64,000 nucleotides of DNA from Candidatus Falkowbacteria bacterium (GTDB lineage Bacteria; Patescibacteriota; Patescibacteriia; CAIXNZ01). Under the pieces are notes generated by a model. That model ran no database searches. It saw only the letters and a program-made list of their open reading frames with translations, and had not been told where the DNA came from. The position numbers and the translations under genes were made by a program. Shown one piece after another: positions 1-64,000 of this stretch. Each line of letters begins with the position of its first letter. Positions within the stretch are counted from its first letter, which is position 1. The stretch spans positions 21,913 through 85,912 of the forward strand of contig JAFGMD010000021.1 in assembly GCA_016927685.1 (NCBI GenBank). The letters are read 5' to 3'.

Positions 1-2
1 AC

Positions 3-521
3 ATTGGCGTTGGAATAGCTATTGCTTGCATTGGATTTGTACTGGGCGGCATATTTGGCGGATTGGGTATATTTAGTCTTGTTCTAAGCGGAATTTTAAT
101 AGCTTTTTTCGGTATTTTTATGCCTGCCAGGACAAAAGAGGGGGTATTAGCCAAAGAGCATATTTTAGGATTAAAAATGTATCTAAATGTTGCTGAGAAA
201 GCTAGGATTGAATTTCATAATGCACCAGCTAAAAATCCAGAAACATTTGAAAAATATTTGCCCTTTGCCATGGTTTTGGGCGTGGAAAAAGCATGGGCTA
301 AACAGTTTGAAGATATATATAATACCAAGCCTGACTGGTATAATGATCCATCAACTTCCAGTTTCAATTCCATGGCGCTTGTTAATAATTTAAATACTTT
401 TAGCGCTGAAGCGCGCTCCACTTTATCTTCTGCACCAGCTTCTGCTTCCAGCGGTTCTAGCGGCTTTGGCGGTGGCGGTTCTGGCGGAGGAGGCGGTGGG
501 GGTGGGGGAGGATCTTGGTAA
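3..521 (+). CDS. DUF2207-family membrane protein, C-terminal part (5'-truncated by window)
   Basis: Frame open from window start; FEKYLPFAMVLGVEKAWAKQF motif and terminal GGGGGGSW typical of DUF2207. Confidence 0.85.
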   Translation: MGVGIAIACIGFVLGGIFGGLGIFSLVLSGILIAFFGIFMPARTKEGVLAKEHILGLKMYLNVAEKARIEFHNAPAKNPETFEKYLPFAMVLGVEKAWAKQFEDIYNTKPDWYNDPSTSSFNSMALVNNLNTFSAEARSTLSSAPASASSGSSGFGGGGSGGGGGGGGGGSW

Positions 522-569
522 ATTCTAAATACTAAATTCTAAATCCTAAAAAATAGGAATATTATTTTA

Positions 570-1571
570 ATGAACAAATTCTATACTCAATTTAACGATA
601 TCTTAAAAAATCAGCCTGCTTATAGAGTAAAACAGATTAAGCAGGCGATTTTTGTTGAACTCATTGATAATTGGGATAAAGCCATGACTTTACCTAAAGA
701 CCTTAGAATAGAATTGGCAAAAAAATTACCCCTGGAAATTAAGGCGCAAATTTTTGAATCAAAAGATGAGGATGCTGCCAAGGCTTTAATAACCTTAAGC
801 GATGGCCTAAAAGTTGAAACAGTGTTGATGAAACATAATCGCCGAAATACTGTTTGCGTTTCTTCGCAAGTCGGTTGTCCTTTGGGGTGTAAATTTTGCG
901 CCACAGGCGCCATGGGGTTTAAAAGAAATTTGGAAACTTGGGAAATAGTCAGCCAGGTTTTATTTTTTGCCAGAATTTTAAAAGCCCAAGGTGATAGGGT
1001 AGACAATATCGTTTTTATGGGCATGGGTGAGCCATTTTTAAATTATGATAATGTCATGGAGGCGATTAGAATTATTAATGATCCTCATGGCCTGTCCATT
1101 GGCATTCGTCATTTTTCCATTTCTACAATTGGTATAATCGAAGGTATTGAAAAGTTTGCTGATGAGAAAATGCAGGTTAATTTGGCCATTTCTTTACATG
1201 CGCCAGATGACAGGACTAGGATTGGCATAATTCCTTGCGGTAAAAAGTATACTATTCATAAAATTTTAGAAGCAGTTGATAATTATATTGCCAAAACTAA
1301 TCGTAAGGTAATGTTTGAATATTTGCTCATAAAAGATGTGAATGATTCAGATGAATTTGCTTTAAAATTAGCCAAATTAATGAAAAAACCACTTTATTTT
1401 GTGAACTTAATAACGTATAATAAAACTGGGGCCTATCAGCCACCCTCCACTGATAAGATAAAGCATTTTAAAGATATTTTAGAGAAAAACAGGGTATTTA
1501 CCACCTTAAGATACCGCTTTGGTGCTGATATTGAAGCCGCTTGTGGGCAATTAGCAGCTAAGAACAAATAA
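570..1571 (+). CDS. rlmN: 23S rRNA m2A2503 / tRNA A37 radical SAM methyltransferase
   Basis: CVSSQVGCPLGCKFC, MGMGEP, AACGQL motifs. Confidence 0.95.
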   Translation: MNKFYTQFNDILKNQPAYRVKQIKQAIFVELIDNWDKAMTLPKDLRIELAKKLPLEIKAQIFESKDEDAAKALITLSDGLKVETVLMKHNRRNTVCVSSQVGCPLGCKFCATGAMGFKRNLETWEIVSQVLFFARILKAQGDRVDNIVFMGMGEPFLNYDNVMEAIRIINDPHGLSIGIRHFSISTIGIIEGIEKFADEKMQVNLAISLHAPDDRTRIGIIPCGKKYTIHKILEAVDNYIAKTNRKVMFEYLLIKDVNDSDEFALKLAKLMKKPLYFVNLITYNKTGAYQPPSTDKIKHFKDILEKNRVFTTLRYRFGADIEAACGQLAAKNK

Positions 1572-1573
1572 AA

Positions 1574-2038
1574 ATGAAGTTAAATTACATCACAATTCCG
1601 ATAATTACTATTGCCGTTTCAGTATTAGGTAGTTTTTTAACTAGCGCTGGTATGGATTGGTATAAAACTTTAAAATTGCCATCTATAGCGCCTGGCGGAA
1701 ATATAATTGGCAGTGTTTGGACAGTTATTTTTATACTTTCAACTATTTCAGCATTGATTGTTTGGAATAACATTCCTAAAACAAATTTATTCTGGTGGAT
1801 TATTGGATTATTTATAGCAAATGCGATTTTGAATGTGCTATGGAGCTTTATTTTCTTTTATTCTCAAAGCATTGGACCCTCAATTATTGAAATGATAATT
1901 TTAGAACTTACAGTTTTGTGTCTATGCATTTTAATTTGGCCATTTTCCAAGATCGCTTCAATTTTACTTTGGCCATACGCGGCTTGGGTTATTTTTGCTA
2001 CATATCTGGCCTATAATATTTGGATTTTAAATAAATAG
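1574..2038 (+). CDS. TspO/MBR tryptophan-rich membrane protein
   Basis: WYKTLKLP, LNVLWSFIFF, LWPYAAWVIFATYL motifs; five hydrophobic segments. Confidence 0.9.
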   Translation: MKLNYITIPIITIAVSVLGSFLTSAGMDWYKTLKLPSIAPGGNIIGSVWTVIFILSTISALIVWNNIPKTNLFWWIIGLFIANAILNVLWSFIFFYSQSIGPSIIEMIILELTVLCLCILIWPFSKIASILLWPYAAWVIFATYLAYNIWILNK

Positions 2039-2076
2039 GTCTTTTGACCTAATATCTAATAATTAACGTTAAAAAC

Positions 2077-2283
2077 ATGAGAAGATTAAATGTCATGGAT
2101 TTAATTGCTTTTATTCTAGTGATCGTTGGCGCACTTAACTGGGGCTTGGTTGGTATATTCAACCTTAACCTTGTTACTGCAATTTTAGGCTCAATCCCTG
2201 TTTTAGTAACAATTGTTTATGTTTTAGTCGGATTGGCAGGCGTTTATTGCATTTATTTGCTTTTAAACGTTGGCAAAAAATAA
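2077..2283 (+). CDS. DUF378 small membrane protein
   Basis: LVIVGALNWGLVG...VYVLVGLAG signature. Confidence 0.9.
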   Translation: MRRLNVMDLIAFILVIVGALNWGLVGIFNLNLVTAILGSIPVLVTIVYVLVGLAGVYCIYLLLNVGKK

Positions 2284-2363
2284 GAATTTTTCAAAAACCC
2301 TCTTGCTTTTTGGCCAGAGGGTTTTGAATTGAATTAATGTTTGAATTATGGTAAATTAGGCAT

Positions 2364-4166
2364 ATGCTAAATTCACAAATTGAAGAAATAAAATCAAAAA
2401 TTGATATTGTTGATTTGATCTCCGAATACACTGCTTTAAAGCCAGCTGGAACTAATTGGAAAGCGCGCTGTCCGTTTCATAATGAAAGAACACCGTCTTT
2501 TATGGTTTCGCGAGATAAGCAAATTTGGCACTGTTTTGGTTGTGGCGAAGGCGGAGATATTTTTGAATTTGTGCAAAAAATAGAGGGTATGGAATTTTCT
2601 GAGGCTTTAAGGCATTTAGCCGAGAAGGCCGGAGTAAAATTAAAGAAAGTTGACCCTGCCATTGTTTCGCAAAAAACTAAATTATTAGATATTCTTAAAG
2701 TAGCCGCTGAATTTTTTCATTTGTCTTTATTAAAAACCCAAGAAGGCAAAATTGGTCGTGATTATATTGAAAAACGAAATTTATCTCAAAAAACAGTTTC
2801 TGATTTTAAAATTGGTTATGCGCCTGATTCTTGGGACAAGCTTTTAAATTTTTTAATTAAAAAGGGTTTTAAGCAAAACGAAATTTTACTTTCTGGCATG
2901 GTTATAAAGAACGAAAAGGGGCAATGTTATGACCGTTTTAGGTTAAGATTAATGTTTCCGATTTTTGATCAGCATGGTGCTGTTGTTGGTTTTACCGGCA
3001 GAATTTTAAATGAAGAAAAGCAGGATCAAGGCGGTAAATATGTAAATACGCCGCAAACAACGATATATAACAAGAGTTTGGTAATTTATGGTTTAGATAA
3101 AGCAAAAAATGAAATAAAGAAAAAAGATTTGGCAGTTATTGTTGAAGGCAATATGGATGTAGTCGCCTCTCATCAAGCTGGCATAACTAATGTAGTGGCT
3201 TCATCTGGGACTGCTTTAACGCAAGAACAACTTAAATTGTTAAAGCGCTATACAAATAATATTGCCTTATCATTTGATGCTGATTTGGCTGGTCAAGCTG
3301 CTGCAGAAAGAGGAATTGATGCAGCGTTGGCTTTGGGATTTAATATTAAAATTATTCAGTTACCTAAAGAAATAAATGGCAAATCCATAAAAGACCCCGA
3401 TGATTGCATAAAACAAGGTCAGGAATTTTGGCAAAAAGCCATAGATTCAGCAATTTCTATTATGGATTTTTATTTTGATAAAGTTTTTTTAAAATATAAC
3501 AAGGATAATCCAGAACAACGCAAGGAAATAGCCAATAAACTCTTTAAGCAAATAGCTAAATTGCCGGATTTAGTGGAGCGGGATTTTTATCTGACAAAAT
3601 TAGCTCAAAAACTGGATGTTCCTGAGAATATTTTAAGAGAGGCCTTTCATCCTTTTAATGACTCAAAGCAAAAAAATACTAATGAAGAAACTCTCTTTAA
3701 TAAAAAGAAAATTGATAGAGAAATAATGTTGGCGAGGCAATTAGTAGCCATAATTTTAAAATATCCCCAAAACCTTGATTATGTAATTAGTCATTTGGAG
3801 GTAGAAACATTGCCCGATTCGCAATTACAGCAAATTTACAGGGAAATTATTTTATATTATAATGATAAGAAGGAGTTTGATTATTCTCAATTTGAAAAAA
3901 TATTATCAGACAAGACCAAAGAATTACTCAACCCAACTTCTACCTTGTTGCTATTAGCTGATAAGGATTTTTTTGATTTTACAGATGATCAAATAGAAAG
4001 AGAATTAATTAATATTGTTTCGGCTTTAAAAAAAGATTATATTAATAAAAAATTAAAACAGGTGCAAATGCTGATTGCTCAGGCGGAAAAACAAAAGAAT
4101 AAACAGCAAATCGAAGAACTGGCCAAGGAATTTTCAATCTTAACTTCAAAATTAAACAACTTATAA
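2364..4166 (+). CDS. dnaG: DNA primase
   Basis: CPFH..HCFGC zinc finger, DRFR, KYVNTP, EGNMDV Toprim, FDADLAG. Confidence 0.97.
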
Positions 4167-4171
4167 TATTT

Positions 4172-5401
4172 ATGCCTAAAAAAACAAAGAAAAAATTTTC
4201 TTCTAAAGTGAGAAAAATAAAAAAACTGCGTCCTAAAAAGAAATTAGGCAAGAAGGCTAAAAAAGCAGGCAGAAAGAAAAAAGCAGGCAGAAAGGGCAAG
4301 CGCGAAATAAAGAGGCCAACGGATGATCAATTAAATTTGCTTTTAGCCAAGGGCAGAAGTCGTGGTTTTGTGACTGAGCATGAATTATTAATGACCTTTC
4401 CTGAAGTTGAAGATTATATTGATACATTTGAAAAGTTTTTAGATATTTTAGACCAAAATAGCGTACAAATAGTATCTTTAAAAGGCGGAATGTTAATGAA
4501 AAGCAAGGAAAAAGATGAAGCACTTGGCAAAACAAGCACCGGCAAGGAAAGAAAAAAAATTGAATTAGCAGACATTAGCAGTGAAGATTCAATCCAAATG
4601 TATCTTCGCGAAATCGGTAAAGTCCCGCTTTTAAAAGGTGAGGAAGAAATGGCTTTGGCGCGCCGAAAAGATAAGGGTGATCAAGAAGCAGTAAAAAAAT
4701 TAATAGAAGCTAATTTGCGCTTAGTTGTGTCTATCGCCAAAAAATTCGTGGGAAAAAACATGTCTCTGCTTGATTTGATTCAAGAGGGTAATATGGGTTT
4801 ATTTAAAGCAGTAGAAAAATTTGACCCTAGCAAGGGCTATAAGTTCTCAACTTATGCTACTTGGTGGATAAGGCAGGCCATTACCAGATCTTTGGCTGAT
4901 CAATCAAGGACAATAAGAATTCCAGTCCATATGGTGGAAACAATAAATAAATTCCAGCAGGTCCAAAGGCGTTTAATTCAGGATTTGGGTCGCGAGCCAT
5001 TGCCAGAAGAAATTGCTGCTGAAATGGGGGAAGACGTAGAAAAGGTTAGGCATATTATTAATATTTCACAAGAAACAGTGTCATTAGAAACATCAGTGGG
5101 CGAGGATGAAGATGATTCAACATTAGAGGACTTCATTGAAGATGTAAAAAATATGGCGCCAGACCGTTCTGCTGCTTTACAGCTTTTAAGGGATTATGTT
5201 AAAGAAATTATCAGCGAATTATCACCTAGAGAGCAAAAAATATTAGAAATGCGCTTTGGTTTAACTGACGGCGTAGCTCATACCCTAGAAGAGGTTGGAA
5301 AGGAATTTGATGTGACTCGCGAACGTATCAGACAGATTGAAGCCAAGGCATTAGAAAAAATAAAAATGCATCACCAGATTGAAAAATTAAAAGATTTCTA
5401 A
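4172..5401 (+). CDS. rpoD: Primary sigma factor with Lys-rich N-terminal extension
   Basis: [44 protein letters not shown]; follows dnaG. Confidence 0.97.
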
Positions 5402-5404
5402 AAT

Positions 5405-5432
5405 AAAAAAGCCACGCGTTGCGTGGCTTTTT
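5405..5432. terminator. Bidirectional intrinsic terminator
   Basis: aaaaaagccacgc-gtt-gcgtggcttttt between convergent genes. Confidence 0.8.
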
Positions 5433-5435
5433 GAT

Positions 5436-5891
5436 TTAAGCCGACAAAAGCTCAAGTTCATGATAATGGCAGATAGAAATTGTAGGGTGGTCTTCACCAA
5501 TTTTATCCAAAACTTCTTTAGTTTTGTCTAGCCAGCGAGCATCGCAAGGCATAAGATCAGTCTGATTGAAACAAACAAGTGCGTCCTCTTTTGTTAAGAA
5601 AAGAGCAACTATTTTTGATGTACCAGCCCTCCACCACATAGTATTGACTATTTCAAGACGGCGCTCTTCTCCGGTCTGGGAAGATAACATACTATGAGCT
5701 TCGGGGATATAAAATTGTAAATTCTTAGCAATTGCTAACATAGGACCACTAATTTTTTCACTAATCTCTATTTTTCCTTCTTTTTTCTGGGCGATCTTTT
5801 CTGCAAAAGGCTGACCACTTTCATTCTTGGATATTACCATGTAAAGCGAATTCTTTGTTACAGCATAGAATTTTTCCAAAATTTCTGACAT
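5436..5891 (-). CDS. Hypothetical protein (SD-led accessory cassette)
   Basis: ORF preceded by AAGGAGG; TTGACA on minus strand near 5937-5942. Confidence 0.75.
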   Translation of the reverse strand: MSEILEKFYAVTKNSLYMVISKNESGQPFAEKIAQKKEGKIEISEKISGPMLAIAKNLQFYIPEAHSMLSSQTGEERRLEIVNTMWWRAGTSKIVALFLTKEDALVCFNQTDLMPCDARWLDKTKEVLDKIGEDHPTISICHYHELELLSA

Positions 5892-6021
5892 AAACACCTC
5901 CTTTTATATATTTCTTTTATCAGCTTGAGAATATTTTGTCAATATAATATTAATTCATTGACTTGAAGATTTTTTTGTGCTATTATATCATATATAAAAC
6001 GAATTTCACTTCGTTTTTTTA

Positions 6022-6069
6022 TTCCGGGGTAGCGCAGTTTCCGCCAGAGGCGGATCAGCCTTCGGCTGA
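6022..6069 (+). repeat. Duplicated tRNA-Asn 5' end plus double-hairpin REP-like palindrome
   Basis: ttccggggtagcgcagt 6022-6038 equals 6344-6360; tccgcc-aga-ggcgga and tcagcc-ttc-ggctga hairpins. Confidence 0.85.
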
Positions 6070-6092
6070 GGCTGTCTTAAGGGCTTAAAATT

Positions 6093-6338
6093 ATGTATTA
6101 TGTTTACGTATTAAAAAGCTTAAAGAATGGCAAAAGATATGTTGGCTTTACCAGTAAACAATTGAATGCTAGATTTAAGGAACACAATGCTGGTTCTAAT
6201 AAATGGACACGAGAAAATAGACCTTTTATAAATATATATTCAGAAGAATATAAAACAAAAACCGAAGCAATGAAACGCGAAAAATTTCTAAAATCTGGGC
6301 AAGGAAGAAAAATTTTAGATAGTATTATCGATAAGTAA
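6093..6338 (+). CDS. Small stand-alone GIY-YIG nuclease
   Basis: YVYVL..RYVGFT..ARFKEHN..EAMKREKFLKSGQGR. Confidence 0.92.
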   Translation: MYYVYVLKSLKNGKRYVGFTSKQLNARFKEHNAGSNKWTRENRPFINIYSEEYKTKTEAMKREKFLKSGQGRKILDSIIDK

Positions 6339-6344
6339 TAATTT

Positions 6345-6419
6345 TCCGGGGTAGCGCAGTGGTAGCGCAGTTGGCTGTTAACCAATTGGTCGTGGGTTCG
6401 AATCCCACCCCCGGAGCCA
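6345..6419 (+). tRNA. tRNA-Asn(GTT)
   Basis: Acceptor tccgggg/ccccgga, anticodon arm ttgg-ctGTTaa-ccaa, GGTTCGAATCC T-arm, 3' CCA. Confidence 0.97.
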
Positions 6420-8006
6420 TTCTGCACGAACAGAGGCGAGAGCCTCTGTTTTTGCTTTGTTTAAGGGCAGTATCTTTGGTTCTAACCTTAGATATTCTTT
6501 TTCTAAGACTGAATAACTATTTTTTATTGGGAGAAACCAATTATTGGCGGAAATAGTGAGTTTCCCGTCTTTCATCAAAAAGTTCGAGCCTAAAGCCATT
6601 ACAATGCTTTTCTTGGCTTGTAAATCTCCCAATAAGAAGTTTTTGTAAGCATAAGTAGCAAAGTTAAAGGTATTTTCAGTCAATTCTAACCAACGCTCTG
6701 CTCTGGCTTCGGTCTCCCGTAATTTTTCTTTTAGCTGAATTATTTTTGATTGGAGTAAATTTTTTTCTTTGGTAAAAGCTTCATCATCAATCAGCTCCCT
6801 ATATCGCATTTTGGTAAGCTCATCAATTTCTTTTTGGGTTTTTAGCAAATCAATGCTTAAGCTTTCGTGAATTTTACTTCGGTCTTCAATTTCCTTATCA
6901 TTTGACTGATTTAATACTCCCAAAGCCCAATCTCTAAAATCTGGTAAAATTGTAATGCTTTTTAGTTCATCCAAGATTTGATTTTCTAATTCTTCCTCTC
7001 TGATAACTTTTTTTTGGGAGCAATTTACTCTTATTGTTTTTCTGGTGCAATGGTAGTAAGTATATTTTTTAATCACCCCCGTGCTTTTAATAAACTTCTT
7101 TTTAATTTCAGCCGTATAAAGACAACCGCATTCAGCACATCTGATAAGTCCAGTAAAAGCGAATTTATATTTTTGCGGTCTTGGCTTGCCCTTTTTGCCA
7201 AGTAAAATCTGCACTCGGTCAAATTCTTCCAATGTAATAATTGGTTTGTGATTGCCCTGATATTGTTTGCCAGCCCAATCAATAATGCCAGCATAGAAAA
7301 TATTGTTAAAAATTCTGTATATCCCGCTTTTAGATAATTTGTTATCGCCAATCCTTTTATATTTTTTAGTTCTAAAGCCCCATTCATTATTAGCTAATTC
7401 AAGAATTTTAGGCGGTGTATAATTGCCAGTCAGCATTAAATCCCACATTTTCCTAACCAAGTTAAAACGCTCTGGGTCTTCAGCGATTGTTTTATTTTCT
7501 TTATCGTTGACATAGCCAAGGGGAGCTAAATTGGGCAACCAGCCTTTTTCTAATTTACTTTCCAAACCTCTTTTAGTATTTTTCTTTAAATCAAGGATGT
7601 ATTGATTGGCAACGCCAGTTTCAACACTAAAAAGCAGAACATTGTCATCTGGGAGATATTGCCTATCTATTGTTTGAATTGATTTAAGCGTCCCTTGCTG
7701 TAAAAGCCAGCCTAATTTACCGCTATCAATCGGATTTCTTGAAAGGCGGTTTATTTGCCAGCATAAAATCCCATCTGCTTCGCCTTGCTCTATTTTTTGT
7801 ATCATTTCATCAAATAGGGGTCTGTTATAGGGTTTCTTGGCAGATTTGGCTTCAGTATAAATCTTTTTAATGCTTAAATTCGTTTCTTGAGCTAATTTTT
7901 TTAAGCGGTTGATTTGGTCATCAATTGACTGGACTTGGCGGTCTTCACTTTCAGATGATTTTCTGGCGTAGAGAAAATATTTGATTTTTGATTTATTTTC
8001 GGTCAT
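6378..8006 (-). CDS. Large serine recombinase/integrase; last codons read antisense through the tRNA
   Basis: YARKSSE catalytic motif, NRLSRN, APLGY, RCAECG..YYHC zinc ribbon, coiled coil; ends WLRGWDSNPRPIG. Confidence 0.95.
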   Translation of the reverse strand: MTENKSKIKYFLYARKSSESEDRQVQSIDDQINRLKKLAQETNLSIKKIYTEAKSAKKPYNRPLFDEMIQKIEQGEADGILCWQINRLSRNPIDSGKLGWLLQQGTLKSIQTIDRQYLPDDNVLLFSVETGVANQYILDLKKNTKRGLESKLEKGWLPNLAPLGYVNDKENKTIAEDPERFNLVRKMWDLMLTGNYTPPKILELANNEWGFRTKKYKRIGDNKLSKSGIYRIFNNIFYAGIIDWAGKQYQGNHKPIITLEEFDRVQILLGKKGKPRPQKYKFAFTGLIRCAECGCLYTAEIKKKFIKSTGVIKKYTYYHCTRKTIRVNCSQKKVIREEELENQILDELKSITILPDFRDWALGVLNQSNDKEIEDRSKIHESLSIDLLKTQKEIDELTKMRYRELIDDEAFTKEKNLLQSKIIQLKEKLRETEARAERWLELTENTFNFATYAYKNFLLGDLQAKKSIVMALGSNFLMKDGKLTISANNWFLPIKNSYSVLEKEYLRLEPKILPLNKAKTEALASVRAEWLRGWDSNPRPIG

Positions 8007-8031
8007 ATAATTATAATTTAATAATTAAAAT

Positions 8032-8150
8032 GGACGGTTCTGGTTAACCCAACACACTTGCCCGAAGGTAGTTTTGTCGGCAGAACCGCCCATTAAAAGC
8101 GACAAAAAATAATAAATCCTTCGAACATAGATTGTGTGTGGGTTAACACT
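8032..8150 (-). ncRNA. Structured leader RNA upstream of the recombinase (c4/CI-like topology)
   Basis: Nested stems gttaaccca/tgggttaac, cgaagg/ccttcg, ttttgtcg/cgacaaaa; alternative pairing 8032-8042 with 8081-8091. Confidence 0.6.
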
Positions 8151-8194
8151 TGTATTATAGCCTATTTTAAAGATTAAGTAAAATTAAATTTCAT

Positions 8195-9031
8195 CTAATT
8201 TATTTTCTCTTTTATCACTTCGCTTGCCTTGGGATAACTTGCATACATTTTATCATTTTCTTCCTTGCCATAAGTCATTGCTATAAGTTGCTTTACTCTT
8301 ATTTTAAACATTGCTTTTTGTTCTTCAGTTATTTCATTATTTGTCTGGTTAGACTGATTAAAATTATTTTGTTGAGAAACTAGAAATTTATTATTATCAA
8401 GCATTGCTGGCAAAAAACCAAATCTAACTAACAACTTATCAAGTTCATTTAAATGATTAGACAGTTTAGCAAGGGATATTTGTAAAAATTCATAACTTAA
8501 AACTAATGACTTGCTGGGCATTAAATCGCCTGCATTGGCTTTTTTAATTTTCTTTTTTAAATTGCCGATACCTTCTTCCATTGATAAAACAATACTTTCT
8601 GATTTTTGATATAATTTCACCCTTGCCGAAAAAATATCAAAATCTTTTAATACTCTGCCTATTTTAACTTCATCTCTTAGTCGCAATGCTATACCTTGAA
8701 CTTCAAGTTCTTGATTTTCCTTGCTCAACTTCTTTTTAAAATCATTTATACTAACAACGCTTGGTATAAGTTCTTTGGGTATATCTGGAAATTCTCTAAG
8801 CATATCTTCTAAAAAAAATGGGGCTGGAACGCTTAAGGTTATCAATGCTTTTATGGCAAACTCACGAAAACCTTTTTTGGTATTCATCAAATATCCAAGC
8901 TTCCCGCCATACTTTTTATACTTTATAGCAGTTTGAATATATTCTTTACCGACTGTATGTTTCTTTGGTTTAACATTAACTTGCTTATTCTCTTGCGGAT
9001 TTTTCTCTATTTGTAATTTTAATTTTGCCAT
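8195..9031 (-). CDS. Hypothetical island protein
   Basis: Long ORF; ATG at 9031; no family recognised. Confidence 0.7.
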   Translation of the reverse strand: MAKLKLQIEKNPQENKQVNVKPKKHTVGKEYIQTAIKYKKYGGKLGYLMNTKKGFREFAIKALITLSVPAPFFLEDMLREFPDIPKELIPSVVSINDFKKKLSKENQELEVQGIALRLRDEVKIGRVLKDFDIFSARVKLYQKSESIVLSMEEGIGNLKKKIKKANAGDLMPSKSLVLSYEFLQISLAKLSNHLNELDKLLVRFGFLPAMLDNNKFLVSQQNNFNQSNQTNNEITEEQKAMFKIRVKQLIAMTYGKEENDKMYASYPKASEVIKEKIN

Positions 9032-9209
9032 AGTTGCTTTTTTTAGGTATTTTCTCTTTATTTCTCTATAATAAAGAAAGTTAATTATTATCACTAAAGA
9101 AGTAATATATTAAGTATCAACACATTATAGGAATAGACTTTAAAGTTCTTTTATTTTGCTATATAGTATTATAATACTATTACTTTAGAATTCTATATCC
9201 ATTGCTAAA

Positions 9210-9527
9210 CTAATCCCTTTCGTTTATTGATTGGCTTATCAGATATTCAGTATGTTCAGTATTAAATTTTTCTAAAACTAACTTGCAAAATGAATTCCAC
9301 AGCTCCTTATCATCAGTCCAAAATATCTTTATCCATTTACCGCCCCCAGAACGATTAGCGGGCGGATATGCTACAAAGGGTTCTTTATTTTCAAATATTG
9401 ATTTTCTAATAGTGAAACCTCTGATTTCAAACTGCCCAATTATTAAAATCATTGTAGCTGGCATTTCTGGATTGTCAGTAAATTTGAATTTGAATTTTAA
9501 AGCATTTAAATCTATAGTCATAGTCAT
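9210..9527 (-). CDS. SpoVG-like nucleic-acid-binding protein
   Basis: FEIRGFTIRKS...FVAYPP...W pattern resembles SpoVG family. Confidence 0.55.
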   Translation of the reverse strand: MTMTIDLNALKFKFKFTDNPEMPATMILIIGQFEIRGFTIRKSIFENKEPFVAYPPANRSGGGKWIKIFWTDDKELWNSFCKLVLEKFNTEHTEYLISQSINERD

Positions 9528-9572
9528 TTATGTTAATAGCTTAAATAAATCGCTGTAATCGCCAATTTGCCC

Positions 9573-9800
9573 CTAATTTGGGCGGTCTTCAGAGGTGTTA
9601 GCAAAAAGCTCAAGATGTTTTAATATGCCCCTTTTATCGCTTTGGGAGTAATCGTCTTTAACTACCAGTCGATTAAACCAATGGCTGATTGTCTTTTTAG
9701 TAAAACCTCGACCCTTTATTGCCATCGCAAAGCAAAGATAAGAGCTGTAATAGGAATTTCTATTTTGGATTTTGGTAAATCTCCGTGCTAAAGATTTCAT
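9573..9800 (-). CDS. Small hypothetical island protein
   Basis: ATG ORF in co-oriented island gene run. Confidence 0.7.
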   Translation of the reverse strand: MKSLARRFTKIQNRNSYYSSYLCFAMAIKGRGFTKKTISHWFNRLVVKDDYSQSDKRGILKHLELFANTSEDRPN

Positions 9801-9834
9801 AATTTTAATGTTAATTATAATTATTTAAGGATTT

Positions 9835-10017
9835 TTAATTTTGTTTCATCTTCTCCCAAACTTCTTTAAATTCTGTTTCGGTCATCGGCTTGTAAATCAA
9901 TTTAAATAACTCAACGAGCTTTGCTCCCATATCATAGGCAACTTCACGGCTTATTTCCTTGCCGAAGTTTTTTTTATAGATATTCTGAAATTTTATTATT
10001 TGCTCATCGCTTAGCAT
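9835..10017 (-). CDS. Small hypothetical island protein
   Basis: 60-aa ATG ORF, co-oriented with neighbours. Confidence 0.7.
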   Translation of the reverse strand: MLSDEQIIKFQNIYKKNFGKEISREVAYDMGAKLVELFKLIYKPMTETEFKEVWEKMKQN

Positions 10018-10032
10018 AAGTAAGCATTTTAT

Positions 10033-10293
10033 TTATTCGCTATAAATCCTGTTTTTAAGCATTTTGATATTATCAAAAAGTGTGCGGGCATTAACTTTTA
10101 GGTTGTCTTGCCAGTAATTGTTTATGGCAAGGTCAATGCTTTCAGCACGCTTAAAAATAAACTGCACTTTTTTAGAATTGGTCTTGTCTAAACCAACCAA
10201 TTCATAATCAAGGGATACTAAGACAGAAGCCAATCCTAAATCAAAGGTTAAAAAAATTTCTGACGGCTGTAATTGGGAGCAATTTTTTGTCAT
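10033..10293 (-). CDS. DUF5659-like phage-associated small protein
   Basis: DLGLAS.L...VQFIF...F..IK.LKNRIY pattern. Confidence 0.6.
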   Translation of the reverse strand: MTKNCSQLQPSEIFLTFDLGLASVLVSLDYELVGLDKTNSKKVQFIFKRAESIDLAINNYWQDNLKVNARTLFDNIKMLKNRIYSE

Positions 10294-10403
10294 ATAATTT
10301 AATGAATAATAAAAAAAGTAAGCTTAATGTTAGCTTACTTAATTGTGTGTATTTTTGAGTAGTGGTTATTTGGGGTCTGTTTGGGGTTTATCTGGAGGCT
10401 GTT

Positions 10404-11114
10404 TTAAATATTTAATATAATATTTCCGCTATTATTTACAAATTCTTTTTGATTTAAGCCAGTCTTTAACCTAATATCTTTTACGACTTCATTTATTTTA
10501 TTGGTTATGGTTATTTCTCGTATTGATTTTTTTCTTATTGTTTCATCTCCCAAAGCTGATAATATTTTTCGAGGGTCAACGCCATTATCAACGCCATTAA
10601 GATTTAATACTTTAATAACATCTTCTCTTAAAATCTTCCTCCCCCTATTTTCAAAAGCCAAATCAAAAAGTTTTTTATATTTACCGCTATCTTTAAGCCG
10701 TTTAAATTTTTCGCCCCTCAATTCACCGTCTCCAGTTTCAGGATTATATTTAAAAATTCCATCTTGTCTTATATCTATTTTCTGAAATATAATTTGATAT
10801 TGTTTATAAACCTCATCAAATTTTGGCTGTAAAATATCTACTAAAACCGAAATAGATGTGGGCACTATCCCTAACCAATCCCATTCATACTCATTTAAAG
10901 GTGAAGGTAAATATTTTTCCTTGATTATATTTATAGCACTTTCATTATTTAATAATATCAGGGCTTTTTTCTGTTCTATTTTCGTTGGTATTGTTTTGGT
11001 AGGATTTTGAAATCTAAAATTAAGATACTCATCTTTAGGCGTGGTTAAAAATTCAGCCTTCAATTCTTGTAAAGTCCACCATACAGCTTTATTAAGTTTT
11101 TCTTCTGTTGTCAT
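10404..11114 (-). CDS. Hypothetical protein, possible C-terminal winged-helix regulator
   Basis: 236-aa ORF; C-terminal KINEVVKDIRLKTGL resembles OmpR-type wHTH end. Confidence 0.6.
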   Translation of the reverse strand: MTTEEKLNKAVWWTLQELKAEFLTTPKDEYLNFRFQNPTKTIPTKIEQKKALILLNNESAINIIKEKYLPSPLNEYEWDWLGIVPTSISVLVDILQPKFDEVYKQYQIIFQKIDIRQDGIFKYNPETGDGELRGEKFKRLKDSGKYKKLFDLAFENRGRKILREDVIKVLNLNGVDNGVDPRKILSALGDETIRKKSIREITITNKINEVVKDIRLKTGLNQKEFVNNSGNIILNI

Positions 11115-11227
11115 AGTAATTTAGGCTAATTTTCATAGTAATATATCTATATTTTAGCTTATTTTGATTACTTTTTCAAGATTTCAAAAGCCCTTTTAAA
11201 ATTTATCGTGTTTTGATACAATATAAG

Positions 11228-11367
11228 TGTTCACCCATAACGAAATAACCTAAAGGGAAGCTGTCCATTCATTAGCCAATTATGGCTGGAAATGGGCAGT
11301 CGAGTTCCATAATTGGCTCTCCCTTTGGGTGAACCGTTATGGGTGAACAGCTCGGCTGTCCTTTTTT
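11228..11367 (+). ncRNA. Structured leader RNA/attenuator (c4/CI-like topology)
   Basis: 15-bp perfect IR 11228-11242/11335-11349, 12-bp IR 11274-11285/11307-11318, alternative 11294-11304/11351-11361 pairing then T-run. Confidence 0.65.
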
Positions 11368-11411
11368 ATTTAACTTAAATATAAAATTAAATCTTAATCT
11401 TAATCATTTTT

Positions 11412-11999
11412 ATGGAAAACGAATTAAAAAACAACTCAAAAAGTAAAAAACCGATTTATAAAAAATGGTGGTTCTGGGTGATTATTTTCTTTTTTGTAAT
11501 GGGCATAAAGGGATTTATCGGAAATTCCATCATAACTACAGATAATACAAATAATCCCGTTAATGCTCCAAAAGAAATTGAAAATTGGAAATATGGTGAA
11601 AATGTAGATAAAATGACATCTGAAAAAATATATTATGCATACACAACTTCGACTAATCGGATTGACTTTGATTTCCCTTACAATGGTGGCTCAAATTTTC
11701 AACTGCTAGTTAGAAATGGGGGCAAAAAAAATGAGATACTTTTAAGTGTCTCTAAGGGGCAGTTTATGACAAGCATTGGTTATTCTGATGTAAGAGTTAA
11801 ATTTGATGACAATAAACCAATTGTTATAAATTATAGTTCTCCTTCAGATGGAAGTTATGATACTATATTTCTTAAGCAATCAGATACTTTAATATCTGAA
11901 TTAAAAAAGAGTAAGAAGGTCATTGTTGAAGCCGAATTTTTTGATGAAGGCAACCAACTAATAGAATTTAATGTAGAGGGTTTTAAATGGGATAAATAG
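11412..11999 (+). CDS. Membrane-anchored exported protein (mobile-element cargo)
   Basis: KKPIYKKWWFW anchor followed by soluble domain. Confidence 0.8.
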   Translation: MENELKNNSKSKKPIYKKWWFWVIIFFFVMGIKGFIGNSIITTDNTNNPVNAPKEIENWKYGENVDKMTSEKIYYAYTTSTNRIDFDFPYNGGSNFQLLVRNGGKKNEILLSVSKGQFMTSIGYSDVRVKFDDNKPIVINYSSPSDGSYDTIFLKQSDTLISELKKSKKVIVEAEFFDEGNQLIEFNVEGFKWDK

Positions 12000-12071
12000 T
12001 TCTTCTTTCTCCCAAGGATAGTGAAATGGTATAAAAAAAGATGTATTTAAGATAATTAAATTAAAAAAATT

Positions 12072-12245
12072 ATGGAAGTCCTTTTTTATTGGTTGATAGT
12101 GTTGGGTATTTATTTTATACCAACCTTTCAAGCAATCAATTCACACAAGAAAAACAAAGGTGCTATTTTCGCTCTCAACTTATTGCTTGGGTGGACTATA
12201 ATTGGGTATATCGTTGCTCTTATTTGGAGTTTAACTAAGGATTAA
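12072..12245 (+). CDS. T4 Imm-like superinfection immunity protein (57 aa, not in ORF track)
   Basis: Hand translation MEVLFYWLIVLGIYFIPTFQA...IFALNLLLGWTIIGYIVALIWSLTKD shows the YFIP/NLLLGWT.IG..VALIW signature. Confidence 0.9.
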   Translation: MEVLFYWLIVLGIYFIPTFQAINSHKKNKGAIFALNLLLGWTIIGYIVALIWSLTKD

Positions 12246-12322
12246 ATTAGGTATATAAATATACTCATTTGACTGCTTAAATATAGTTCTAATGTCATTC
12301 ACGATGTGGAGCAAGTATAATA

Positions 12323-12353
12323 AAAAGCCCTGCATTTATATCGCAGGGCTTTT
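12323..12353. terminator. Intrinsic terminator (probable original tRNA terminator)
   Basis: aaaagccctgc-N-gcagggctttt, about 10 bp after the distal att core. Confidence 0.75.
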
Positions 12354-12375
12354 AAAATATACAAAAATACGTTTA

Positions 12376-12633
12376 TTACCAGCCATTAGAGCTGGTACGG
12401 GCGCAGTCACTATCAGATTCACATAGATTGGGAATTGCGCATAAAAACTCAGGTAAAAGATATTTTATACGCTCTCCTAAAGTAAATTTACGCAAGTGTT
12501 TTTGTGGTTTATCCACCCATCTTAGCAAGGGCATCCTCGTATACCTGAACCAGATGCCGTCAGCTAATACTAGTGTGCCAATGCTGATAACAATGGTTAA
12601 GATAATTATCCCAGGTAAAAAAGCGTACCACAT
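12376..12633 (-). CDS. Small membrane protein (SD-led cassette)
   Basis: AAAGGAGG SD; N-terminal hydrophobic helix. Confidence 0.65.
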   Translation of the reverse strand: MWYAFLPGIIILTIVISIGTLVLADGIWFRYTRMPLLRWVDKPQKHLRKFTLGERIKYLLPEFLCAIPNLCESDSDCARTSSNGW

Positions 12634-12825
12634 CTTTTCCTCCTTTCGCCTGTAAACAAACAGGCATTTTAAGACCTAAATTTTTTATACGAACCTATTT
12701 AAATTTTGCTCCACTTTTTCTTTTTTGTCAATATATTTTTTAAAAAGATTATGACTTGATTTATTTTAAAAATTCTGTTAAGTTTTTCTTATATTTGTTC
12801 TATCAAAATTCAAAGGAGAGAAATA

Positions 12826-14175
12826 ATGAAAAGAGCGTTTACTAAGGATCAAACCTGGCTACAATGCATGGATTGCGGCTATAGAGCTGATTTATTGAAT
12901 GAAAGATTCTTCCGCTGTCCAAAGTGTCAAGGACTTTATGACATTCATCATGATTTGAATCCACCCCTAAAAGCATTGGCTCGTGTTTATGAATTAGAAC
13001 GCCCTGATCTTACTTATAAGCGTGTATTTGATTTTAGAGCTGGGAAGGGTACTTCTTGGTCTGGTCCTGTTTTGTCTTCTGGTGTTTGGCGTTTTAAGGA
13101 ATTGATAATGCCATATTTACCGGAAAAGCACATTATTAGCCTACAAGAAGGTAATGTACCAATCGTACGTGCTGGAAAGTATTTACGGCAATGGGTTGGA
13201 GATTCAATTGATTTATACATTATTTTGGAAGGCCAATCTCCGACTGGCTCATTTAAGGACTTTGGCGGAACAGTGATGATGTCAATCGCCAAAGCGGCCG
13301 GCATTGAAGCGGTCTGCTGTGCTTCAACGGGTGATACCTCGGCCATGGCCGCTGCCTATGCTGCTGCTGCAAATATTCGTTGTGCAGTTCTTTTGCCAAA
13401 AGGCAAAGTAACACCAGCGCAATTAGTGCAGCCGCTTATTTATGGAGCACGAGTTATTACTTTACCAGGCGATTTCGATGATTGTATGCGCGTTATGCAG
13501 CATCTTGTGACTAATTACCGTATTTATCCTGCCAACAGCTTAAATCCCTCAAGAATTGAGGGGCATCAAGTAACAGTATTTCTTATCGCACAAAATTTCG
13601 AGTGGGAATTGCCTGATTGGATCGCTGTGCCAGTAGGAAATGGTAGTAATTGTTCTTCAGTGGGCAAGGGCTTGCGCCTTATGAGCCAAGTAGGATTTAA
13701 GGTTAAGACAAAAATTTTGGGATGCCAGTCCCAAGCCGCAAATCCTTTGGCATTGTCATGGAAAAATGCAATATCCATACAAGAATGGCAAAATGCTTAT
13801 AAGTCAATTAAGGTTGGCGAAACAACTGCTACTGCGGCACGAATCGGTAATCCTGTTTCTTGTAAAAAAGTCATGCGTGAAATCACGCTTTCAAACGGGG
13901 AAATGCAAACGGCTTCTGAAAAAGATCTTAATGAAGCAGTAGCGATTTGCGGTAGAGACGGATACTTTGTCTGTCCGCAAACAGGCATAGCCCTAGCTGG
14001 GGTAAAAAATGCAGTGCGGGATGGGCAGATTCAAAAAAATGAAAGAGTGGTGGTCGTATCTACAGCAACTGGCTTAAAATTTACTGACTCTGCATCTAAT
14101 AATCTGAAAAAGGAAATAATTTCAGCACCAAGTTGTAAAACTGAAACAGTGCTCAATCTCATTATGCACACTTAA
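12826..14175 (+). CDS. thrC: Threonine synthase (PLP fold type II)
   Basis: PTGSFKD, CASTGDTS, PVGNGSN, ATGLKF; N-terminal CxxC pairs. Confidence 0.9.
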   Translation: MKRAFTKDQTWLQCMDCGYRADLLNERFFRCPKCQGLYDIHHDLNPPLKALARVYELERPDLTYKRVFDFRAGKGTSWSGPVLSSGVWRFKELIMPYLPEKHIISLQEGNVPIVRAGKYLRQWVGDSIDLYIILEGQSPTGSFKDFGGTVMMSIAKAAGIEAVCCASTGDTSAMAAAYAAAANIRCAVLLPKGKVTPAQLVQPLIYGARVITLPGDFDDCMRVMQHLVTNYRIYPANSLNPSRIEGHQVTVFLIAQNFEWELPDWIAVPVGNGSNCSSVGKGLRLMSQVGFKVKTKILGCQSQAANPLALSWKNAISIQEWQNAYKSIKVGETTATAARIGNPVSCKKVMREITLSNGEMQTASEKDLNEAVAICGRDGYFVCPQTGIALAGVKNAVRDGQIQKNERVVVVSTATGLKFTDSASNNLKKEIISAPSCKTETVLNLIMHT

Positions 14176-14387
14176 ATTTTAAGAGGCAATCTAATGATTG
14201 CCTCTTTTCTATTCTTGACATTTTTATAATTATATGATAAGTTAAAAAATCAAAAAGAATTTTAAAGAGTGAAAGAGGGGAGTTGGGTGAGACGACATTC
14301 CAGATGTTCTTAATTGAACTACTGTGGGTCTGTCTCGCCCCCTTTCCCTGACTATTAGTTGTTGATGGTCAAGGAAAGGAGGCAAGA

Positions 14388-14624
14388 ATGAGCAAAAAAA
14401 ATGAAAAAAAGTGGTCACCATTAGACAATGGTACAAAGGTTAGAACAACTCGATCCAAGACAAAGAAAAAAGATTGGACTCCCGAGGCATGGAAAAGCCG
14501 AAAATGGAATGTCGAGGGCTCAATAACGGGCTACCACGATTCCCACGGCCTTTGCTACGAAGTAAAGCATGACGATGGAACACTTGGATGCTATGACCCA
14601 TCAGAACTGAAAGTCCTCGAGTAA
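14388..14624 (+). CDS. Small SH3/KOW-like hypothetical protein
   Basis: AAGGAGG SD; GTKVRT...G.I...YEV...ELK beta-barrel pattern. Confidence 0.75.
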   Translation: MSKKNEKKWSPLDNGTKVRTTRSKTKKKDWTPEAWKSRKWNVEGSITGYHDSHGLCYEVKHDDGTLGCYDPSELKVLE

Positions 14625-14734
14625 ACCACTAAAAAAATTTTACGAGCTGTTGTTGCATAAAAAATTAAATCCCGTTGTCAAAAACAGCGGGATTTTTTTA
14701 TTTATGTTATAATTAAATCAATAATAAAATCTGT

Positions 14735-15007
14735 ATGAAAAAAATAATAATATTGATAAGCATGGTTTTGATTTTGAGTAGTTGTGTGCAAGAAAAATGT
14801 GCTAAAGAAGGTGAGAGAATAAGATTTGGGGATAATACTTTACCCGCAACTTGTTGCGGAAATTTAAAAGCTCTAAATTTAAGCTATTTTCCAGAAACTT
14901 GCGAGCAGGGTATTGGTGATATTTTGGGATGCAGTAAATGTGGTGATGGAATTTGTAATCCTCAAACATTTGAAAATAAATGCAATTGTCCTGAAGATTG
15001 CCGATAA
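14735..15007 (+). CDS. Cys-rich lipoprotein
   Basis: Lipobox LSSC; CGDGIC..EN..NCPEDC motif. Confidence 0.8.
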   Translation: MKKIIILISMVLILSSCVQEKCAKEGERIRFGDNTLPATCCGNLKALNLSYFPETCEQGIGDILGCSKCGDGICNPQTFENKCNCPEDCR

Positions 15008-15063
15008 AATTTATATAAAAAAAAGAGGGTTCTATTTGAACCCTCTTTGAATTTTTATTTAGA

Positions 15064-15837
15064 TTATTGCGTAAAAGTAATGGACTCAATACATATCCAG
15101 GATGCCCAATCGCCAGATTCCAATCCAAAGCTTATGTCATCTATTGTTAGTGTGTCGCTAATGTGGATGGAAATGGAACCGTAACTAGATGAGTTGCAGT
15201 CAAACGAAAAGTTTTTCGATTGAAGACCTGCCATTACCTCAAAAACTGGTTCATCGTAACATGTGTCTGCCCTTGCTCGATAGTCAAAAGAAATTGTCAT
15301 GGTTGATGGCACAATTAAAGTTGTGTTTAAACAATCAAGAACTTCGACCCCGGTAGTTGTGATATATGAGGATCCATGAGTACTAAAACCACACCTACTC
15401 TCAGGGCAGTCAAACCACGAAGTTTTTTGAACGCACATTCCATACCCATCATATATCGTAGTCGCATAGTCAGAATCAGAATATGGAGAATCTCCAGCTT
15501 TATTAAAGCCACGAGCTCGATAATAATACGTGGTTCCTGGCTTAAGTCCTGTATCGTCATAGTCATATCCATCCCCTATGGTTGCTATTTGAGTATAATT
15601 GGTTTCATCATCCTTGCTTCGCTCAATTTTTAATCCGTCTACATATACACCCATTGGTACTAATTCAAGATGGATTACTGATATTGAAACAGTATACGCA
15701 TAAAGACTGGGCTTAGGCGGAGGAACCTTTTCCTCCTCGTCTTCGTAATCAGTTGACCAGTTGCCACATGCTAAATGAACAAATATCAAGGAACAAAATG
15801 CCAGCATGACCAGAACCATTTTAACTAAATTTTTCAT
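15064..15837 (-). CDS. Exported/lipoprotein with fibronectin type III domain
   Basis: Signal peptide ending LACG; YDDTGLKPGTTYYYRARGFNKAGDS.YS FN3 motif; GGAGG SD. Confidence 0.85.
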   Translation of the reverse strand: MKNLVKMVLVMLAFCSLIFVHLACGNWSTDYEDEEEKVPPPKPSLYAYTVSISVIHLELVPMGVYVDGLKIERSKDDETNYTQIATIGDGYDYDDTGLKPGTTYYYRARGFNKAGDSPYSDSDYATTIYDGYGMCVQKTSWFDCPESRCGFSTHGSSYITTTGVEVLDCLNTTLIVPSTMTISFDYRARADTCYDEPVFEVMAGLQSKNFSFDCNSSSYGSISIHISDTLTIDDISFGLESGDWASWICIESITFTQ

Positions 15838-16013
15838 TTTACTACCTCCCGGCCTTTGGCCATTTTTGTGATGTACCCACTCTTTAAAAAATACCCTATT
15901 ATTAAAGGACTAATATCCTAATTTAAGATTACTACTGAATAAAATATTGTCAAATTGTTTTATTATGATTTAGATATGTTATAATACAATCAAGATAAAT
16001 AATAAAAAATTAT

Positions 16014-16748
16014 ATGGACAATCAAAAACAATCATTTGGCGCATTTGTTTGGGCAGGTTTAATTTTGGGCATATGTTTTATAATAGCAGCCGGACTCGGT
16101 TCTTATGCTTTTTATACTGTTAAATCATTTGATAATGCTTTGACTGTGACTGGTTCAGCTAAAAAACAAATAACATCTGATTTGGTCAAATGGCGCTCAA
16201 CGTTTTCGCGCAATATAACGCTGGATACAATAAAAGATGGCTATGCGTTAATGAAGTTAGATAATACTGCTGTTATAGCGTTTTTTGCGAAAAATGGTAT
16301 TGAAGAAGGAGATCTGACCATTTCTCCAGTGACTATGAATCAAATTTCTTGGGATAGAAATCAGGGTCCGATTGAATATGCGCTTACGCAAAATGTAGAG
16401 ATTCAATCAACTGACGTAGAGAAAATAACGCAAATTGCCAAAAATACAGAAGATTTAATTAATGCCGGAGTAATATTTTCTACGCAAGCACTAGAATATT
16501 ATTACACCAAACTGCCTGAAGCCAGAATAGAACTTTTAAGCGAAGCAGTGCAAGATGCGCAAAATAGAGCCGCCAAGCTGGTAGAATATAGCGGCAAGAG
16601 CGTAGGCAGTCTAAAATCAGCCAGCGTAGGCGTGGTTCAGTTAATGCCGGTTAATTCTACAGATGTGTCTGACTATGGCACTTATGACACTTCCACAATT
16701 GAAAAAGAAATAATGGTAACTGTCAGAACGCAATTTGTATTGAAATAA
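16014..16748 (+). CDS. SIMPL (DUF541) domain protein
   Basis: LTVTGSA..D...W; A..RA..L; YGTYDT..IEK. Confidence 0.88.
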   Translation: MDNQKQSFGAFVWAGLILGICFIIAAGLGSYAFYTVKSFDNALTVTGSAKKQITSDLVKWRSTFSRNITLDTIKDGYALMKLDNTAVIAFFAKNGIEEGDLTISPVTMNQISWDRNQGPIEYALTQNVEIQSTDVEKITQIAKNTEDLINAGVIFSTQALEYYYTKLPEARIELLSEAVQDAQNRAAKLVEYSGKSVGSLKSASVGVVQLMPVNSTDVSDYGTYDTSTIEKEIMVTVRTQFVLK

Positions 16749-16794
16749 AATTAACATTAAAAAACACCCCCGCGTGGTGGGGGTGTTTTTATTA

Positions 16795-16974
16795 TTAGTA
16801 GCGATTTCTTTGTGGACGTCTTGCCCTGTGGCAATCTCTGCAAAGTAATTGATCCAATCTTGCTGGATCTGGTTCAAAAGGAAGCTCGGTAATATCAGCT
16901 CCGCAAGCAGAGCATTTCCAGTTACCTTGATACATCTTCCTTGGTTGAAAACCGCCTTGATTTCCAAAAGCCAT
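16795..16974 (-). CDS. CxxC-x17-CxxC-type small zinc-binding protein (59 aa, not in ORF track)
   Basis: Hand translation MAFGNQGGFQPRKMYQGNWKCSACGADITELPFEPDPARLDQLLCRDCHRARRPQRNRY; own TTGACA and terminator. Confidence 0.88.
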   Translation of the reverse strand: MAFGNQGGFQPRKMYQGNWKCSACGADITELPFEPDPARLDQLLCRDCHRARRPQRNRY

Positions 16975-17165
16975 TTTGCTTTTCGTTAATAATTAAACTC
17001 GAAACAAAACGGCACTTATGTTATAAAACGAAAAATTTTATATTTATACTGCCTAATTTGCTCGATGATAATAGTATAGTACATATTAAGGTTTTTGTCA
17101 ATAAAGCTTTGACGTAAATTATTTATTAAGCTAAAATAATAAAATAAAAATAGGAGTCATTAAAT

Positions 17166-17480
17166 ATGCAAATAAAAAAGTTCCAAAGGAAAATTGAAGA
17201 TTTTATTTGTGAAAATTGCGGAAATAAAATTAAGGGCACTGGTTACACTGACCATTGCCCAAATTGTTTATATTCCAAACATGTGGATATTAATCCTGGC
17301 GACAGAAAGTCAGTATGCCACGGTTTAATGGAACCCATTAGCGTAGAACTAAAAGGTGATCAGAAAATAATTCATTACAAATGCCTTATGTGCGGTTTTG
17401 AACATCAAGTCAAGGCATTAGAATCAGATAATAAAGAAAAATTAATTGAATTGAGCACTAATCCTATAAAAATGCTATAA
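17166..17480 (+). CDS. RNHCP domain protein
   Basis: F.CENCG..TDHCPNCLYSKHVD..PGDR. Confidence 0.9.
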   Translation: MQIKKFQRKIEDFICENCGNKIKGTGYTDHCPNCLYSKHVDINPGDRKSVCHGLMEPISVELKGDQKIIHYKCLMCGFEHQVKALESDNKEKLIELSTNPIKML

Positions 17481-17488
17481 TACAGTTA

Positions 17489-19627
17489 ATGATTAACGAA
17501 CTCTTAATTTATATTTCAGCGCTTTTGCCCAAAATCAGTCATTTGGGCTTTTTTGCATATTGGCTAGTAGCTGGCGTAACATTTTTAGAATCAATAGCTA
17601 TAATCGGAACATTTATTCCGGGCGCAATTATTATTGCTTTTTTTGGCTTTTTAGCGGGCCAAGACTATTTTGATTTCGGCGATTTAATTTGGTATGCGGC
17701 GATTGGCGCAATACTTGGTGATATTATCAGCTATTATTTTGGAAAATACGGCAAAAAAATATTTAAACCTAAAAATAGAATATTTAAAACAGAATATTTG
17801 TTAAGGGGAGAGAGGTTTTTTAAAAGGCATGGAGCAAAAAGCGTTTTTCTGGGCCGATTCTTGGCAGTTATTAGGCCAAATATTTCCTTTATCGCAGGAT
17901 TGTTTAAAATGGATGCTAAAAAATTCTATTTTTATAATATTACCAGCGCATTTTTGTGGTCTTTGCTATATTTAACAATTGGTTATTTTGTAGGCCAAAC
18001 AACTGCTTCGGTAGTAATTTGGTCAACTCGTATTGCCGTCTTTGTCTTATCAATCATTCTTTTCTTATTGCTAATAGATTTAATCAGATATTTAATAATC
18101 AAATACGGTAAGCCTTTTTATGCTTTTTGCAAATCAATAGCTATTTCAATCAAAGAAGCCATTTTTACAAATCCTGATGTTAAAAGAGCTCTTAAAAAAC
18201 ATCCTCGTTTTTTTGGGTTTTTGGGGGATAGACTTGAAATTAGAAAATTTACTGGGTTACCATTAGCATTACTATGCGTACTTTTTATATATTTTTTATC
18301 TTTATATTTTGATGTTACAAGCAGTATTTTGCGTACTACAGCAATCGTAGAAGCAGATTTGCGTATTGAAAAATTAGTTTTTGTATTTCGAGAGGGCAAT
18401 CTGATTAATTTTTTTACTTGGATTACTTTATTAGGTGAATGGCAATTTGTAATGTGCGTTATCGTGATTATATGCATTATTTTTTGGCTATATAAGAAAA
18501 AGGAATATATTCTATCATTTTTAATAACGACTGGCGGTACAGCTGTTTTTGGCGTGCTTAGTAAGGCCATTTTACATCGTCCTAGGCCGGAAATGGGTTT
18601 AATAGAAGAAACATCTTTTTCTTTTCCAAGCAATCATGCTGGCATAAGTATGGCGATTTTTGGCTATTTAATTTACTACATATGCAGAAATACTAAACCC
18701 TGGAAAACTCATCTAAATGTTTTTTTTGGCGGTTTAGTTATTATTATTGCCGTGGGTTTTAGCCGCATTTATTTGGGTGTACATTATTTAAGCGATGTTA
18801 TTGGGGGTTATTTATTGGGCTTGCTTTTTTTACTAATCGGCATAACCATAAATGAATGGTTAATACATAAAAAAATAATTAAGCGAGAGAGAATAAAGCA
18901 TAGAAAAAAAATACATTATATTTTTATCTGTTTAATTATTTTAATCGGTATAATATATTTTTGCCTTGGTATTTTTTTAAAGCCAGAAATTAGCCCAAAA
19001 ATAGAAAAAATAGAAACGCCTATAACTATATCCGGCATAATTAATATAAGTCCGATTTTTGAAAATAATAATTTGCCCAAATATTCTGAAACTTTGATTG
19101 GCACGATGCAAGAGCCGCTTCAATTTATTATTTTGGCAAAAAATGAAAATGATTTTATTAATATTTTTACCAAAGCAGGCTGGCATCTGGCAGAGGAACC
19201 CGATATATTTTCAGTTCTTAAAATTGCCAAATACGCCGCATTCAATGAGGAATATTTAACCGCTCCCATGACGCCTTCTTTTTGGGATGGTGAGGTTCAC
19301 GAGTCAGGATTTCAAAAACCCACTGAAACTAATTCTGTACGTTCTAGACATCATGTTAGATTTTGGAAAACTAATATAACTTCTGTTGATGGCAAGAAGG
19401 TTTATGTGGGCACGGCCAGTTTAGATACTAATATAAAATGGATCGTAGTGCATAAAATTGATCCAAATATTGATGCTGAGCGAGAAATAATATTTAAAAA
19501 CCTTTTGGATACCGGGCTTATTAAACAATATCAAAAAGAACAATTTGTCACGCCATTTTTGGGAGAAAATTTTGCCCGCGACCAATTTTTTACAGATGGA
19601 CAAATATACGTAATTGAACTAAAATAG
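17489..19627 (+). CDS. DedA / PAP2 phosphatase / LssY-C fusion membrane protein
   Basis: DedA FLGRF motif; RPRP, SFPSNH, SRIYLGVHYLSDV; RHHVRFW C-domain. Confidence 0.9.
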   Translation: MINELLIYISALLPKISHLGFFAYWLVAGVTFLESIAIIGTFIPGAIIIAFFGFLAGQDYFDFGDLIWYAAIGAILGDIISYYFGKYGKKIFKPKNRIFKTEYLLRGERFFKRHGAKSVFLGRFLAVIRPNISFIAGLFKMDAKKFYFYNITSAFLWSLLYLTIGYFVGQTTASVVIWSTRIAVFVLSIILFLLLIDLIRYLIIKYGKPFYAFCKSIAISIKEAIFTNPDVKRALKKHPRFFGFLGDRLEIRKFTGLPLALLCVLFIYFLSLYFDVTSSILRTTAIVEADLRIEKLVFVFREGNLINFFTWITLLGEWQFVMCVIVIICIIFWLYKKKEYILSFLITTGGTAVFGVLSKAILHRPRPEMGLIEETSFSFPSNHAGISMAIFGYLIYYICRNTKPWKTHLNVFFGGLVIIIAVGFSRIYLGVHYLSDVIGGYLLGLLFLLIGITINEWLIHKKIIKRERIKHRKKIHYIFICLIILIGIIYFCLGIFLKPEISPKIEKIETPITISGIINISPIFENNNLPKYSETLIGTMQEPLQFIILAKNENDFINIFTKAGWHLAEEPDIFSVLKIAKYAAFNEEYLTAPMTPSFWDGEVHESGFQKPTETNSVRSRHHVRFWKTNITSVDGKKVYVGTASLDTNIKWIVVHKIDPNIDAEREIIFKNLLDTGLIKQYQKEQFVTPFLGENFARDQFFTDGQIYVIELK

Positions 19628-19688
19628 GGAAAAATAAAAAACCCTCATGTTTATCAAGAGGGTTTTAAGTTTATTTCCAGCTAATATT

Positions 19689-20018
19689 TTAAATTCTCTT
19701 TCTCCCATTCTTCTTTCTTAGAATTTTAATGGATATGATGTGTCGGATATTTACTGCTTTAATGCATAAATGAGTTTTAGGATCCTTAATGGCAATAATT
19801 TTGTCAAATTCAATATGCGGTGATGGTTTGTCGAGCCAGCCATGTCCAATAATGCCTTTTACCATCATGGGCTGGCAATAATCTTCTTGATAACAAATGA
19901 TAGCCAGCTTACTGCGAAATTTGTCAAGAATGGCAATCTTTTTTTGAAACAGTTCCCTGTGAGCCTCTTTAATTTCAGCCATTTCTTTTCTAAAAGAATA
20001 AGATCTGCGCATCTTCAT
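19689..20018 (-). CDS. Hypothetical protein (SD-led cassette)
   Basis: AAGGAGG SD, minus-strand TTGACA near 20081, terminator near 19640-19665. Confidence 0.65.
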   Translation of the reverse strand: MKMRRSYSFRKEMAEIKEAHRELFQKKIAILDKFRSKLAIICYQEDYCQPMMVKGIIGHGWLDKPSPHIEFDKIIAIKDPKTHLCIKAVNIRHIISIKILRKKNGRKRI

Positions 20019-20122
20019 ATTTATTTTCCTCCTTTTTTTAATGTTCAAATTTACTAGAGTTTATTATAAATTCTATGATTTGTCAAGATTGTATAGTATA
20101 ATAATATAAATAATCTAAAATT

Positions 20123-20665
20123 ATGCAAAAAAATAAAACTTATTGGGTAATTTTGCTGTTTATCTCCATTTTATTTTTAGATATGTTGATTATGTATTTT
20201 ATTTATAGCAAAAAGCCCTCGGCTTATATTATTACTCAAGATGCTGCCATTCCATTAACTCTAAGCTCTGAAATTAAAAATAGTAATTTTAATACACAGC
20301 TTTATTATTATACAGTAACCCCAAATGAGATAAAATTTTATGATTTGGCAGGTAATTTATTAATGGATAAAAAAGGGAAATATAGTATATTTGGGATTTA
20401 TGATCAAGCAGGTAACTATTTAGTGTCTGAAGATAAATCATTGTTTGTAATTAATCTGCATAAAAAAGAAATGAATGAGATATTAGTTGCCAATAGTAAA
20501 ATTGTTAGCGCAATAGCATCTCCTGAGAATGAATTTATTACTTATGTAATAGAAAATAAAAATAATTACGAAATTTGGCAATATGATTTGGATGCAAGGG
20601 ACAATAAATTTTTAACCTCAATCCCTTCTGAATTTGATATTAATTTACTGGATTGGATAAAATAA
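20123..20665 (+). CDS. Membrane-anchored hypothetical protein
   Basis: N-terminal TM helix, beta-rich remainder. Confidence 0.7.
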   Translation: MQKNKTYWVILLFISILFLDMLIMYFIYSKKPSAYIITQDAAIPLTLSSEIKNSNFNTQLYYYTVTPNEIKFYDLAGNLLMDKKGKYSIFGIYDQAGNYLVSEDKSLFVINLHKKEMNEILVANSKIVSAIASPENEFITYVIENKNNYEIWQYDLDARDNKFLTSIPSEFDINLLDWIK

Positions 20666-20666
20666 T

Positions 20667-21176
20667 ATGTACTTTGTCATTGTCTTGATTTTATTTTTAA
20701 TTTTATGGACCGTAGCTATAGCCGGACTTTCTTTTGCGCCGTGGGTTCCTTCAAAAAAACATGATTTTGAAAGAATATTTAAATTAGCAAATTTAAAGCC
20801 AGGTGAAATTTTTTATGATCTTGGTTGCGGAACCGGCAAAGTTGTAATTTATGCACATAAAAAATTTAAAGCTAAATCAATCGGACTTGAAATTGCTTTA
20901 CCATTTTATTGCATTTGTAAATGCAAACAAATTTTTAATCCTGGGGTTAATTTTAAATATAAAAATTTATATAAAGAGGATTTGTCCAGGGCAGACGTTA
21001 TATATTTTTTTGGTACTCCAAAAACAATAAATGAAAAATTGAAAGCTAAATTAGAAAGAGAAGTAAAAAAAGGCGCTAGAATTATTTCTTATGTTTTTGC
21101 TATTAATAACTGGTCGCCTGCCGTGGTTAGTAAGCCAGACGATAGCGCAGTACCCATTTACCTTTATCTTAGATAA
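20667..21176 (+). CDS. Class I SAM-dependent methyltransferase
   Basis: APWVP, YDLGCGTG, RIISY motifs. Confidence 0.88.
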   Translation: MYFVIVLILFLILWTVAIAGLSFAPWVPSKKHDFERIFKLANLKPGEIFYDLGCGTGKVVIYAHKKFKAKSIGLEIALPFYCICKCKQIFNPGVNFKYKNLYKEDLSRADVIYFFGTPKTINEKLKAKLEREVKKGARIISYVFAINNWSPAVVSKPDDSAVPIYLYLR

Positions 21177-21269
21177 AACTGTTGAAAAATCGCTTGACAA
21201 AAAGTTAAATAATATTTATCATATTTTATATCCTAATAAGGATCCTAATTATTAAGGGTATTGTAAACT

Positions 21270-21428
21270 ATGTTAGACGCTCTATCATTGCTAGATTTAA
21301 GAGTCTTGGCAATGTCTGATGAAGAAGAGGGAGAAGAAATGGATGAAGAAACAGAAGAAGAGGGTGAGGAAGAAGAAGAGGGTGAGGAAGAAGAAGTTGA
21401 GGGTGATGACGAAGAAGAGGCCATGTAA
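21270..21428 (+). CDS. 52-aa hyper-acidic small protein (not in ORF track)
   Basis: MLDALSLLDLRVLAMSDEEEGEEMDEETEEEGEEEEEGEEEEVEGDDEEEAM; TTGACA upstream, terminator downstream. Confidence 0.75.
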   Translation: MLDALSLLDLRVLAMSDEEEGEEMDEETEEEGEEEEEGEEEEVEGDDEEEAM

Positions 21429-21538
21429 AAAGTAGTGTTTTATATAAAAAAGGGTAAAATTATGCCCTTTTTTATTTTTGCTTTATTCACTAATTTTTGT
21501 TAAGCTTAATATTAAGTTTAATCTTATTTTTAAAAAAT

Positions 21539-22147
21539 ATGCAAAAAATTCTTAAAATTATATATATTATAATCGGCTCCGTTATTGTGGTCGCTATTTT
21601 AATAATGTCAGGTTTGCAAATAAATAAAATTATTTTTGACAAACAACTTAATCAGGCGAAAGAGCAAGTTAAAAATTATAATGCATATAAGTTTGGCGCG
21701 GGAGAGTATAATAAATTAAAAAAGAGCGAAAAAAATGAAGTATATTATTATGCAGCTGATGGCAAAAGATATGTCTTTCCGGATACAAATACTTATCAAT
21801 CGTGGTTTGGCCCAATATCAATAGAAGATCTTAATACTTATGATTTATTGAAATTATATGAAACTCCCCTGGGTGGGAATGTAACGTGCAGACCAGGCAC
21901 CTTACTAAAAACCATTACAGACCCAAATACTTATATTGTTATTGGAAATGGTCATATCAAAGCTGTTGATAATAAGATTTTAGATCAAGTATTTGATAAA
22001 AATTGGCAAAAAAATGTTATTGATATTGCTAATTATTATTTTACAAATTATAAAGTGGATAAACCTATAGAAAATTTATCTGAATTTCCAGAAATACCCT
22101 TAAGTATAACGATAGATCAAGATAAAGATCTAAAAAATGATAAATAA
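21539..22147 (+). CDS. Membrane-anchored protein with CPR surface beta-repeat
   Basis: VYYYAADGKRYVFP..TY.SWF and RPGTLLK..DP..Y motifs. Confidence 0.8.
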   Translation: MQKILKIIYIIIGSVIVVAILIMSGLQINKIIFDKQLNQAKEQVKNYNAYKFGAGEYNKLKKSEKNEVYYYAADGKRYVFPDTNTYQSWFGPISIEDLNTYDLLKLYETPLGGNVTCRPGTLLKTITDPNTYIVIGNGHIKAVDNKILDQVFDKNWQKNVIDIANYYFTNYKVDKPIENLSEFPEIPLSITIDQDKDLKNDK

Positions 22148-23297
22148 AATAAAAACCTTCTTGCTTATTATTTTTAATATTTTCCTGCTGACCATAATCG
22201 TCACTGTAATTTTTTATTCTTCAAAAAACACCCAGATATTGGCACAAAATGATAAGTATGCCCTTAATTTTACTACAGATTTTTCTTATAAAGGGGAGAT
22301 AAAAACAATTACTAAGCGTGAGAAGGTAAAAGAAAAAGAAATTCGTGGATTATACTTAACTTCATATTCAGGCGGAAATGGTGCGAAGATAGATGAAATA
22401 ATAAATGCCATAAAAGGTAGCCAACTTAATGCTGTTGTTATTGATATAAAAGATTATTCTGGCCAGATTTCTTACGATAGCAATATTCCATTAATAAATG
22501 AATTGCAAACAGATCGAAATACAATTAAAAACATCTCTGCATTGATTAAAAAATTACATGATAATGGCATTTATGTCATTGCCAGACAAACCGTATTTCA
22601 GGACCCTGAATTGTCTGATAAAAAACCGGAATGGGCAGTAAAAAATAGCGCCACGGGTGGTGTTTGGCGCGACAATAAGGGTTTGGCTTGGCTGGATCCG
22701 ACAATTAAAGAAAATTGGGTTTATAATTTGGATATTGCAAAAGAATCAATTGGGTTGGGCTTTGATGAAATAAATTTTGATTATATAAGATTTCCATCGG
22801 ATGGCAAAATGGCTTTGATGAAATTTGCTAATTTAGGCAATACAACAAAAGCCACTGTTATGAGAAATTTTTTTCAATTTTTATATGATAATCTGAAAGA
22901 TGAGCCCGCCTATATTTCCGGAGATTTATTTGGTTTTACCACGGAAAGAGATGATGATATGCAAATTGGCCAGCAAATAGAAGATGCGGCTGCTTATTTT
23001 GATTATGTTTGCCCTATGGTTTATCCATCTCATTATCCATATGGTCATTTAAATTTTGAAAATCCCGCAGCTCATCCCTATGAAGTAGTTAAAATGGCCC
23101 TCGTAAAAGGCGAAGAAAGTTTAAACAAAGTAGAGGGGATTAGAGCAAAAATTAGACCCTGGCTTCAGGCCTTTGATATGGGAGCTGATTATACGCCAGC
23201 CATGATTGATTTGCAGATTACAGCAGCAGCTGAAGCTGGTAGTTATGGCTATATGCTCTGGAATGCCAGAAATGTTTATGATTATATTCCTAAATAA
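22137..23297 (+). CDS. Putative glycoside hydrolase (DUF4015/YngK-like)
   Basis: NAVVIDIKD, GFDEINFDYIRFP, PMVYPSHY, RPWLQAF. Confidence 0.88.
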   Translation: MINKIKTFLLIIFNIFLLTIIVTVIFYSSKNTQILAQNDKYALNFTTDFSYKGEIKTITKREKVKEKEIRGLYLTSYSGGNGAKIDEIINAIKGSQLNAVVIDIKDYSGQISYDSNIPLINELQTDRNTIKNISALIKKLHDNGIYVIARQTVFQDPELSDKKPEWAVKNSATGGVWRDNKGLAWLDPTIKENWVYNLDIAKESIGLGFDEINFDYIRFPSDGKMALMKFANLGNTTKATVMRNFFQFLYDNLKDEPAYISGDLFGFTTERDDDMQIGQQIEDAAAYFDYVCPMVYPSHYPYGHLNFENPAAHPYEVVKMALVKGEESLNKVEGIRAKIRPWLQAFDMGADYTPAMIDLQITAAAEAGSYGYMLWNARNVYDYIPK

Positions 23298-23360
23298 TAT
23301 TGACAATTTTAAATAAACAGAATAAGGTCAAGTATAGTTCTGATAAAAAGGAGGGTGAAA

Positions 23361-23597
23361 ATGAATTCATGCTTATTCCTATTGCCGATTGGATATTTGG
23401 TGCTCGGAGCATTGATTTATTTAAGCTGGCTGTTCTCTGAATTAAAGATGGGTACAAAATTTCTGGAAAATGGAGAAAAACAGACAATCAAGCTATTTGT
23501 CGGAGTAATTTTCTGGCAAGTTATTATCTCTATTCTTTTCTGTTTTTTTTGGCCACTATATCTTCTACTCTATCTCTTATCTTACGATCCAGCCTAA
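23361..23597 (+). CDS. Small two-TM membrane protein (SD-led cassette)
   Basis: TTGACA at 23300; AGGAGG SD. Confidence 0.65.
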   Translation: MNSCLFLLPIGYLVLGALIYLSWLFSELKMGTKFLENGEKQTIKLFVGVIFWQVIISILFCFFWPLYLLLYLLSYDPA

Positions 23598-23609
23598 AAG
23601 GAGGAGAAA

Positions 23610-23927
23610 ATGCTCACAGTAGAAAGAATCGCGAGAATCAGGGTTTGCGGCGATAATGTAGAACTTTATCAGCAAAAGTCGCCGCCAAGGTTTGATGGTC
23701 CAGGTTTTATTGTCTGGCGCGACAAAAAGCACCAGATAGCCACGGTCTTGATGAATGGCCTAACTCGCGGTGGAATTGAAGTTGCTGCCAAGGCCTTCAG
23801 AGAAAATGGGATGAATCCCACGAATCTTGTTCTTGAGCAAGATCGTCTGAAACAAGTCGGACACAGTCAAGTCAAACTTACCAGACTTGGAAGAAGCGAA
23901 AAATTCGTATTAAAGATGATGCATTGA
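23610..23927 (+). CDS. Hypothetical protein (SD-led)
   Basis: AAAGGAGG SD; terminator after stop. Confidence 0.7.
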   Translation: MLTVERIARIRVCGDNVELYQQKSPPRFDGPGFIVWRDKKHQIATVLMNGLTRGGIEVAAKAFRENGMNPTNLVLEQDRLKQVGHSQVKLTRLGRSEKFVLKMMH

Positions 23928-24014
23928 CATCTAAATCCCATCCAAATAGGGTGGGATTTTTTATTTAAAAATGGTATAATAAATTCATAATTGTTAATTC
24001 ATAATTAATATAAT

Positions 24015-24734
24015 ATGGCCAAAAAAATAAATAAAAAAGTATCCAAGATTCCAACCCTACCAGGTCCCGGACCCGAGAAAAGAATTTCCTTACAGAAAAT
24101 GTCAGATATTACCTGGCGAATTTTCCGTATCATGTCCGAATTTGTGGAAGGCTTTGAATTCCTTTCTAAGCTAAAAAAAGAAGTGACTATTTTTGGCTCA
24201 GCGCGCTTGGATCACCAAAATCGCTGGTGTAGGGAGGCAGAAAAGCTGGCCAAAATTTTAGTTAAGCATAAATTTACTGTTATTACTGGAGGCGGTCCAG
24301 GCATCATGGAGTCCGCTAATAAAGGCGCTTATAGCATTGATCCGAGCAAATCAGTGGGGATTAATATCCAATTGCCAACCGAACAAAGGATTAATCCTTA
24401 TGTTAAAAAAAGCGTAGGATTATATTATTTCTTTACTCGCAAGGTTATGCTGGCCGCTTCCGCTCAAGCTTACATATTCTTTCCCGGAGGGTACGGCACA
24501 ATTGATGAATTCACAGAAATTCTTTGTCTAATCCAAACCGGTAAAATGCAAAAAACCCCCATGATTTTAGTTGGAAAGGAATTTTGGTCCCCGATGGTTA
24601 ACTGGTTTGAAAAAACAATGGTAAAAAAATATAGGACTGCAAAACCGCAAGATTTAAAATTATTTCATGTGGTTGATACCGCAGAGCAGGCCTTTAAATA
24701 TATCAAGGGGTCACACGAAAGAACAATATTTTAG
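24015..24734 (+). CDS. LOG family (TIGR00730) protein
   Basis: FGSAR, TGGGPGIME, PGGYGTIDE. Confidence 0.92.
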   Translation: MAKKINKKVSKIPTLPGPGPEKRISLQKMSDITWRIFRIMSEFVEGFEFLSKLKKEVTIFGSARLDHQNRWCREAEKLAKILVKHKFTVITGGGPGIMESANKGAYSIDPSKSVGINIQLPTEQRINPYVKKSVGLYYFFTRKVMLAASAQAYIFFPGGYGTIDEFTEILCLIQTGKMQKTPMILVGKEFWSPMVNWFEKTMVKKYRTAKPQDLKLFHVVDTAEQAFKYIKGSHERTIF

Positions 24735-24871
24735 AAAAAAACAATATTATATTTTTTTTAATAAAGCCGCCGAAATCGTTAGATTGAGGCGGTTTTATTA
24801 TTGACATGAAATATATAAACATGCTAATTTAAACTATCAAGGGTTCTTTTAAATTAAAAGGAGGTAATATC

Positions 24872-25675
24872 ATGGCCATGCCAAATGATTTAGTGTTGGT
24901 ACGTCATGGAGAATCAGAGGGAAATGTGATTAAGCACGCACAAGAACAAGACAAAAAGATTAAAATTCCCGCTGCATACTATGAACGTCATTCAACTGAT
25001 TGGAGATTAACCAAATTAGGCGTTAAACAAGCGAAAATGGCTGGAAAATGGTTAAGAGAGAATGTCGATATGCAATTTGATAGATACTATACATCTAGCT
25101 ATAACAGAGCCAAAGAAACAGCCGCGCACTTACAATTGCCAAATGCCCATTGGTTTCCTACGCCATATTTAGGTGAAAGGAATTGGGGCATATTAGATCA
25201 ATATCCAGTAGAAGTCAGAATAAAAAAGTTCCAGGCAGATTTTAAAAGCAAAGAAATAAACGCCTTTTACTGGGCGCCTCCTCGCGGAGAATCAATGGTC
25301 CAAATATGTATGCGGGTTGACCGCGTCCTTGATACATTACATCGTGAATGTGACGGTAAAAGAGTAATAATTGTCTGTCATGGTGAAATTATGTGGGCAT
25401 TTCGCATCAGGATAGAACGCATGACTGTTGAACAATTTTTAGGGCTTGACCAATCAGAAAATCCATTTGACCGTATTAACAATTGCCAGATTATTCATTA
25501 CACCAGAAAAGATCCGCAGAGTAAAAAAGTCACTTCTCACATGGATTGGATGAAATCGGTTTGCCCGACTAATTTAAGTTTATCAAGGAATGAATGGGTA
25601 AAAGTTACGCGGCATTCCTTTACCAACGAAGACCTTTTACAGGAAGCCGAGAAAATTAAGCGGCTTATCAATTAG
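24872..25675 (+). CDS. Histidine phosphatase family protein
   Basis: LVRHGESEGN, RAKETA, GES, VCHG. Confidence 0.9.
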   Translation: MAMPNDLVLVRHGESEGNVIKHAQEQDKKIKIPAAYYERHSTDWRLTKLGVKQAKMAGKWLRENVDMQFDRYYTSSYNRAKETAAHLQLPNAHWFPTPYLGERNWGILDQYPVEVRIKKFQADFKSKEINAFYWAPPRGESMVQICMRVDRVLDTLHRECDGKRVIIVCHGEIMWAFRIRIERMTVEQFLGLDQSENPFDRINNCQIIHYTRKDPQSKKVTSHMDWMKSVCPTNLSLSRNEWVKVTRHSFTNEDLLQEAEKIKRLIN

Positions 25676-25681
25676 AATTCA

Positions 25682-25718
25682 AACCCGCCCGGCTAAAGCC
25701 GAGGCGGGTTTTTTATTT
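25682..25718 (+). terminator. Intrinsic terminator, copy 1 of a 37-bp direct repeat
   Basis: aacccgcccggctaaagccgaggcgggttttttattt. Confidence 0.85.
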
Positions 25719-25781
25719 GACAAACCTCAATTTCAAATGTTAAATTAGGGTATTCGTACTTTGAAAATAAGGAGGTAATAA

Positions 25782-27179
25782 ATGAAATCATATAATGACA
25801 CCGCTAAACAGCTATCCAGAGAAAAAGAACTCGATTTTATATCACAACACCTGCGAAATGAAATTTTAGCACCTCATAACATTAAAGTTGTGTGTCTCGA
25901 ATCCGAAGAACTTCTCGAGATAATTAATGTATTTGATAAATTGGGAGTGCCGAGAAAAAACATAAGGGTTATCGAAAGAAATGAAGAAATAGCAAAAAGA
26001 ATTTATGAAAAAGGTAATGGCGTATGGGTTTACAATTATCTTGATCATCATTTTTTTGCAACCACCCGCGAACAATTCGATATAATCAGTCTTGATTATA
26101 CTGGCAAAAAAAATCAAAGGATTATAGAGAGCATACGATTGATCACTGGGAGAAAATTGTTGAAGAAAAAAGGAATATTAATTATTAACACCTTCTCGGC
26201 TCGCGAAAATCGAGAAAAATTATTCTTAATGCCAGTTGCAAATATGATTGATATTTCTTATTCGAGAACTAACGACAAAAATGTAATTTCGGAAAATGAG
26301 TGTCTAGAAAATGCCCTGAAAGAAATTGAAACATTTAATGAAGGCGGAGCTTCGCTTGAAAGTTCTAGAGATTCTTTTACGGATTTCATAATCGCCAACA
26401 TATTTGACTCTGGATCGACTAAATTCACGGAATTCAATCGCCTTTATCCCCAAGTCAAGGACACTGATGAACTCATAAAGCAAGAATTAGAGAAAATGGA
26501 ATTTTCTGATGCTACGCAGAAAGAAAATGCTCGTTTACTCCTATCAGCCAATCTTCATCGTCGAGAAATGTGCCTTCATCTGGGAAGACTTTTCGGAAAT
26601 TCTGACTATAGAGTAACATGCTTCTTGTATTATGGCCTCAGAGCTATTTTTGAGATGAAATATAAAATTGATGCAATTGAACGCTATAAATATATCAGTT
26701 CAAACGGAGCACCTATGGAATTTGATCTTTATGCATTCAGTGATATCGAAAATCAATTTTCTAGTCTTCGTTCATATTTTTATCTTCAGGATTCAGCGTT
26801 TGGGGGAAAAATTATGCGAGTCAAGAGTGATAAAATCCGCAATTCAAAAAAATGGCAGGAGATAGCGACAAATGTTTACAATGCAAACTTCCTAATAAGG
26901 CTCCCGCCAATCCCTGAAAGGGTTTTTCTGGGTTCATCTGCCAAAAATGGAAAGGAGGATGACGAAATGGCAAGGCCAAAAAAAGTTGAAAAACAACAGG
27001 AAGACTCATCAATCTTGGCGAATATCAAACCCGGTGACACAATAACCAAGGAGCAAGCGATCGAGCTGCTCGATGCTGGCTGGACCGCCAAGCAAATAGC
27101 CAAAATTTTTAAAGGCTTCACTAAAATGCAAATCGCAGCTTTTAAAGCTCATATTACCATGGGGACATATCAAGAGTGA
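25782..27179 (+). CDS. Hypothetical protein with methyltransferase-like N-domain and small C-terminal HTH-like domain
   Basis: IERN.E and FDIISLDY Rossmann-like strands; C-terminal AKQIAK..TKMQIAAFKAHITMGTY. Confidence 0.7.
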   Translation: MKSYNDTAKQLSREKELDFISQHLRNEILAPHNIKVVCLESEELLEIINVFDKLGVPRKNIRVIERNEEIAKRIYEKGNGVWVYNYLDHHFFATTREQFDIISLDYTGKKNQRIIESIRLITGRKLLKKKGILIINTFSARENREKLFLMPVANMIDISYSRTNDKNVISENECLENALKEIETFNEGGASLESSRDSFTDFIIANIFDSGSTKFTEFNRLYPQVKDTDELIKQELEKMEFSDATQKENARLLLSANLHRREMCLHLGRLFGNSDYRVTCFLYYGLRAIFEMKYKIDAIERYKYISSNGAPMEFDLYAFSDIENQFSSLRSYFYLQDSAFGGKIMRVKSDKIRNSKKWQEIATNVYNANFLIRLPPIPERVFLGSSAKNGKEDDEMARPKKVEKQQEDSSILANIKPGDTITKEQAIELLDAGWTAKQIAKIFKGFTKMQIAAFKAHITMGTYQE

Positions 27180-27184
27180 TATTT

Positions 27185-27221
27185 AACCCGCCCGACTAAA
27201 GCCGAGGCGGGTTTTTTATTT
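27185..27221 (+). terminator. Intrinsic terminator, copy 2 of the 37-bp direct repeat
   Basis: One mismatch to 25682-25718. Confidence 0.85.
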
Positions 27222-27247
27222 TGCTAAAATTTTGCTAAAATTAATCT

Positions 27248-28330
27248 ATGTTCAAGAAAAAACAAAAAGTTGCGATTGCTATGAGCGGAGGAGTTGATTC
27301 TTCAGTTGCCGCCGCATTACTAAAAAAACAAGGCCTTGATGTTGTTGGTATTTTTATGCATTTTTGGTCAGACCCTCATTATGCGCCAAAACAAACCATT
27401 GCCAATAAATGCTGTTCAATTGACGCTGAAACAGATGCGCGTCGCGTGGCTGAAAGGCTTAATATTCCGATTTATACGATTAATCTTGATAATAATTTTA
27501 AAAAATACATAGTAGATAATTTTTTAGATGAATATAAAAGGGGCAGGACGCCTAATCCCTGTGTACGCTGTAATCAATTTATTAAATTTGGAGAATTTTG
27601 GATAAAAGCTAAATCTCTGGGCTGTGATTTTATTGCCACGGGCCATTATACTCAAATTAAAAAAGATAAAAACGGATTTCATTTACTTGAAGCCAAAGAT
27701 AAATCTAAAGACCAGTCATATTTTTTGTATCGTTTAAATCAGAAAATTCTATCTCATTGTTTATTTCCTCTTGGCGATTATAAAAAGGAAGAGATCAGAA
27801 AAATCGCGCAAAAATTAAAACTGCCAGTTTTTGCGAAAAAGGACTCGCAAGAAGTTTGCTTTATAAAAGAAAAAACGCCAGCAGAATTTTTAAAGAGGTA
27901 TTTAAAACCTCGAATGGGGGAGATAATTACGACTGGAGGCAAGGTTATGGGCAAACATCTTGGCTTGCCATATTATACAATCGGCCAAAGAAAGGGTTTG
28001 GGTTTAAGCGGAGGTCCTTGGTACGTTATTAATCTTAATGTTCAAAAAAATCAACTAATCATAACTGATGATCCGGGACATTCAGTGCTTTTTAATGATA
28101 TAATGTATGTATCGCAAATAAATTGGATAAACAATATTCCCAAAATGCCGGTTAAGGTTGAAATAAAAATCCGTTCTATGAATAAAAAACAATCGGGAAT
28201 CATTAGAAAAGAAAAAAATAGTTATCAAATTAAATTTAAAAATAAACAAAGGGCCATCACGCCTGGCCAATCAGCTGTTTTTTATAAAAAAGATGAAGTG
28301 CTCGGTGGTGGCATAATTATAAAAAAATGA
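27248..28330 (+). CDS. mnmA: tRNA 2-thiouridylase
   Basis: MSGGVDSS, TPNPC..CN, ATGHY, KDQSYFL, TPGQSAVFY. Confidence 0.97.
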   Translation: MFKKKQKVAIAMSGGVDSSVAAALLKKQGLDVVGIFMHFWSDPHYAPKQTIANKCCSIDAETDARRVAERLNIPIYTINLDNNFKKYIVDNFLDEYKRGRTPNPCVRCNQFIKFGEFWIKAKSLGCDFIATGHYTQIKKDKNGFHLLEAKDKSKDQSYFLYRLNQKILSHCLFPLGDYKKEEIRKIAQKLKLPVFAKKDSQEVCFIKEKTPAEFLKRYLKPRMGEIITTGGKVMGKHLGLPYYTIGQRKGLGLSGGPWYVINLNVQKNQLIITDDPGHSVLFNDIMYVSQINWINNIPKMPVKVEIKIRSMNKKQSGIIRKEKNSYQIKFKNKQRAITPGQSAVFYKKDEVLGGGIIIKK

Positions 28331-29493
28331 ATGGGTTATCAGTAAAACAAAAAATGCAAGGATTATTAGCAATTGCTTTTTTAATAGCGCTTAATTTTGC
28401 TTTTTTTGCATATGTTGAATCTACGTTCTTGAATCAATTCTTTACCCTAGAATTTATTGGTATTGTATTTTTTGTATCATATTTGATTACATTTTTCGCT
28501 ATAAACAAGTATCCGGATTTTATTACTAGATTTAATAATTACCATACAATTATTTTTTCTATCATTTTAGAAATTATCAGCATTGTTATTTTTCTTTTTT
28601 TCCAAAATCCAATTTTAGTAATCATAGGGTTCGTATTGTATATTGTCTCAACAAATTTGATTTGGATTAATTTTGATATATTTCTTGAGGCCTATACGTC
28701 AGATTCTGCTACCGGTAAAATCAGGGGGATATATTATACAATTCATAATCTTGGCTGGGTATGCGCGCCTTTTTTTGCTGGCAGCATATTACAAAACATC
28801 GGGTTTGATTGGATTTTTTATTGTGTAATTTTATTAGCCATATTACTTTTGGCTATTATTAAATTTATTTTTTCCAGTTTTAGAGTTAAATATGAAAGAA
28901 ACCATTTTAGTCTGAAAAGTACTGTTATTTCTGTAGTAAGGGATAGGAATATGGAAAGAATATTTTTTATTGCTATGCTTTTGCAGGTATTTTATGCAAC
29001 TATGGTAGTATATATGCCCATATATTTAAACCAATATATGGGACTTAATTGGTCTCAAATCGGCTTGATTTTTATGATAATGCTTTTGCCATTTATATTT
29101 TTGCAATATCCTGCTGGCTATCTGGCAGATAAATTTTGGGGCGAGAAAGAAATGCTTACTGCCGGCTTGGTAATTATGGCTATAAGTTCAATAAGTGTCT
29201 TTTTTATTGAAAGCAATAGTATGCTTCTTTGGGCATTTATTCTATTTTTTAGCAGAATTGGCGCCAGCATAACTGAAATAATGAGAGATACTTATTTTTT
29301 CAAAAAAGTAGATGTTGAGAATATTCATATAATAAATGCTTTCCGTTCTACAACTCCCTTGGCTTATATAATAGTGCCTATTTTTTCTAGTATTTTGCTT
29401 TATTTCTTGCCATTTAATTATATTTTTTTAATTTTAGGATTGTTTATAACCAGCGGGCTGACTTTTTCATTGACATTGAGAGATACAAAATAA
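28327..29493 (+). CDS. MFS transporter
   Basis: About 12 TM segments; GYLADKFWG loop motif. Confidence 0.85.
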   Translation: MNGLSVKQKMQGLLAIAFLIALNFAFFAYVESTFLNQFFTLEFIGIVFFVSYLITFFAINKYPDFITRFNNYHTIIFSIILEIISIVIFLFFQNPILVIIGFVLYIVSTNLIWINFDIFLEAYTSDSATGKIRGIYYTIHNLGWVCAPFFAGSILQNIGFDWIFYCVILLAILLLAIIKFIFSSFRVKYERNHFSLKSTVISVVRDRNMERIFFIAMLLQVFYATMVVYMPIYLNQYMGLNWSQIGLIFMIMLLPFIFLQYPAGYLADKFWGEKEMLTAGLVIMAISSISVFFIESNSMLLWAFILFFSRIGASITEIMRDTYFFKKVDVENIHIINAFRSTTPLAYIIVPIFSSILLYFLPFNYIFLILGLFITSGLTFSLTLRDTK

Positions 29494-29536
29494 ATAAAAA
29501 TACACCCCAATCAAGGGGTGTTTTTTTATTTAAAAA

Positions 29537-29938
29537 TTATTTAATTACCCAGGAAGGCAAAATAGTGAAATTTAGATTAATTTTAAAAACATCAAAATAA
29601 GCAAGAATAATAATTAATACAGTGTAAATTAGAGTGATTAATGCTTGTTTCCAAAGCGTTTCTTTTTCTTCTGATTTGCCAGTAATGCTATAATGAATCA
29701 TTAAAAATCCTAATAAATTAGTTAAAAAGTATCCGACAATAAATAAAATTATAAAAAACCAGCGAGGGATCAAAATAAAAATATGAATTATTCTGCCCAC
29801 TGCATAGGCAAATCCGTAAGCAAGGGGAAAATTGATAAAAATATCATTCCACCAGGAAAGGGGAGATAGTAAAAATCCTATAACAGCCAGCGTGCCCCTT
29901 TTAAGCCAAGTTGTAATTTTAAAATATTGTTCAGCCAT
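29537..29938 (-). CDS. Membrane protein
   Basis: GFLLSPLSWWNDIFINFP motif; hydrophobic. Confidence 0.75.
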   Translation of the reverse strand: MAEQYFKITTWLKRGTLAVIGFLLSPLSWWNDIFINFPLAYGFAYAVGRIIHIFILIPRWFFIILFIVGYFLTNLLGFLMIHYSITGKSEEKETLWKQALITLIYTVLIIILAYFDVFKINLNFTILPSWVIK

Positions 29939-30009
29939 AAATAAATTATAACCAAAAATTTCTAAAAGAAAAAGGGCCTGGTCTAAAACCAAGCCCATTT
30001 TTTTAAATT

Positions 30010-30948
30010 TTATTTTATCGCGAAAACGCGCGATTTACCTGCTCTTTTGGCTTTACGCATCAGCTCATTGGCCCTGCGCACTGCCCGAACCAGATTTTCT
30101 TCTTCTGGCGTATTGACCTGATAAAGGCCGGCCGAGAAGGAAATGGACTGCTCCTCGAATCCTCCTTCTTTGAGAGTGAAATCGCTGAAGTGCTCGAGAA
30201 TAGCATTCATTCTTTTTTGCATGATTTCAAGCGGCTGGCGCCAGATGACCACGAATTCGTCTCCGCCGACTCGGGCGAAAATGTCATCGCTGCGTAAAAG
30301 GCGTCGCAATTCGGAAACGAAAGCAATAAGCAGTTTGTCTCCGAATGCCTCCAGATGGCGCTTGTTGACCTGGCCGAATTCGTCCAAATCAATGTAAGCC
30401 ACTGAAACAGGCACATGCGGCGAGCGAAGTAGTTCGCTCTGCAGTTCTTTCATCTTCCATTCCAAGCCGCGACGATTCAAGATGCCGGTCAATGGATCGG
30501 TAAAGCGGAAGTTGTCTATGTTGGTCCGTTGGCGGAAGACCTCATCCAGGAACAAACCTACTGAACCTAGCATTTCTACCTGGCCCTGAGTAAAATTCCT
30601 GGCCTTGGTCGTATCATCGAGTGCCAGCAAAGCAACGATTTCGTCGCCGTCATGGATCGAAACATAGATGTCCCAGCCGATGCCACTGGTCGGATTTCTG
30701 ATAATCCTGTTGCTGAGGTCAAATCTGAATTCATGGCGCGAATCAAGCACGTCTGTGCCGATCTGCCCATGAATGCCCCTCAAGATAAATTCGTCCGTGT
30801 TGCCGCTATCCGCTCTGACAAAGATCGCCAAGCGGTTAACGTGCAGATCGATGGACAAATTCTTGAGCAAAACCTTCACGAACTCATGTATGCCTTTTGT
30901 TAGGGCGGCGATCAATTCTGTGATTCGACGATAATGGTCTGCAATCAT
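30010..30948 (-). CDS. Diguanylate cyclase (GAF-like + GGDEF)
   Basis: TDPLTGILNRR, DLDEF..VN, RVGGDEF, AK.AGK; visibly GC-richer than flanks; AAGGAGG SD. Confidence 0.9.
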   Translation of the reverse strand: MIADHYRRITELIAALTKGIHEFVKVLLKNLSIDLHVNRLAIFVRADSGNTDEFILRGIHGQIGTDVLDSRHEFRFDLSNRIIRNPTSGIGWDIYVSIHDGDEIVALLALDDTTKARNFTQGQVEMLGSVGLFLDEVFRQRTNIDNFRFTDPLTGILNRRGLEWKMKELQSELLRSPHVPVSVAYIDLDEFGQVNKRHLEAFGDKLLIAFVSELRRLLRSDDIFARVGGDEFVVIWRQPLEIMQKRMNAILEHFSDFTLKEGGFEEQSISFSAGLYQVNTPEEENLVRAVRRANELMRKAKRAGKSRVFAIK

Positions 30949-31060
30949 TTATACCTCCTTATTTTTTTGTTAAACATCAATCATTACATTAAATCATATT
31001 TTCCATATTTTGTCAATATTTCGCCTTGCTTTAAGCCCTTAAATCAGCTATAATTTGTAT

Positions 31061-32875
31061 ATGGAAGCACACGAACTGCGCAAAAAATATATAGATTTTT
31101 TTGTATCAAAGGGGCATACACATATACCTAGCGCTTCTTTAATTCCAGAAAATGACCCCTCTGTACTCTTTACCACAGCTGGCATGCATCCCTTAGTTCC
31201 TTATTTAATGGGAGAAGCGCATCCTGGCGGTAAAAGAGTTGTTAATGTGCAAAAATGCATCAGAACATCTGATATTGATGAAGTGGGAGATAATCGTCAT
31301 TTAACTTTTTTTGAAATGATGGGAAATTGGTCCTTTGGCGATTATTTTAAAAAAGAGGCTATAGAGTGGAGTTGGGAATTTTTAACTGATCCCGCTTGGC
31401 TTGGCTTGGATCCGCAAAGGATTTATGTCACGGTTTTTAGGGGCGAAGAGGGGATACCTAAAGATGAGGAATCGGTTAAAATCTGGCAAACCATTTTTAA
31501 GCAAGAAGGCCTTACCCACGAAATTGCTAAAAACGAAAAAGTAGATGACACTACCAGAATTATTCCGCTTGGCAAAGAAGATAATTTTTGGATAGCAGGC
31601 GCGACAGGCCCTTGCGGCGCAGACACTGAAATGTTCTATGACACTAATCCGCAAGCAGGTCCATTAACTGGTAATTTTAGTGATTTAGTTAAAAGTGGCA
31701 GGCTTATTGAAATCTGGAATGATGTTTTTATGGAATTTAATAAAACGCCAGAAAATAAGTATGTGCCGCTTAAACAGCAAAATGTAGATACTGGCATGGG
31801 TCTAGAGAGAACAATTACAGTACTCAATGGTTTTGAAAATGTTTTTCAGACAGAATTTTTTCAGCCGTTTTTTAAAGAGATAGAAAAACTTTCTGATAAA
31901 AAATATTCTGAGGAAGAAAATACGCACGCTTTTAGAATTATTGCGGACCACATTAAAACCGCTACCTTTATCTTGGGAGATCCTAAAGGGCTAACGCCCT
32001 CTAATGTAGATCGGGGTTACATTTTACGTCGACTTATTCGTCGTGCAGTCAGGTTTGGTAAACTTTTAGGCATAAAAAATATTTTTACCTTTAAACTTGC
32101 CGAACAAGTTATAAAAATGTATAAGGATACTTACCCGGAGCTAAAAGACAATAAAGAATTCATAGTCAATCAGCTTTCTTTAGAAGAGGAAAAATTTAAT
32201 AAGACCTTAAGTCAGGGTCTTAAAGAGCTAGAAAAAATGTCTAAAGATAAAAATATTTCAGGGAAAGAAGCGTTTATTTTATTTACAACTTACGGCTTCC
32301 CCTTTGAAATGACTAAAGAAATAGCTGAAGAAAATGGATTTAAGATAAATGATAAAGAATTTAATGATGAATTTAAAAAACATCAACAGCTTTCCCGTAC
32401 TGCCAGCGCCGGTATGTTTAAGGGAGGGCTAGCCGATACCTCTGATGCCACAAAAAAATTACACACTGCCGCTCATTTAATGTTGGCAGCTTTAAGAAAA
32501 GTTTTGGGTGCAGAAGTTTATCAAAAGGGAAGTAATATCACGGCTGACCGTTTAAGATTTGATTTTAGTTATGATAAAAAAATGACTCCCGAACAAATTA
32601 GGGAGGTGGAGGATTTAGTTAATGAAAAAATAAAAGAGAAAATTCCTGTTAATTGTGAAGAAATGGATACTGAAGAAGCTAAAAGGCAAGGCGCTATGGG
32701 CGTCTTTGGCCATAAATATGGGGACAAGGTAAAAGTCTATTCTGTTGGTAGCTTTAGCAAAGAAATATGTGGCGGTCCTCATGTAGAAAATACTGGGGAT
32801 TTGGGACATTTTAAGATTCAAAAAGAGGAGAGTTCTTCTGCTGGGGTTCGCAGAATTAAAGCAATTTTAGAATAA
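31061..32875 (+). CDS. alaS: Alanine--tRNA ligase, short form lacking C-Ala
   Basis: FTTAGM, HLTFFEM.GN.SFGDY, DTGMGLER, HTAAHL, CGGPH, GVRRI. Confidence 0.96.
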   Translation: MEAHELRKKYIDFFVSKGHTHIPSASLIPENDPSVLFTTAGMHPLVPYLMGEAHPGGKRVVNVQKCIRTSDIDEVGDNRHLTFFEMMGNWSFGDYFKKEAIEWSWEFLTDPAWLGLDPQRIYVTVFRGEEGIPKDEESVKIWQTIFKQEGLTHEIAKNEKVDDTTRIIPLGKEDNFWIAGATGPCGADTEMFYDTNPQAGPLTGNFSDLVKSGRLIEIWNDVFMEFNKTPENKYVPLKQQNVDTGMGLERTITVLNGFENVFQTEFFQPFFKEIEKLSDKKYSEEENTHAFRIIADHIKTATFILGDPKGLTPSNVDRGYILRRLIRRAVRFGKLLGIKNIFTFKLAEQVIKMYKDTYPELKDNKEFIVNQLSLEEEKFNKTLSQGLKELEKMSKDKNISGKEAFILFTTYGFPFEMTKEIAEENGFKINDKEFNDEFKKHQQLSRTASAGMFKGGLADTSDATKKLHTAAHLMLAALRKVLGAEVYQKGSNITADRLRFDFSYDKKMTPEQIREVEDLVNEKIKEKIPVNCEEMDTEEAKRQGAMGVFGHKYGDKVKVYSVGSFSKEICGGPHVENTGDLGHFKIQKEESSSAGVRRIKAILE

Positions 32876-33030
32876 AACTTGACAATTTTTTACATTTCTA
32901 TATAATTTAGATATATAATTTAATTAGCTAAATTATAAGCAAACAAATAAAACAACCGGTTTTTTGCAAAAGATTCTTGCAAAGAATCCTTTTTTTTGTT
33001 ATTATTTAAAACACGTCAAAAAAACACACT

Positions 33031-33270
33031 ATGGTTGATAGCGAAAATGCTAATAAAACCAGTAAAAATTTTATTGAAACAAAAGGTGTTGTTATTGAAC
33101 TTTTACCAGCCGGCAGTTTTAAGGTGAAATTGGAAAATGGGCAAGAAATCCTGGGATTTCTTTCGGGCAAAATGAGAATGAATAAAATTAGAATTTTGCC
33201 GGGCGATGAAGTAAAAGTTGAAATGACACCCTATGACCTCTCCAAGGGTCGCATCATCTATCGTTTCTAA
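33031..33270 (+). CDS. infA: Translation initiation factor IF-1
   Basis: SGKMR..IRILPGD.V.VE.TPYDL.KGRI. Confidence 0.97.
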
Positions 33271-33312
33271 TTAATTGAAATTAAGAATAGACCAAAAGTC
33301 TTTTTATTTTCT

Positions 33313-33426
33313 ATGAAAGTTAGAGCATCAGTAAAACCAAGATGCCGAGATTGTAAAGTTATCAGACGCAAAAAACGCGTTTGGGTAATTTGCAAGAACC
33401 CTAAACATAAGCAACGCCAGGGTTAA
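33313..33426 (+). CDS. rpmJ: 50S ribosomal protein L36
   Basis: [37 protein letters not shown] (hand translation). Confidence 0.97.
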
Positions 33427-33480
33427 GTTTTTATTATTCCAATCCCTAATTACTAATTACCAATTCCTAATTACTATCAT

Positions 33481-33873
33481 ATGTCAATTCGTATCGCAGG
33501 CGTTACAATCCCACAAGATAAAAGAATAGAGGTTGCTTTAACCTATATTTATGGCATTGGCCGTCCTGCGGCTGCTAAAATTTTAAAAGACTTAAAAATT
33601 GATCCTAATGTCAGGACAAAAAATTTGACAGCTGTTGATGAAGGCAAGTTAAGAGATTATTTAAAAGATAATTATAAAGTTGAAGGAGATTTAAAAAGAG
33701 AGGTACTGGGCAATATTAAAAGATTAAAAGAAATTAGAAGTTATAGAGGTGTTAGACACGAAAGACATTTGCCTGTACGTGGACAAAGAACTAAAACTAA
33801 TTCAAGAACTGTACGAGGCAATAAGAGGGTTACTTTAGGTAGTGGTAGAAAACCAGCAGCTCAAAAGACATAA
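33481..33873 (+). CDS. rpsM: 30S ribosomal protein S13
   Basis: [25 protein letters not shown]. Confidence 0.97.
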
Positions 33874-33886
33874 TATTTAATTAAAT

Positions 33887-34450
33887 ATGGCAGAAAAAAT
33901 TAAAAAAGAATCCACTTCCGCTCTGGCTTCGGCCAAGACGAGCAAAACTGCGGTGGATAAAGAAAAAGAAGTTTTGAAAGACGAAAAGGTTGTAAAACAG
34001 CCCGAAATTAAAATTGAAAAAATAGAAGAAAAAAAGGAAGATATTAAAGATGTTACCTCTGAAAAACCAATTAAAGTTATCAAAAAGAAAAAAAATATTA
34101 GGCAAATTACACACGGTCGTGCTTATATTCAGGCAACTTATAATAATACCATAATCACCTTGACAGATTTAAATGGTAATGTTTTGTCATGGTCAAGTGC
34201 GGGACAAAACGGCTTTAAAGGGCCTAAAAAAGCCACCCCTTATGCGGCTTCTGTTATTGTAAAAGATGCTGTTGAAAAGGCCAGTGTTTATGGCTTAAAA
34301 AATGTTAATGCATTCGTTAAAGGAGTTGGCTCAGGACGTGAAGCAGCTGTACGCGCTTTAAATACGTATGGCTTAAATGTTATATCAATTAAAGATATAA
34401 CACCCATTCCGCATAATGGTTGCCGCGCTAGAAAGCCAAGAAGAATTTAA
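33887..34450 (+). CDS. rpsK: 30S ribosomal protein S11 with long charged N-terminal extension
   Basis: [23 protein letters not shown]. Confidence 0.96.
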
Positions 34451-34491
34451 TTAATTCATATTTCATAATTCATAGTTCATATTTAATCAAA

Positions 34492-35118
34492 ATGGCAAGA
34501 AATATTAATGCAAAATGTAAACAGTGTCGTAGGGAAGGAACTAAACTATTTCTTAAGGGTGAGCGCTGTATGTCTCCAAAATGCGCCATGGTTAAGAGAA
34601 ATTTTCCACCCGGCGTTCATGGCGGAAAAGGTTACCCCCGCTCAACTTCTTATGGTTTGCAATTGCGAGAAAAACAGAAAACAAAGAAAATTTACAGACT
34701 TTTAGAAGCTCAATTTTATAATTATTTCGTTAAAGCTTCAAAATCTCGCGCAAATACAGAAGAAGTTCTTTTTCAATTATTGGAAATGAGGTTTGATAAT
34801 ATAATTTATCGTGCTGGTTTCGCAAAATCTCGCGATTTAGCCAGACAGCTTATCGGCCATAAACATTTTTTGGTTAATAATAAAAGGGTTAATATTCCAT
34901 CATATCGTATAAAAGTAGGCGATACTATTAGCGTTAAAGAAAAAAGCTTGATGTTAAAAGCATTCAGTAATATTAAGGAACAAGTTAAAAAAGTAGAAGG
35001 GTTAAGCTGGCTTTCAATTACTCCAGATAAATTGGAAATAAAAGTTGTAGATAAACCAAAACTAGCAGATTTAAAAGAATTTAACCCGAAATTAATCGTA
35101 GAATTTTATTCAAAATAA
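34492..35118 (+). CDS. rpsD: 30S ribosomal protein S4
   Basis: CRREG.KLFLKGERC, QLREKQ, IVEFYSK. Confidence 0.97.
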   Translation: MARNINAKCKQCRREGTKLFLKGERCMSPKCAMVKRNFPPGVHGGKGYPRSTSYGLQLREKQKTKKIYRLLEAQFYNYFVKASKSRANTEEVLFQLLEMRFDNIIYRAGFAKSRDLARQLIGHKHFLVNNKRVNIPSYRIKVGDTISVKEKSLMLKAFSNIKEQVKKVEGLSWLSITPDKLEIKVVDKPKLADLKEFNPKLIVEFYSK

Positions 35119-35148
35119 AAATAAATTTTTAAAATTAATCTTTTTTTT

Positions 35149-35922
35149 ATGGAAAATCTCTTCTTGCCAAATAAAATTGAACTAAAAAAAGGTATAGATG
35201 AAAATGAGGGTGTCTTAGTAATAGAACCCTTATTTCATGGCTATGGCACAACAATAGGGAATGCTTTGAGAAGAGTATTGTTATCGTCTTTACCAGGCGC
35301 TGCAGTTACTTCATTTAAAATCAAAGGGGCCACTCATGAATTTTCAGCTGTAAAGGGAGTTCAAGAAGATGTCTTGCAGATTGTACTAAACCTTAAGCAG
35401 TTGCGTTTAAAAATGTTTGTAGATGAACCAGTTGTTTTAAAATTGCACAAAAAGGCTGAGGGCGCGGTTACCGCTGCTGATATAGATAAGGATGCCAGTG
35501 TGCAAATTATAAATGGGGATTTAAAAATTGCTACTATTACGGACAAAGGAACGGAATTAAACATGGAAATTACCGTTGAAAAAGGTTTGGGTTTTGATCC
35601 AACAGAAAATAGAGATAAAACAAAATTGCCGGTTGGCGCTATTGCTATTGATGCAATTTTTACTCCAATCAAGGATATTGGCTTTAAAGTGGAAGATACG
35701 CGTGTCGGGCAGATTACTAACTATGACAAATTAACCATGAATATTAAGACAGATGGCACAATTACGCCATCATATGCTATTAATTTTGCCGCTAAATTAT
35801 TAATAGATCATTTTAGCTTAGTCACTAATGAACAAAATATTCCCGTGGAAATGACTAAGGAGGTAAAGACTGAAACTAAAAAAGCTAAAAAGCCCAGAGC
35901 AACTAAAAAAACCAAAAAATAA
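35149..35922 (+). CDS. rpoA: RNA polymerase alpha subunit (no alpha-CTD)
   Basis: EPL..GYGTT.GNALRRVLLSS, HEFS, DAIFTP; ends in Lys-rich tail at 257 aa. Confidence 0.96.
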   Translation: MENLFLPNKIELKKGIDENEGVLVIEPLFHGYGTTIGNALRRVLLSSLPGAAVTSFKIKGATHEFSAVKGVQEDVLQIVLNLKQLRLKMFVDEPVVLKLHKKAEGAVTAADIDKDASVQIINGDLKIATITDKGTELNMEITVEKGLGFDPTENRDKTKLPVGAIAIDAIFTPIKDIGFKVEDTRVGQITNYDKLTMNIKTDGTITPSYAINFAAKLLIDHFSLVTNEQNIPVEMTKEVKTETKKAKKPRATKKTKK

Positions 35923-35924
35923 TT

Positions 35925-36275
35925 ATGAGGCATGCGAATAAAAAGAAAATTTTAGATAGAGCTAGTGCTCAAAGAAAAGCCTTGCTAAGAAGTTTAGCAA
36001 CCAGCTTAATTTTATATGAAAAAATTAAAACAACTCAGGCCAAGGCTAAGGTTTTAAGGCCTTTTGTGGAAAAACTCATTACCAAAGGCAAAAAAAATGA
36101 TTTATTAGCCAGAAGAGACTTGAAAAAGGTTCTGTATAAAGAAACTGCAGTAAAAAAGGTGTTAGAGGTATTAAGCCCTCGTTATAAGGAAAGAAAAGGG
36201 GGCTATACTAGAATAATTAAACTTAGCGCAAGAAAAGGTGACGCGGCTAAGATGGCTATCATTGAATTTGTATAA
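35925..36275 (+). CDS. rplQ: 50S ribosomal protein L17
   Basis: MRH, I.TT..KAK, GGYTRIIK..R.GD.A. Confidence 0.97.
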   Translation: MRHANKKKILDRASAQRKALLRSLATSLILYEKIKTTQAKAKVLRPFVEKLITKGKKNDLLARRDLKKVLYKETAVKKVLEVLSPRYKERKGGYTRIIKLSARKGDAAKMAIIEFV

Positions 36276-36279
36276 ATTT

Positions 36280-36675
36280 ATGAAATCAACAAATTTAAAC
36301 GTAAAAACTCAAAGAAAAACCATAACTCTTGATGCTAAGGGCGTACCAGTTGGTCGTTTAGCTACTCAAATTGCCAAGATATTGATGGGCAAACATAAAG
36401 TTGGTTATACGCCGCATATTAATGATGGTGATTTTGTAGTAGTTATAAATTCAGATAAAATAATTTTTACTGGAAATAAACTAGCGCAAAAAGTTTATAG
36501 GCATCATAGCGGTTATCCGGGAGGTCTAAAAGAAATTAAAGTGCAAAAAGTTTTTTCTGAAAATCCTGGCAAGGTTATAATTCATGCGGTAGATAAGATG
36601 TTGCCTAAAAATAGACAAAGAAAAGAAATGTTAAAAAGATTGACCGTGCTTCGCCCAGGCGAGCATATTAAATAA
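36280..36675 (+). CDS. rplM: 50S ribosomal protein L13
   Basis: GRLAT.IA..L.GKHK..YTPH..GD.V, HSGYPGG. Confidence 0.96.
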   Translation: MKSTNLNVKTQRKTITLDAKGVPVGRLATQIAKILMGKHKVGYTPHINDGDFVVVINSDKIIFTGNKLAQKVYRHHSGYPGGLKEIKVQKVFSENPGKVIIHAVDKMLPKNRQRKEMLKRLTVLRPGEHIK

Positions 36676-36676
36676 T

Positions 36677-37099
36677 ATGGATAAAGCTCAAATTAAAACA
36701 AAAGATACATTAAGTAAATATTCTTTTGCGGTTGGACGCAGAAAAACATCTATTGCCAGAGTTAAACTATTTGTTAGGGGCAAGGGCGAAATTACTATTA
36801 ACGGTAAAAAATCACAGGAATATTTACCCGATTATGTATTACAGGAAACTATTAATGCTCCCTTGAAACTTGTTAATTTGGCAAAGGCAGATGTTATAGC
36901 GGTTGTTAGTGGTGGCGGAAAAAGGGGACAGGCAGAGGCTCTTAGACTGGCAATTGCCAGAGCTTTAATAAAATCCGATAAGGATTTGCGTAAAACTTTG
37001 AAAGTCGCCGGCTTTTTACACAGGGATCCAAGAATTAAAGAAAGAAAGAAACCAGGACTTAAACGAGCCAGACGCGCGCCACAATGGCAAAAACGTTAA
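36677..37099 (+). CDS. rpsI: 30S ribosomal protein S9
   Basis: GRRKT..ARV, GGG..GQA.A, RD.R.KERKK.G. Confidence 0.97.
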   Translation: MDKAQIKTKDTLSKYSFAVGRRKTSIARVKLFVRGKGEITINGKKSQEYLPDYVLQETINAPLKLVNLAKADVIAVVSGGGKRGQAEALRLAIARALIKSDKDLRKTLKVAGFLHRDPRIKERKKPGLKRARRAPQWQKR

Positions 37100-37207
37100 T
37101 ACTCATATACAAAAACACTCCAGGAATGGGGTGTTTTTGAATTTATTAGTATTTGACAAAATTGTATTTCTGTGTTAATATATAAAATTATAAAAAAGGA
37201 GGTGAAG

Positions 37208-37726
37208 GTGTTCATTAAAACAAACCAATTTATTATTAGGCCATTTAAGCTTTCAGATGCAGCAGATTTAGCAAGGAACATAAATAATGCTAAGGTTGCC
37301 AGATATACAACTTCGATTCCTTATCCCTACAAATTGCAATACGCTCATGATTGGCTAGCAAAACAAATAAAAACATACGAGGAAAAACGGCCAGAAAATA
37401 TTGTTTGGGCAATTGAAATTGATAGGGAAGTAGTCGGTGCCATTGGCATCCATAAAATTATTTATGGGCATAAGGCTGAACTTGGCGCTTGGATCGCCCA
37501 AAAACATTGGAATAAGGGAATCATGACTCAGGTTATTAAAATTATGACTGATTATGCTTTTAAGTCTTTTAAGCTCAAAAGAATCTACGCCAGAATTTTT
37601 ACGCCAAATTTAGGCTCAAAAGCAGTGGCGGAAAAAAATGGTTTTAAATTAGAAGGTATTATGAAAAAAGATGCGAAAAAAGATGGTAAATATTATGACG
37701 TTTATCTGCTTTCTAAAACAAAATAA
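37208..37726 (+). CDS. RimJ/RimL-type GNAT acetyltransferase (SD-led)
   Basis: AELG.W....WNKGI.T, N..S..V.EK.GF..EG. Confidence 0.9.
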   Translation: MFIKTNQFIIRPFKLSDAADLARNINNAKVARYTTSIPYPYKLQYAHDWLAKQIKTYEEKRPENIVWAIEIDREVVGAIGIHKIIYGHKAELGAWIAQKHWNKGIMTQVIKIMTDYAFKSFKLKRIYARIFTPNLGSKAVAEKNGFKLEGIMKKDAKKDGKYYDVYLLSKTK

Positions 37727-37803
37727 AAACGACAAAAAGCGCCTTAACGTATTTAGCAAGGCGCTTTTTTATTTTTGTGTTTTATGTTAAAATTACATTA
37801 AAT

Positions 37804-39279
37804 ATGGCGGAAAATCCTCAAAATATTGCTAAAAATACGACTTGGCTAACCTCGGCATATATCTTCCAAAAGATATTTGCCTTTATTTATTTTACTCTAA
37901 TCGCCCGCTGGTTAGGCGCAACTGATATTGGAGTTTATACCTTTGCAATTTCTTTGACAACATTAATGGCGATTTTTATAGATTTTGGTTTGTCTAATGT
38001 TTTAATTCGGGAAGCAGCTAAATATAAAGATAAAGCTAATGACTATCTAAACAACATAATAAGCTTAAAATTGCTATTTTCTGTTATAACCTATATTTTG
38101 GTCGTTATTATTATTAACCTGCTAAATAAAAGCCATATTTCATTAATAATGGTCTATTTAGCGGGCATAGCAATGGTTTTTGACTCTTTTACTCTTAGTT
38201 TTTGGGCAATTTTTCGTGCTTATCAAAATTTAAAATATGAGGCAATTAGTATTGTTATTAATCAGATTTTAATTTCTATAGTGGGTATTATTGGCTTATT
38301 ATTAAAATTTCCTCTTTATATTTTAATTATTGCCTTAGTTTGCGGCAGTTTATTTAGTTTTTTATATTCGCTGATTCTTCTAAAAACAAAATTGAAATTT
38401 ATTTTTAAATTAGATTGGAATAAGCAAGTAATAAAATTTTTATTTTATATTGCAGTACCCTTTGCTTTGGCTGGCATATTTGCCAGAGTTTACAGTTATA
38501 TTGATCAAATTTTACTTTCGGTTTTGATAGGCGATAAATATTTGGGTTGGTATGAAATTGGATACAAGATTACTTTTGCCCTGCAGTTTGTCCCGGCTGC
38601 TTTTGCTGCGGCAGTTTATCCGGCTATGAGCCATTCGTTTGTAAATGATAAAGAGCGTTTAAAAATAATATTTGAAAAATCCATATTTTTATTACTTATA
38701 TTTTCTGTACCTGCAGCAGCCGGAATTGCCCTGTTATCAGATCAAATAATCTTATTGCTCTATACCAGCGAATTTCAGCCGTCTATTTTAGCCATGCAAA
38801 TTATTATCTTCAGCATCATTGCTATGTTTTTAAATTATCCAATAGGTTCATTGCTTAATTCTTGCGACAAGCAAATTGTTAATACGATTAATGTCGGCAT
38901 AGCCATGCTTTTAAATATAATTTTAAATATAATCTTAATTCCTTTATATCAACATATTGGTGCTGCCATTGCTTGTCTAATATGTCAATTTCTTTTATTT
39001 ATACTAAATCTAATTTGGGTACCAAAAATAATCAATTATAATTGGAAATATTTGCTTATTAAAACATTGAAAACAATATTTTCAGCAATACTAATGTCTA
39101 TAGCGGTAATTTATTTAAAAACTTATCTTAATTTCATAATTGTGGCCATAATCGGAGCATTGCTTTATGGTTCGATTATGTATTTAATTAAGGGTTTTAC
39201 CAAGGAAGATATTATATATTTAGTACAGGCAATATTTAAAAAAACTCCTTATGAAAAAGAGCTTATTGATAACAATTGA
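37804..39279 (+). CDS. Wzx-like flippase
   Basis: About 14 TM segments; DFGL motif; polysaccharide cluster context. Confidence 0.88.
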   Translation: MAENPQNIAKNTTWLTSAYIFQKIFAFIYFTLIARWLGATDIGVYTFAISLTTLMAIFIDFGLSNVLIREAAKYKDKANDYLNNIISLKLLFSVITYILVVIIINLLNKSHISLIMVYLAGIAMVFDSFTLSFWAIFRAYQNLKYEAISIVINQILISIVGIIGLLLKFPLYILIIALVCGSLFSFLYSLILLKTKLKFIFKLDWNKQVIKFLFYIAVPFALAGIFARVYSYIDQILLSVLIGDKYLGWYEIGYKITFALQFVPAAFAAAVYPAMSHSFVNDKERLKIIFEKSIFLLLIFSVPAAAGIALLSDQIILLLYTSEFQPSILAMQIIIFSIIAMFLNYPIGSLLNSCDKQIVNTINVGIAMLLNIILNIILIPLYQHIGAAIACLICQFLLFILNLIWVPKIINYNWKYLLIKTLKTIFSAILMSIAVIYLKTYLNFIIVAIIGALLYGSIMYLIKGFTKEDIIYLVQAIFKKTPYEKELIDNN

Positions 39280-40363
39280 TTTTCCGCCAAAAACCGGAGG
39301 CGTAGCCAATTATTTATCTAATTTGAGCGAAAATTTGCCTCATGATAAAATAGTTGTTTTGGCTGATAAAAAAGTAGGGCAAAAGTTGCATCATGAAATA
39401 AAATATCAATTGATTAAAGTTGATTTGTTTTTTAAATATTTCTGGCCTCACTGGTTAAAATCTTACTTTGAGGCCAAGAAAGTAATTAATGAACATAAAA
39501 TTGAACAATTGATTATCAGTCATGTTATTCCTATGGGTTATGTTTGTTTAATGCTTAAATTGCCTTATTTTGTGATTTTACACGGTTATGACATTGTTTT
39601 GGCCAGAAGATCTGCCTGGAAAAGATATTGGCTTGAAAAAATATTGAATAAATCAGAGCATATTATTGTAAATAGTAATTTTACGAAAAATGAAGTTTTG
39701 ACTCTCGGTATTAAGGAAAACAAAATAACTATAGTTAATCCATGTCCTAATTTTGTTAAAATGCAAATAAATGAAACTGAAAGGCAAATCATTAAAAATG
39801 AATTAGATTTACATCATAAAAAAATATTATTATCAGTTGGCCGGCTTATTCCCAGAAAAGGTTTTGATAAAGTTATTGAAGCCTTGCCGCAAGTTATAAA
39901 ACAAATACCAAATTTAACTTACATGATTGTGGGTAACGGTTCTGATGATAAACGCCTAGAAAAAATAGCTCAAGATTTGGGCGTTCTCAAAAATATCACA
40001 ATTATCAAAGATGTGCCTGATACAAATTTGCCTGCTTATTATTCTTTGGCAGATATTTTCATTATGCCTTCCAGAATTATAAATAAAAGTGATGTTGAGG
40101 GGTTTGGCATTGTTTATTTGGAAGCAAATCTTTTAGGCAAACCAGTTATTGCTGGAAAAAGCGGGGGAGTAGAAGACGCTGTTATTGATAATCAAACTGG
40201 TCTATTAGTTGATCCGGAAGATGTAAATAGCATTGCTATAGCTATTATTAAATTATTTACTGATCAAAATTTAGCGAACACATTGGGTGTTCAGGGTAAA
40301 GAAAGGGTAGAAAAAGAATTTTGTTGGTCAAAACAAATTGGTAAAATAGAAAATTTATTGTAA
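39251..40363 (+). CDS. GT4 glycosyltransferase
   Basis: VGRL..RKG.D, EGFGIVYLEA. Confidence 0.92.
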   Translation: MKKSLLITIDFPPKTGGVANYLSNLSENLPHDKIVVLADKKVGQKLHHEIKYQLIKVDLFFKYFWPHWLKSYFEAKKVINEHKIEQLIISHVIPMGYVCLMLKLPYFVILHGYDIVLARRSAWKRYWLEKILNKSEHIIVNSNFTKNEVLTLGIKENKITIVNPCPNFVKMQINETERQIIKNELDLHHKKILLSVGRLIPRKGFDKVIEALPQVIKQIPNLTYMIVGNGSDDKRLEKIAQDLGVLKNITIIKDVPDTNLPAYYSLADIFIMPSRIINKSDVEGFGIVYLEANLLGKPVIAGKSGGVEDAVIDNQTGLLVDPEDVNSIAIAIIKLFTDQNLANTLGVQGKERVEKEFCWSKQIGKIENLL

Positions 40364-40400
40364 GTAAAAACCCCTTGATATTATCGCGGGGTTTTGGTGG

Positions 40401-40583
40401 CTATTTTTGCGTAAAAATGACGACAAGCGCAAATTTGTCTTCTTGATACTCACTTGATGTATAATGTGAAAATTCAACAGATGGAATTACCTGGAGAACT
40501 TTTTTGTCACTAGCTTTAAAAAAGCTGTCAAAACTTTTTTCTACTTTTTCAGCATCTCCCCTAAATATTTTGCATTTTGTCAT
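40401..40583 (-). CDS. 60-aa protein (cassette A), paralog of 40776-40937
   Basis: AAGGAGG SD, TTGACA 40636-40641, terminator near 40365-40395. Confidence 0.75.
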   Translation of the reverse strand: MTKCKIFRGDAEKVEKSFDSFFKASDKKVLQVIPSVEFSHYTSSEYQEDKFALVVIFTQK

Positions 40584-40634
40584 TTTCTACCTCCTTATTT
40601 TATTGATTTATTAATTTATCATAATATTTATATA

Positions 40635-40730
40635 ATGTCAAGCAATCCCAAATTGAATATCATAATGTTTAACATGTCAAAATATGGCGATTGGCAAAAA
40701 GGAATTGCCAAGATTGAAAATTTATTGTAA
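40635..40730 (+). pseudogene. Chimeric fragment: start of downstream GT fused to end of upstream GT
   Basis: 40650-40711 matches 41002-41063 with 5 mismatches; 40710-40730 matches 40343-40363. Confidence 0.85.
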
Positions 40731-40775
40731 ATATAAAAACCCCTAATATATTTAATCAGGGGTTTATAAATGGCC

Positions 40776-40937
40776 TTAATAAATAACTGTGATGATTAAA
40801 TGCTTTCGGTCATCTGGCAAGTCTCCCGTATAATTATAATATGATTGTACTACGTGAAGCGGTTTCTTATCGCGTAGAAACCTATTCAACTTATTCTGCA
40901 CTTCTTTAATCGGACCGTCAAATATACGACACTTCAT
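40776..40937 (-). CDS. 53-aa protein (cassette B, not in ORF track)
   Basis: MKCRIFDGPIKEVQNKLNRFLRDKKPLHVVQSYYNYTGDLPDDRKHLIITVIY; AAGGAGG SD, TTGACA 40986-40991. Confidence 0.75.
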   Translation of the reverse strand: MKCRIFDGPIKEVQNKLNRFLRDKKPLHVVQSYYNYTGDLPDDRKHLIITVIY

Positions 40938-40995
40938 TTTTTTCACCTCCTTTGCTATTTTTAAGTTATCACAGTACTTAATTTATGTCAATTTT

Positions 40996-42183
40996 ATGCA
41001 AAAATTAAATATTATAATGTTTAACATGTCCAAATACAGCGATTGGCAAAAAGGAATTGCCAATCGTAATTATCATATTTTGCATAATTTAGTTAAGCAT
41101 GAGGAAATAAACAAAGTTATTGCTGTAGATTTTCTACCTTTTAACTGGAAAAGGGCAATTAAAACTTTTATTTATGATCAAATTATTAAAGATACTAGGG
41201 GCAAGATAATTTTTGGCGATTTAACTTCTAGATGCTGGCAAATCTCCAGCAAAATATTAGTTTATTCAACCATTGATTCTATGTTGAATAAAGAAAGGAT
41301 TATTTCGGAATTAAAAAGGATTATAGATAAAGAGGGGATGAACAGTAATTTAATTGTCTGGAATTATAATCCTATGTTTGTTGATTATTTTAATCAATTT
41401 GGCCAAAAGCTTAATATTTTTGATACAGTAGATAATTGGCTAGAACATTCAAGTTATGAAACATACAAAAAGGTTCTGCAGAAAAATTATAATTTAATTA
41501 AAGATGGCAGTGATTTAATTTTTACTGTTTCAGAAAATTTAAAACAAAGCTTATTTAGTAACCAAGAAAATACATATTGGATCCCTAATGCAGTAGATTT
41601 AGAATATTTTCAAAGCCAAACAAATATTTCAGAAAAATTAAAAAATATTCCCAAACCAATAATTGGTTTTTTAGGTATCTTACAAGATAGAATTGATGAT
41701 GAAATCTTGCTATATTTAGCTAAAAAAAATCCAGACAAATCACTGGTTTTAGCTGGACCTATCTGGAAAAACTTTCCTAAGAAAAAATTTGAAGGACTAA
41801 AAAATGTCTATTTTTTGGGGCAAATAAATCATTTAGAAATACCATCGCTTTATAATGGTTTTGATGTGGGCATTATTCCTTATAAAATCAATGCCTTTAT
41901 CAAATCCACTGACCCCATGAAATATTATGAATATATAGCCGCTAATTTGCCAGTTGTTTCAACTCCAGCGCCAGGCATTGATCGCTTTGGGAATTTAATT
42001 TCCATTGCTAATAATCTTGAAGATTTTAATGATTTTGTTAATCAAGCGATTAAAGGGGGGAAAGAAAAAAAGAAAGATGAAAGAATTAAGATTCTTCATG
42101 GAAATACTTGGAATGATAGAATCGAACAGATGCTTAAATTGGTAAACGCAAAACTCAACCCCCATAGTCATTCCGAGCGTTAG
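40996..42183 (+). CDS. Glycosyltransferase (GT4/TuaH-like)
   Basis: DLIFTVS, IPNAVD, P.K.YEY.A..LPVVST. Confidence 0.9.
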   Translation: MQKLNIIMFNMSKYSDWQKGIANRNYHILHNLVKHEEINKVIAVDFLPFNWKRAIKTFIYDQIIKDTRGKIIFGDLTSRCWQISSKILVYSTIDSMLNKERIISELKRIIDKEGMNSNLIVWNYNPMFVDYFNQFGQKLNIFDTVDNWLEHSSYETYKKVLQKNYNLIKDGSDLIFTVSENLKQSLFSNQENTYWIPNAVDLEYFQSQTNISEKLKNIPKPIIGFLGILQDRIDDEILLYLAKKNPDKSLVLAGPIWKNFPKKKFEGLKNVYFLGQINHLEIPSLYNGFDVGIIPYKINAFIKSTDPMKYYEYIAANLPVVSTPAPGIDRFGNLISIANNLEDFNDFVNQAIKGGKEKKKDERIKILHGNTWNDRIEQMLKLVNAKLNPHSHSER

Positions 42184-42572
42184 CGAGGAATCCAAAACAT
42201 CTGATATATGAAACAATATTGCGTTTATATAATGACCAACAAAATCGACTCAGTTGACTATACTGGAATAACAAATGATTTATTTAGAAGAGTCTATGAG
42301 CACAAAACTCATTTTAATGAAAAAAGTTTTACCTCAAAGTATAATATAAATAAATTAGTATATTTTGAAGAATATAATAATCCCAAGCAAGCCATTAACC
42401 GAGAGAAGCAAATCAAGGGCTTGAGTCGGGAAAAGAAATTTAATCTAATTAAAACAATAAATCCTAATTTTAATGACTTAGCAAGGGATTGGTATAAAGA
42501 TAACCAGGCCGAGCATAAGGAACAACCGACTTAACCTAGGTTATAGATTCCACGCTGCGCTCTGAATGACAG
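42167..42572 (+). mobile_element. REP-flanked GIY-YIG element
   Basis: gtcattccgagcgttagcgaggaatcc (42167-42193) and agattccacgctgcgctctgaatgac (42545-42570) inverted arms around the nuclease. Confidence 0.8.
42208..42534 (+). CDS. GIY-YIG nuclease
   Basis: YCVYIMTN..YTGITNDL.RRVYEHK..LVYFE..AI.REKQIKG. Confidence 0.93.
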   Translation: MKQYCVYIMTNKIDSVDYTGITNDLFRRVYEHKTHFNEKSFTSKYNINKLVYFEEYNNPKQAINREKQIKGLSREKKFNLIKTINPNFNDLARDWYKDNQAEHKEQPT

Positions 42573-42598
42573 TTGCGGCTCGGCTTTCATAAATATAT

Positions 42599-43468
42599 AT
42601 GGACTTATCAATAATTATAGTAAGCTGGAATGTAAAGGAGTTATTGGAAAAATGCTTAAAATCTATTTATGAAAAAACTCAAGGCATTGAGTTTGAAGTT
42701 GTTTTAATTGATAATGCCTCGAAAGATGGCTCCGCACAAATGGTTTTAACTAAATTCCCGCAAGTGATCTTAATCGCGTCCAATGAAAATCTTGGTTTTG
42801 CCAAAGCTAACAATTTGGCATTAGAACAAGCAAGCGGCAAATATGTTTTATTCATGAACCCGGATATGGAGCTAATAGAAAATTCATTTCCTAAATTAAT
42901 TGAATTGATGGATAAAGATCCCAAAATCGCTTTATCAACCTGTCAATTAATTTACCCTGATGGTTCAAAACAAAATAATGTTAAGAATAATCCTAGACTT
43001 TGCGACCAGCTTTTAATACTTCTAAAACTTCATCATTTTTTTCAGCCTCAATGCTTAAAAAGATATTTAGCCAAAGATTTTGATTATGCCAAAGAACAAG
43101 AGGTTAAACAGATAATGGGTGCGTTTATGTTTGGCAGGGCAGATATAATAAAAGAAATGGAGGGATTTGATATTGATTATTTTTTATGGTGGGAAGATTT
43201 AGATTTATGTAAAAGAGTACAAGATGCCGGTTATAAAATTATTTATACTCCAATTACAAAAGTTATTCATTACGAGGCTAAGTCCTTTGAGCAGCAACAA
43301 AGTTTAGAAAAACAAATTAGGTTTAATAGGGGAATGAGATTGTATTTTAGAAAACATTTTGGTTTATTAGTTTATTGGTTAATTGGTTTATTTGGATTCA
43401 TAAGTTTAGGCCTAGCTTGGCTAAGCCAGATCCTTAAAATCAAGTCAAAACCACAGTCAAAAATTTAA
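42599..43468 (+). CDS. GT2 glycosyltransferase
   Basis: SIIIVSWN, DNAS.DG, NLGFAKANN, NPD, ED.DLC. Confidence 0.93.
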   Translation: MDLSIIIVSWNVKELLEKCLKSIYEKTQGIEFEVVLIDNASKDGSAQMVLTKFPQVILIASNENLGFAKANNLALEQASGKYVLFMNPDMELIENSFPKLIELMDKDPKIALSTCQLIYPDGSKQNNVKNNPRLCDQLLILLKLHHFFQPQCLKRYLAKDFDYAKEQEVKQIMGAFMFGRADIIKEMEGFDIDYFLWWEDLDLCKRVQDAGYKIIYTPITKVIHYEAKSFEQQQSLEKQIRFNRGMRLYFRKHFGLLVYWLIGLFGFISLGLAWLSQILKIKSKPQSKI

Positions 43469-43512
43469 AATAAAAAGCCCCACATTTTATGTGAGGCTGT
43501 AAATTCGCCGGT

Positions 43513-43783
43513 GAGGAGGTTGCTTGGCATCCAGATTACTCTGGACGAGCATAGAGTTCTCTTGGTGCTTGCCGAAGTGGACCCGAGAATCTATCCTCGC
43601 TTTGATATCCGAGTACTTTTCTATCGCAAGCCCTGACAAATTTCCCTGGACATCTCTGGCGGCATCGAAGTCCAGACACATACCGTGCATTTCTACGTTC
43701 GTCAACGTAGTTGAGCGTAGCCATTTGGCCTTGTAAAACCCCTGCACTAATACATGCCCAGAAAGCCACCCTCTCTCCTCCTC
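43513..43783 (-). ncRNA. Candidate ~270-nt structured ncRNA
   Basis: TTGACA-17-TAATGT promoter, GAGGAGG/CCTCCTC closing stem, multiple internal helices, terminator near 43472-43498. Confidence 0.55.
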
Positions 43784-43864
43784 GATCTGTAATAAACATT
43801 AACAAACGAATAAAATAATGTCAAATAAAAAGCCCCACATTGCTGCAGGGCTGAATTTACAAAT

Positions 43865-44168
43865 GATTGGAAGGGTTAGAACAGCATTGCTGAACAACAA
43901 TGCCGACGGCGACCAAATGGGTCTGCTCCTAACCTGACGTTTTTATAATGGCTCGGTCAGCGCCCTTTGTCCATCCAACCATTTACCTGATGGCAAGTCG
44001 TGGGAGAGGAAAGGCTTTGGAAAGAAAAGGCAGTTATTGCCCTTGCGTATTTCAACGCAAATTTCCTTCTTTTCTGCCCAGATGCTCTTGCCAGCTTACT
44101 AGGCAGTATTCCCACTTCAGGATTTGAATAATGATGATCGCTACCAAGGACAAAGCCCATGGGAGTGA
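43865..44168 (-). ncRNA. Candidate ~300-nt structured ncRNA
   Basis: TTGACA-17-TATTTT promoter, ctttgtcc/ggacaaag long-range stem, several hairpins, terminator near 43828-43852, no SD-led ORF. Confidence 0.55.
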
Positions 44169-44207
44169 TGCTAATAAAATATCAAATGGATCAGTTTTTG
44201 TCAACAT

Positions 44208-45761
44208 ATGAATATTCTCAAAAAAAATAAAATTCTCACCGTATTTTTACTGATTTTTTTAGTGGAAATGTTATCACTAATCAGTTTTAAAATTGCCTGG
44301 CTTTCGGGCTTATTTTTTGTTCTGATTTGTACTGGAGTATTTTTAATTACTTGGAAAAAATTAGAATATGGGATATATGTCGTTTTAACAGAATTAATAA
44401 TTGGATCGCAGGGGTATTTATTTTATCTGGTTTTACCTGGATTTAAAGCATCAATTCGCTTGGGAATTTTTCTAATTGTCTTTTTTGTCTGGCTGATAAA
44501 ATATTTGAAACCCAGGATTTTTCTCAATTTATTGAAAAGAGATGCACTTGTTCAAAATTTTATCTTGCTTTTAATTTTTGTCGCCTTCGGAACGATTAAT
44601 GGAATAATAAATAAAAATGGTTTGACTAATGTCTTTTTTGATGTAAATGGCTATTTGTATTTCGGTTTATTTTTCGCTTTTCTTGAAGTATTCAAATCAA
44701 TTGAGCAAATTAAAAAATTTTTAAAAATATTTATTGGCGCCATGATATATGAATGCACTAAGGTATTTTTAACTCTCTATTTATTTTCCCATGATTATTT
44801 CATTAATGCCTCTGATTTATTTTATCACTGGATTCGCGATACCCGAGTAGGGGAGATAACTTATGCCGGAGGCAATTTTTTTAGAATATTTTTTCAGTCG
44901 CAAATTTGGGCTTTGATAGGAATTTTTATTATTATTTGTTTAATAATTTGGGTGATGCAAAAAAAACCGCTCTGTCATCCAGAGCGTAGCGAAGGATCTA
45001 AGACATTGGGGGTTATAGATTCCTCACATTCGTTCGGAATGACAGAGCGGGTTTGGCTTTTTTTGCTGTTAACTATAATCCAAACATCAATTATAATTTC
45101 CTTTTCCCGCAGTTTCTGGGTTGGTGCTATAGCTGCTTTTATAATTTTACTTGGTTATCTAGTCTTTATTTATAAACCAGGATTTAAGATAATAAGCAAA
45201 ATAATTGGTATTTCTGCCAGCTCATTAATTTTAAGTATTTTTTTGGTTATTTTTATTGCCAATTTCCCCATTCCCAAACCATCATCAGAATTATCAGCGC
45301 AGTTAATCGGCGCCAGATTTTTATCCTTTTTTGGCGAAGCAGGAGTTTCTAGCCGTTGGAATGAATTGCCGTCGCTCCTGGAAAAAATAAAACAAAGCCC
45401 CGTATTTGGTTCTGGCCATGGCACAACCATAACTTTTAAATCTGAAGATCCTAGAATTAAAAATGAGCAAAACCCCGAGGGTTGGTATACAACTTATACT
45501 TTTGAATGGGGCTATTTAGACACGCTTATAGAGATAGGAATTCTAGGTTTGCTGGTATGTCTGGTATTTATCGGTCAAATCGCTTATATGGGCCTTAAAA
45601 CGCTTAAAAACAAGGAATATGGCCTGATTTCAGCCGGTTTACTGCTTGGCCTAGTTGCCATGTTAGTCACCCATATGTTTAGCCCTTATTTGAATCATCC
45701 CCTGGGAATAGGATATCTAATGCTGTGCGCCAGCATCTTTAAATCAAAGCCGTCAGATTAA
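44208..45761 (+). CDS. O-antigen ligase/polymerase family membrane protein
   Basis: Polytopic; SFSRS.W, P.FG.G.G, E.G..G motifs. Confidence 0.85.
   Translation: MNILKKNKILTVFLLIFLVEMLSLISFKIAWLSGLFFVLICTGVFLITWKKLEYGIYVVLTELIIGSQGYLFYLVLPGFKASIRLGIFLIVFFVWLIKYLKPRIFLNLLKRDALVQNFILLLIFVAFGTINGIINKNGLTNVFFDVNGYLYFGLFFAFLEVFKSIEQIKKFLKIFIGAMIYECTKVFLTLYLFSHDYFINASDLFYHWIRDTRVGEITYAGGNFFRIFFQSQIWALIGIFIIICLIIWVMQKKPLCHPERSEGSKTLGVIDSSHSFGMTERVWLFLLLTIIQTSIIISFSRSFWVGAIAAFIILLGYLVFIYKPGFKIISKIIGISASSLILSIFLVIFIANFPIPKPSSELSAQLIGARFLSFFGEAGVSSRWNELPSLLEKIKQSPVFGSGHGTTITFKSEDPRIKNEQNPEGWYTTYTFEWGYLDTLIEIGILGLLVCLVFIGQIAYMGLKTLKNKEYGLISAGLLLGLVAMLVTHMFSPYLNHPLGIGYLMLCASIFKSKPSD
44967..45050. repeat. 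84-bp REP/MITE palindrome inserted in frame in the ligase gene
   Basis: ccgctctgtcat...atgacagagcgg 12-bp IR; encodes CHPERSEGSKTLGVIDSSHSFGMT. Confidence 0.9.
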
Positions 45762-45808
45762 TCAAGAGCTAAAATTTGATCCTTAGACGAGGATCTTTTT
45801 TATTTCTC

Positions 45809-45837
45809 TTGTGTTCGGTCTTTGTTCGGGTTATAAT
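45809..45837 (+). promoter_or_regulatory. Promoter overlapped by GTTC-N7-GTTC direct repeat (candidate LexA box)
   Basis: TTGTGT-17-TATAAT; GTTC at 45813 and 45824; upstream of dinB locus. Confidence 0.6.
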
Positions 45838-45921
45838 GTAAGTTGAAACACAGATACTTAATCGCTGATAGCACAGATAATATCAGTGAATATCTGTGAA
45901 AAAAATCCGTGGTTCAAATCT

Positions 45922-46170
45922 ATGCATCTCATTAAAGAAAAACAACCTATCGAAGTTATTACCATCTTTAAAAAAGACGGTCCCAAACCATATGCCATCA
46001 AATGGGGCGGCAAAAAATACATTATTGAAAAAATCAATCTGCGCTATGAAAAAAGAGCAGGCGATGGTAAATTGGTTTATTTTTCTGTGACCAGCGAAGA
46101 TAATTATTTTAAGCTGGTTTTTGATACTAATAATTTAAAGTGGTATTTGGAGGAGGCGTACCATGAATAA
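45922..46170 (+). CDS. Small dinB-associated protein
   Basis: P....W.G..Y.I..I...F.V......F.L.FD...L.W.L pattern; lies between the candidate SOS box and dinB. Confidence 0.75.
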   Translation: MHLIKEKQPIEVITIFKKDGPKPYAIKWGGKKYIIEKINLRYEKRAGDGKLVYFSVTSEDNYFKLVFDTNNLKWYLEEAYHE

Positions 46171-46216
46171 AAAAAGCCGCGACTTGATAGCCGTGGCTTT
46201 AAGGCCAATCACTAAA

Positions 46217-46780
46217 TCAGTTAGGAGGAAGAGGGCATAATTCCGGGATTTCTGCCTCGAAATTTCTACCTTCTTGATACCACTCGGTTTCCTTCTTGTC
46301 AGTGGTCACATCCTTCGCAAAGAAATATACAATTCTATATAATTTTCTTGAAGAAGCATCGACGGGAATATCCTTTACCACCGCTCTTACCATGCCGTTG
46401 GAAAAATAGTCCGTAACCGGTAAGAACACGCCGTTATAATTAATGCCTATCCACATTTTTGCTTCTGAATCAATGAAGGCAGAGGACCCATGTTTTTTGA
46501 TATAAACACAATCGGCGACATGGACCTGAAGGAGAAGATCCCTGGTCAAGTATTGTGCGACTTTGGCCTCCTCCTCCTTGGTGGGCATATTCAGGGCCTG
46601 TCGAATATTGTTATCAACATCACCCTGCAGCGAAATATCCTTTTCTACGGTTATTTTCCCCGTCGTGGGCGAAATAACCGTCAGGTGGATCGCTGACTCA
46701 TCTGCTTTGGGCTTTCTCTCGCAACCGAGCGAGAAAACTGCCATAACACAAACCCCAATAATCACGAACATTCTCTTCAT
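46217..46780 (-). CDS. Lipoprotein (SD-led cassette)
   Basis: Lipobox SLGC; AAGGAGG SD; TTGACA 46838-46843. Confidence 0.8.
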   Translation of the reverse strand: MKRMFVIIGVCVMAVFSLGCERKPKADESAIHLTVISPTTGKITVEKDISLQGDVDNNIRQALNMPTKEEEAKVAQYLTRDLLLQVHVADCVYIKKHGSSAFIDSEAKMWIGINYNGVFLPVTDYFSNGMVRAVVKDIPVDASSRKLYRIVYFFAKDVTTDKKETEWYQEGRNFEAEIPELCPLPPN

Positions 46781-46842
46781 CTCTTCCTCCTTTTTTAAAG
46801 AATTTATATAGCTCAAATTATCACTCTAATCATTTTTTGTCA

Positions 46843-48093
46843 ATGTCCAACTTCATCTTGCATCTCGACATGAATTCTTACTTTGCCTCTGTAGAACAGC
46901 AGGCCAATTCTTTTTTGCGCGGAAAACCAGTGGGTGTTTGTGCTTATTTGGCACCGCGGGGTTGTATTATTGCATCATCCAAAGAAGCCAAAAAACTAGG
47001 CATTAAAGTCGGCTGTACGGTAGAAAAAGCCAAGCAAATTTATCCTAAAATTATATTGGTAGAAAATGAACCAGCTAAATACAGATCAACCACTAAAAAA
47101 ATATTTAATATTTTGAGCGACTACACCGACAGAATTGAACCCTATAGCATTGATGAGGCCTTTTTAGATATGACTGGCCATATTAAAAACTGGCAACAAG
47201 GCGAAAAAATAATATTGGAAATTAAAGCCAGAATTAAAAAAGAAGTGGGGGAATGGCTGGCTTGTTCAGCTGGCTTATCTTGGACGCGCTTTTTAGCCAA
47301 ATTCGCTTCTGACATTTGTGAAAAAGATAGTTATTTACTTATTGATTCAATTGCCAAAATGGAAGATATTTTTAATCGTGTTAAAATTACTGAGGCCTGG
47401 GGCATTAAAGAAAGAATGCAAGTTCATTTAAACCGTTTGGGTATATTCAACCTGCTGGATTTAAAAAACTTTCCAGTTGCCAATATTATGCAGGCTTTGG
47501 GCAAACCCGGCTATTATCTCTGGGCCAATGCCAATGGCGTGGAAGTACAGGGCATTAGAACGCAAGAAGAAATCTTGCCAAAATCAATTGGTCATTCTTA
47601 TTGTATGCCTCGGCATACGACTGACTTAAAATACCTGGCTGGAATTTTAATGAAACTCTCAGAAAAAACTGGTAGGCGTTTGCGCATCCAGGGATTAGAG
47701 GCGCGCGGCATATACGCTGGCTATTGGCTAAAATATGGTGGCGGGTTTTTCAAAAGCAAAAAAGTTCCCAGCGCCTTGTTTACCACTGAGGAAATCTTTA
47801 AAGCGGCACAGAATTTACTATTCAAAACTTTGCCGCCGCGCGCCGTCACCATGCTGGCTGTTTCAGTTACTCAATTACAACCCTTGACTAATCAATTGGA
47901 TTTATTTTACAGCTTGGATAAAAAACGCTTTGCCTGTCAGGCCATGGATAAAATTAATGATAAATTCGGCGAATACACGATTTTTAATGGCACTATGTGG
48001 GGCTTGGGCGATCAGGCACATGACAGAATCGGTTTTAGAAAATCAGTAGAAATTATGGACAAATTAGATAGATTTAGTTATGAACCGATTTAA
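46843..48093 (+). CDS. dinB: Y-family DNA polymerase IV
   Basis: HLDMNSYFASVEQ, YSIDEAFLD, AKFASD, KSIGHS. Confidence 0.93.
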   Translation: MSNFILHLDMNSYFASVEQQANSFLRGKPVGVCAYLAPRGCIIASSKEAKKLGIKVGCTVEKAKQIYPKIILVENEPAKYRSTTKKIFNILSDYTDRIEPYSIDEAFLDMTGHIKNWQQGEKIILEIKARIKKEVGEWLACSAGLSWTRFLAKFASDICEKDSYLLIDSIAKMEDIFNRVKITEAWGIKERMQVHLNRLGIFNLLDLKNFPVANIMQALGKPGYYLWANANGVEVQGIRTQEEILPKSIGHSYCMPRHTTDLKYLAGILMKLSEKTGRRLRIQGLEARGIYAGYWLKYGGGFFKSKKVPSALFTTEEIFKAAQNLLFKTLPPRAVTMLAVSVTQLQPLTNQLDLFYSLDKKRFACQAMDKINDKFGEYTIFNGTMWGLGDQAHDRIGFRKSVEIMDKLDRFSYEPI

Positions 48094-48142
48094 TTGACAA
48101 AATTATTTATCTTTGCTTAAATATAAAAAAAGGAGGATAAAA

Positions 48143-48328
48143 ATGGCAAAAAATAAACTTAATTATTTTGCGTTACCATTTGCCGAGGAAAATCAATGGC
48201 TAAGGTTAGAATGCCCTAATTGCGAATCCAGTGCCTATAAAAGCTCAGAAGAGGAGACTCAACAGGGTACCCAAACAATATATACCTGCACAAAATGCCA
48301 AACGAAATTTAGAAATCCCAAAAAATAA
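48143..48328 (+). CDS. Small Zn-ribbon protein (cassette)
   Basis: CPNC...CTKC; TTGACA 48094, AGGAGG SD, terminator. Confidence 0.75.
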   Translation: MAKNKLNYFALPFAEENQWLRLECPNCESSAYKSSEEETQQGTQTIYTCTKCQTKFRNPKK

Positions 48329-48431
48329 AAACCGCTCCAACTGGGGCGGTTTTACTTTAAAATGTAGTGATTGACAAAAATATAATTTAATGATAAAATG
48401 TAAAAATATCATAAATAGGAGGAGGGATAAA

Positions 48432-48635
48432 ATGTCTGAAATGCAGGGAGGAAAAATGCTGAAAGCTGTGTCTCTGAAGAGCCAAACTAAAATAGGCATC
48501 TTGAAAAAAGGCGAAACAAAATGCCCATTTTGCGGAGATCAGATCTATTATCACCATGCAACTGAAGAAAAGGATGCAGAAGGCAGACAAATTATTGTCT
48601 GTACTGGCTGCTACAATAAGTATGTGGAAGTTTAA
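48432..48635 (+). CDS. Small Zn-ribbon protein (cassette)
   Basis: CPFC...CTGC; TTGACA 48371, GGAGG SD, terminator. Confidence 0.75.
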   Translation: MSEMQGGKMLKAVSLKSQTKIGILKKGETKCPFCGDQIYYHHATEEKDAEGRQIIVCTGCYNKYVEV

Positions 48636-48678
48636 AATAAAAACCGCCCTCCGCGACACGGAGAGCGGTTTTTTCTTT

Positions 48679-49629
48679 TTATGCTAATATTGTGCCAATT
48701 ATTTTGGGGTGACCATTAATAAATTCCTTGACAGACATTTTATTTTTTCCTTCAAGCTGTAATTCAACTAATTCTAGTTGTTCTTGTCCACATTGAACTT
48801 TTAAAATTCCATTAACTTCATAAATCTCACCCGTTACCTTATTAACCTCGTCAACCCAATGAACTTCAGATTTTAGTATCTTTAAATTCTTGCCTTCCCA
48901 ATTTGTAAAAGCGCCTGGCCAAGGATTAAAGGCGCGAACTTGGCGTTCAATTTCGTTGGCTGGTTTATGCCAGTCAATTTTACCATCTAACTTTGTAATT
49001 AATTTGCAATAAGTTGCATCAGTATCTTTTTGTTTTTTACCTTGCAATTGCCCGCCCAAATATTTTGGCAATATCTCAATTAATAATTTTGCGCCCAAAT
49101 CAGCCAGCTTGTCATGCAGAGTAGCAAAATCATCATAGGGTAATATTTTAACTTTATTTTGGGATAAAATCGGGCCATGGTCCATTTGCTCATCTAAAAT
49201 CATTATTGTTACCCCGGTTTGTTCATCGCCATTTAAAATAGCTGATTGTATGGGGGAAGCGCCGCGATATTTTGGTAATAAAGAAGCATGTGCATTAATA
49301 ACTCCAAATTTTGGAATTACTAATAATTCTTTTGGTAAAATAAAGCCATAAGCCACCACTACAATTAAATCTGGATTCAATTCTTTTATTTGTTTAAGAA
49401 ATTCTGGATTGCCCCTAACTTGTTCTGGCTGCAAAACTGGAATACTATTTTGTAGAGCAATTTGTTTAGTGGGTGGGGGAGTAAGCACTTGATTTCTTCC
49501 AACTTTTTTATCTGGTTGAGTAACAACCGCAATCACATTGGCATTTTCTATTAACATTTTTAAACAAGGCGCGCCAAAATCTGGCGTGCCCATAAAAATG
49601 ATTTTTTCTTCTTTCAAATTGATTGCCAT
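48679..49629 (-). CDS. fmt: Methionyl-tRNA formyltransferase
   Basis: FMGTPDF, VTQPD, HASLLPKYRGASPI, RAFNPWP. Confidence 0.97.
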   Translation of the reverse strand: MAINLKEEKIIFMGTPDFGAPCLKMLIENANVIAVVTQPDKKVGRNQVLTPPPTKQIALQNSIPVLQPEQVRGNPEFLKQIKELNPDLIVVVAYGFILPKELLVIPKFGVINAHASLLPKYRGASPIQSAILNGDEQTGVTIMILDEQMDHGPILSQNKVKILPYDDFATLHDKLADLGAKLLIEILPKYLGGQLQGKKQKDTDATYCKLITKLDGKIDWHKPANEIERQVRAFNPWPGAFTNWEGKNLKILKSEVHWVDEVNKVTGEIYEVNGILKVQCGQEQLELVELQLEGKNKMSVKEFINGHPKIIGTILA

Positions 49630-49636
49630 AGTAGCT

Positions 49637-50083
49637 TTATTTTATTTCCGGTTTATCAGTAATCAACTTACCATTCAAATGATCTAGTTCGTGCTGTATT
49701 ACACGGGCAAAAAGTCCACGTGCCCTGAAAAATAAATATTTACCATTTTCATTTTTAGTTAAAACCCAAATTGATTTTGCTCTTTTTACTTTCTTAAAAA
49801 TACCAGGACAGCTTAAGCAACCCTCTTCTTCAACCTCTTTTCTAAATGATCTCCATAAAATTATTGGATTAATAAGAGCCAGGGCGCCTTCGCCAGTATT
49901 AATAGTTACTAAACGTACATTTAGACCAATTTGTGGGGCAGCCAAGCCAATGCCATCACTAGCTTTCATTGTTTCTACCATATCTAAAATAAGCTGTTTT
50001 ACTTCTGGCGTAATAGCTTTAATTTTGGCGTTTTTGGCGCGCAAAATTGGATTTGGCTCTGTAATTATTTGTAATCTTGACAT
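49637..50083 (-). CDS. def: Peptide deformylase
   Basis: GIGLAAPQIG, EGCLS, QHELDHLNG. Confidence 0.97.
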   Translation of the reverse strand: MSRLQIITEPNPILRAKNAKIKAITPEVKQLILDMVETMKASDGIGLAAPQIGLNVRLVTINTGEGALALINPIILWRSFRKEVEEEGCLSCPGIFKKVKRAKSIWVLTKNENGKYLFFRARGLFARVIQHELDHLNGKLITDKPEIK

Positions 50084-50164
50084 ATTATAAAATATAGTGT
50101 AAATTTAGTTATCTGCTATTATAGCAGTTGTTCATAAAAAAATCAAGATGAAGGAGGCCTTTAG

Positions 50165-50755
50165 ATGACAGAGAGAAAAGAGGTTAAGGTAGCAATTTTT
50201 GTTGATGGCCCGAATCTTTACCATATGACTAAAAATCTTGGCTACAGGATTAATTTCAAGGAATTGATTTATACGCTTTGCAATGAAGAAGGCGTTTATC
50301 CTACTATTTTGGAATATTTCTATGATTTTAATCCTAAAAAACCATTGACTGATGGCTTTAATCAATTTCTTGGCATGCTAAAAAGTCTTAGTTTTAACAT
50401 TATACCAGTTGAATTAAAATCATACTACGGCAAAAATCAGTATAAAGATTTCAAAAGCAGAACAGATTCGGCCATAAATTTCAGAGTTGGAAAATATCTT
50501 GCTCAAAATATTTTTGACACCATTATTTTGATTTCTGGAGATAGTGATTTTGAATATTTAACTAAAGAATGCAAGAATGCCGGAAAGCAAGTTATTATTA
50601 TTGCCATCACTGAGCAGATAGCAAATAATTTATATAACTATGCGGATATGGTTCTTTGTCTTGATAAATTAAATCAAAAAGGAAGGAAGCTTCTTTTGCC
50701 TATTCCAGAAAGGCACGATGAAGCTGATGAATTTCCTCAAGAAAATACAAGATAA
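50165..50755 (+). CDS. NYN (LabA/DUF88) domain protein
   Basis: FVDGPN, D, LISGDSDF, G..V motifs; AAGGAGG SD. Confidence 0.88.
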   Translation: MTERKEVKVAIFVDGPNLYHMTKNLGYRINFKELIYTLCNEEGVYPTILEYFYDFNPKKPLTDGFNQFLGMLKSLSFNIIPVELKSYYGKNQYKDFKSRTDSAINFRVGKYLAQNIFDTIILISGDSDFEYLTKECKNAGKQVIIIAITEQIANNLYNYADMVLCLDKLNQKGRKLLLPIPERHDEADEFPQENTR

Positions 50756-50801
50756 AACACTAGTTAAATTTATAACCTGTCATTAAAAATGACGGGTTTT
50801 T

Positions 50802-52712
50802 TTATATCAAACTTAGCGGCTTAACATCGATAATAACATCGTCGGGCAATTTTTTTAAAAAATCTATATTTGTATTATCTTTTAATATTTTTATAATCAT
50901 TTGCCAGCGAAAACGGCCACGCACCTGTTGTGAATAAATTAAATTAGGGGAACTAATAAAAACTTCATTATTTTTTGCCTGTAACTCTAATATTTTATAA
51001 ATTTCGTTTGCTTCCTTTTGTCCGGCATTAAATTTATAACTTTGGTAAATAAGTTTAATTATTTTTACAAATGGTGGCAAATTAACTGCTTTTCTTTCCT
51101 CTAATTCTTGTCCGTAAAAACTTTGAAAATCAAGCTTGATTAAATATTTAAAAATATAATTATTTATGGCAAGAGTTTGGATTATTATTTTTTTATTTTC
51201 TTTTCCTAAAAATAAAATCATTTTTGCTAGTAAATCGAAAGTTCTTTCTGTGCTTTTAAAATCAGGTATATACAGCGAAGTATCAGCGCTGATTACTCCA
51301 ATAAGATTTATCGTTTGCCAGTTTATAAAATCAAAAGCATACTGCGTGCCAATAATAATGTCATAATTGGACAAATCTTTTTCTGGTTGCGGAGTTTTTA
51401 TGTCAATCTTGGTAATTTTAGCTTTGGGAAAAAGTTTTTTTATTTCCTGCTCTACTTTCTCGGTTCCTGCGCCAGACAATTTAATATTTGGGCTTTTGCA
51501 TTCTGGGCAAAATAAGGTTAAATCTTCTTCAAAACCGCAATGACCGCAAGTCATTTTTTTATTGGCATAATAGGTAAGGGGCAATTTACAAGCAGGACAT
51601 TGTAAGGATTGTCCGCAATCCTGGCAAATTGCTAATGTGGCTATGCCTTTGCGATTTAAAAATAAAAATATTTTTTCTTTCTTTTTTAAATTATTTTCTA
51701 TATCCTTAATTAATTCCTCGCTAAAAATACTATAATTGCCCTTTTTAAATTCTTCTTTTTTATCAATAATTTTGATTTGGGGTAATTGGGTGGCCTTATT
51801 AATTTCAAAAAACTCCCAATCGCCATTTTTAGTTTTATAAATACTATCCAGTGATGGTGTTGTAGAAGTCAAAATCAACTTCGCCCCTAATAAATCTTTA
51901 ATTTTTGAAGCTACTGCTTTGGCATTATAACGGGGGTTTGGCTCTTCTTGCTTATGATTTTCATTATCTTCTTCATTAATTATTATCAGGTCCAGATTAT
52001 TAAATGGCGCAAAAATCGCGCTACGAGTACCAATAATAATTTTTGCTTGCCCTGATTTAATCTTATTGTATTCTTCAAAATATTTATTCATGGGCAAATC
52101 ATTTAAAAAAACAGAGGTTTGCTCTTTATAATCTCCCAAGTACTGGAAAATCTTTTTAATATTGATTAATTGCGGGCAAATAATGGCAACTTGCTTATTT
52201 TGCTTAATAACTTTTTCAACTGTGCCTAAATAAATTTTAATTTTTGTGTCAGCGTCAAAATATTGTAATAAAACTGGCTTGGTTAGATTATAAAAATCAT
52301 TAATATCAATTTTTTCTTTTGGCGCTGAAATAAATTGTAAATTTTTTAAAAATTTTTCTTCCGAACTCTTGACTCGTTTAGGTATATCGGGGATTATCAT
52401 TTTCAATAAAACCCCCATGGAAACAAAATAATATTCTGATAAATCTCTGATTAAATCCAATTGCCATTTAGCTAAAAAGGGTAGAGGATCGATAATTTTA
52501 CTAATTGGTTTTAATTCAAATTCATTCTGGCTTTTTTCACCCGTCAAATTTAAAATAACCCCTTTAACAAATTGTTTTCTAAAGGGGATTTCTACTAATT
52601 GTCCAACTTGCGCTTGCTCTTGCATATTCGAAGGTATCTCGTAATCAAAAAAATGCATGTCACGCTTTAAGCGCAAAGCGGGAATAACTTGGGCAATCCT
52701 ATTTTTCCTCAT
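50802..52712 (-). CDS. priA: Primosomal protein N'
   Basis: IGTRSAIFAP, PRY.A, LFLNRKG, four CxxC, G.GTEKVE; Walker motifs look degenerate. Confidence 0.92.
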   Translation of the reverse strand: MRKNRIAQVIPALRLKRDMHFFDYEIPSNMQEQAQVGQLVEIPFRKQFVKGVILNLTGEKSQNEFELKPISKIIDPLPFLAKWQLDLIRDLSEYYFVSMGVLLKMIIPDIPKRVKSSEEKFLKNLQFISAPKEKIDINDFYNLTKPVLLQYFDADTKIKIYLGTVEKVIKQNKQVAIICPQLINIKKIFQYLGDYKEQTSVFLNDLPMNKYFEEYNKIKSGQAKIIIGTRSAIFAPFNNLDLIIINEEDNENHKQEEPNPRYNAKAVASKIKDLLGAKLILTSTTPSLDSIYKTKNGDWEFFEINKATQLPQIKIIDKKEEFKKGNYSIFSEELIKDIENNLKKKEKIFLFLNRKGIATLAICQDCGQSLQCPACKLPLTYYANKKMTCGHCGFEEDLTLFCPECKSPNIKLSGAGTEKVEQEIKKLFPKAKITKIDIKTPQPEKDLSNYDIIIGTQYAFDFINWQTINLIGVISADTSLYIPDFKSTERTFDLLAKMILFLGKENKKIIIQTLAINNYIFKYLIKLDFQSFYGQELEERKAVNLPPFVKIIKLIYQSYKFNAGQKEANEIYKILELQAKNNEVFISSPNLIYSQQVRGRFRWQMIIKILKDNTNIDFLKKLPDDVIIDVKPLSLI

Positions 52713-53229
52713 GTCTGCTAACCGTGAATTTATAAACCACAAATTTATCGGCCTTAGGATCAATGCCTGCTTTTTGGCAGGCAATATTAATCTGCTTTTC
52801 TACGGTATTTACTCCTTCCAAATTGGGGAGGAGTAAGCCGCTGGCAAAACCATCTTCCGTTTTAACCATAACGCCATGAACTTTTGGATTCAGCTTCTTG
52901 ATATCTTTTTCTGCAACTAGCTCAGGAGTGCTGAGAACATCAATTGAAACAGTTACGTCCCTCAACTCTTTAGCAGATACCGGCAAAAAACGGGGATCTT
53001 GCGTGGCAGCTGAAATTGTACTATTAATAATTTCTTCTGCCACATTTTCCTGCGTTGGCATATAGGTGCCAATGCAACCACGCAATTCGCCCTTGTTTTT
53101 GAAACAGACAAAAACACCTGCCTGCGTATTTAGCATTTCAGCAGGCAGATCTTTTGACGGCTCAATGGTCTTGCCATGCAAAAGATATTCTTTGATTGCC
53201 TCTTTGGCTAAATTTATATAAGCGTCCAT
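52699..53229 (-). CDS. amrA: AmmeMemoRadiSam protein A (AMMECR1)
   Basis: GVFV..LRGCIGT, DPRF, GLLLP, KAGI. Confidence 0.9.
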   Translation of the reverse strand: MDAYINLAKEAIKEYLLHGKTIEPSKDLPAEMLNTQAGVFVCFKNKGELRGCIGTYMPTQENVAEEIINSTISAATQDPRFLPVSAKELRDVTVSIDVLSTPELVAEKDIKKLNPKVHGVMVKTEDGFASGLLLPNLEGVNTVEKQINIACQKAGIDPKADKFVVYKFTVSRHEEK

Positions 53230-53301
53230 ATGGTATATAGTAGCATAAATAAAATAAAATAAAAAAGCCGCGGGATTTCTCTTACGGCTTTTTAACTATA
53301 T

Positions 53302-54090
53302 TTATAGAAATTTAAAATTGGCCACTAAATAACCCACTCCAAAGGGGCCTTCGTAAGAATAAACTTCTGGCTCATATTTATATTCGTCTAAAATGCCTAA
53401 TAAAATTATAAATGAACGCAGACCGCACTCTGCTGCCTTATCAATTAATTTAGGATCCATTTTTATGATGCCGCGTACATCTTTGCGCTGTAATAATTGT
53501 ATGAATTTTTTATCAAATTCTGCTCCCTTAGGCGAATAGCGGGCTGGCGCGTCTTCTGTCAATGCGTGAGACATATCACCAGAAGCAATCACAGCAATTC
53601 TTTTTTCGCTTTTAGCAATTTCTTTTTTTAATAACTGACCAAATTCAAAATGGCTCTGATAATCTAAAAAACTGTAGCAAATTGGCAGAATTTCAATTCC
53701 TTTAAGGTGTTTGGTTAAATAAAATAAGGGAACTCCGATTCCGTGATCAAGTTGTTCTATGCTGGTTAAAACTATGGGCAATGTGCCTTCAATCCTTTCT
53801 TTTATTTTCATGGCTAAAAGGGAAGAGCTGCGGAATTCCATTTTAGTTGTAAAATCTCCAAATTGCTCGAAATTAGCATTATATTTGGTATTTAAATTCA
53901 AACAAAAGGCATCGGGAATTATTTCGCCATGAGGCGATATAACTATAATAATATCTGGCTTACTGGCATATAAATCAGTTTCCAATTTTTTCATGGCCTC
54001 TGCTGTATTTTTAATTTTATCTAAATTGTCCTTTCCAATTGTAGGAATTAAAATTGGCGGATGAGGACAAATAGCTGAGAAGACTAGCAT
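53302..54090 (-). CDS. amrB: AmmeMemoRadiSam protein B / LigB-like
   Basis: PHPP, SPH, DHG, SGDMSH, ECG, YEGPFGVGY. Confidence 0.85.
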   Translation of the reverse strand: MLVFSAICPHPPILIPTIGKDNLDKIKNTAEAMKKLETDLYASKPDIIIVISPHGEIIPDAFCLNLNTKYNANFEQFGDFTTKMEFRSSSLLAMKIKERIEGTLPIVLTSIEQLDHGIGVPLFYLTKHLKGIEILPICYSFLDYQSHFEFGQLLKKEIAKSEKRIAVIASGDMSHALTEDAPARYSPKGAEFDKKFIQLLQRKDVRGIIKMDPKLIDKAAECGLRSFIILLGILDEYKYEPEVYSYEGPFGVGYLVANFKFL

Positions 54091-54178
54091 AATTTTAAAA
54101 TATGAAATACGAAATATGAAATACAGAAAAAATTAATCATCCAATCACTTATTTCCAATTTCTTATTTCTTATATCAG

Positions 54179-55579
54179 TTAATTATTTGTCGCAATTGTT
54201 GCGGTTGGAATTAATAAGTCCAAATTTTCACCCTGCGGATGTAAGCTCAAGACTTTATCAGTCACGTCAAATATATCTGTCCAGCTATAACCTAAGGATA
54301 TAAAAGTATTTTCATTAGCAACCCAGCGACGCTGACCATTAGAAATTACATATACCTTGGGATCGCTAGGACTTTTTATTAAAATACCGTCACGAATTTT
54401 TAAGCCGTTAGCTGCTGTAACATATTTATCAAGTTCTTCGGTAGTGACTTTAATAGTGCTGTATTTTTTATTGTAATTAATATTTAAAACATCTTTTGAC
54501 CAAATAGGATATTTTATGCCATCTTCAACATAAAATACACCCCCCGTTTTTGAATCCTGAAGCAGAGCGCCCTGTGGATATAAGCTAGTAAGTGTTATTT
54601 TTCTACCCTCCAAATAATAGCCAAGCTCTTCATCAGTAACATCTATGATCTCATCTGGATTATAACCTATAGCGCGAAAAACTTCATCTGATTCAATTTC
54701 CTTTTTTTCATTGCCGACAATTAAATATATTTTATTGGCAGGGGAGCGAAGTAATGAAAAATTAGCATACTTAATGGGATAGCCCTCTTCATATCTTAAT
54801 AAATCATTTTTAGAAATTTCAATAATTTTGGCATTGGCATAACGGCTGGTTAGGGCTAAATTAGACCAGAATAATCTTCGTTTGCCATTGGCTATTAAAT
54901 ATATTTTAGAATCGCCTGTTTGTTTAACGATTGTACCATCAGGGAAAATTTTAGCAAACCATCGATTCCAAATATTCCAAAAATTAAAATTACCATGCAG
55001 ATGTGGCGTATAATTATATAAATTTGCTGTTGATTGATTATAAGGAACTATTGTCTGATTATCAACTATACTGGATTTGCCTGGTAGAAAATTAAAGTCA
55101 GAAGCATGATCATAATAATATCTTATTCTCCAAGTACCGCGGTCAACTTGCGTGCCAAAACCCTTAAACATGGCAACTTGGGGGTCATCAATAGAACAAG
55201 AATCGCAAACTGCATAACCCATAGCCCAATCAATATTTTTTTGCGATGGAGTCGGATTTGTAATCAAGCTCTGTTCCTTTTGAAGTGTTGCTAAAATCCA
55301 TTTGGGATTTATTTTATATGTCTGGGCAGCATTAAAAATTATTTCAGCCGCTAATTTTTGAACACCATAATTATCAGGAGTTATAAGGCTTTTTAAAACT
55401 CCATTTTGGTTATTTAAAAATTCTGCAATAGCAGATAAATTCATGGACTGAAAATCAGTCAAATCTCCATCAGAAATAATATCATTTGGATCAAATTCAA
55501 AAGCCAAAAGCTGGCCAAATGGCGCTAAAATAAAACTTATAACAACAATAAAAATAATAATTTTATGATAAATTTTCAT
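54179..55579 (-). CDS. Secreted cell-wall-hydrolase-like protein with CPR surface repeats
   Basis: Signal peptide; INP...L..LQKEQ.L, LY.YTPH; repeated G.L.K...VY.I..G.KR units. Confidence 0.8.
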   Translation of the reverse strand: MKIYHKIIIFIVVISFILAPFGQLLAFEFDPNDIISDGDLTDFQSMNLSAIAEFLNNQNGVLKSLITPDNYGVQKLAAEIIFNAAQTYKINPKWILATLQKEQSLITNPTPSQKNIDWAMGYAVCDSCSIDDPQVAMFKGFGTQVDRGTWRIRYYYDHASDFNFLPGKSSIVDNQTIVPYNQSTANLYNYTPHLHGNFNFWNIWNRWFAKIFPDGTIVKQTGDSKIYLIANGKRRLFWSNLALTSRYANAKIIEISKNDLLRYEEGYPIKYANFSLLRSPANKIYLIVGNEKKEIESDEVFRAIGYNPDEIIDVTDEELGYYLEGRKITLTSLYPQGALLQDSKTGGVFYVEDGIKYPIWSKDVLNINYNKKYSTIKVTTEELDKYVTAANGLKIRDGILIKSPSDPKVYVISNGQRRWVANENTFISLGYSWTDIFDVTDKVLSLHPQGENLDLLIPTATIATNN

Positions 55580-55749
55580 ATATTATATTTTATCATAAAT
55601 TCATGCTTCTTTCAATAAATAAAAAGATCGCCTGCATAATTACGGACCTAACCCTCTAACCCCGGATTCAGCGAAAGCTGATACCGGGGTCTTTTTCTAT
55701 CCAAAAAATATTTTGACATATTCTTTTACTATTGCTAATATATTTTTAC

Positions 55750-56063
55750 GAGGGAATATGTCTGTGAAAAATAGCTCGGTTTGCTAGCGACAAAGAGCGA
55801 AAAGGCCATCCAATTGAAATACGCATTAACACTATGTGGCAGAAATGTCAGGTGGATGCGTTCCTCATGAAAAAATTGTGGGGTGGTGCCATACCCTGCG
55901 TACTGCACTGAGCGAGGTGCGCGGGAGCAAACCTGCCCATGATGCCGAAACCCCCATGTTTCTCGTTTTGCGGGACCGCATGCCAACGGGAACCTAGGGC
56001 GGCTGTCGCCACGTGCCTAGTTATGGGACCGGAGAAAAAAGCTCTGTTTTTACAGACTACCTC
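55750..56063 (+). ncRNA. Candidate ~315-nt structured ncRNA
   Basis: TTGACA-17-TAATAT promoter, terminal stem 55760-55776/56040-56057, internal helices, strong terminator 56071-56110, no sense ORF of note. Confidence 0.65.
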
Positions 56064-56146
56064 AAGTCGTGCCCCGGCGAGTTATGTACAAACTTGCCGG
56101 GGCCTTTTTTATTGACAAAAAGAGTTATATTTGTTAAGCTGCCAAT

Positions 56147-56243
56147 AATAACAGTGAGCTGACCTGGCATATAGGATGCTATGGGAACGGCTCGCCCCTC
56201 CAAGCCCCGCTTTCACTGATCATGATTGCGGGGCATTTTTTAT
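56147..56243 (+). ncRNA. Candidate ~95-nt small RNA
   Basis: TTGACA-17-TAAGCT, hairpin 56154-56195, terminator gccccgc/gcggggc plus T-run. Confidence 0.5.
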
Positions 56244-56290
56244 TTAAAAATTAAAAAAGAAACGGATTTACCGCTTCTTTTTTGTTTTAT

Positions 56291-58912
56291 TTATTTAAAA
56301 ACTACTTTATCTTTTATAACATCCACTCTAACCTTTTGCCCTTCTTTTATCTTGCCTTCAATAATTTGCAAGGCTAAATCATCAAGAATTTGATTTTGAA
56401 TCACGCGCTTGAGCGGGCGAGCGCCAAATTGGGGATCAAAACCCTTATTAGCCAAATATTCTTTAAGCGCTTCTGTAAAATCAACTTTAATTTTTTTATC
56501 CAATAATCTTTTTCTGACAATTTCCAACTGCAATTCAATAATTTTTTCGATTTCTTTTTTTGCCAGAGGATGAAAAATAATTATTTCATCCAAACGATTA
56601 ATAAATTCCGGCTTGAAATGCGACTTTAAAGCTTCATTAACTCGTTCTTTCATTTTCTCCTCATCAACTTTTTCATTTGTTCTGACTGACTTATCTTCAA
56701 AACCAAGAGTAACTTCTTTTAAAAGCTGATTGCCTAAATTAGAAGTCATAATTATAATAGCATTTTTAAAATTTACTATTCGGCCCTTGGCATCAGTCAA
56801 ACGGCCATCATCAAGTAACTGCAACAGAATATTAAAAACCTCTGGATGAGCTTTTTCAATTTCATCAAATAAAACCACAGAATATGGACGTCTACGAATC
56901 TGTTCAGTTAATTGTCCGCCTTCATCATAGCCAATATAACCGGGAGGGGAGCCAATAAACTTGGAAATAGAATGTTTCTCCATATATTCTGACATATCCA
57001 CGCGAATCATGGCATCTTCATCACTAAACATAAATTCTGCCAAGGCCTTGGCTAATTCAGTTTTGCCTACGCCGGTTGGGCCCAAGAAGATAAATGAGCC
57101 AATTGGCTTATTTTCCTCGCCAACGCCTGCGCGTGAGCGTCTAATAGCGTTTGCCACGGCTGAAATGGCCTCTTCCTGGCCAATTACGCGCTTTTTTAAC
57201 TCATCTTCAGCGTGAGCAAGCTTAGCCATTTCTGATTGCAGCATTTTGGAAACAGGAATGCCTGTCCAGCGAGAAACAACTGCCGCTATATCTTCCTCAG
57301 TTACTTCTTCTTTTAATATTTTATTTTCTTTTTGAATGAGGGCTAATTTTTTTTCTAAAGACTTGATGTCTTTTTCCAAAGCCGGAATCGTGCCATAGCG
57401 AATTTCTGCAACTTTTTGCAATTCTGATTTTCTTTCCAAAATATCTGCTTCTTGTTTTAGAGAATCAATTTTCTTTTTAGCCTCGCGGATTTTTGTAATA
57501 ATTTCCTTTTCATTTTTCCAGTGTAATTCCAATTGGTTTGATTTTTCTTTCAAATCATTCAGTTCCTTATTTAGATTTTTCAAATTTTCTTTGGCCTCTT
57601 TTTCTGATTCATTTTTTAGCGCGGCTTTTTCGATTTCCAACTGTTTAATTTTTCTTTTCATTTTGTCCAAATCTTCGGGCATAGAATCAATTTCCATGCG
57701 CAAGGCCGATGTTGCTTCGTCAATCAAATCAACTGCCTTATCAGGCAAAAAACGATCGGTGATATAGCGCTGTGAAAATTCAGCTGCTGCAGTAATTGCT
57801 GAATCAGTAATTCTCACACCGTGATGAACTTCATATTTTTCTTTAATGCCACGCAAAATGGCAATCGTATCTTCAATTGACGGCTCTAAAACCATAACCG
57901 GTTGAAATCTGCGTTCTAGGGCCGGATCTTTTTCAATATGTTTTTGATATTCTTTCAGGGTTGTTGCGCCAATGGCATGCAATTTACCGCGAGCCAAAGC
58001 AGGCTTTAACATATTAGAAGCATCCATCGAGCCTTCGATAGCGCCGGCGCCCACTACAGTATGCAATTCATCTATAAATAAAATAATCTGGCCATTGGAA
58101 TTTTCTACTTCTTTTAAAACAGCTTTTAATCTATCTTCAAATTCACCACGAAATTTTGTACCTGCTATCAAAGATCCCAAATCCAAAGCAATCACTTCTT
58201 TATTTTTTAAAGTTTCCGGCACATCACCGGCTACAATTCTTTGTGCCAGGCCTTCGGCAATAGCAGTTTTGCCAACACCTGCTTCGCCGATTAAAACCGG
58301 GTTATTTTTTGTCCTGCGAGAAAGTACTTGCATAACACGTCTAATTTCAGAATCACGGCCAATAACGGGGTCTAATTTTTCCTGTCTGGCCATCTCAGTT
58401 AAATTTTGCGCGTATTTTTCTAAAACCTGAAATTTTGATTCTGGCTCGGGATCAGTTATTCTGGTTGAACCGCGTAATTGCGCTAAGAGCTTTAAAACCT
58501 CGTCATATTTAATTTCAAAACTTTCCAAAAGCGTTTTAACTTTGGATTTAGTATTGAGCATGGAGAGAAATAAATGCTCTGTAGAAATATATTCATCCTT
58601 GAGATCTTTAGCTTCTTTTTCACTTCCAGCTAAAATGCGCGCCAAATCTTCAGTTAAAAACATCTGGGTTAAATTAACTTCAACCTTGCTTTTAGGCATT
58701 GATTCAATGGCACGCGAAATTTCTTTTTTTAAATTTGCCGCTTCTACTTCCAGCTTTTTTATAATAGTCAAAACCAAGCTGTCTTCTTGAAGTAATAGAG
58801 CAGCGAGTAAATGCAGAGCATCAACTTGCTGATTATGATTGTCAACAGCTATTTCTTGCGCGTGGCGCAAAGCCTCCTGCGATTTTGTAGTAAATTTGTT
58901 TATATTAAACAT
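56291..58912 (-). CDS. clpB: Chaperone ClpB
   Basis: Two AAA+ domains ([16 protein letters not shown]), coiled-coil middle domain, GARPLKR. Confidence 0.97.
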
Positions 58913-58933
58913 AGTATTAAGATTGTAAAATAA

Positions 58934-58960
58934 TTAGCACTCTCACTTTACGAGTGCTAA
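58934..58960. promoter_or_regulatory. CIRCE (HrcA operator) upstream of clpB
   Basis: Perfect TTAGCACTC-N9-GAGTGCTAA. Confidence 0.95.
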
Positions 58961-59068
58961 TACTAGTATAAAAAAACAAATGCATATTGTCAAGTAATTG
59001 AGTTGACAAAATTTAATATAGTGTTAAGTTTAATTTGTACCTTAAAATCAAATAAAAAGGAGGTTGTT

Positions 59069-60148
59069 ATGGAGTACGGATTTCGCGGTGTTAAAATTTT
59101 TGCATTGGAAGGGTCTGATCTCCTGGCTAATAAGGTTTGCCAGGAGCTAAACAACAAACTGCCTGATTCAATGAAGCCAGATGATGGTCTTAAGCTGATA
59201 AAGGTTGTGCTTGATGATTTTGACAACGAAAATGTCCAGGTGCAGATTGAAAAAGTTCGGGGCTACTTCACGGTCGTTATTCACACCCAATGCCCGCCAG
59301 TAAATACTCGGCTGATGGAATTATTCGCCTTGCTGGACGCTATTTACAATTCTAATCCGGCTGATTTGCTTCTGGCCTTTCCTTACATGCCTTATGCGCG
59401 TTCAGACCGCAAGGACCAGCCCAGGATTTCTGTCATGAGCAAGGTCCTGGCAGAAACATTCAATAATGTGCTGGGCGTCAGACGAGTTTTGTTGCTTGAC
59501 CCACATGACTCTCATGTTAAGCATTATTTCAAGCCTTCGGCTGATGAAATCTCTTCAATTTATATGTATGCTGATTTTCTGCTCTATTGGATTGAAGAAA
59601 ACTTGGGCGGCAAAAAAGACGATGTCCTTATTGCTTTTTCAGACGGCGGAGCAGCCAAGCGCTTTCACAAATTGCCAAAAATTACTGGCTTACGTCACGA
59701 CTACATTGACAAGATAAGACTTGACAATAAGGGAACTATTAAAATTGAAAGAGACATTGATTGTCAGGGAAAAACCTGCTTTATGGTTGACGATGAACTT
59801 TGCTCAGGCGGAACAGCCATTGAAGATGCCAAAGCCTTGAACAAAAACCGAGCAGCTAAAATTATTATGCTTGCTCCTCATGCGCCGTTGTCCAAAAAAC
59901 GCATGGAGTCCAGGGATCTGATTGCCCGTTTGAATGATTCGCCAATTGATCATTTTTTGTTCACTGACACGATACCGAGTGATGACAAAATTCAGGGAGA
60001 AAAAAAATTTCACATCTTATCAGTTGCTGGTCTTTTAGCTGAAGCCATTGCCCAAACCATTGCCAATGATTCAGTTACTAAGCTCCATGAGCCTGACAAT
60101 GTCCAACTCTACCGTCCAGATTACTCCAAACTAATACTGCCTCTTTAA
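59069..60148 (+). CDS. prs: Ribose-phosphate pyrophosphokinase family protein (divergent)
   Basis: PYMPYARSDRK, LDPH, DGGA, VDDE..SGGT; AAGGAGG SD. Confidence 0.85.
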   Translation: MEYGFRGVKIFALEGSDLLANKVCQELNNKLPDSMKPDDGLKLIKVVLDDFDNENVQVQIEKVRGYFTVVIHTQCPPVNTRLMELFALLDAIYNSNPADLLLAFPYMPYARSDRKDQPRISVMSKVLAETFNNVLGVRRVLLLDPHDSHVKHYFKPSADEISSIYMYADFLLYWIEENLGGKKDDVLIAFSDGGAAKRFHKLPKITGLRHDYIDKIRLDNKGTIKIERDIDCQGKTCFMVDDELCSGGTAIEDAKALNKNRAAKIIMLAPHAPLSKKRMESRDLIARLNDSPIDHFLFTDTIPSDDKIQGEKKFHILSVAGLLAEAIAQTIANDSVTKLHEPDNVQLYRPDYSKLILPL

Positions 60149-60199
60149 TTAAAACAAGCCCTTCTTATAAAAGAAGGGCTTTTTTATTTTCAAAAGTAT

Positions 60200-61222
60200 T
60201 TATTTTAGTACCAAGTCTATTTTTTCACTGCATTTTGGGCATTTACCATCTCTATCAAAGCGTTTTATATCATAACCTTTACGCTCAATTACTAATTCGT
60301 TACAATTTGGGCAATAAGTATTCTCCAATTTTTCGCCTAAAACATTACCGCCATAGACATATTTCAAGCCAGCTTCTTTACCTAATTGCACCGCAGTATA
60401 GATTCGCTCCTCCTCTGTGGGGTCAGTATCTTGTAACTTATATTGTGGATAAAAACGAGAGAGATGCCAAGGTACGCATTTGCCCAATTCATTTTTTATA
60501 AACATAGCAATTTGTAAAAGTTCGTCATCGGAATCATTAAATCCTGGAATAACCAAGGTCGTAATTTCCAGCCAAATCTTTTTTTTCTTTAAAACTTTTA
60601 AATTATCCAAAACGGGTTGAAGTTTACAACCGCAAACTTTTAAATAGGTTTCATTTTTAAAAAATTTTAAATCAACATTAATGGCATCCAGATAGGGAAG
60701 TATCTTTGGCCAAGCTTCTTTAGACGTATAACCATTGGAAACCCAAACATTTCTTAATCCTGCTTTTCTAGCCAGCTTCATGCAGTCAATGGCAAACTCG
60801 GCAAAAATTGTTGGCTCAGTATAAGTATAGGCAATTGACTGGCAACCAGATGCTTTTGCCCGCTCAATAACTTGTTCTGGGGTGGTATTATGACCAGGCA
60901 CAACATTTTCTTTAAATTGTTCCTCGATAGGGTATTGGGAAATATCAGCATTTTGGCAATGCATACATCGCAAATTACAGCCCACTGTGGCAATTGAATA
61001 AGTCAAACTTCCGGGCAGAAAGTGGAAAAGCGGTTTTTTCTCAATGGGATCATTATCATTTTCAGAAATCAGTTTACCATAAACCAATGAATGCAATTCG
61101 CCATTTATGTTTTTTCTGACAGCGCAAACACCGACTTTGCCTTCTGAAATTAAGCAGTAGTGATTGCAAAGCTGGCATTGGATTTTATTATCTTTTTTTG
61201 TCCAAAATTGAGCGAGTTTCAT
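60200..61222 (-). CDS. amrS: AmmeMemoRadiSam radical SAM enzyme
   Basis: C.LC...C, DPIEKKPLFHF.PG, GCNLRCMHCQN, YTYTEP. Confidence 0.93.
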   Translation of the reverse strand: MKLAQFWTKKDNKIQCQLCNHYCLISEGKVGVCAVRKNINGELHSLVYGKLISENDNDPIEKKPLFHFLPGSLTYSIATVGCNLRCMHCQNADISQYPIEEQFKENVVPGHNTTPEQVIERAKASGCQSIAYTYTEPTIFAEFAIDCMKLARKAGLRNVWVSNGYTSKEAWPKILPYLDAINVDLKFFKNETYLKVCGCKLQPVLDNLKVLKKKKIWLEITTLVIPGFNDSDDELLQIAMFIKNELGKCVPWHLSRFYPQYKLQDTDPTEEERIYTAVQLGKEAGLKYVYGGNVLGEKLENTYCPNCNELVIERKGYDIKRFDRDGKCPKCSEKIDLVLK

Positions 61223-61321
61223 GCCTTTATTATAACATAAATTGTTTGACTTTTGTGGTAATTTTTGTTAATCTTCTGAATTAGAAAGATGAACCTTAAA
61301 AATTTAAAAAAGGAGGAAATA

Positions 61322-62707
61322 ATGAAGCTATTTGAAATTCTGAAAAATATCAAACATTATATCAGAGTCAAAGAGCCACAACATCGCCTAAGAAAAGGTC
61401 AGCACAACATTTTCATGTCTTTATATGAATTTTTGAAAAAGGGCATGACAATGGGTTATCTTATGCTGCCTAGCGGTGTCGGCAAAACCAATATTGCTAT
61501 TGAATTAGCAATAGCCGGTGACTTTAAAAAGGTATTATTTTTAGTGCCAACTGTCACGCTCGTTGATCAAACCAAGGAGCGATTCAGGAAATTTTCAAGT
61601 TTCACGGTTGATGTATTTACTGGGGCTCGCAAAAATATGTCCGAACAAATTACTGTTGCCACTTATCAATCGATACAAAGGCGGCATTTGCTGCCAGAGA
61701 AATTTGACCTTGTCATCTTTGATGAGGTGCATGAAGCTTTAAGTCCAGGCCGCCAAAACATCAGAAAACATTTTGGGCCAGAGACTATTCAAATCGGTTT
61801 AACTGCCTCTGATACTTATAACGAAACAAAGCAAGTTTCAAGTTATTTTCCGCTTATTGCTAAAATGACAATTGAAGAAGCGATTAAGCTTGGTATGCTT
61901 TGTCATGTTCAAAATTGGCTTGCGCAAACAAATATTGATATTTCGAAAATAACCAGACGTAGAGGTGACTATGATGTAAGGGAGCAGAAGCGCTATATTG
62001 ATGTATCTCGACGCAATAAGGCAGCGCTTGATATTTATAAGCGCTTCTTAAACGGTCAGACATGTTTAATAACATGTATAAATGTTAATCATGCTATAAA
62101 AGTTGCTCGGATATTTCAACGCTCTGGCATACCGAGTAAGGCAGTCTGGGGATCAACCCAAAAACATCTATTATCAAGAGCGGATTTAAGACAGCGATTG
62201 AGCGATTTTAAAACGGGTAAAATCAAAGTATTGACCACAGTCGATCTCGTTGATAAGGGGTTTGATAACACTCTTATCACTGCTTTGATTAATTTGCGTA
62301 TAACCAGTTCTGTTGTTAAGGCAACCCAGCGCGGAGGACGAGTTCTGCGACTTTTTAGTGAGGATGACAGAATACAGCCAATCGCCCAAAAAATGCTAAA
62401 AAAATTTCATGTCAAACTTGCTACTGTCGTTGATTTTCTTGATGAGTGTAAAAATCACACTTTCAGGCCAGTTCTTTTCAGTGATATTTTGGCACAAACC
62501 TACCGTTTACCAACGGAAATAGAACGTTCTATCAGTAATGGAACGCGAAAGGGAGAAGTTGATCTGTGGCCATCAGGTGGCCCAATCAAGATTAAATTAA
62601 TCACAAACGTAACTCAAATAGCCAAAATTACATCTAAATTAACCACTTATGTGAATTTACCAGTATCCGATGAGAGGGAAATTTTTTTCCTCCCAGTAAA
62701 ACGTTAA
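61322..62707 (+). CDS. SF2 DEAD/DEAH-box helicase (ResIII/Irc3-like)
   Basis: LPSGVGKT, LVPT..L..Q, DEVH, GLTAS, GFD, QRGGRVLR. Confidence 0.9.
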   Translation: MKLFEILKNIKHYIRVKEPQHRLRKGQHNIFMSLYEFLKKGMTMGYLMLPSGVGKTNIAIELAIAGDFKKVLFLVPTVTLVDQTKERFRKFSSFTVDVFTGARKNMSEQITVATYQSIQRRHLLPEKFDLVIFDEVHEALSPGRQNIRKHFGPETIQIGLTASDTYNETKQVSSYFPLIAKMTIEEAIKLGMLCHVQNWLAQTNIDISKITRRRGDYDVREQKRYIDVSRRNKAALDIYKRFLNGQTCLITCINVNHAIKVARIFQRSGIPSKAVWGSTQKHLLSRADLRQRLSDFKTGKIKVLTTVDLVDKGFDNTLITALINLRITSSVVKATQRGGRVLRLFSEDDRIQPIAQKMLKKFHVKLATVVDFLDECKNHTFRPVLFSDILAQTYRLPTEIERSISNGTRKGEVDLWPSGGPIKIKLITNVTQIAKITSKLTTYVNLPVSDEREIFFLPVKR

Positions 62708-62817
62708 TTATTTTTAAAACCCGACAATATTATTGCCGGGTTTTTTATTGACTTTTTTTATTATTAATGTTAATCTTCATTGTTGAACTTTGACAAAATA
62801 ATAGAAAGGAGGCAGAA

Positions 62818-64000
62818 ATGAATCTTAATGAATTAGTAAAAAAATACGGCCTCCTTCAAGATGAAGAGGGGCGGTATTATGTGATCGATGAAGGCATTAA
62901 AAAAGAACCATACTGTCCTATTAAATTATTAACTAAAGTTCTAGGGCTGAGTATCAGCGCAATAAAAAAAAGAATTTTAAACTTAACTCCGTTCGCTGGT
63001 AGAATTTACAAGGGACGCGCTACAAATTTTTTTAATCTTAATGACGTTAAGAAACTATGCTCTGATTTATCGGAAAATAGTGACCTGCTATTAGTGAATG
63101 AAGGTGATTGGATATTGAAAGGTGGCAAAAAATATGCATCTATCCGCGTGATATCAAAGAAAATAAGATTATCGCAAACAGCAATAAAATCGCGCATTAA
63201 GAACTTAGAACCGGTTAAAAGCAAAAAACGTGGACATATCATAAATATTTACAGACTTGATCAAGTTAGGCAGGCCTGTTCAGATCTCCTCGATAGAAAT
63301 CTGCTGATAGTAAATAATAATGGTTGGGCAATTAAAAATGGACAGAAATATGCCACCGCCCTTACTATTGCTCAAAAATTAAAAATATCTGACGCTACTG
63401 TAAGAAAATATGCAGAAAATATGCCTAAAGTCAGGGGAAGAGATAAATGTGGACGAGTTGCAGATCTTTTCAATTTTGAAAAAATAAAAGCTGCTTGTGA
63501 TAACTTAATTACTTGTGAGCTTTTAGCCGATAATGACGGCTGGGCTGAAAAAGATGGACAAAAATATGCTCCTATTAGTGTTATTGCTAAAGAATTAGAC
63601 CTTTCTCATGATACAATGAAAAAATATATAAAGAGATTAACTCCTCTTCATGGCCGTCTCCCTAGAAAAATGGTTACTGATTTTTATAACTTTGAGGAGT
63701 CTAAAAAGGCCTGCTCGGATTTTATTAATGAAGACATTCTATTTCTGGACAAAAAAGGCTGGGCAATTAAAAACGGACAGAAATATGCTTCTATAAAAGC
63801 AATTGCAAAGGAATTGGGTCTATCTCATAGTGCAATAGCATTACGTATAAAAAGTTTAACACCTACTAGGGGTATAAATTTAAAGGGTAGGCTTGTGAAA
63901 GTATTCAACTTTAATCAAGTCGAAAATTCTTGTGCCGATCTTCTCGATGCAAACCTGCTAATTACTGATAAACATGGCTGGGCTGAAAAAGATGGACAAA
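62818..64000 (+). CDS. Tandem-repeat protein with 72-73-aa HTH-like units (3'-truncated by window; not in ORF track)
   Basis: AAGGAGG SD, frame open to window end; conserved W codons at 63109, 63325, 63541, 63760, 63979. Confidence 0.9.
   Translation, partial: MNLNELVKKYGLLQDEEGRYYVIDEGIKKEPYCPIKLLTKVLGLSISAIKKRILNLTPFAGRIYKGRATNFFNLNDVKKLCSDLSENSDLLLVNEGDWILKGGKKYASIRVISKKIRLSQTAIKSRIKNLEPVKSKKRGHIINIYRLDQVRQACSDLLDRNLLIVNNNGWAIKNGQKYATALTIAQKLKISDATVRKYAENMPKVRGRDKCGRVADLFNFEKIKAACDNLITCELLADNDGWAEKDGQKYAPISVIAKELDLSHDTMKKYIKRLTPLHGRLPRKMVTDFYNFEESKKACSDFINEDILFLDKKGWAIKNGQKYASIKAIAKELGLSHSAIALRIKSLTPTRGINLKGRLVKVFNFNQVENSCADLLDANLLITDKHGWAEKDGQ

What the first reader, a model, noticed from the sequence alone, without database searches (positions are those of the whole stretch)
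6345..12353. Serine integrase whose attP appears to lie inside its own gene: integration into tRNA-Asn would swap the enzyme's C-terminus
Seen: the recombinase ends ...SVRAEWL-RGWDSNPRPIG*, read antisense through the tRNA. The core GGAGC (6413-6417) recurs at 12308-12312, followed by a terminator. Joining the element ends at GGAGC gives an in-frame alternative tail ...EWL-HIVNDIRTIFKQSNEYIYIPNLILS* (stop 12231-12233), 25 aa instead of 11. The empty site restores tRNA plus terminator, but ends GGAGCAA, so the encoded CCA is element-supplied. Known: attP inside int is described for the tyrosine integrase of myxophage Mx8. Inference: circular and integrated states encode different isoforms (556 vs 542 aa), which could act as a directionality or stability switch; no obvious RDF gene was recognised. 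The 5-bp core alone is weak; the open tail and terminator position carry the argument.
Basis: partly seen in the sequence, partly recalled or inferred. Interest (0 to 1): 0.88.

Follow-up and report, generated by a model that had tools for sequence, protein, structure and literature searches.

The report
Integration removes integrase's own regulatory tail
A 5.9-kb mobile element sits in the last bases of a tRNA-Asn gene of a small-genome bacterium, and because its recombination site lies inside its own serine-integrase gene, insertion cuts off a conserved 25-residue tail that is predicted to cover the part of the enzyme that controls insertion versus excision; the layout has published precedents and the function is untested.

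Summary
Confirmed. The core GGAGC (6413-6417, 12308-12312) bounds a 5,895-bp element. A contig from an independent study joins 12307 to 6413 exactly. A profile of natural tails finds the distal 25-codon frame as best of 44,612 genome segments. The tail is conserved as protein (pN/pS 0.26), while tRNA-derived tails vary freely, so integration removes a module rather than swapping two functional ones. The crossover maps to tRNA positions 71/72. The integrase's antisense strand supplies the CCA and a covarying terminator-like hairpin. New here: in a homolog, the tail is predicted to dock on the coiled-coil inter-hinge segments and DBD2 (score 0.76, best control 0.00; mark reached by 116 of 157 solved and 2 of 215 mismatched pairs). 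SPbeta's directionality factor (RDF) binds there. A 60-aa protein accompanies 72 of 77 elements and is an RDF candidate. Best model: the circle-encoded form integrates and the cut form exposes the RDF site. Function is untested. Serine precedents exist (DsiB; rumA ICEs), and this scan noted the layout in at least 18 other genomes.

The parts
6345..6419 (+). tRNA-Asn(GTT), the target. Its 3' half is read antisense as the last codons of the integrated integrase; the stop codon (6378-6380) lies in the anticodon loop
6396..6403 (.). T-loop motif in the host (B) arm, 11-18 bp from the crossover; inferred DBD2 (zinc-ribbon domain) site
   Evidence: profile of 125 B arms and PWM scan; the binding role is inferred from PMC11722253
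6413..6417 (.). left core GGAGC; inferred crossover dinucleotide 6414-6415 (tRNA positions 71/72)
   Evidence: joint in run X3; smallest shared core over 15 element ends is these 2 bases; attP symmetry best at this centre, 0.42 vs at most 0.29
6417..6419 (+). encoded CCA, the antisense of the integrase Trp530 codon; C75 and A76 come from the element
   Evidence: Trp530 invariant in 31 of 31 aligned homologs; ARAGORN tRNA or tmRNA ends start at this codon in most loci; 5 of 42 parsed host tRNAs encode CCA
6428..6451 (+). terminator-like hairpin plus T tract inside the integrase coding sequence, on the tRNA strand; a replacement tRNA terminator (inferred)
   Evidence: in 121 related arms 86% of cells pair vs 34-58% in slid registers, several pair types per position, 75 of 121 in the lowest 5% of synonymous shuffles, T tract in 101 of 121
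6378..8006 (-). large serine integrase, integrated isoform, 542 aa (catalytic motif with Ser17, recombinase domain, zinc ribbon, coiled coil, family-specific C-terminal extension)
   Evidence: Pfam PF00239, PF07508, PF13408 above cut-off; fold of homolog P0128 matches SPbeta Int, Z 19.6, rmsd 24.6, 455 aligned
8033..8150 (-). structured 5' leader of the integrase gene, role unknown
   Evidence: folding z -3.4; similar DNA in 6 of 77 related elements
8195..9094 (-). 299-aa ORF, no family found
9210..9800 (-). 105-aa and 75-aa ORFs, no family found; relatives in 3 and 7 of 77 elements
9835..10017 (-). 60-aa three-helix protein, near-universal companion of these integrases; RDF candidate (inferred)
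   Evidence: 72 of 77 upstream regions, 0 of 63 downstream; model pLDDT 91; no family or fold match
10033..10293 (-). 86-aa DUF5659 protein; relatives in 59 of 77 elements
10404..11114 (-). 236-aa ORF, no family found; relatives in 10 of 77 elements
11228..11349 (.). long inverted repeat between the divergent gene blocks, role unknown
   Evidence: folding z -7.9; not found in 77 related elements
11412..12245 (+). 195-aa protein with an N-terminal hydrophobic stretch (phrog_1848) and 57-aa superinfection-immunity-family protein (PF14373)
12231..12308 (-). orphan 25-codon tail plus stop; completes the integrase only after the ends join
12286..12293 (.). motif in the element (P) arm, 16-23 bp from the crossover, 5 bp further out than its counterpart in the tRNA arm
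12308..12312 (.). right core GGAGC (attR)
12323..12353 (.). host hairpin that would follow the tRNA in the empty site
   Evidence: called on the - strand only

Best explanation
A 5,895-bp integrative element uses a large serine integrase that recombines at positions 71/72 of tRNA-Asn, with attP lying about 25 codons before the end of its own gene. Shown: the boundary, the attP junction, the conserved coding tail, and the CCA and hairpin on the gene's antisense strand. Predicted: in the joined (circular) state the tail finishes a long helix and packs across both inter-hinge segments at the base of the coiled coil and on DBD2, the region where the SPbeta RDF binds. Inferred: an incoming circle can make only the tail-bearing enzyme, so that form must integrate, and its tail covers the RDF site. 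Integration strands the tail 5.9 kb away and leaves an enzyme with all canonical domains, a meaningless tRNA-derived end and an open groove. Excision is then licensed only in the integrated state, most simply through a separate RDF, for which the 60-aa protein is the best candidate. Recombination itself would thus set the enzyme's direction.
For: attP joint in an independent study. Tail found blind. In 124 distinct integrated loci all 14 hits of 15 bits or more (13 loci) lie upstream on the integrase strand, none in 630 kb downstream or on the other strand, with the core in register in those inspected. In 21 tails, codons 17-23 (46-66 bp from the crossover, beyond a half-site) have pN 0.20 and pS 0.78, vs ratios of 0.9-2.8 in four other frames and 0.40 in the mirror frame; lengths are 23-33 aa. 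Natural continuous proteins exist: 36 strict among 150 listed representatives. The junction falls in the middle of helix 522-548 of homolog P0128, and solved serine integrases align only to about residue 497. Tail against body of P0128: score 0.76, best of 3 controls 0.00; mark reached by 116 of 157 solved and 2 of 215 mismatched pairs; runs agree in at least 95% of contacts, partner pLDDT at least 81. Contacts are 356-367, 438-458, 469-476 and 494-506, none in 371-436. By the HMM alignment to SPbeta Int (counted by hand) the inter-hinge segments are about 352-370 and 437-446. PMC11722253 section 4 places the RDF's essential helix between DBD2 and these segments. 60-aa companion in 72 of 77 elements.
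Against: No activity was measured, and the direction of any switch is reasoned, not shown. The docking was run on a homolog (367 of 530 residues identical), on two halves of one natural chain, with my own alignments. Such halves tend to pass, solved SPbeta Int-RDF structures could guide the model, and the controls did not include the tRNA-derived tail. The hinge mapping rests on an alignment of about 19% identity. Interface residues are not more conserved than their neighbours (0.75 vs 0.72). The tails used for pN/pS were picked by an HMM, so amino-acid conservation and absence of stops are partly built in; the saturated third positions are not. 60 of the 73 loci with at least 5 kb upstream gave no tail hit of 15 bits or more. 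Nearly the same tail occurs on bodies only 25-35% identical to P0128, so it is not body-specific. The 60-aa family also occurs away from a detected integrase (5 of 10 matches) and resembles neither the tail nor any solved chain. The single attP joint could come from a tandem pair rather than a circle.
Confidence: 0.5

Rival explanations
1. Mx8-like attenuation. The tail completes the fold at the base of the coiled coil. Without it the integrated isoform is unstable or weak in both directions, which locks the element in. Full enzyme returns only from a circle or when a second element inserts in front and donates its tail.
For: The junction cuts a predicted helix and uncovers a hydrophobic surface. 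tRNA-derived ends are arbitrary. Tandem arrays do give inner integrases a newcomer's tail: 3 of the 6 fusion-type loci examined show tRNA, then an integrase with a tRNA tail, then an inner integrase with an attP-type tail (L254, L255, L097). McMurdie et al. proposed this for DsiB. Mx8's integrated form is reported as less active (PMC4701971 passage).
Against: The short isoform keeps every domain found in solved serine integrases. The docking site coincides with the RDF site rather than the catalytic or DNA-binding cores.
Confidence: 0.27
2. Reversed polarity with no separate RDF. The tail is itself a fused directionality factor that lets the long form integrate, and the short form excises by default, held in check only by expression (structured leader, antisense tRNA).
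For: The tail occupies the RDF region. Engineered C-terminal Int-RDF fusions switch direction in SPbeta (PMC11722253 passages). No recognised RDF is in the element.
Against: The B and P arms show the ordinary near/far 5-bp shift. The P' arm has no clear motif at either distance (best mean score -0.6, vs 10.5 and 11.1 for P and B) and the B' arm none, so reversed site geometry is not supported. Constitutive excision would be costly.
Confidence: 0.1
3. No regulation. The gene simply overlaps attP for economy, the tail is a dispensable structural piece, and both isoforms behave alike.
For: No function has been tested. The first nine tail codons overlap the att arm, where DNA-level constraint is visible (Arg codon AGA in 18 of 21, pS only 0.41).
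Against: Purifying selection beyond the att arm, narrow tail length, wide occurrence of the terminal module (120 of 401 genomes of the class) and a confident predicted interface.
Confidence: 0.13

Closest known systems
Dehalococcoides ssrA islands with serine integrase DsiB (McMurdie et al. 2011, PMC3146451; passages read)
   Same: About 540-aa serine integrase on the reverse strand next to attL; its 3' end overlaps attP/attL and reads antisense into a stable-RNA gene with a variable end. The authors proposed full function only on the circle or behind an adjacent island.
   Different: Target is the tmRNA gene and the module has a second recombinase (DsiA). The passages read did not define a conserved tail or test a mechanism. 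Homology of DsiB to this family was not tested here.
Streptococcal ICEs integrated in rumA (PMC4701971; passages read)
   Same: The att site lies inside the serine integrase gene, so integrated and excised forms differ in C-terminus; the authors suggest a functional difference.
   Different: Target is a protein gene with reciprocal 3' exchange; the elements are conjugative; no tRNA, CCA or terminator overlap was described in the passages.
Myxophage Mx8 integrase (Magrini et al. 1999; not read, known through PMC4701971)
   Same: attP inside int; integration replaces a 112-residue end with 13 residues and lowers activity.
   Different: Tyrosine recombinase, with no coiled coil or RDF groove.
SPbeta serine integrase with its RDF (PMC11722253; passages and section 4 read; PDB 9dxh, 9dxd)
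   Same: [quoted passage not shown]
   Different: The solved chain aligns only to about residue 497 of P0128, so it lacks the extension and tail; its RDF is a separate protein.
SSV-type archaeal integrases (PMC5861418; passages read)
   Same: The int gene is interrupted on integration by an internal att site.
   Different: Tyrosine recombinases of archaeal viruses; the gene is split rather than trimmed by a short tail.

Membership tests
Large serine integrases | N-terminal serine catalytic domain, recombinase domain and zinc ribbon in this order | tested here: met
   PF00239 11-155, PF07508 181-269, PF13408 284-349, all above cut-off; Ser17 and four zinc-ribbon Cys
Large serine integrases | Coiled coil inserted in DBD2 | tested here: met
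   predicted helices 354-401 and 407-461 in homolog P0128; full-length alignment to SPbeta Int
Large serine integrases | attP is an imperfect inverted repeat around a 2-bp crossover | tested here: met
   minimal shared core of 2 bp; symmetry peak at that centre, 0.42 vs at most 0.29
Large serine integrases | DBD2 motif 5 bp closer to the centre in attB arms than in attP arms | tested here: inconclusive
   met for the B (11-18) and P (16-23) arms; no clear motif in P' or B'
Large serine integrases | Unidirectional attP x attB recombination reversed by an RDF | not testable with these tools
   needs an assay; the RDF candidate rests on co-occurrence only
Integrases with attP inside their own gene (Mx8, DsiB, rumA ICEs) | Crossover inside the reading frame, in-frame completion on joining the ends | tested here: met
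Integrases with attP inside their own gene (Mx8, DsiB, rumA ICEs) | The two isoforms differ in activity (shown for Mx8) | not testable with these tools
   no assay; prediction only
SCCmec CcrB/CcrA or DsiB/DsiA two-recombinase modules | Integrase reaches the family cut-off and has a second recombinase partner in the element | tested here: not met
   CcrB model 76 bits vs cut-off 900; no second recombinase among the element's 8 other ORFs
Prophage, satellite or conjugative element | Virion, packaging, replication or conjugation genes | tested here: inconclusive
   none recognised among 8 cargo ORFs in Pfam, PHROGs or NCBIfam, but 5 ORFs have no family

The most novel reading that the evidence does not exclude
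A widespread family of tRNA-end serine integrases carries a built-in directionality module: a 25-30-residue tail, encoded on the far side of attP, that plugs the RDF-binding region of its own enzyme. Recombination attaches or removes it, so the DNA state sets the enzyme's direction. Tails can be passed between divergent elements in tandem arrays, and the conserved 60-aa protein is a new RDF class that acts only on the cut form.
Probability: 0.38. Interest if true: 0.85.

Novelty: new variant of a known kind. Interest (0 to 1): 0.66.

Why it matters
How serine integrases choose between insertion and excision is an active structural question, and these enzymes are genome-engineering tools. A natural tail that sits where the RDF binds and is removed by the reaction itself would be a new form of directionality control and can be tested with two constructs. 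There is also a practical point. Most database proteins of this family are the cut form (128 of 146 retrieved end in tRNA-derived or very short tails), so screens that clone integrases as annotated in genomes would test the wrong isoform. The last codons of the gene serve at once as protein code, att arm, tRNA CCA and terminator-like hairpin.

Tried and rejected
(1) The open frame or the 5-bp core as evidence alone: rejected, about 25% of arbitrary junctions are open as long. (2) An exact empty site: not found. G001 has the tRNA inverted; G002 and G004 have other downstream DNA; no attB joint in 4 runs. Low cover beyond 8045 in the likely source run was not interpreted, since about 56% of the run was read. 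(3) My early idea of reversed site geometry (attL looking like attB): it came from a wrong centre and was dropped. (4) Tail conserved only because it overlaps the att arm: true in part for codons 2-9, not for 17-23. (5) The 60-aa protein as a mimic of the tail: no profile similarity, probability 0.2%. No match in PDB sequences, Pfam above cut-off, Foldseek, VIA wide (best Z 4.2) or the Atlas (best 0.89, unnamed). (6) Free circular forms: viral contigs gave only distant relatives, 1 and 16 loci; none of 15 'other' loci had a terminal repeat. L121 and L101 carry the joined form with no tRNA or second integrase in the roughly 35-37 kb fetched downstream, which is unexplained; L260 did not fit the tandem pattern. 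(7) Extra conservation of interface residues: none. (8) Literature: searches returned 0 papers; others returned listings. Passages of PMC12884075 and PMC13626063 held nothing on this layout. The library lacks most subscription papers and I read no supplements, so a description of this family in print cannot be excluded.
Full report
Setting. The window lies in a 946-kb, 97% complete genome. Many related loci are labelled Patescibacteria or Parcubacteria, so a CPR-type host is inferred, not shown. Downstream of dnaG and rpoD (named from their sequences by recall) lies tRNA-Asn at 6345-6419. The 542-aa ORF 8006-6378 on the other strand ends inside it and has the three Pfam domains of a large serine recombinase.

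The core GGAGC stands at 6413-6417 and 12308-12312; joining there gives 556 aa with the stop at 12231-12233. By itself this is weak, since 1083 of 4300 arbitrary junctions give an open frame as long. Two tests settle it. One contig in run X3, from a study other than the likely source, joins 12307 to 6413 with five letters fitting both sides (1 contig, depth 4.2, 1 of 4 runs, a relative about 96% alike). An HMM of 18 natural tails from other elements ranks window 12305 (-) first of 44,612 six-frame segments of the genome (31.7 vs 13.0 bits; 20.5 vs 12.1 after removing the four closest training tails). No empty-site joint was seen, and the relatives G001, G002 and G004 are not exact empty sites.

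The family. Of 160 related loci, 129 read into a tRNA-type 3' end, 15 have another tail and 16 were incomplete and set aside. Targets include Asn, Gln, His, Ser, Trp, Met, Ile, Asp, Glu, Lys and Arg. The tRNA's CCA is the antisense of the Trp530 codon, invariant in 31 of 31 aligned homologs. Among 124 distinct integrated loci, 73 had at least 5 kb upstream. All 14 tail hits of 15 bits or more (13 loci) lay upstream on the integrase strand, none downstream or on the other strand; the other 60 gave no such hit, which longer elements or other tail classes could explain. The terminal module was found in 120 of 401 genomes of the class, and at least 36 of 150 listed representatives are natural continuous forms.

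The site. Over 15 element ends the smallest shared core is two bases, tRNA positions 71/72, window 6414-6415, and attP is most symmetric about that centre (0.42 vs at most 0.29). A motif at 16-23 bp in the element's distal arm recurs at 11-18 bp in the tRNA arm, where it is the T-loop. This is the 5-bp shift described for attP and attB (PMC11722253 passage). The other two arms show no clear motif. Eight of the 15 right ends lack CCA and 5 of 42 parsed host tRNAs encode it, so the element often adds an encoded CCA. The codons just before Trp530 also form a hairpin with a T tract on the tRNA strand (6428-6451), conserved with several pair types in 121 arms (86% paired vs 34-58% in slid registers; 75 of 121 in the lowest 5% of synonymous shuffles). 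I infer a replacement terminator.

The tail is protein; the tRNA-derived end is not conserved. In 21 tails, codons 17-23 lie 46-66 bp from the crossover and have pN 0.20 against pS 0.78; tails are 23-33 aa long. The set was chosen by HMM, so amino-acid likeness is partly built in, but the free third positions show that the DNA itself is not what is kept. Codons 2-9 overlap the att arm and are partly DNA-constrained. Integrated ends run up to 124 residues, median 11, with 34 of 124 at most three. Integration therefore removes a module.

Where the tail sits. In an AlphaFold2 model of the natural continuous homolog P0128 (mean pLDDT 84) the junction lies inside helix 522-548. Solved serine integrases align only to about residue 497, so the cut form keeps all canonical domains and loses part of a family-specific extension. 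Folding residues 535-564 against 275-534 gave a score of 0.76, best of three controls 0.00; the mark was reached by 116 of 157 solved complexes and 2 of 215 mismatched pairs; runs agreed in at least 95% of contacts and partner pLDDT was at least 81. The model supports binding and does not show it: these are halves of one chain, my own alignments were used, and solved Int-RDF structures may guide it. The contacts (356-367, 438-458, 469-476, 494-506) cover both inter-hinge segments as mapped by hand from the alignment to SPbeta Int (about 352-370 and 437-446) and DBD2, and miss the distal coiled coil. [quoted passage not shown] Interface residues were not more conserved than their neighbours.

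Partners and arrays. The 60-aa ORF 10017-9835 has relatives upstream of 72 of 77 integrases and in 0 of 63 host flanks; DUF5659 in 59 of 77. In 41 genomes, 5 of 10 matches lie within about 4 kb upstream of such an integrase and 5 do not. It has no known family or fold and does not resemble the tail. Three of six fusion-type loci examined are tandem arrays in which the inner integrase carries an attP-type tail, and almost the same tail is found on bodies 25-35% identical to P0128. Some natural continuous proteins are therefore chimeras, and the X3 joint need not be a circle.

Mechanism. An incoming circle can encode only the long form, so the long form must integrate (inference). Its tail is predicted to cover the RDF region. 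I put 0.5 on a direction switch in which the cut form exposes that region to a separate RDF, 0.27 on Mx8-like attenuation, 0.10 on the cut form excising by default, and 0.13 on no functional difference.

Prior knowledge. The layout is in print for serine integrases: DsiB at ssrA (PMC3146451, passages) and ICEs in rumA (PMC4701971, passages), which also summarises Mx8; SSV-type integrases are a tyrosine parallel (PMC5861418, passages). I found no paper on this tRNA-end family or on a tail that docks at the RDF site (searches; passages); supplements and most subscription papers were not seen. This scan recorded the layout in at least 18 other genomes; a word search for the inter-hinge and RDF-site idea returned none. 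Verdict: real, a new variant of a known kind, with a specific and testable mechanism; interest 0.66.

Noticed in passing
window 6022-6338: The first 17 nt of tRNA-Asn are duplicated at 6022-6038, followed by a GC-rich hairpin-like stretch and an 81-aa GIY-YIG ORF (PF01541), just before the true tRNA. G001 and G002 have a similar 5' duplicate with another insert and no GIY-YIG ORF in the short spacer.
   Followed up: partly
window 11228-11349: A long inverted repeat that folds very stably (z -7.9), with no Rfam family at gathering score and no match in 77 related elements.
   Followed up: partly
window 8033-8150: A structured leader upstream of the integrase start (z -3.4), similar in 6 of 77 elements; could control integrase expression.
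   Followed up: partly
L044 10854-10933 (G001:C2): In a same-genus genome tRNA-Asn is inverted relative to the flanking genes shared with the window, and 6.4 kb of other genes, among them a likely nuclease and DNA methyltransferase (named by recall), lie between it and the downstream shared gene.
   Followed up: no
L097 894-3665: Two distal tails 1,080 bp apart; one is fused to a divergent integrase, the other is orphan.
   Followed up: partly
L121 10001-11692 and L101 8005-9675: Joined (attP-type) integrase genes inside long contigs labelled Bacteroidetes and Nitrospinota, with no tRNA or second integrase in the roughly 35-37 kb fetched downstream.
   Followed up: partly
L130, L153, L162, L163, L166 at the Trp codon: Other tail classes exist (for example a 37-aa class shared by several different bodies), all starting with a similar amphipathic stretch.
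   Followed up: no
G000:C24:37568-38734 (L027): A second, shorter serine recombinase in the same genome (35% identity, 446-aa frame) with no tRNA in its locus.
   Followed up: no

Follow-up and report, generated by a model that had tools for sequence, protein, structure and literature searches.

The 64,000-nt stretch of DNA analysed here (the window) belongs to a Candidatus Falkowbacteria genome (G000) of 946 kb that is 97% complete. Between the gene for a 466-aa protein and clpB it contains a plus-strand unit with its own promoter and terminator (Table 1). The original prediction, made from the sequence of the window, had described this unit as a possibly undescribed non-coding RNA (ncRNA) in a GC-rich island of AT-rich DNA, and had named an Rfam scan, covariation and metatranscriptome coverage as checks. 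The island has a G + C content of 52-57%, against about 30-35% around it. The promoter reported as consensus scores 10 of 12 and is joint-best among the 4 sites in 55500-56400, where shuffles give 2.7 sites, and the terminator reported as strong was found, with 9 GC pairs among its 13 bp. The unit is present in a single copy in G000; because it diverges from the 466-aa gene and converges on clpB, no gene follows it that it could regulate in the manner of a riboswitch. The 466-aa gene has matches in 102 of 121 class genomes, and its protein carries a repeated C-terminal module that is common to several other proteins per genome.

The first sense ORF has only 9 codons, as predicted, and is probably not functional; its counterpart in the congener G001, read by eye, starts with GTG and lacks a stop at the corresponding place. 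Where G000 has the orphan terminator, G001 has a full unit, and in X2, a DNA sequencing run, 407 other letters stand between positions 55599 and 55683, around the orphan-terminator site. The second, small unit has a similar unit in the congener G002; it is uncovered by the RNA contigs described below, which is no evidence against it.

Table 1. Features of the locus, in positions of the window.
Feature	Position	Strand	Description
466-aa gene	54179..55579	-	divergent flank; without Pfam family; own promoter 55615-55587
Orphan terminator	55659..55695	+	same family as the terminator of the RNA unit; remnant of an upstream cassette
Sigma70-type promoter	55713..55741	+	TTGACA-17-TAATAT, extended -10 TG
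RNA body	55749..56064	+	about 316 nt, the start being deduced from the -10 box
Terminal closing helix, 5' strand	55750..55770	+	pairs with 56047-56063; probability 0.96-0.99
9-codon ORF	55758..55787	+	behind GAGG; sequestered in the terminal helix
Conserved purine-rich core	55772..55819	+	TAGCTC, AGCGACA-N3/4-AGCGAAAAGGC, TGAAA
Hairpin A	55821..55861	+	bulged stem, GAAA cap
Hairpin B	55863..55883	+	weak, probability 0.30
Hairpin C	55895..55925	+	probability 0.92
Second domain	55936..56027	+	absent from G001; fold uncertain except 55960-55992
Intrinsic terminator	56071..56110	+	13 bp and U-run
Second, small RNA unit	56112..56240	+	TTGACA-17-TAAGCT, 52-nt hairpin, CCCTCC linker, terminator
clpB	56291..58912	-	convergent flank; gene end at 56291

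Fold, transcripts and strain variation

All complementary segments named in the original prediction are present in the sequence, and its two-domain fold was recovered in part. The terminal helix (pair probability 0.99 for GAGG/CCTC and 0.96 for GTCTGTGAAAA/TTTTTACAGAC), the ACGCAT/ATGCGT helix (0.97) and the TCTCG/CGGGA stem (0.79) stood, whereas the helices proposed to close the two domains were weak: GGTTTGCT/AGCAAACC reaches 0.39, with a 5' strand that is not complementary in G001, and CCCATGA/TTATGGG reaches 0.19. CCTCAT/GTGGGG is likewise weak (0.30), and TAGCT/AGCT and CTAGG/CCTAG lie outside the minimum free energy structure and outside the pairs above 0.15. Two of the best helices had been overlooked, namely TGGCA-GAAA-TGTCA (55837-50; 0.98) and 55895-904/55916-25 (0.92). 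The folding z-score without the terminator is -2.7 (range -2.7 to -3.3). Folding as strong was reached by 4 of 25 open-frame windows with matched GC and by 2 of 7 cassettes that encode proteins, all from G000, so that energy alone proves little; nor do the end-duplex scores settle the matter (10/150 shuffles). As folding energy is not exceptional here, the case for an ncRNA rests on covariation, indels and RNA contigs.

Four of the 12 listed sequencing runs were compared: X2 (DNA) and X3, X6 and X8 (RNA, from three studies); they were picked for containing this part of the window, and RNA libraries can contain DNA. Each of the three RNA runs yielded one long contig that lies entirely within the body, between 55759 and 56066 (X3, 55759-56057; X6, 55785-56066; X8, 55780-55991), and that differs from G000 at 11-18 positions (X3, 12; X6, 18; X8, 15). 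None of these contigs covers the promoter, the terminator or the 466-aa gene, and the X8 pieces on clpB are short and continue into unlike sequence. Two further RNA runs (X11, X12), from what may be the source study, contain next to none of the words of this part of the window. Coverage by RNA-library contigs is thus confined to the unit, in contigs that carry no strand, start or level. The unit is a genuine gene with a transcript of its own, whose RNA keeps its fold in close relatives and seems to be expressed by them.

The X2 sequence spans promoter to terminator (55683-56109) and keeps the promoter, with TTGACT. It differs from G000 at 24 of 427 positions (5.6%) in the RNA unit vs 35 of 202 (17%) in the adjacent gene (Fisher p 7e-6; the four SRA relatives are kin, so that the p-values overstate the significance). 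The statements that follow apply to the listed variants, which are a minimum set. Hairpin A contains two compensatory pairs, 55837/55850 (T-A to C-G) and 55838/55849 (G-C to A-T), in X2, X6 and X8. Pairing is also kept by the listed substitutions at 55766 (G55766A), 55848, 55899, 55902 and 55919, the last three being all those listed in hairpin C. A high-confidence pair is broken in one run each by 55823 and 55847, and a low-probability pair in two runs by 55890. Among pairs with a probability of at least 0.98, pairing is kept at 9 of 11 listed substituted positions; among the potentially pair-breaking positions, 5 of 7 keep the pair vs 1.6 expected (p about 0.008). No strain variant among those listed falls in 55796-55806 of the purine-rich core. 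Covariation is present among strains, and the substitution patterns show that both the sequence and its pairing are selected in close relatives.

A 1-nt deletion at 55834 in X6 and X8 and a 1-nt insertion after 55847 in X2 both break an 83-codon minus-strand frame, and the insertion also breaks a 53-codon plus-strand frame. A further frame, of 58 codons at 55939, lacks a Shine-Dalgarno (SD) sequence and continues across the terminator. The unit is non-coding and has no conserved ORF.

Homologues and known RNA families

A BLAST-type DNA search of 60 relatives returned no homologue; the one in G001 was reached through synteny. It is a diverged 238-nt unit that shares TAGCTC, AGCGACA-N-AGCGAAAAGGC and TGAAA and has a promoter with the same spacing upstream. 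The blocks of the purine-rich core are identical in G000 and G001, whereas the adjacent gene has a DNA identity of only 69%. In hairpin A, 27 of 30 cells are paired (90%) and 4 of 15 pairs are compensatory, in an alignment of two rows; sliding the alignment by 1-3 positions gave 0 double changes. The G001 homologue has a hairpin analogous to hairpin B in another register, and its ends are closed by a helix of different sequence. In G002, which is the closer congener in the flanking genes, no homologue of the RNA unit was found and the slot holds only the counterpart of the small unit, so that the homologue is present in one of two congeneric genomes. A model built from one hairpin of G000 and G001 found nothing further in 14 family genomes, 151 class genomes and the other slot units, which may be read as weak evidence of absence. 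A motif scan of genome contigs gave G001 and three chance matches; the match in G003, with 2 mismatches, and those in metagenomes (10 loci) and viral contigs (9 loci), in unrelated DNA, are also due to chance. Phage and plasmid collections contained no match to the unit.

The G001 sequence ACAGAAAA-GC...GC-GTGAAAA resembles CR II/CR III in the RNase P consensus of Rfam, a motif that we take to form T-loops. The RNA could accordingly be a relative of the RNase P specificity domain that binds the tRNA elbow, with two T-loops around a shrunken P12, and the strict pattern occurs in 3 of 2000 shuffles. However, the pattern was chosen post hoc, its CR II-like half is changed in G000, X2, X3 and X6, and HMMs from 7 family RNase P RNAs, taken from 7 of 13 RNase P loci, gave 0 matches on 18 units; we consider this relationship extremely unlikely.

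In the Rfam scan, the window contained no family at the gathering score except one tRNA, and at E<=10 the region 55400-56400 gave only sub-threshold matches of the terminator type. No catalogued family tested matches, in line with the prediction of an undescribed ncRNA. RNase P RNA, tmRNA and SRP RNA signatures are absent from the unit, as had been stated: it lacks CR I/CR V with P4 and a score over 100 bits (RF00010; the true gene is at G000:C20:62779-63168), tRNA-like ends and a tag ORF (RF00023; true gene on C2), and the helix 8 motif and Ffh/SRP54 partner (RF00169). SRP54 was detected in none of 14 family genomes, and neither a small SRP RNA nor 6S RNA was found in G000. The unit does not form the rod of about 180 nt with central bubble of 6S RNA and does not match its model (RF00013), which gave no match in 101 class genomes and finds 5 of 14 control genomes. 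Ms1 has no Rfam model match at gathering score or E<=10, and covariance models of ROOL, GOLLD, OLE, raiA and HEARO did not match. A group I/II intron was rejected for an intergenic unit with its own promoter and terminator and no model match; the Rfam group I model is insensitive. No CsrA was found in G000 for a CsrB/Rsm sponge RNA, and neither Ro60 (TROVE) nor a tRNA-like domain for a bacterial Y RNA. No conserved short hydrophobic ORF with overlapping antisense RNA, as in type I toxin-antitoxin loci, is present, and a single copy in G000 with no phage or plasmid match does not fit a MITE or IS remnant. The central 16S/23S motifs that rRNA mimicry would involve did not turn up in the G000 assembly, which holds two different 16S rRNA 3' ends (C7:5919 and C32:18394), only one with an intact anti-Shine-Dalgarno sequence; this could be a binning or assembly mixture.

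The genome encodes a KhpA/B-type KH protein, which could aid a small RNA that base-pairs in trans, and the conserved core is probably single-stranded. However, Hfq was not found in G000, the purine-rich core cannot mask SD sites, and an exact-match search gave no notable genomic complementarity, with longest matches elsewhere in G000 of 15-16 nt in AT-rich sequence. We regard such a role as quite improbable.

A multi-branched and apparently abundant RNA could also act as RNA only, in the manner of the structural or oligomer-forming ROOL, GOLLD and raiA RNAs. The GAAA loops, the A-rich junctions and a long-range GCGACA/TGTCGC interaction would suit this kind; the latter joins 55787-92 to 56004-09 at a pair probability of 0.5-0.6, and A55792G keeps the pairing. 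Such RNAs are sequence-variable with covarying stems, according to the available text of PMC12286853. Against this stand an interior and a length that vary freely, a G001 homologue without the second domain, and the lack of phage, plasmid or Rfam matches to those classes, so that this reading is rather unlikely.

The slot beside clpB and other structured units

Of the 12 family relatives in which the slot between clpB and the 466-aa gene could be read, 11 carry 1-3 GC-rich units there, each with its promoter, a closing helix and a terminator; G009 has no unit in the slot, and the contig of G006 ends too early to be read. Unit bodies range from 52 to 553 nt. For 15 of 16 units, no more than 26 of 500 shuffles attain the end-to-end duplex; the unit boundaries were drawn by eye once the folds were known. 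Many of the terminators, including three in the window, are of one GCCCC...GGGGC type. Across genera, the RNA bodies share no 6- or 7-mers beyond shuffles, except for A-runs, and their interiors are unalignable; a shared function is therefore not required. The relatives' units (12 loci) gave no Rfam family. The first and third units of G001 share a 13-mer, pointing to a tandem duplication. Outside the family, clpB lies within 1.5 kb at 14 of 27 loci. At 8 of these the gap does not exceed 336 nt, and the other 6 contain an ORF, in three cases behind a plus-strand promoter. The slot gains and loses RNA and ORF units; it is thus a place where autonomous cassettes can land safely, and those in it need not be orthologous.

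Individual slot RNAs have features of their own. The 553-nt unit (L041, G011) consists partly of internal duplications of hairpins. Three units from two genera (L033, L037 and L039, in G003, G010 and G007) have a 3' module GCGACCAG...CTGGTCGCC-ACG-AAATT before the terminator and differ in their 5' domains. Upstream of the RNAs of L040, L042 and L043 (G008, G012, G013), TTATCCACA or TTATCCCCA, a DnaA-box-like motif, precedes the -10 box, without TTGACA.

The turnover of the slot bears on the possibility that the RNA is a decaying or near-neutral cassette. Units consisting of promoter, SD sequence, ORF and terminator would enter the safe slot, lose their coding capacity and persist as stable folded transcripts without a specific target, with selection keeping only folding and harmlessness. 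The gain, loss and tandem duplication of units, the ORFs and the empty or short gaps at the clpB-proximal loci outside the family, the GAGG before a 9-codon ORF at the start of the RNA, and a folding z-score equalled by coding windows are all consistent with such an origin. It is nevertheless unlikely, since sequence is conserved too, as the X2 comparison shows, and unpaired-looking blocks are identical in G001.

Alternatively, the conserved AAAAGGC could pair with the base of the RNA's own terminator and its U-tail, tucking in the 3' end or allowing readthrough into the small unit and onward antisense to clpB, in the manner of a self-regulating leader or attenuator. Perfect complements of 7-9 nt to the own tail occur in G000, G001, G003, G010 and G004 (10-27 of 400 shuffles each), and in genus g2 the site differs in step with the tail. 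These are 5 of 18 units, chosen post hoc among kin that are not independent, and the tail of G011 was mis-picked; moreover, the pairing probability is under 0.03 in G000 and the RNA contigs end before the terminator. We judge a self-regulating role very unlikely.

The original prediction had combined the unit with two others, at 43.5 and 44 kb, into a repertoire of ncRNA cassettes, which holds for the latter more than for the former. The 44-kb unit (43862-44205, minus strand) also stands alone and is probably an ncRNA: G002 contains a homologue of it at 78% identity, with non-triplet gaps (4, 5, 16 and 2 nt) and compensatory changes in 6 of 91 predicted pairs. The 43.5-kb unit (43487-43826, minus strand) has a promoter, a closed helix, a terminator and a z-score of -3.2; however, it contains an 86-codon open frame and has no body-length homologue in 13 relatives. 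In G002, another unit (L073 1020-1340) directly follows the homologue of the 44-kb unit. A structured leader is repeated at three places in G000 (C29:36161, C39:18328, C39:20344), before small ORFs or in tandem; it consists of GGGGCGAGA...TCTCGCCCC and then a hairpin whose end is CAAGGAAAGGAG. Further GC-rich promoter-terminator units without long ORFs lie at C2:12796(-), C6:2692-3320(+), C21:9379(-), C21:19125(+) and C39:6031(-), three of them in tandem on C6, with folding z-scores of only -0.8 to -2.7.

Proposed function and significance

The RNA unit is a stand-alone accessory ncRNA gene. We tentatively favour an abundant, end-protected RNA that sequesters a protein, a mechanism inferred from exclusion. 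Transcription would start from a housekeeping promoter, and ends locked in a helix and a terminator would render the RNA stable and abundant. It would act in trans, with the conserved purine-rich junction and the GAAA-capped hairpin as protein-binding face, and the bound protein would be sequestered or scaffolded. The leading candidate partner, which may claim about half of the weight of this reading, is RNA polymerase, by the logic of 6S, Ms1 and CoRP; the next candidate is a defence or decoy target. Sequestration of RNA polymerase would suit an episymbiont that parks its transcription machinery between hosts. Against a polymerase-binding RNA speaks the lack of 6S size, rod shape and a match to the Ms1 model. 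Absence of a detected homologue in G002 and of any unit in the slot of G009 is unlike a core regulator.

Phage morons and other autonomous expression cassettes have their own promoter and terminator, are GC-shifted, lie between conserved genes and are gained and lost. The RNA unit shares promoter and terminator, GC shift, insertion between conserved genes and gain and loss with them, but its cargo is an RNA without conserved ORF and it has no phage context. In type I toxin mRNAs, the 5' and 3' ends engage in long-distance pairing. The unit resembles these in an SD-like GAGG and start codon locked in the terminal helix and in a putatively stable transcript; it differs in that its only ORF, of 9 codons, is non-hydrophobic and not kept in G001, and in having no antisense unit.

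Like 6S, Ms1 and CoRP, the unit encodes a stand-alone, apparently abundant, intergenic structured RNA, and this class, like the CoRP lineage, has no 6S match (PMC11077062, available text); unlike them, it has no sequence or model match, no rod of ~180 nt and a patchy distribution within the genus. The available text of PMC11077062 describes CoRP (516 nt) as binding RNA polymerase where 6S and Ms1 are missing and as having been missed by structure searches, and proposes one abundant polymerase-binding RNA per species, possibly unlike 6S or Ms1. The CoRP precedent and a class without 6S match are what place RNA polymerase first among the candidates. With ROOL, GOLLD, OLE (PMC12286853) and the raiA motif (PMC12968392), as far as the accessible parts of these sources describe them, the unit shares multiple domains, apparent abundance, an unclear function and covarying stems; it differs in a much narrower range, fast turnover of the interior, no phage/tRNA-island or oap/raiA context and no Rfam match. 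The literature searched, from which subscription papers were excluded, contained no description of such RNAs in Patescibacteria, and the sole mention of Patescibacteriota in the available text of a recent preprint (10.64898/2026.10.21.760802) is a repeat array. Orphan stand-alone structured RNAs are a known kind; new here are the RNA-library support from three studies, the strain-level covariation and a slot in which unrelated cassettes, of RNA or protein, replace one another.

By a bold and quite doubtful extension, regulation of the 6S type might be taken over in Patescibacteria by RNA cassettes that evolve fast and are interchangeable. A sponge for RNA polymerase or another core machine could then be any transcript that is abundant, has locked ends and carries a purine-rich junction; the slot RNAs would be unrelated, would arise from or yield orphan cassettes for proteins, and would be exchanged even within a genus.

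For now, the claim is restricted by the narrow range of the RNA and by a partner that is only a candidate. Although 6S, SRP, Hfq, CsrA and Ro60 went undetected in this 0.95-Mb genome, it still keeps a strongly promoted RNA of ~316 nt that is under selection, and its family exchanges unrelated RNAs in a single slot. Two questions thereby become testable: by what routes structured RNA genes newly arise and disappear, and whether every bacterium has an abundant polymerase-binding RNA, as proposed in the available text of PMC11077062.
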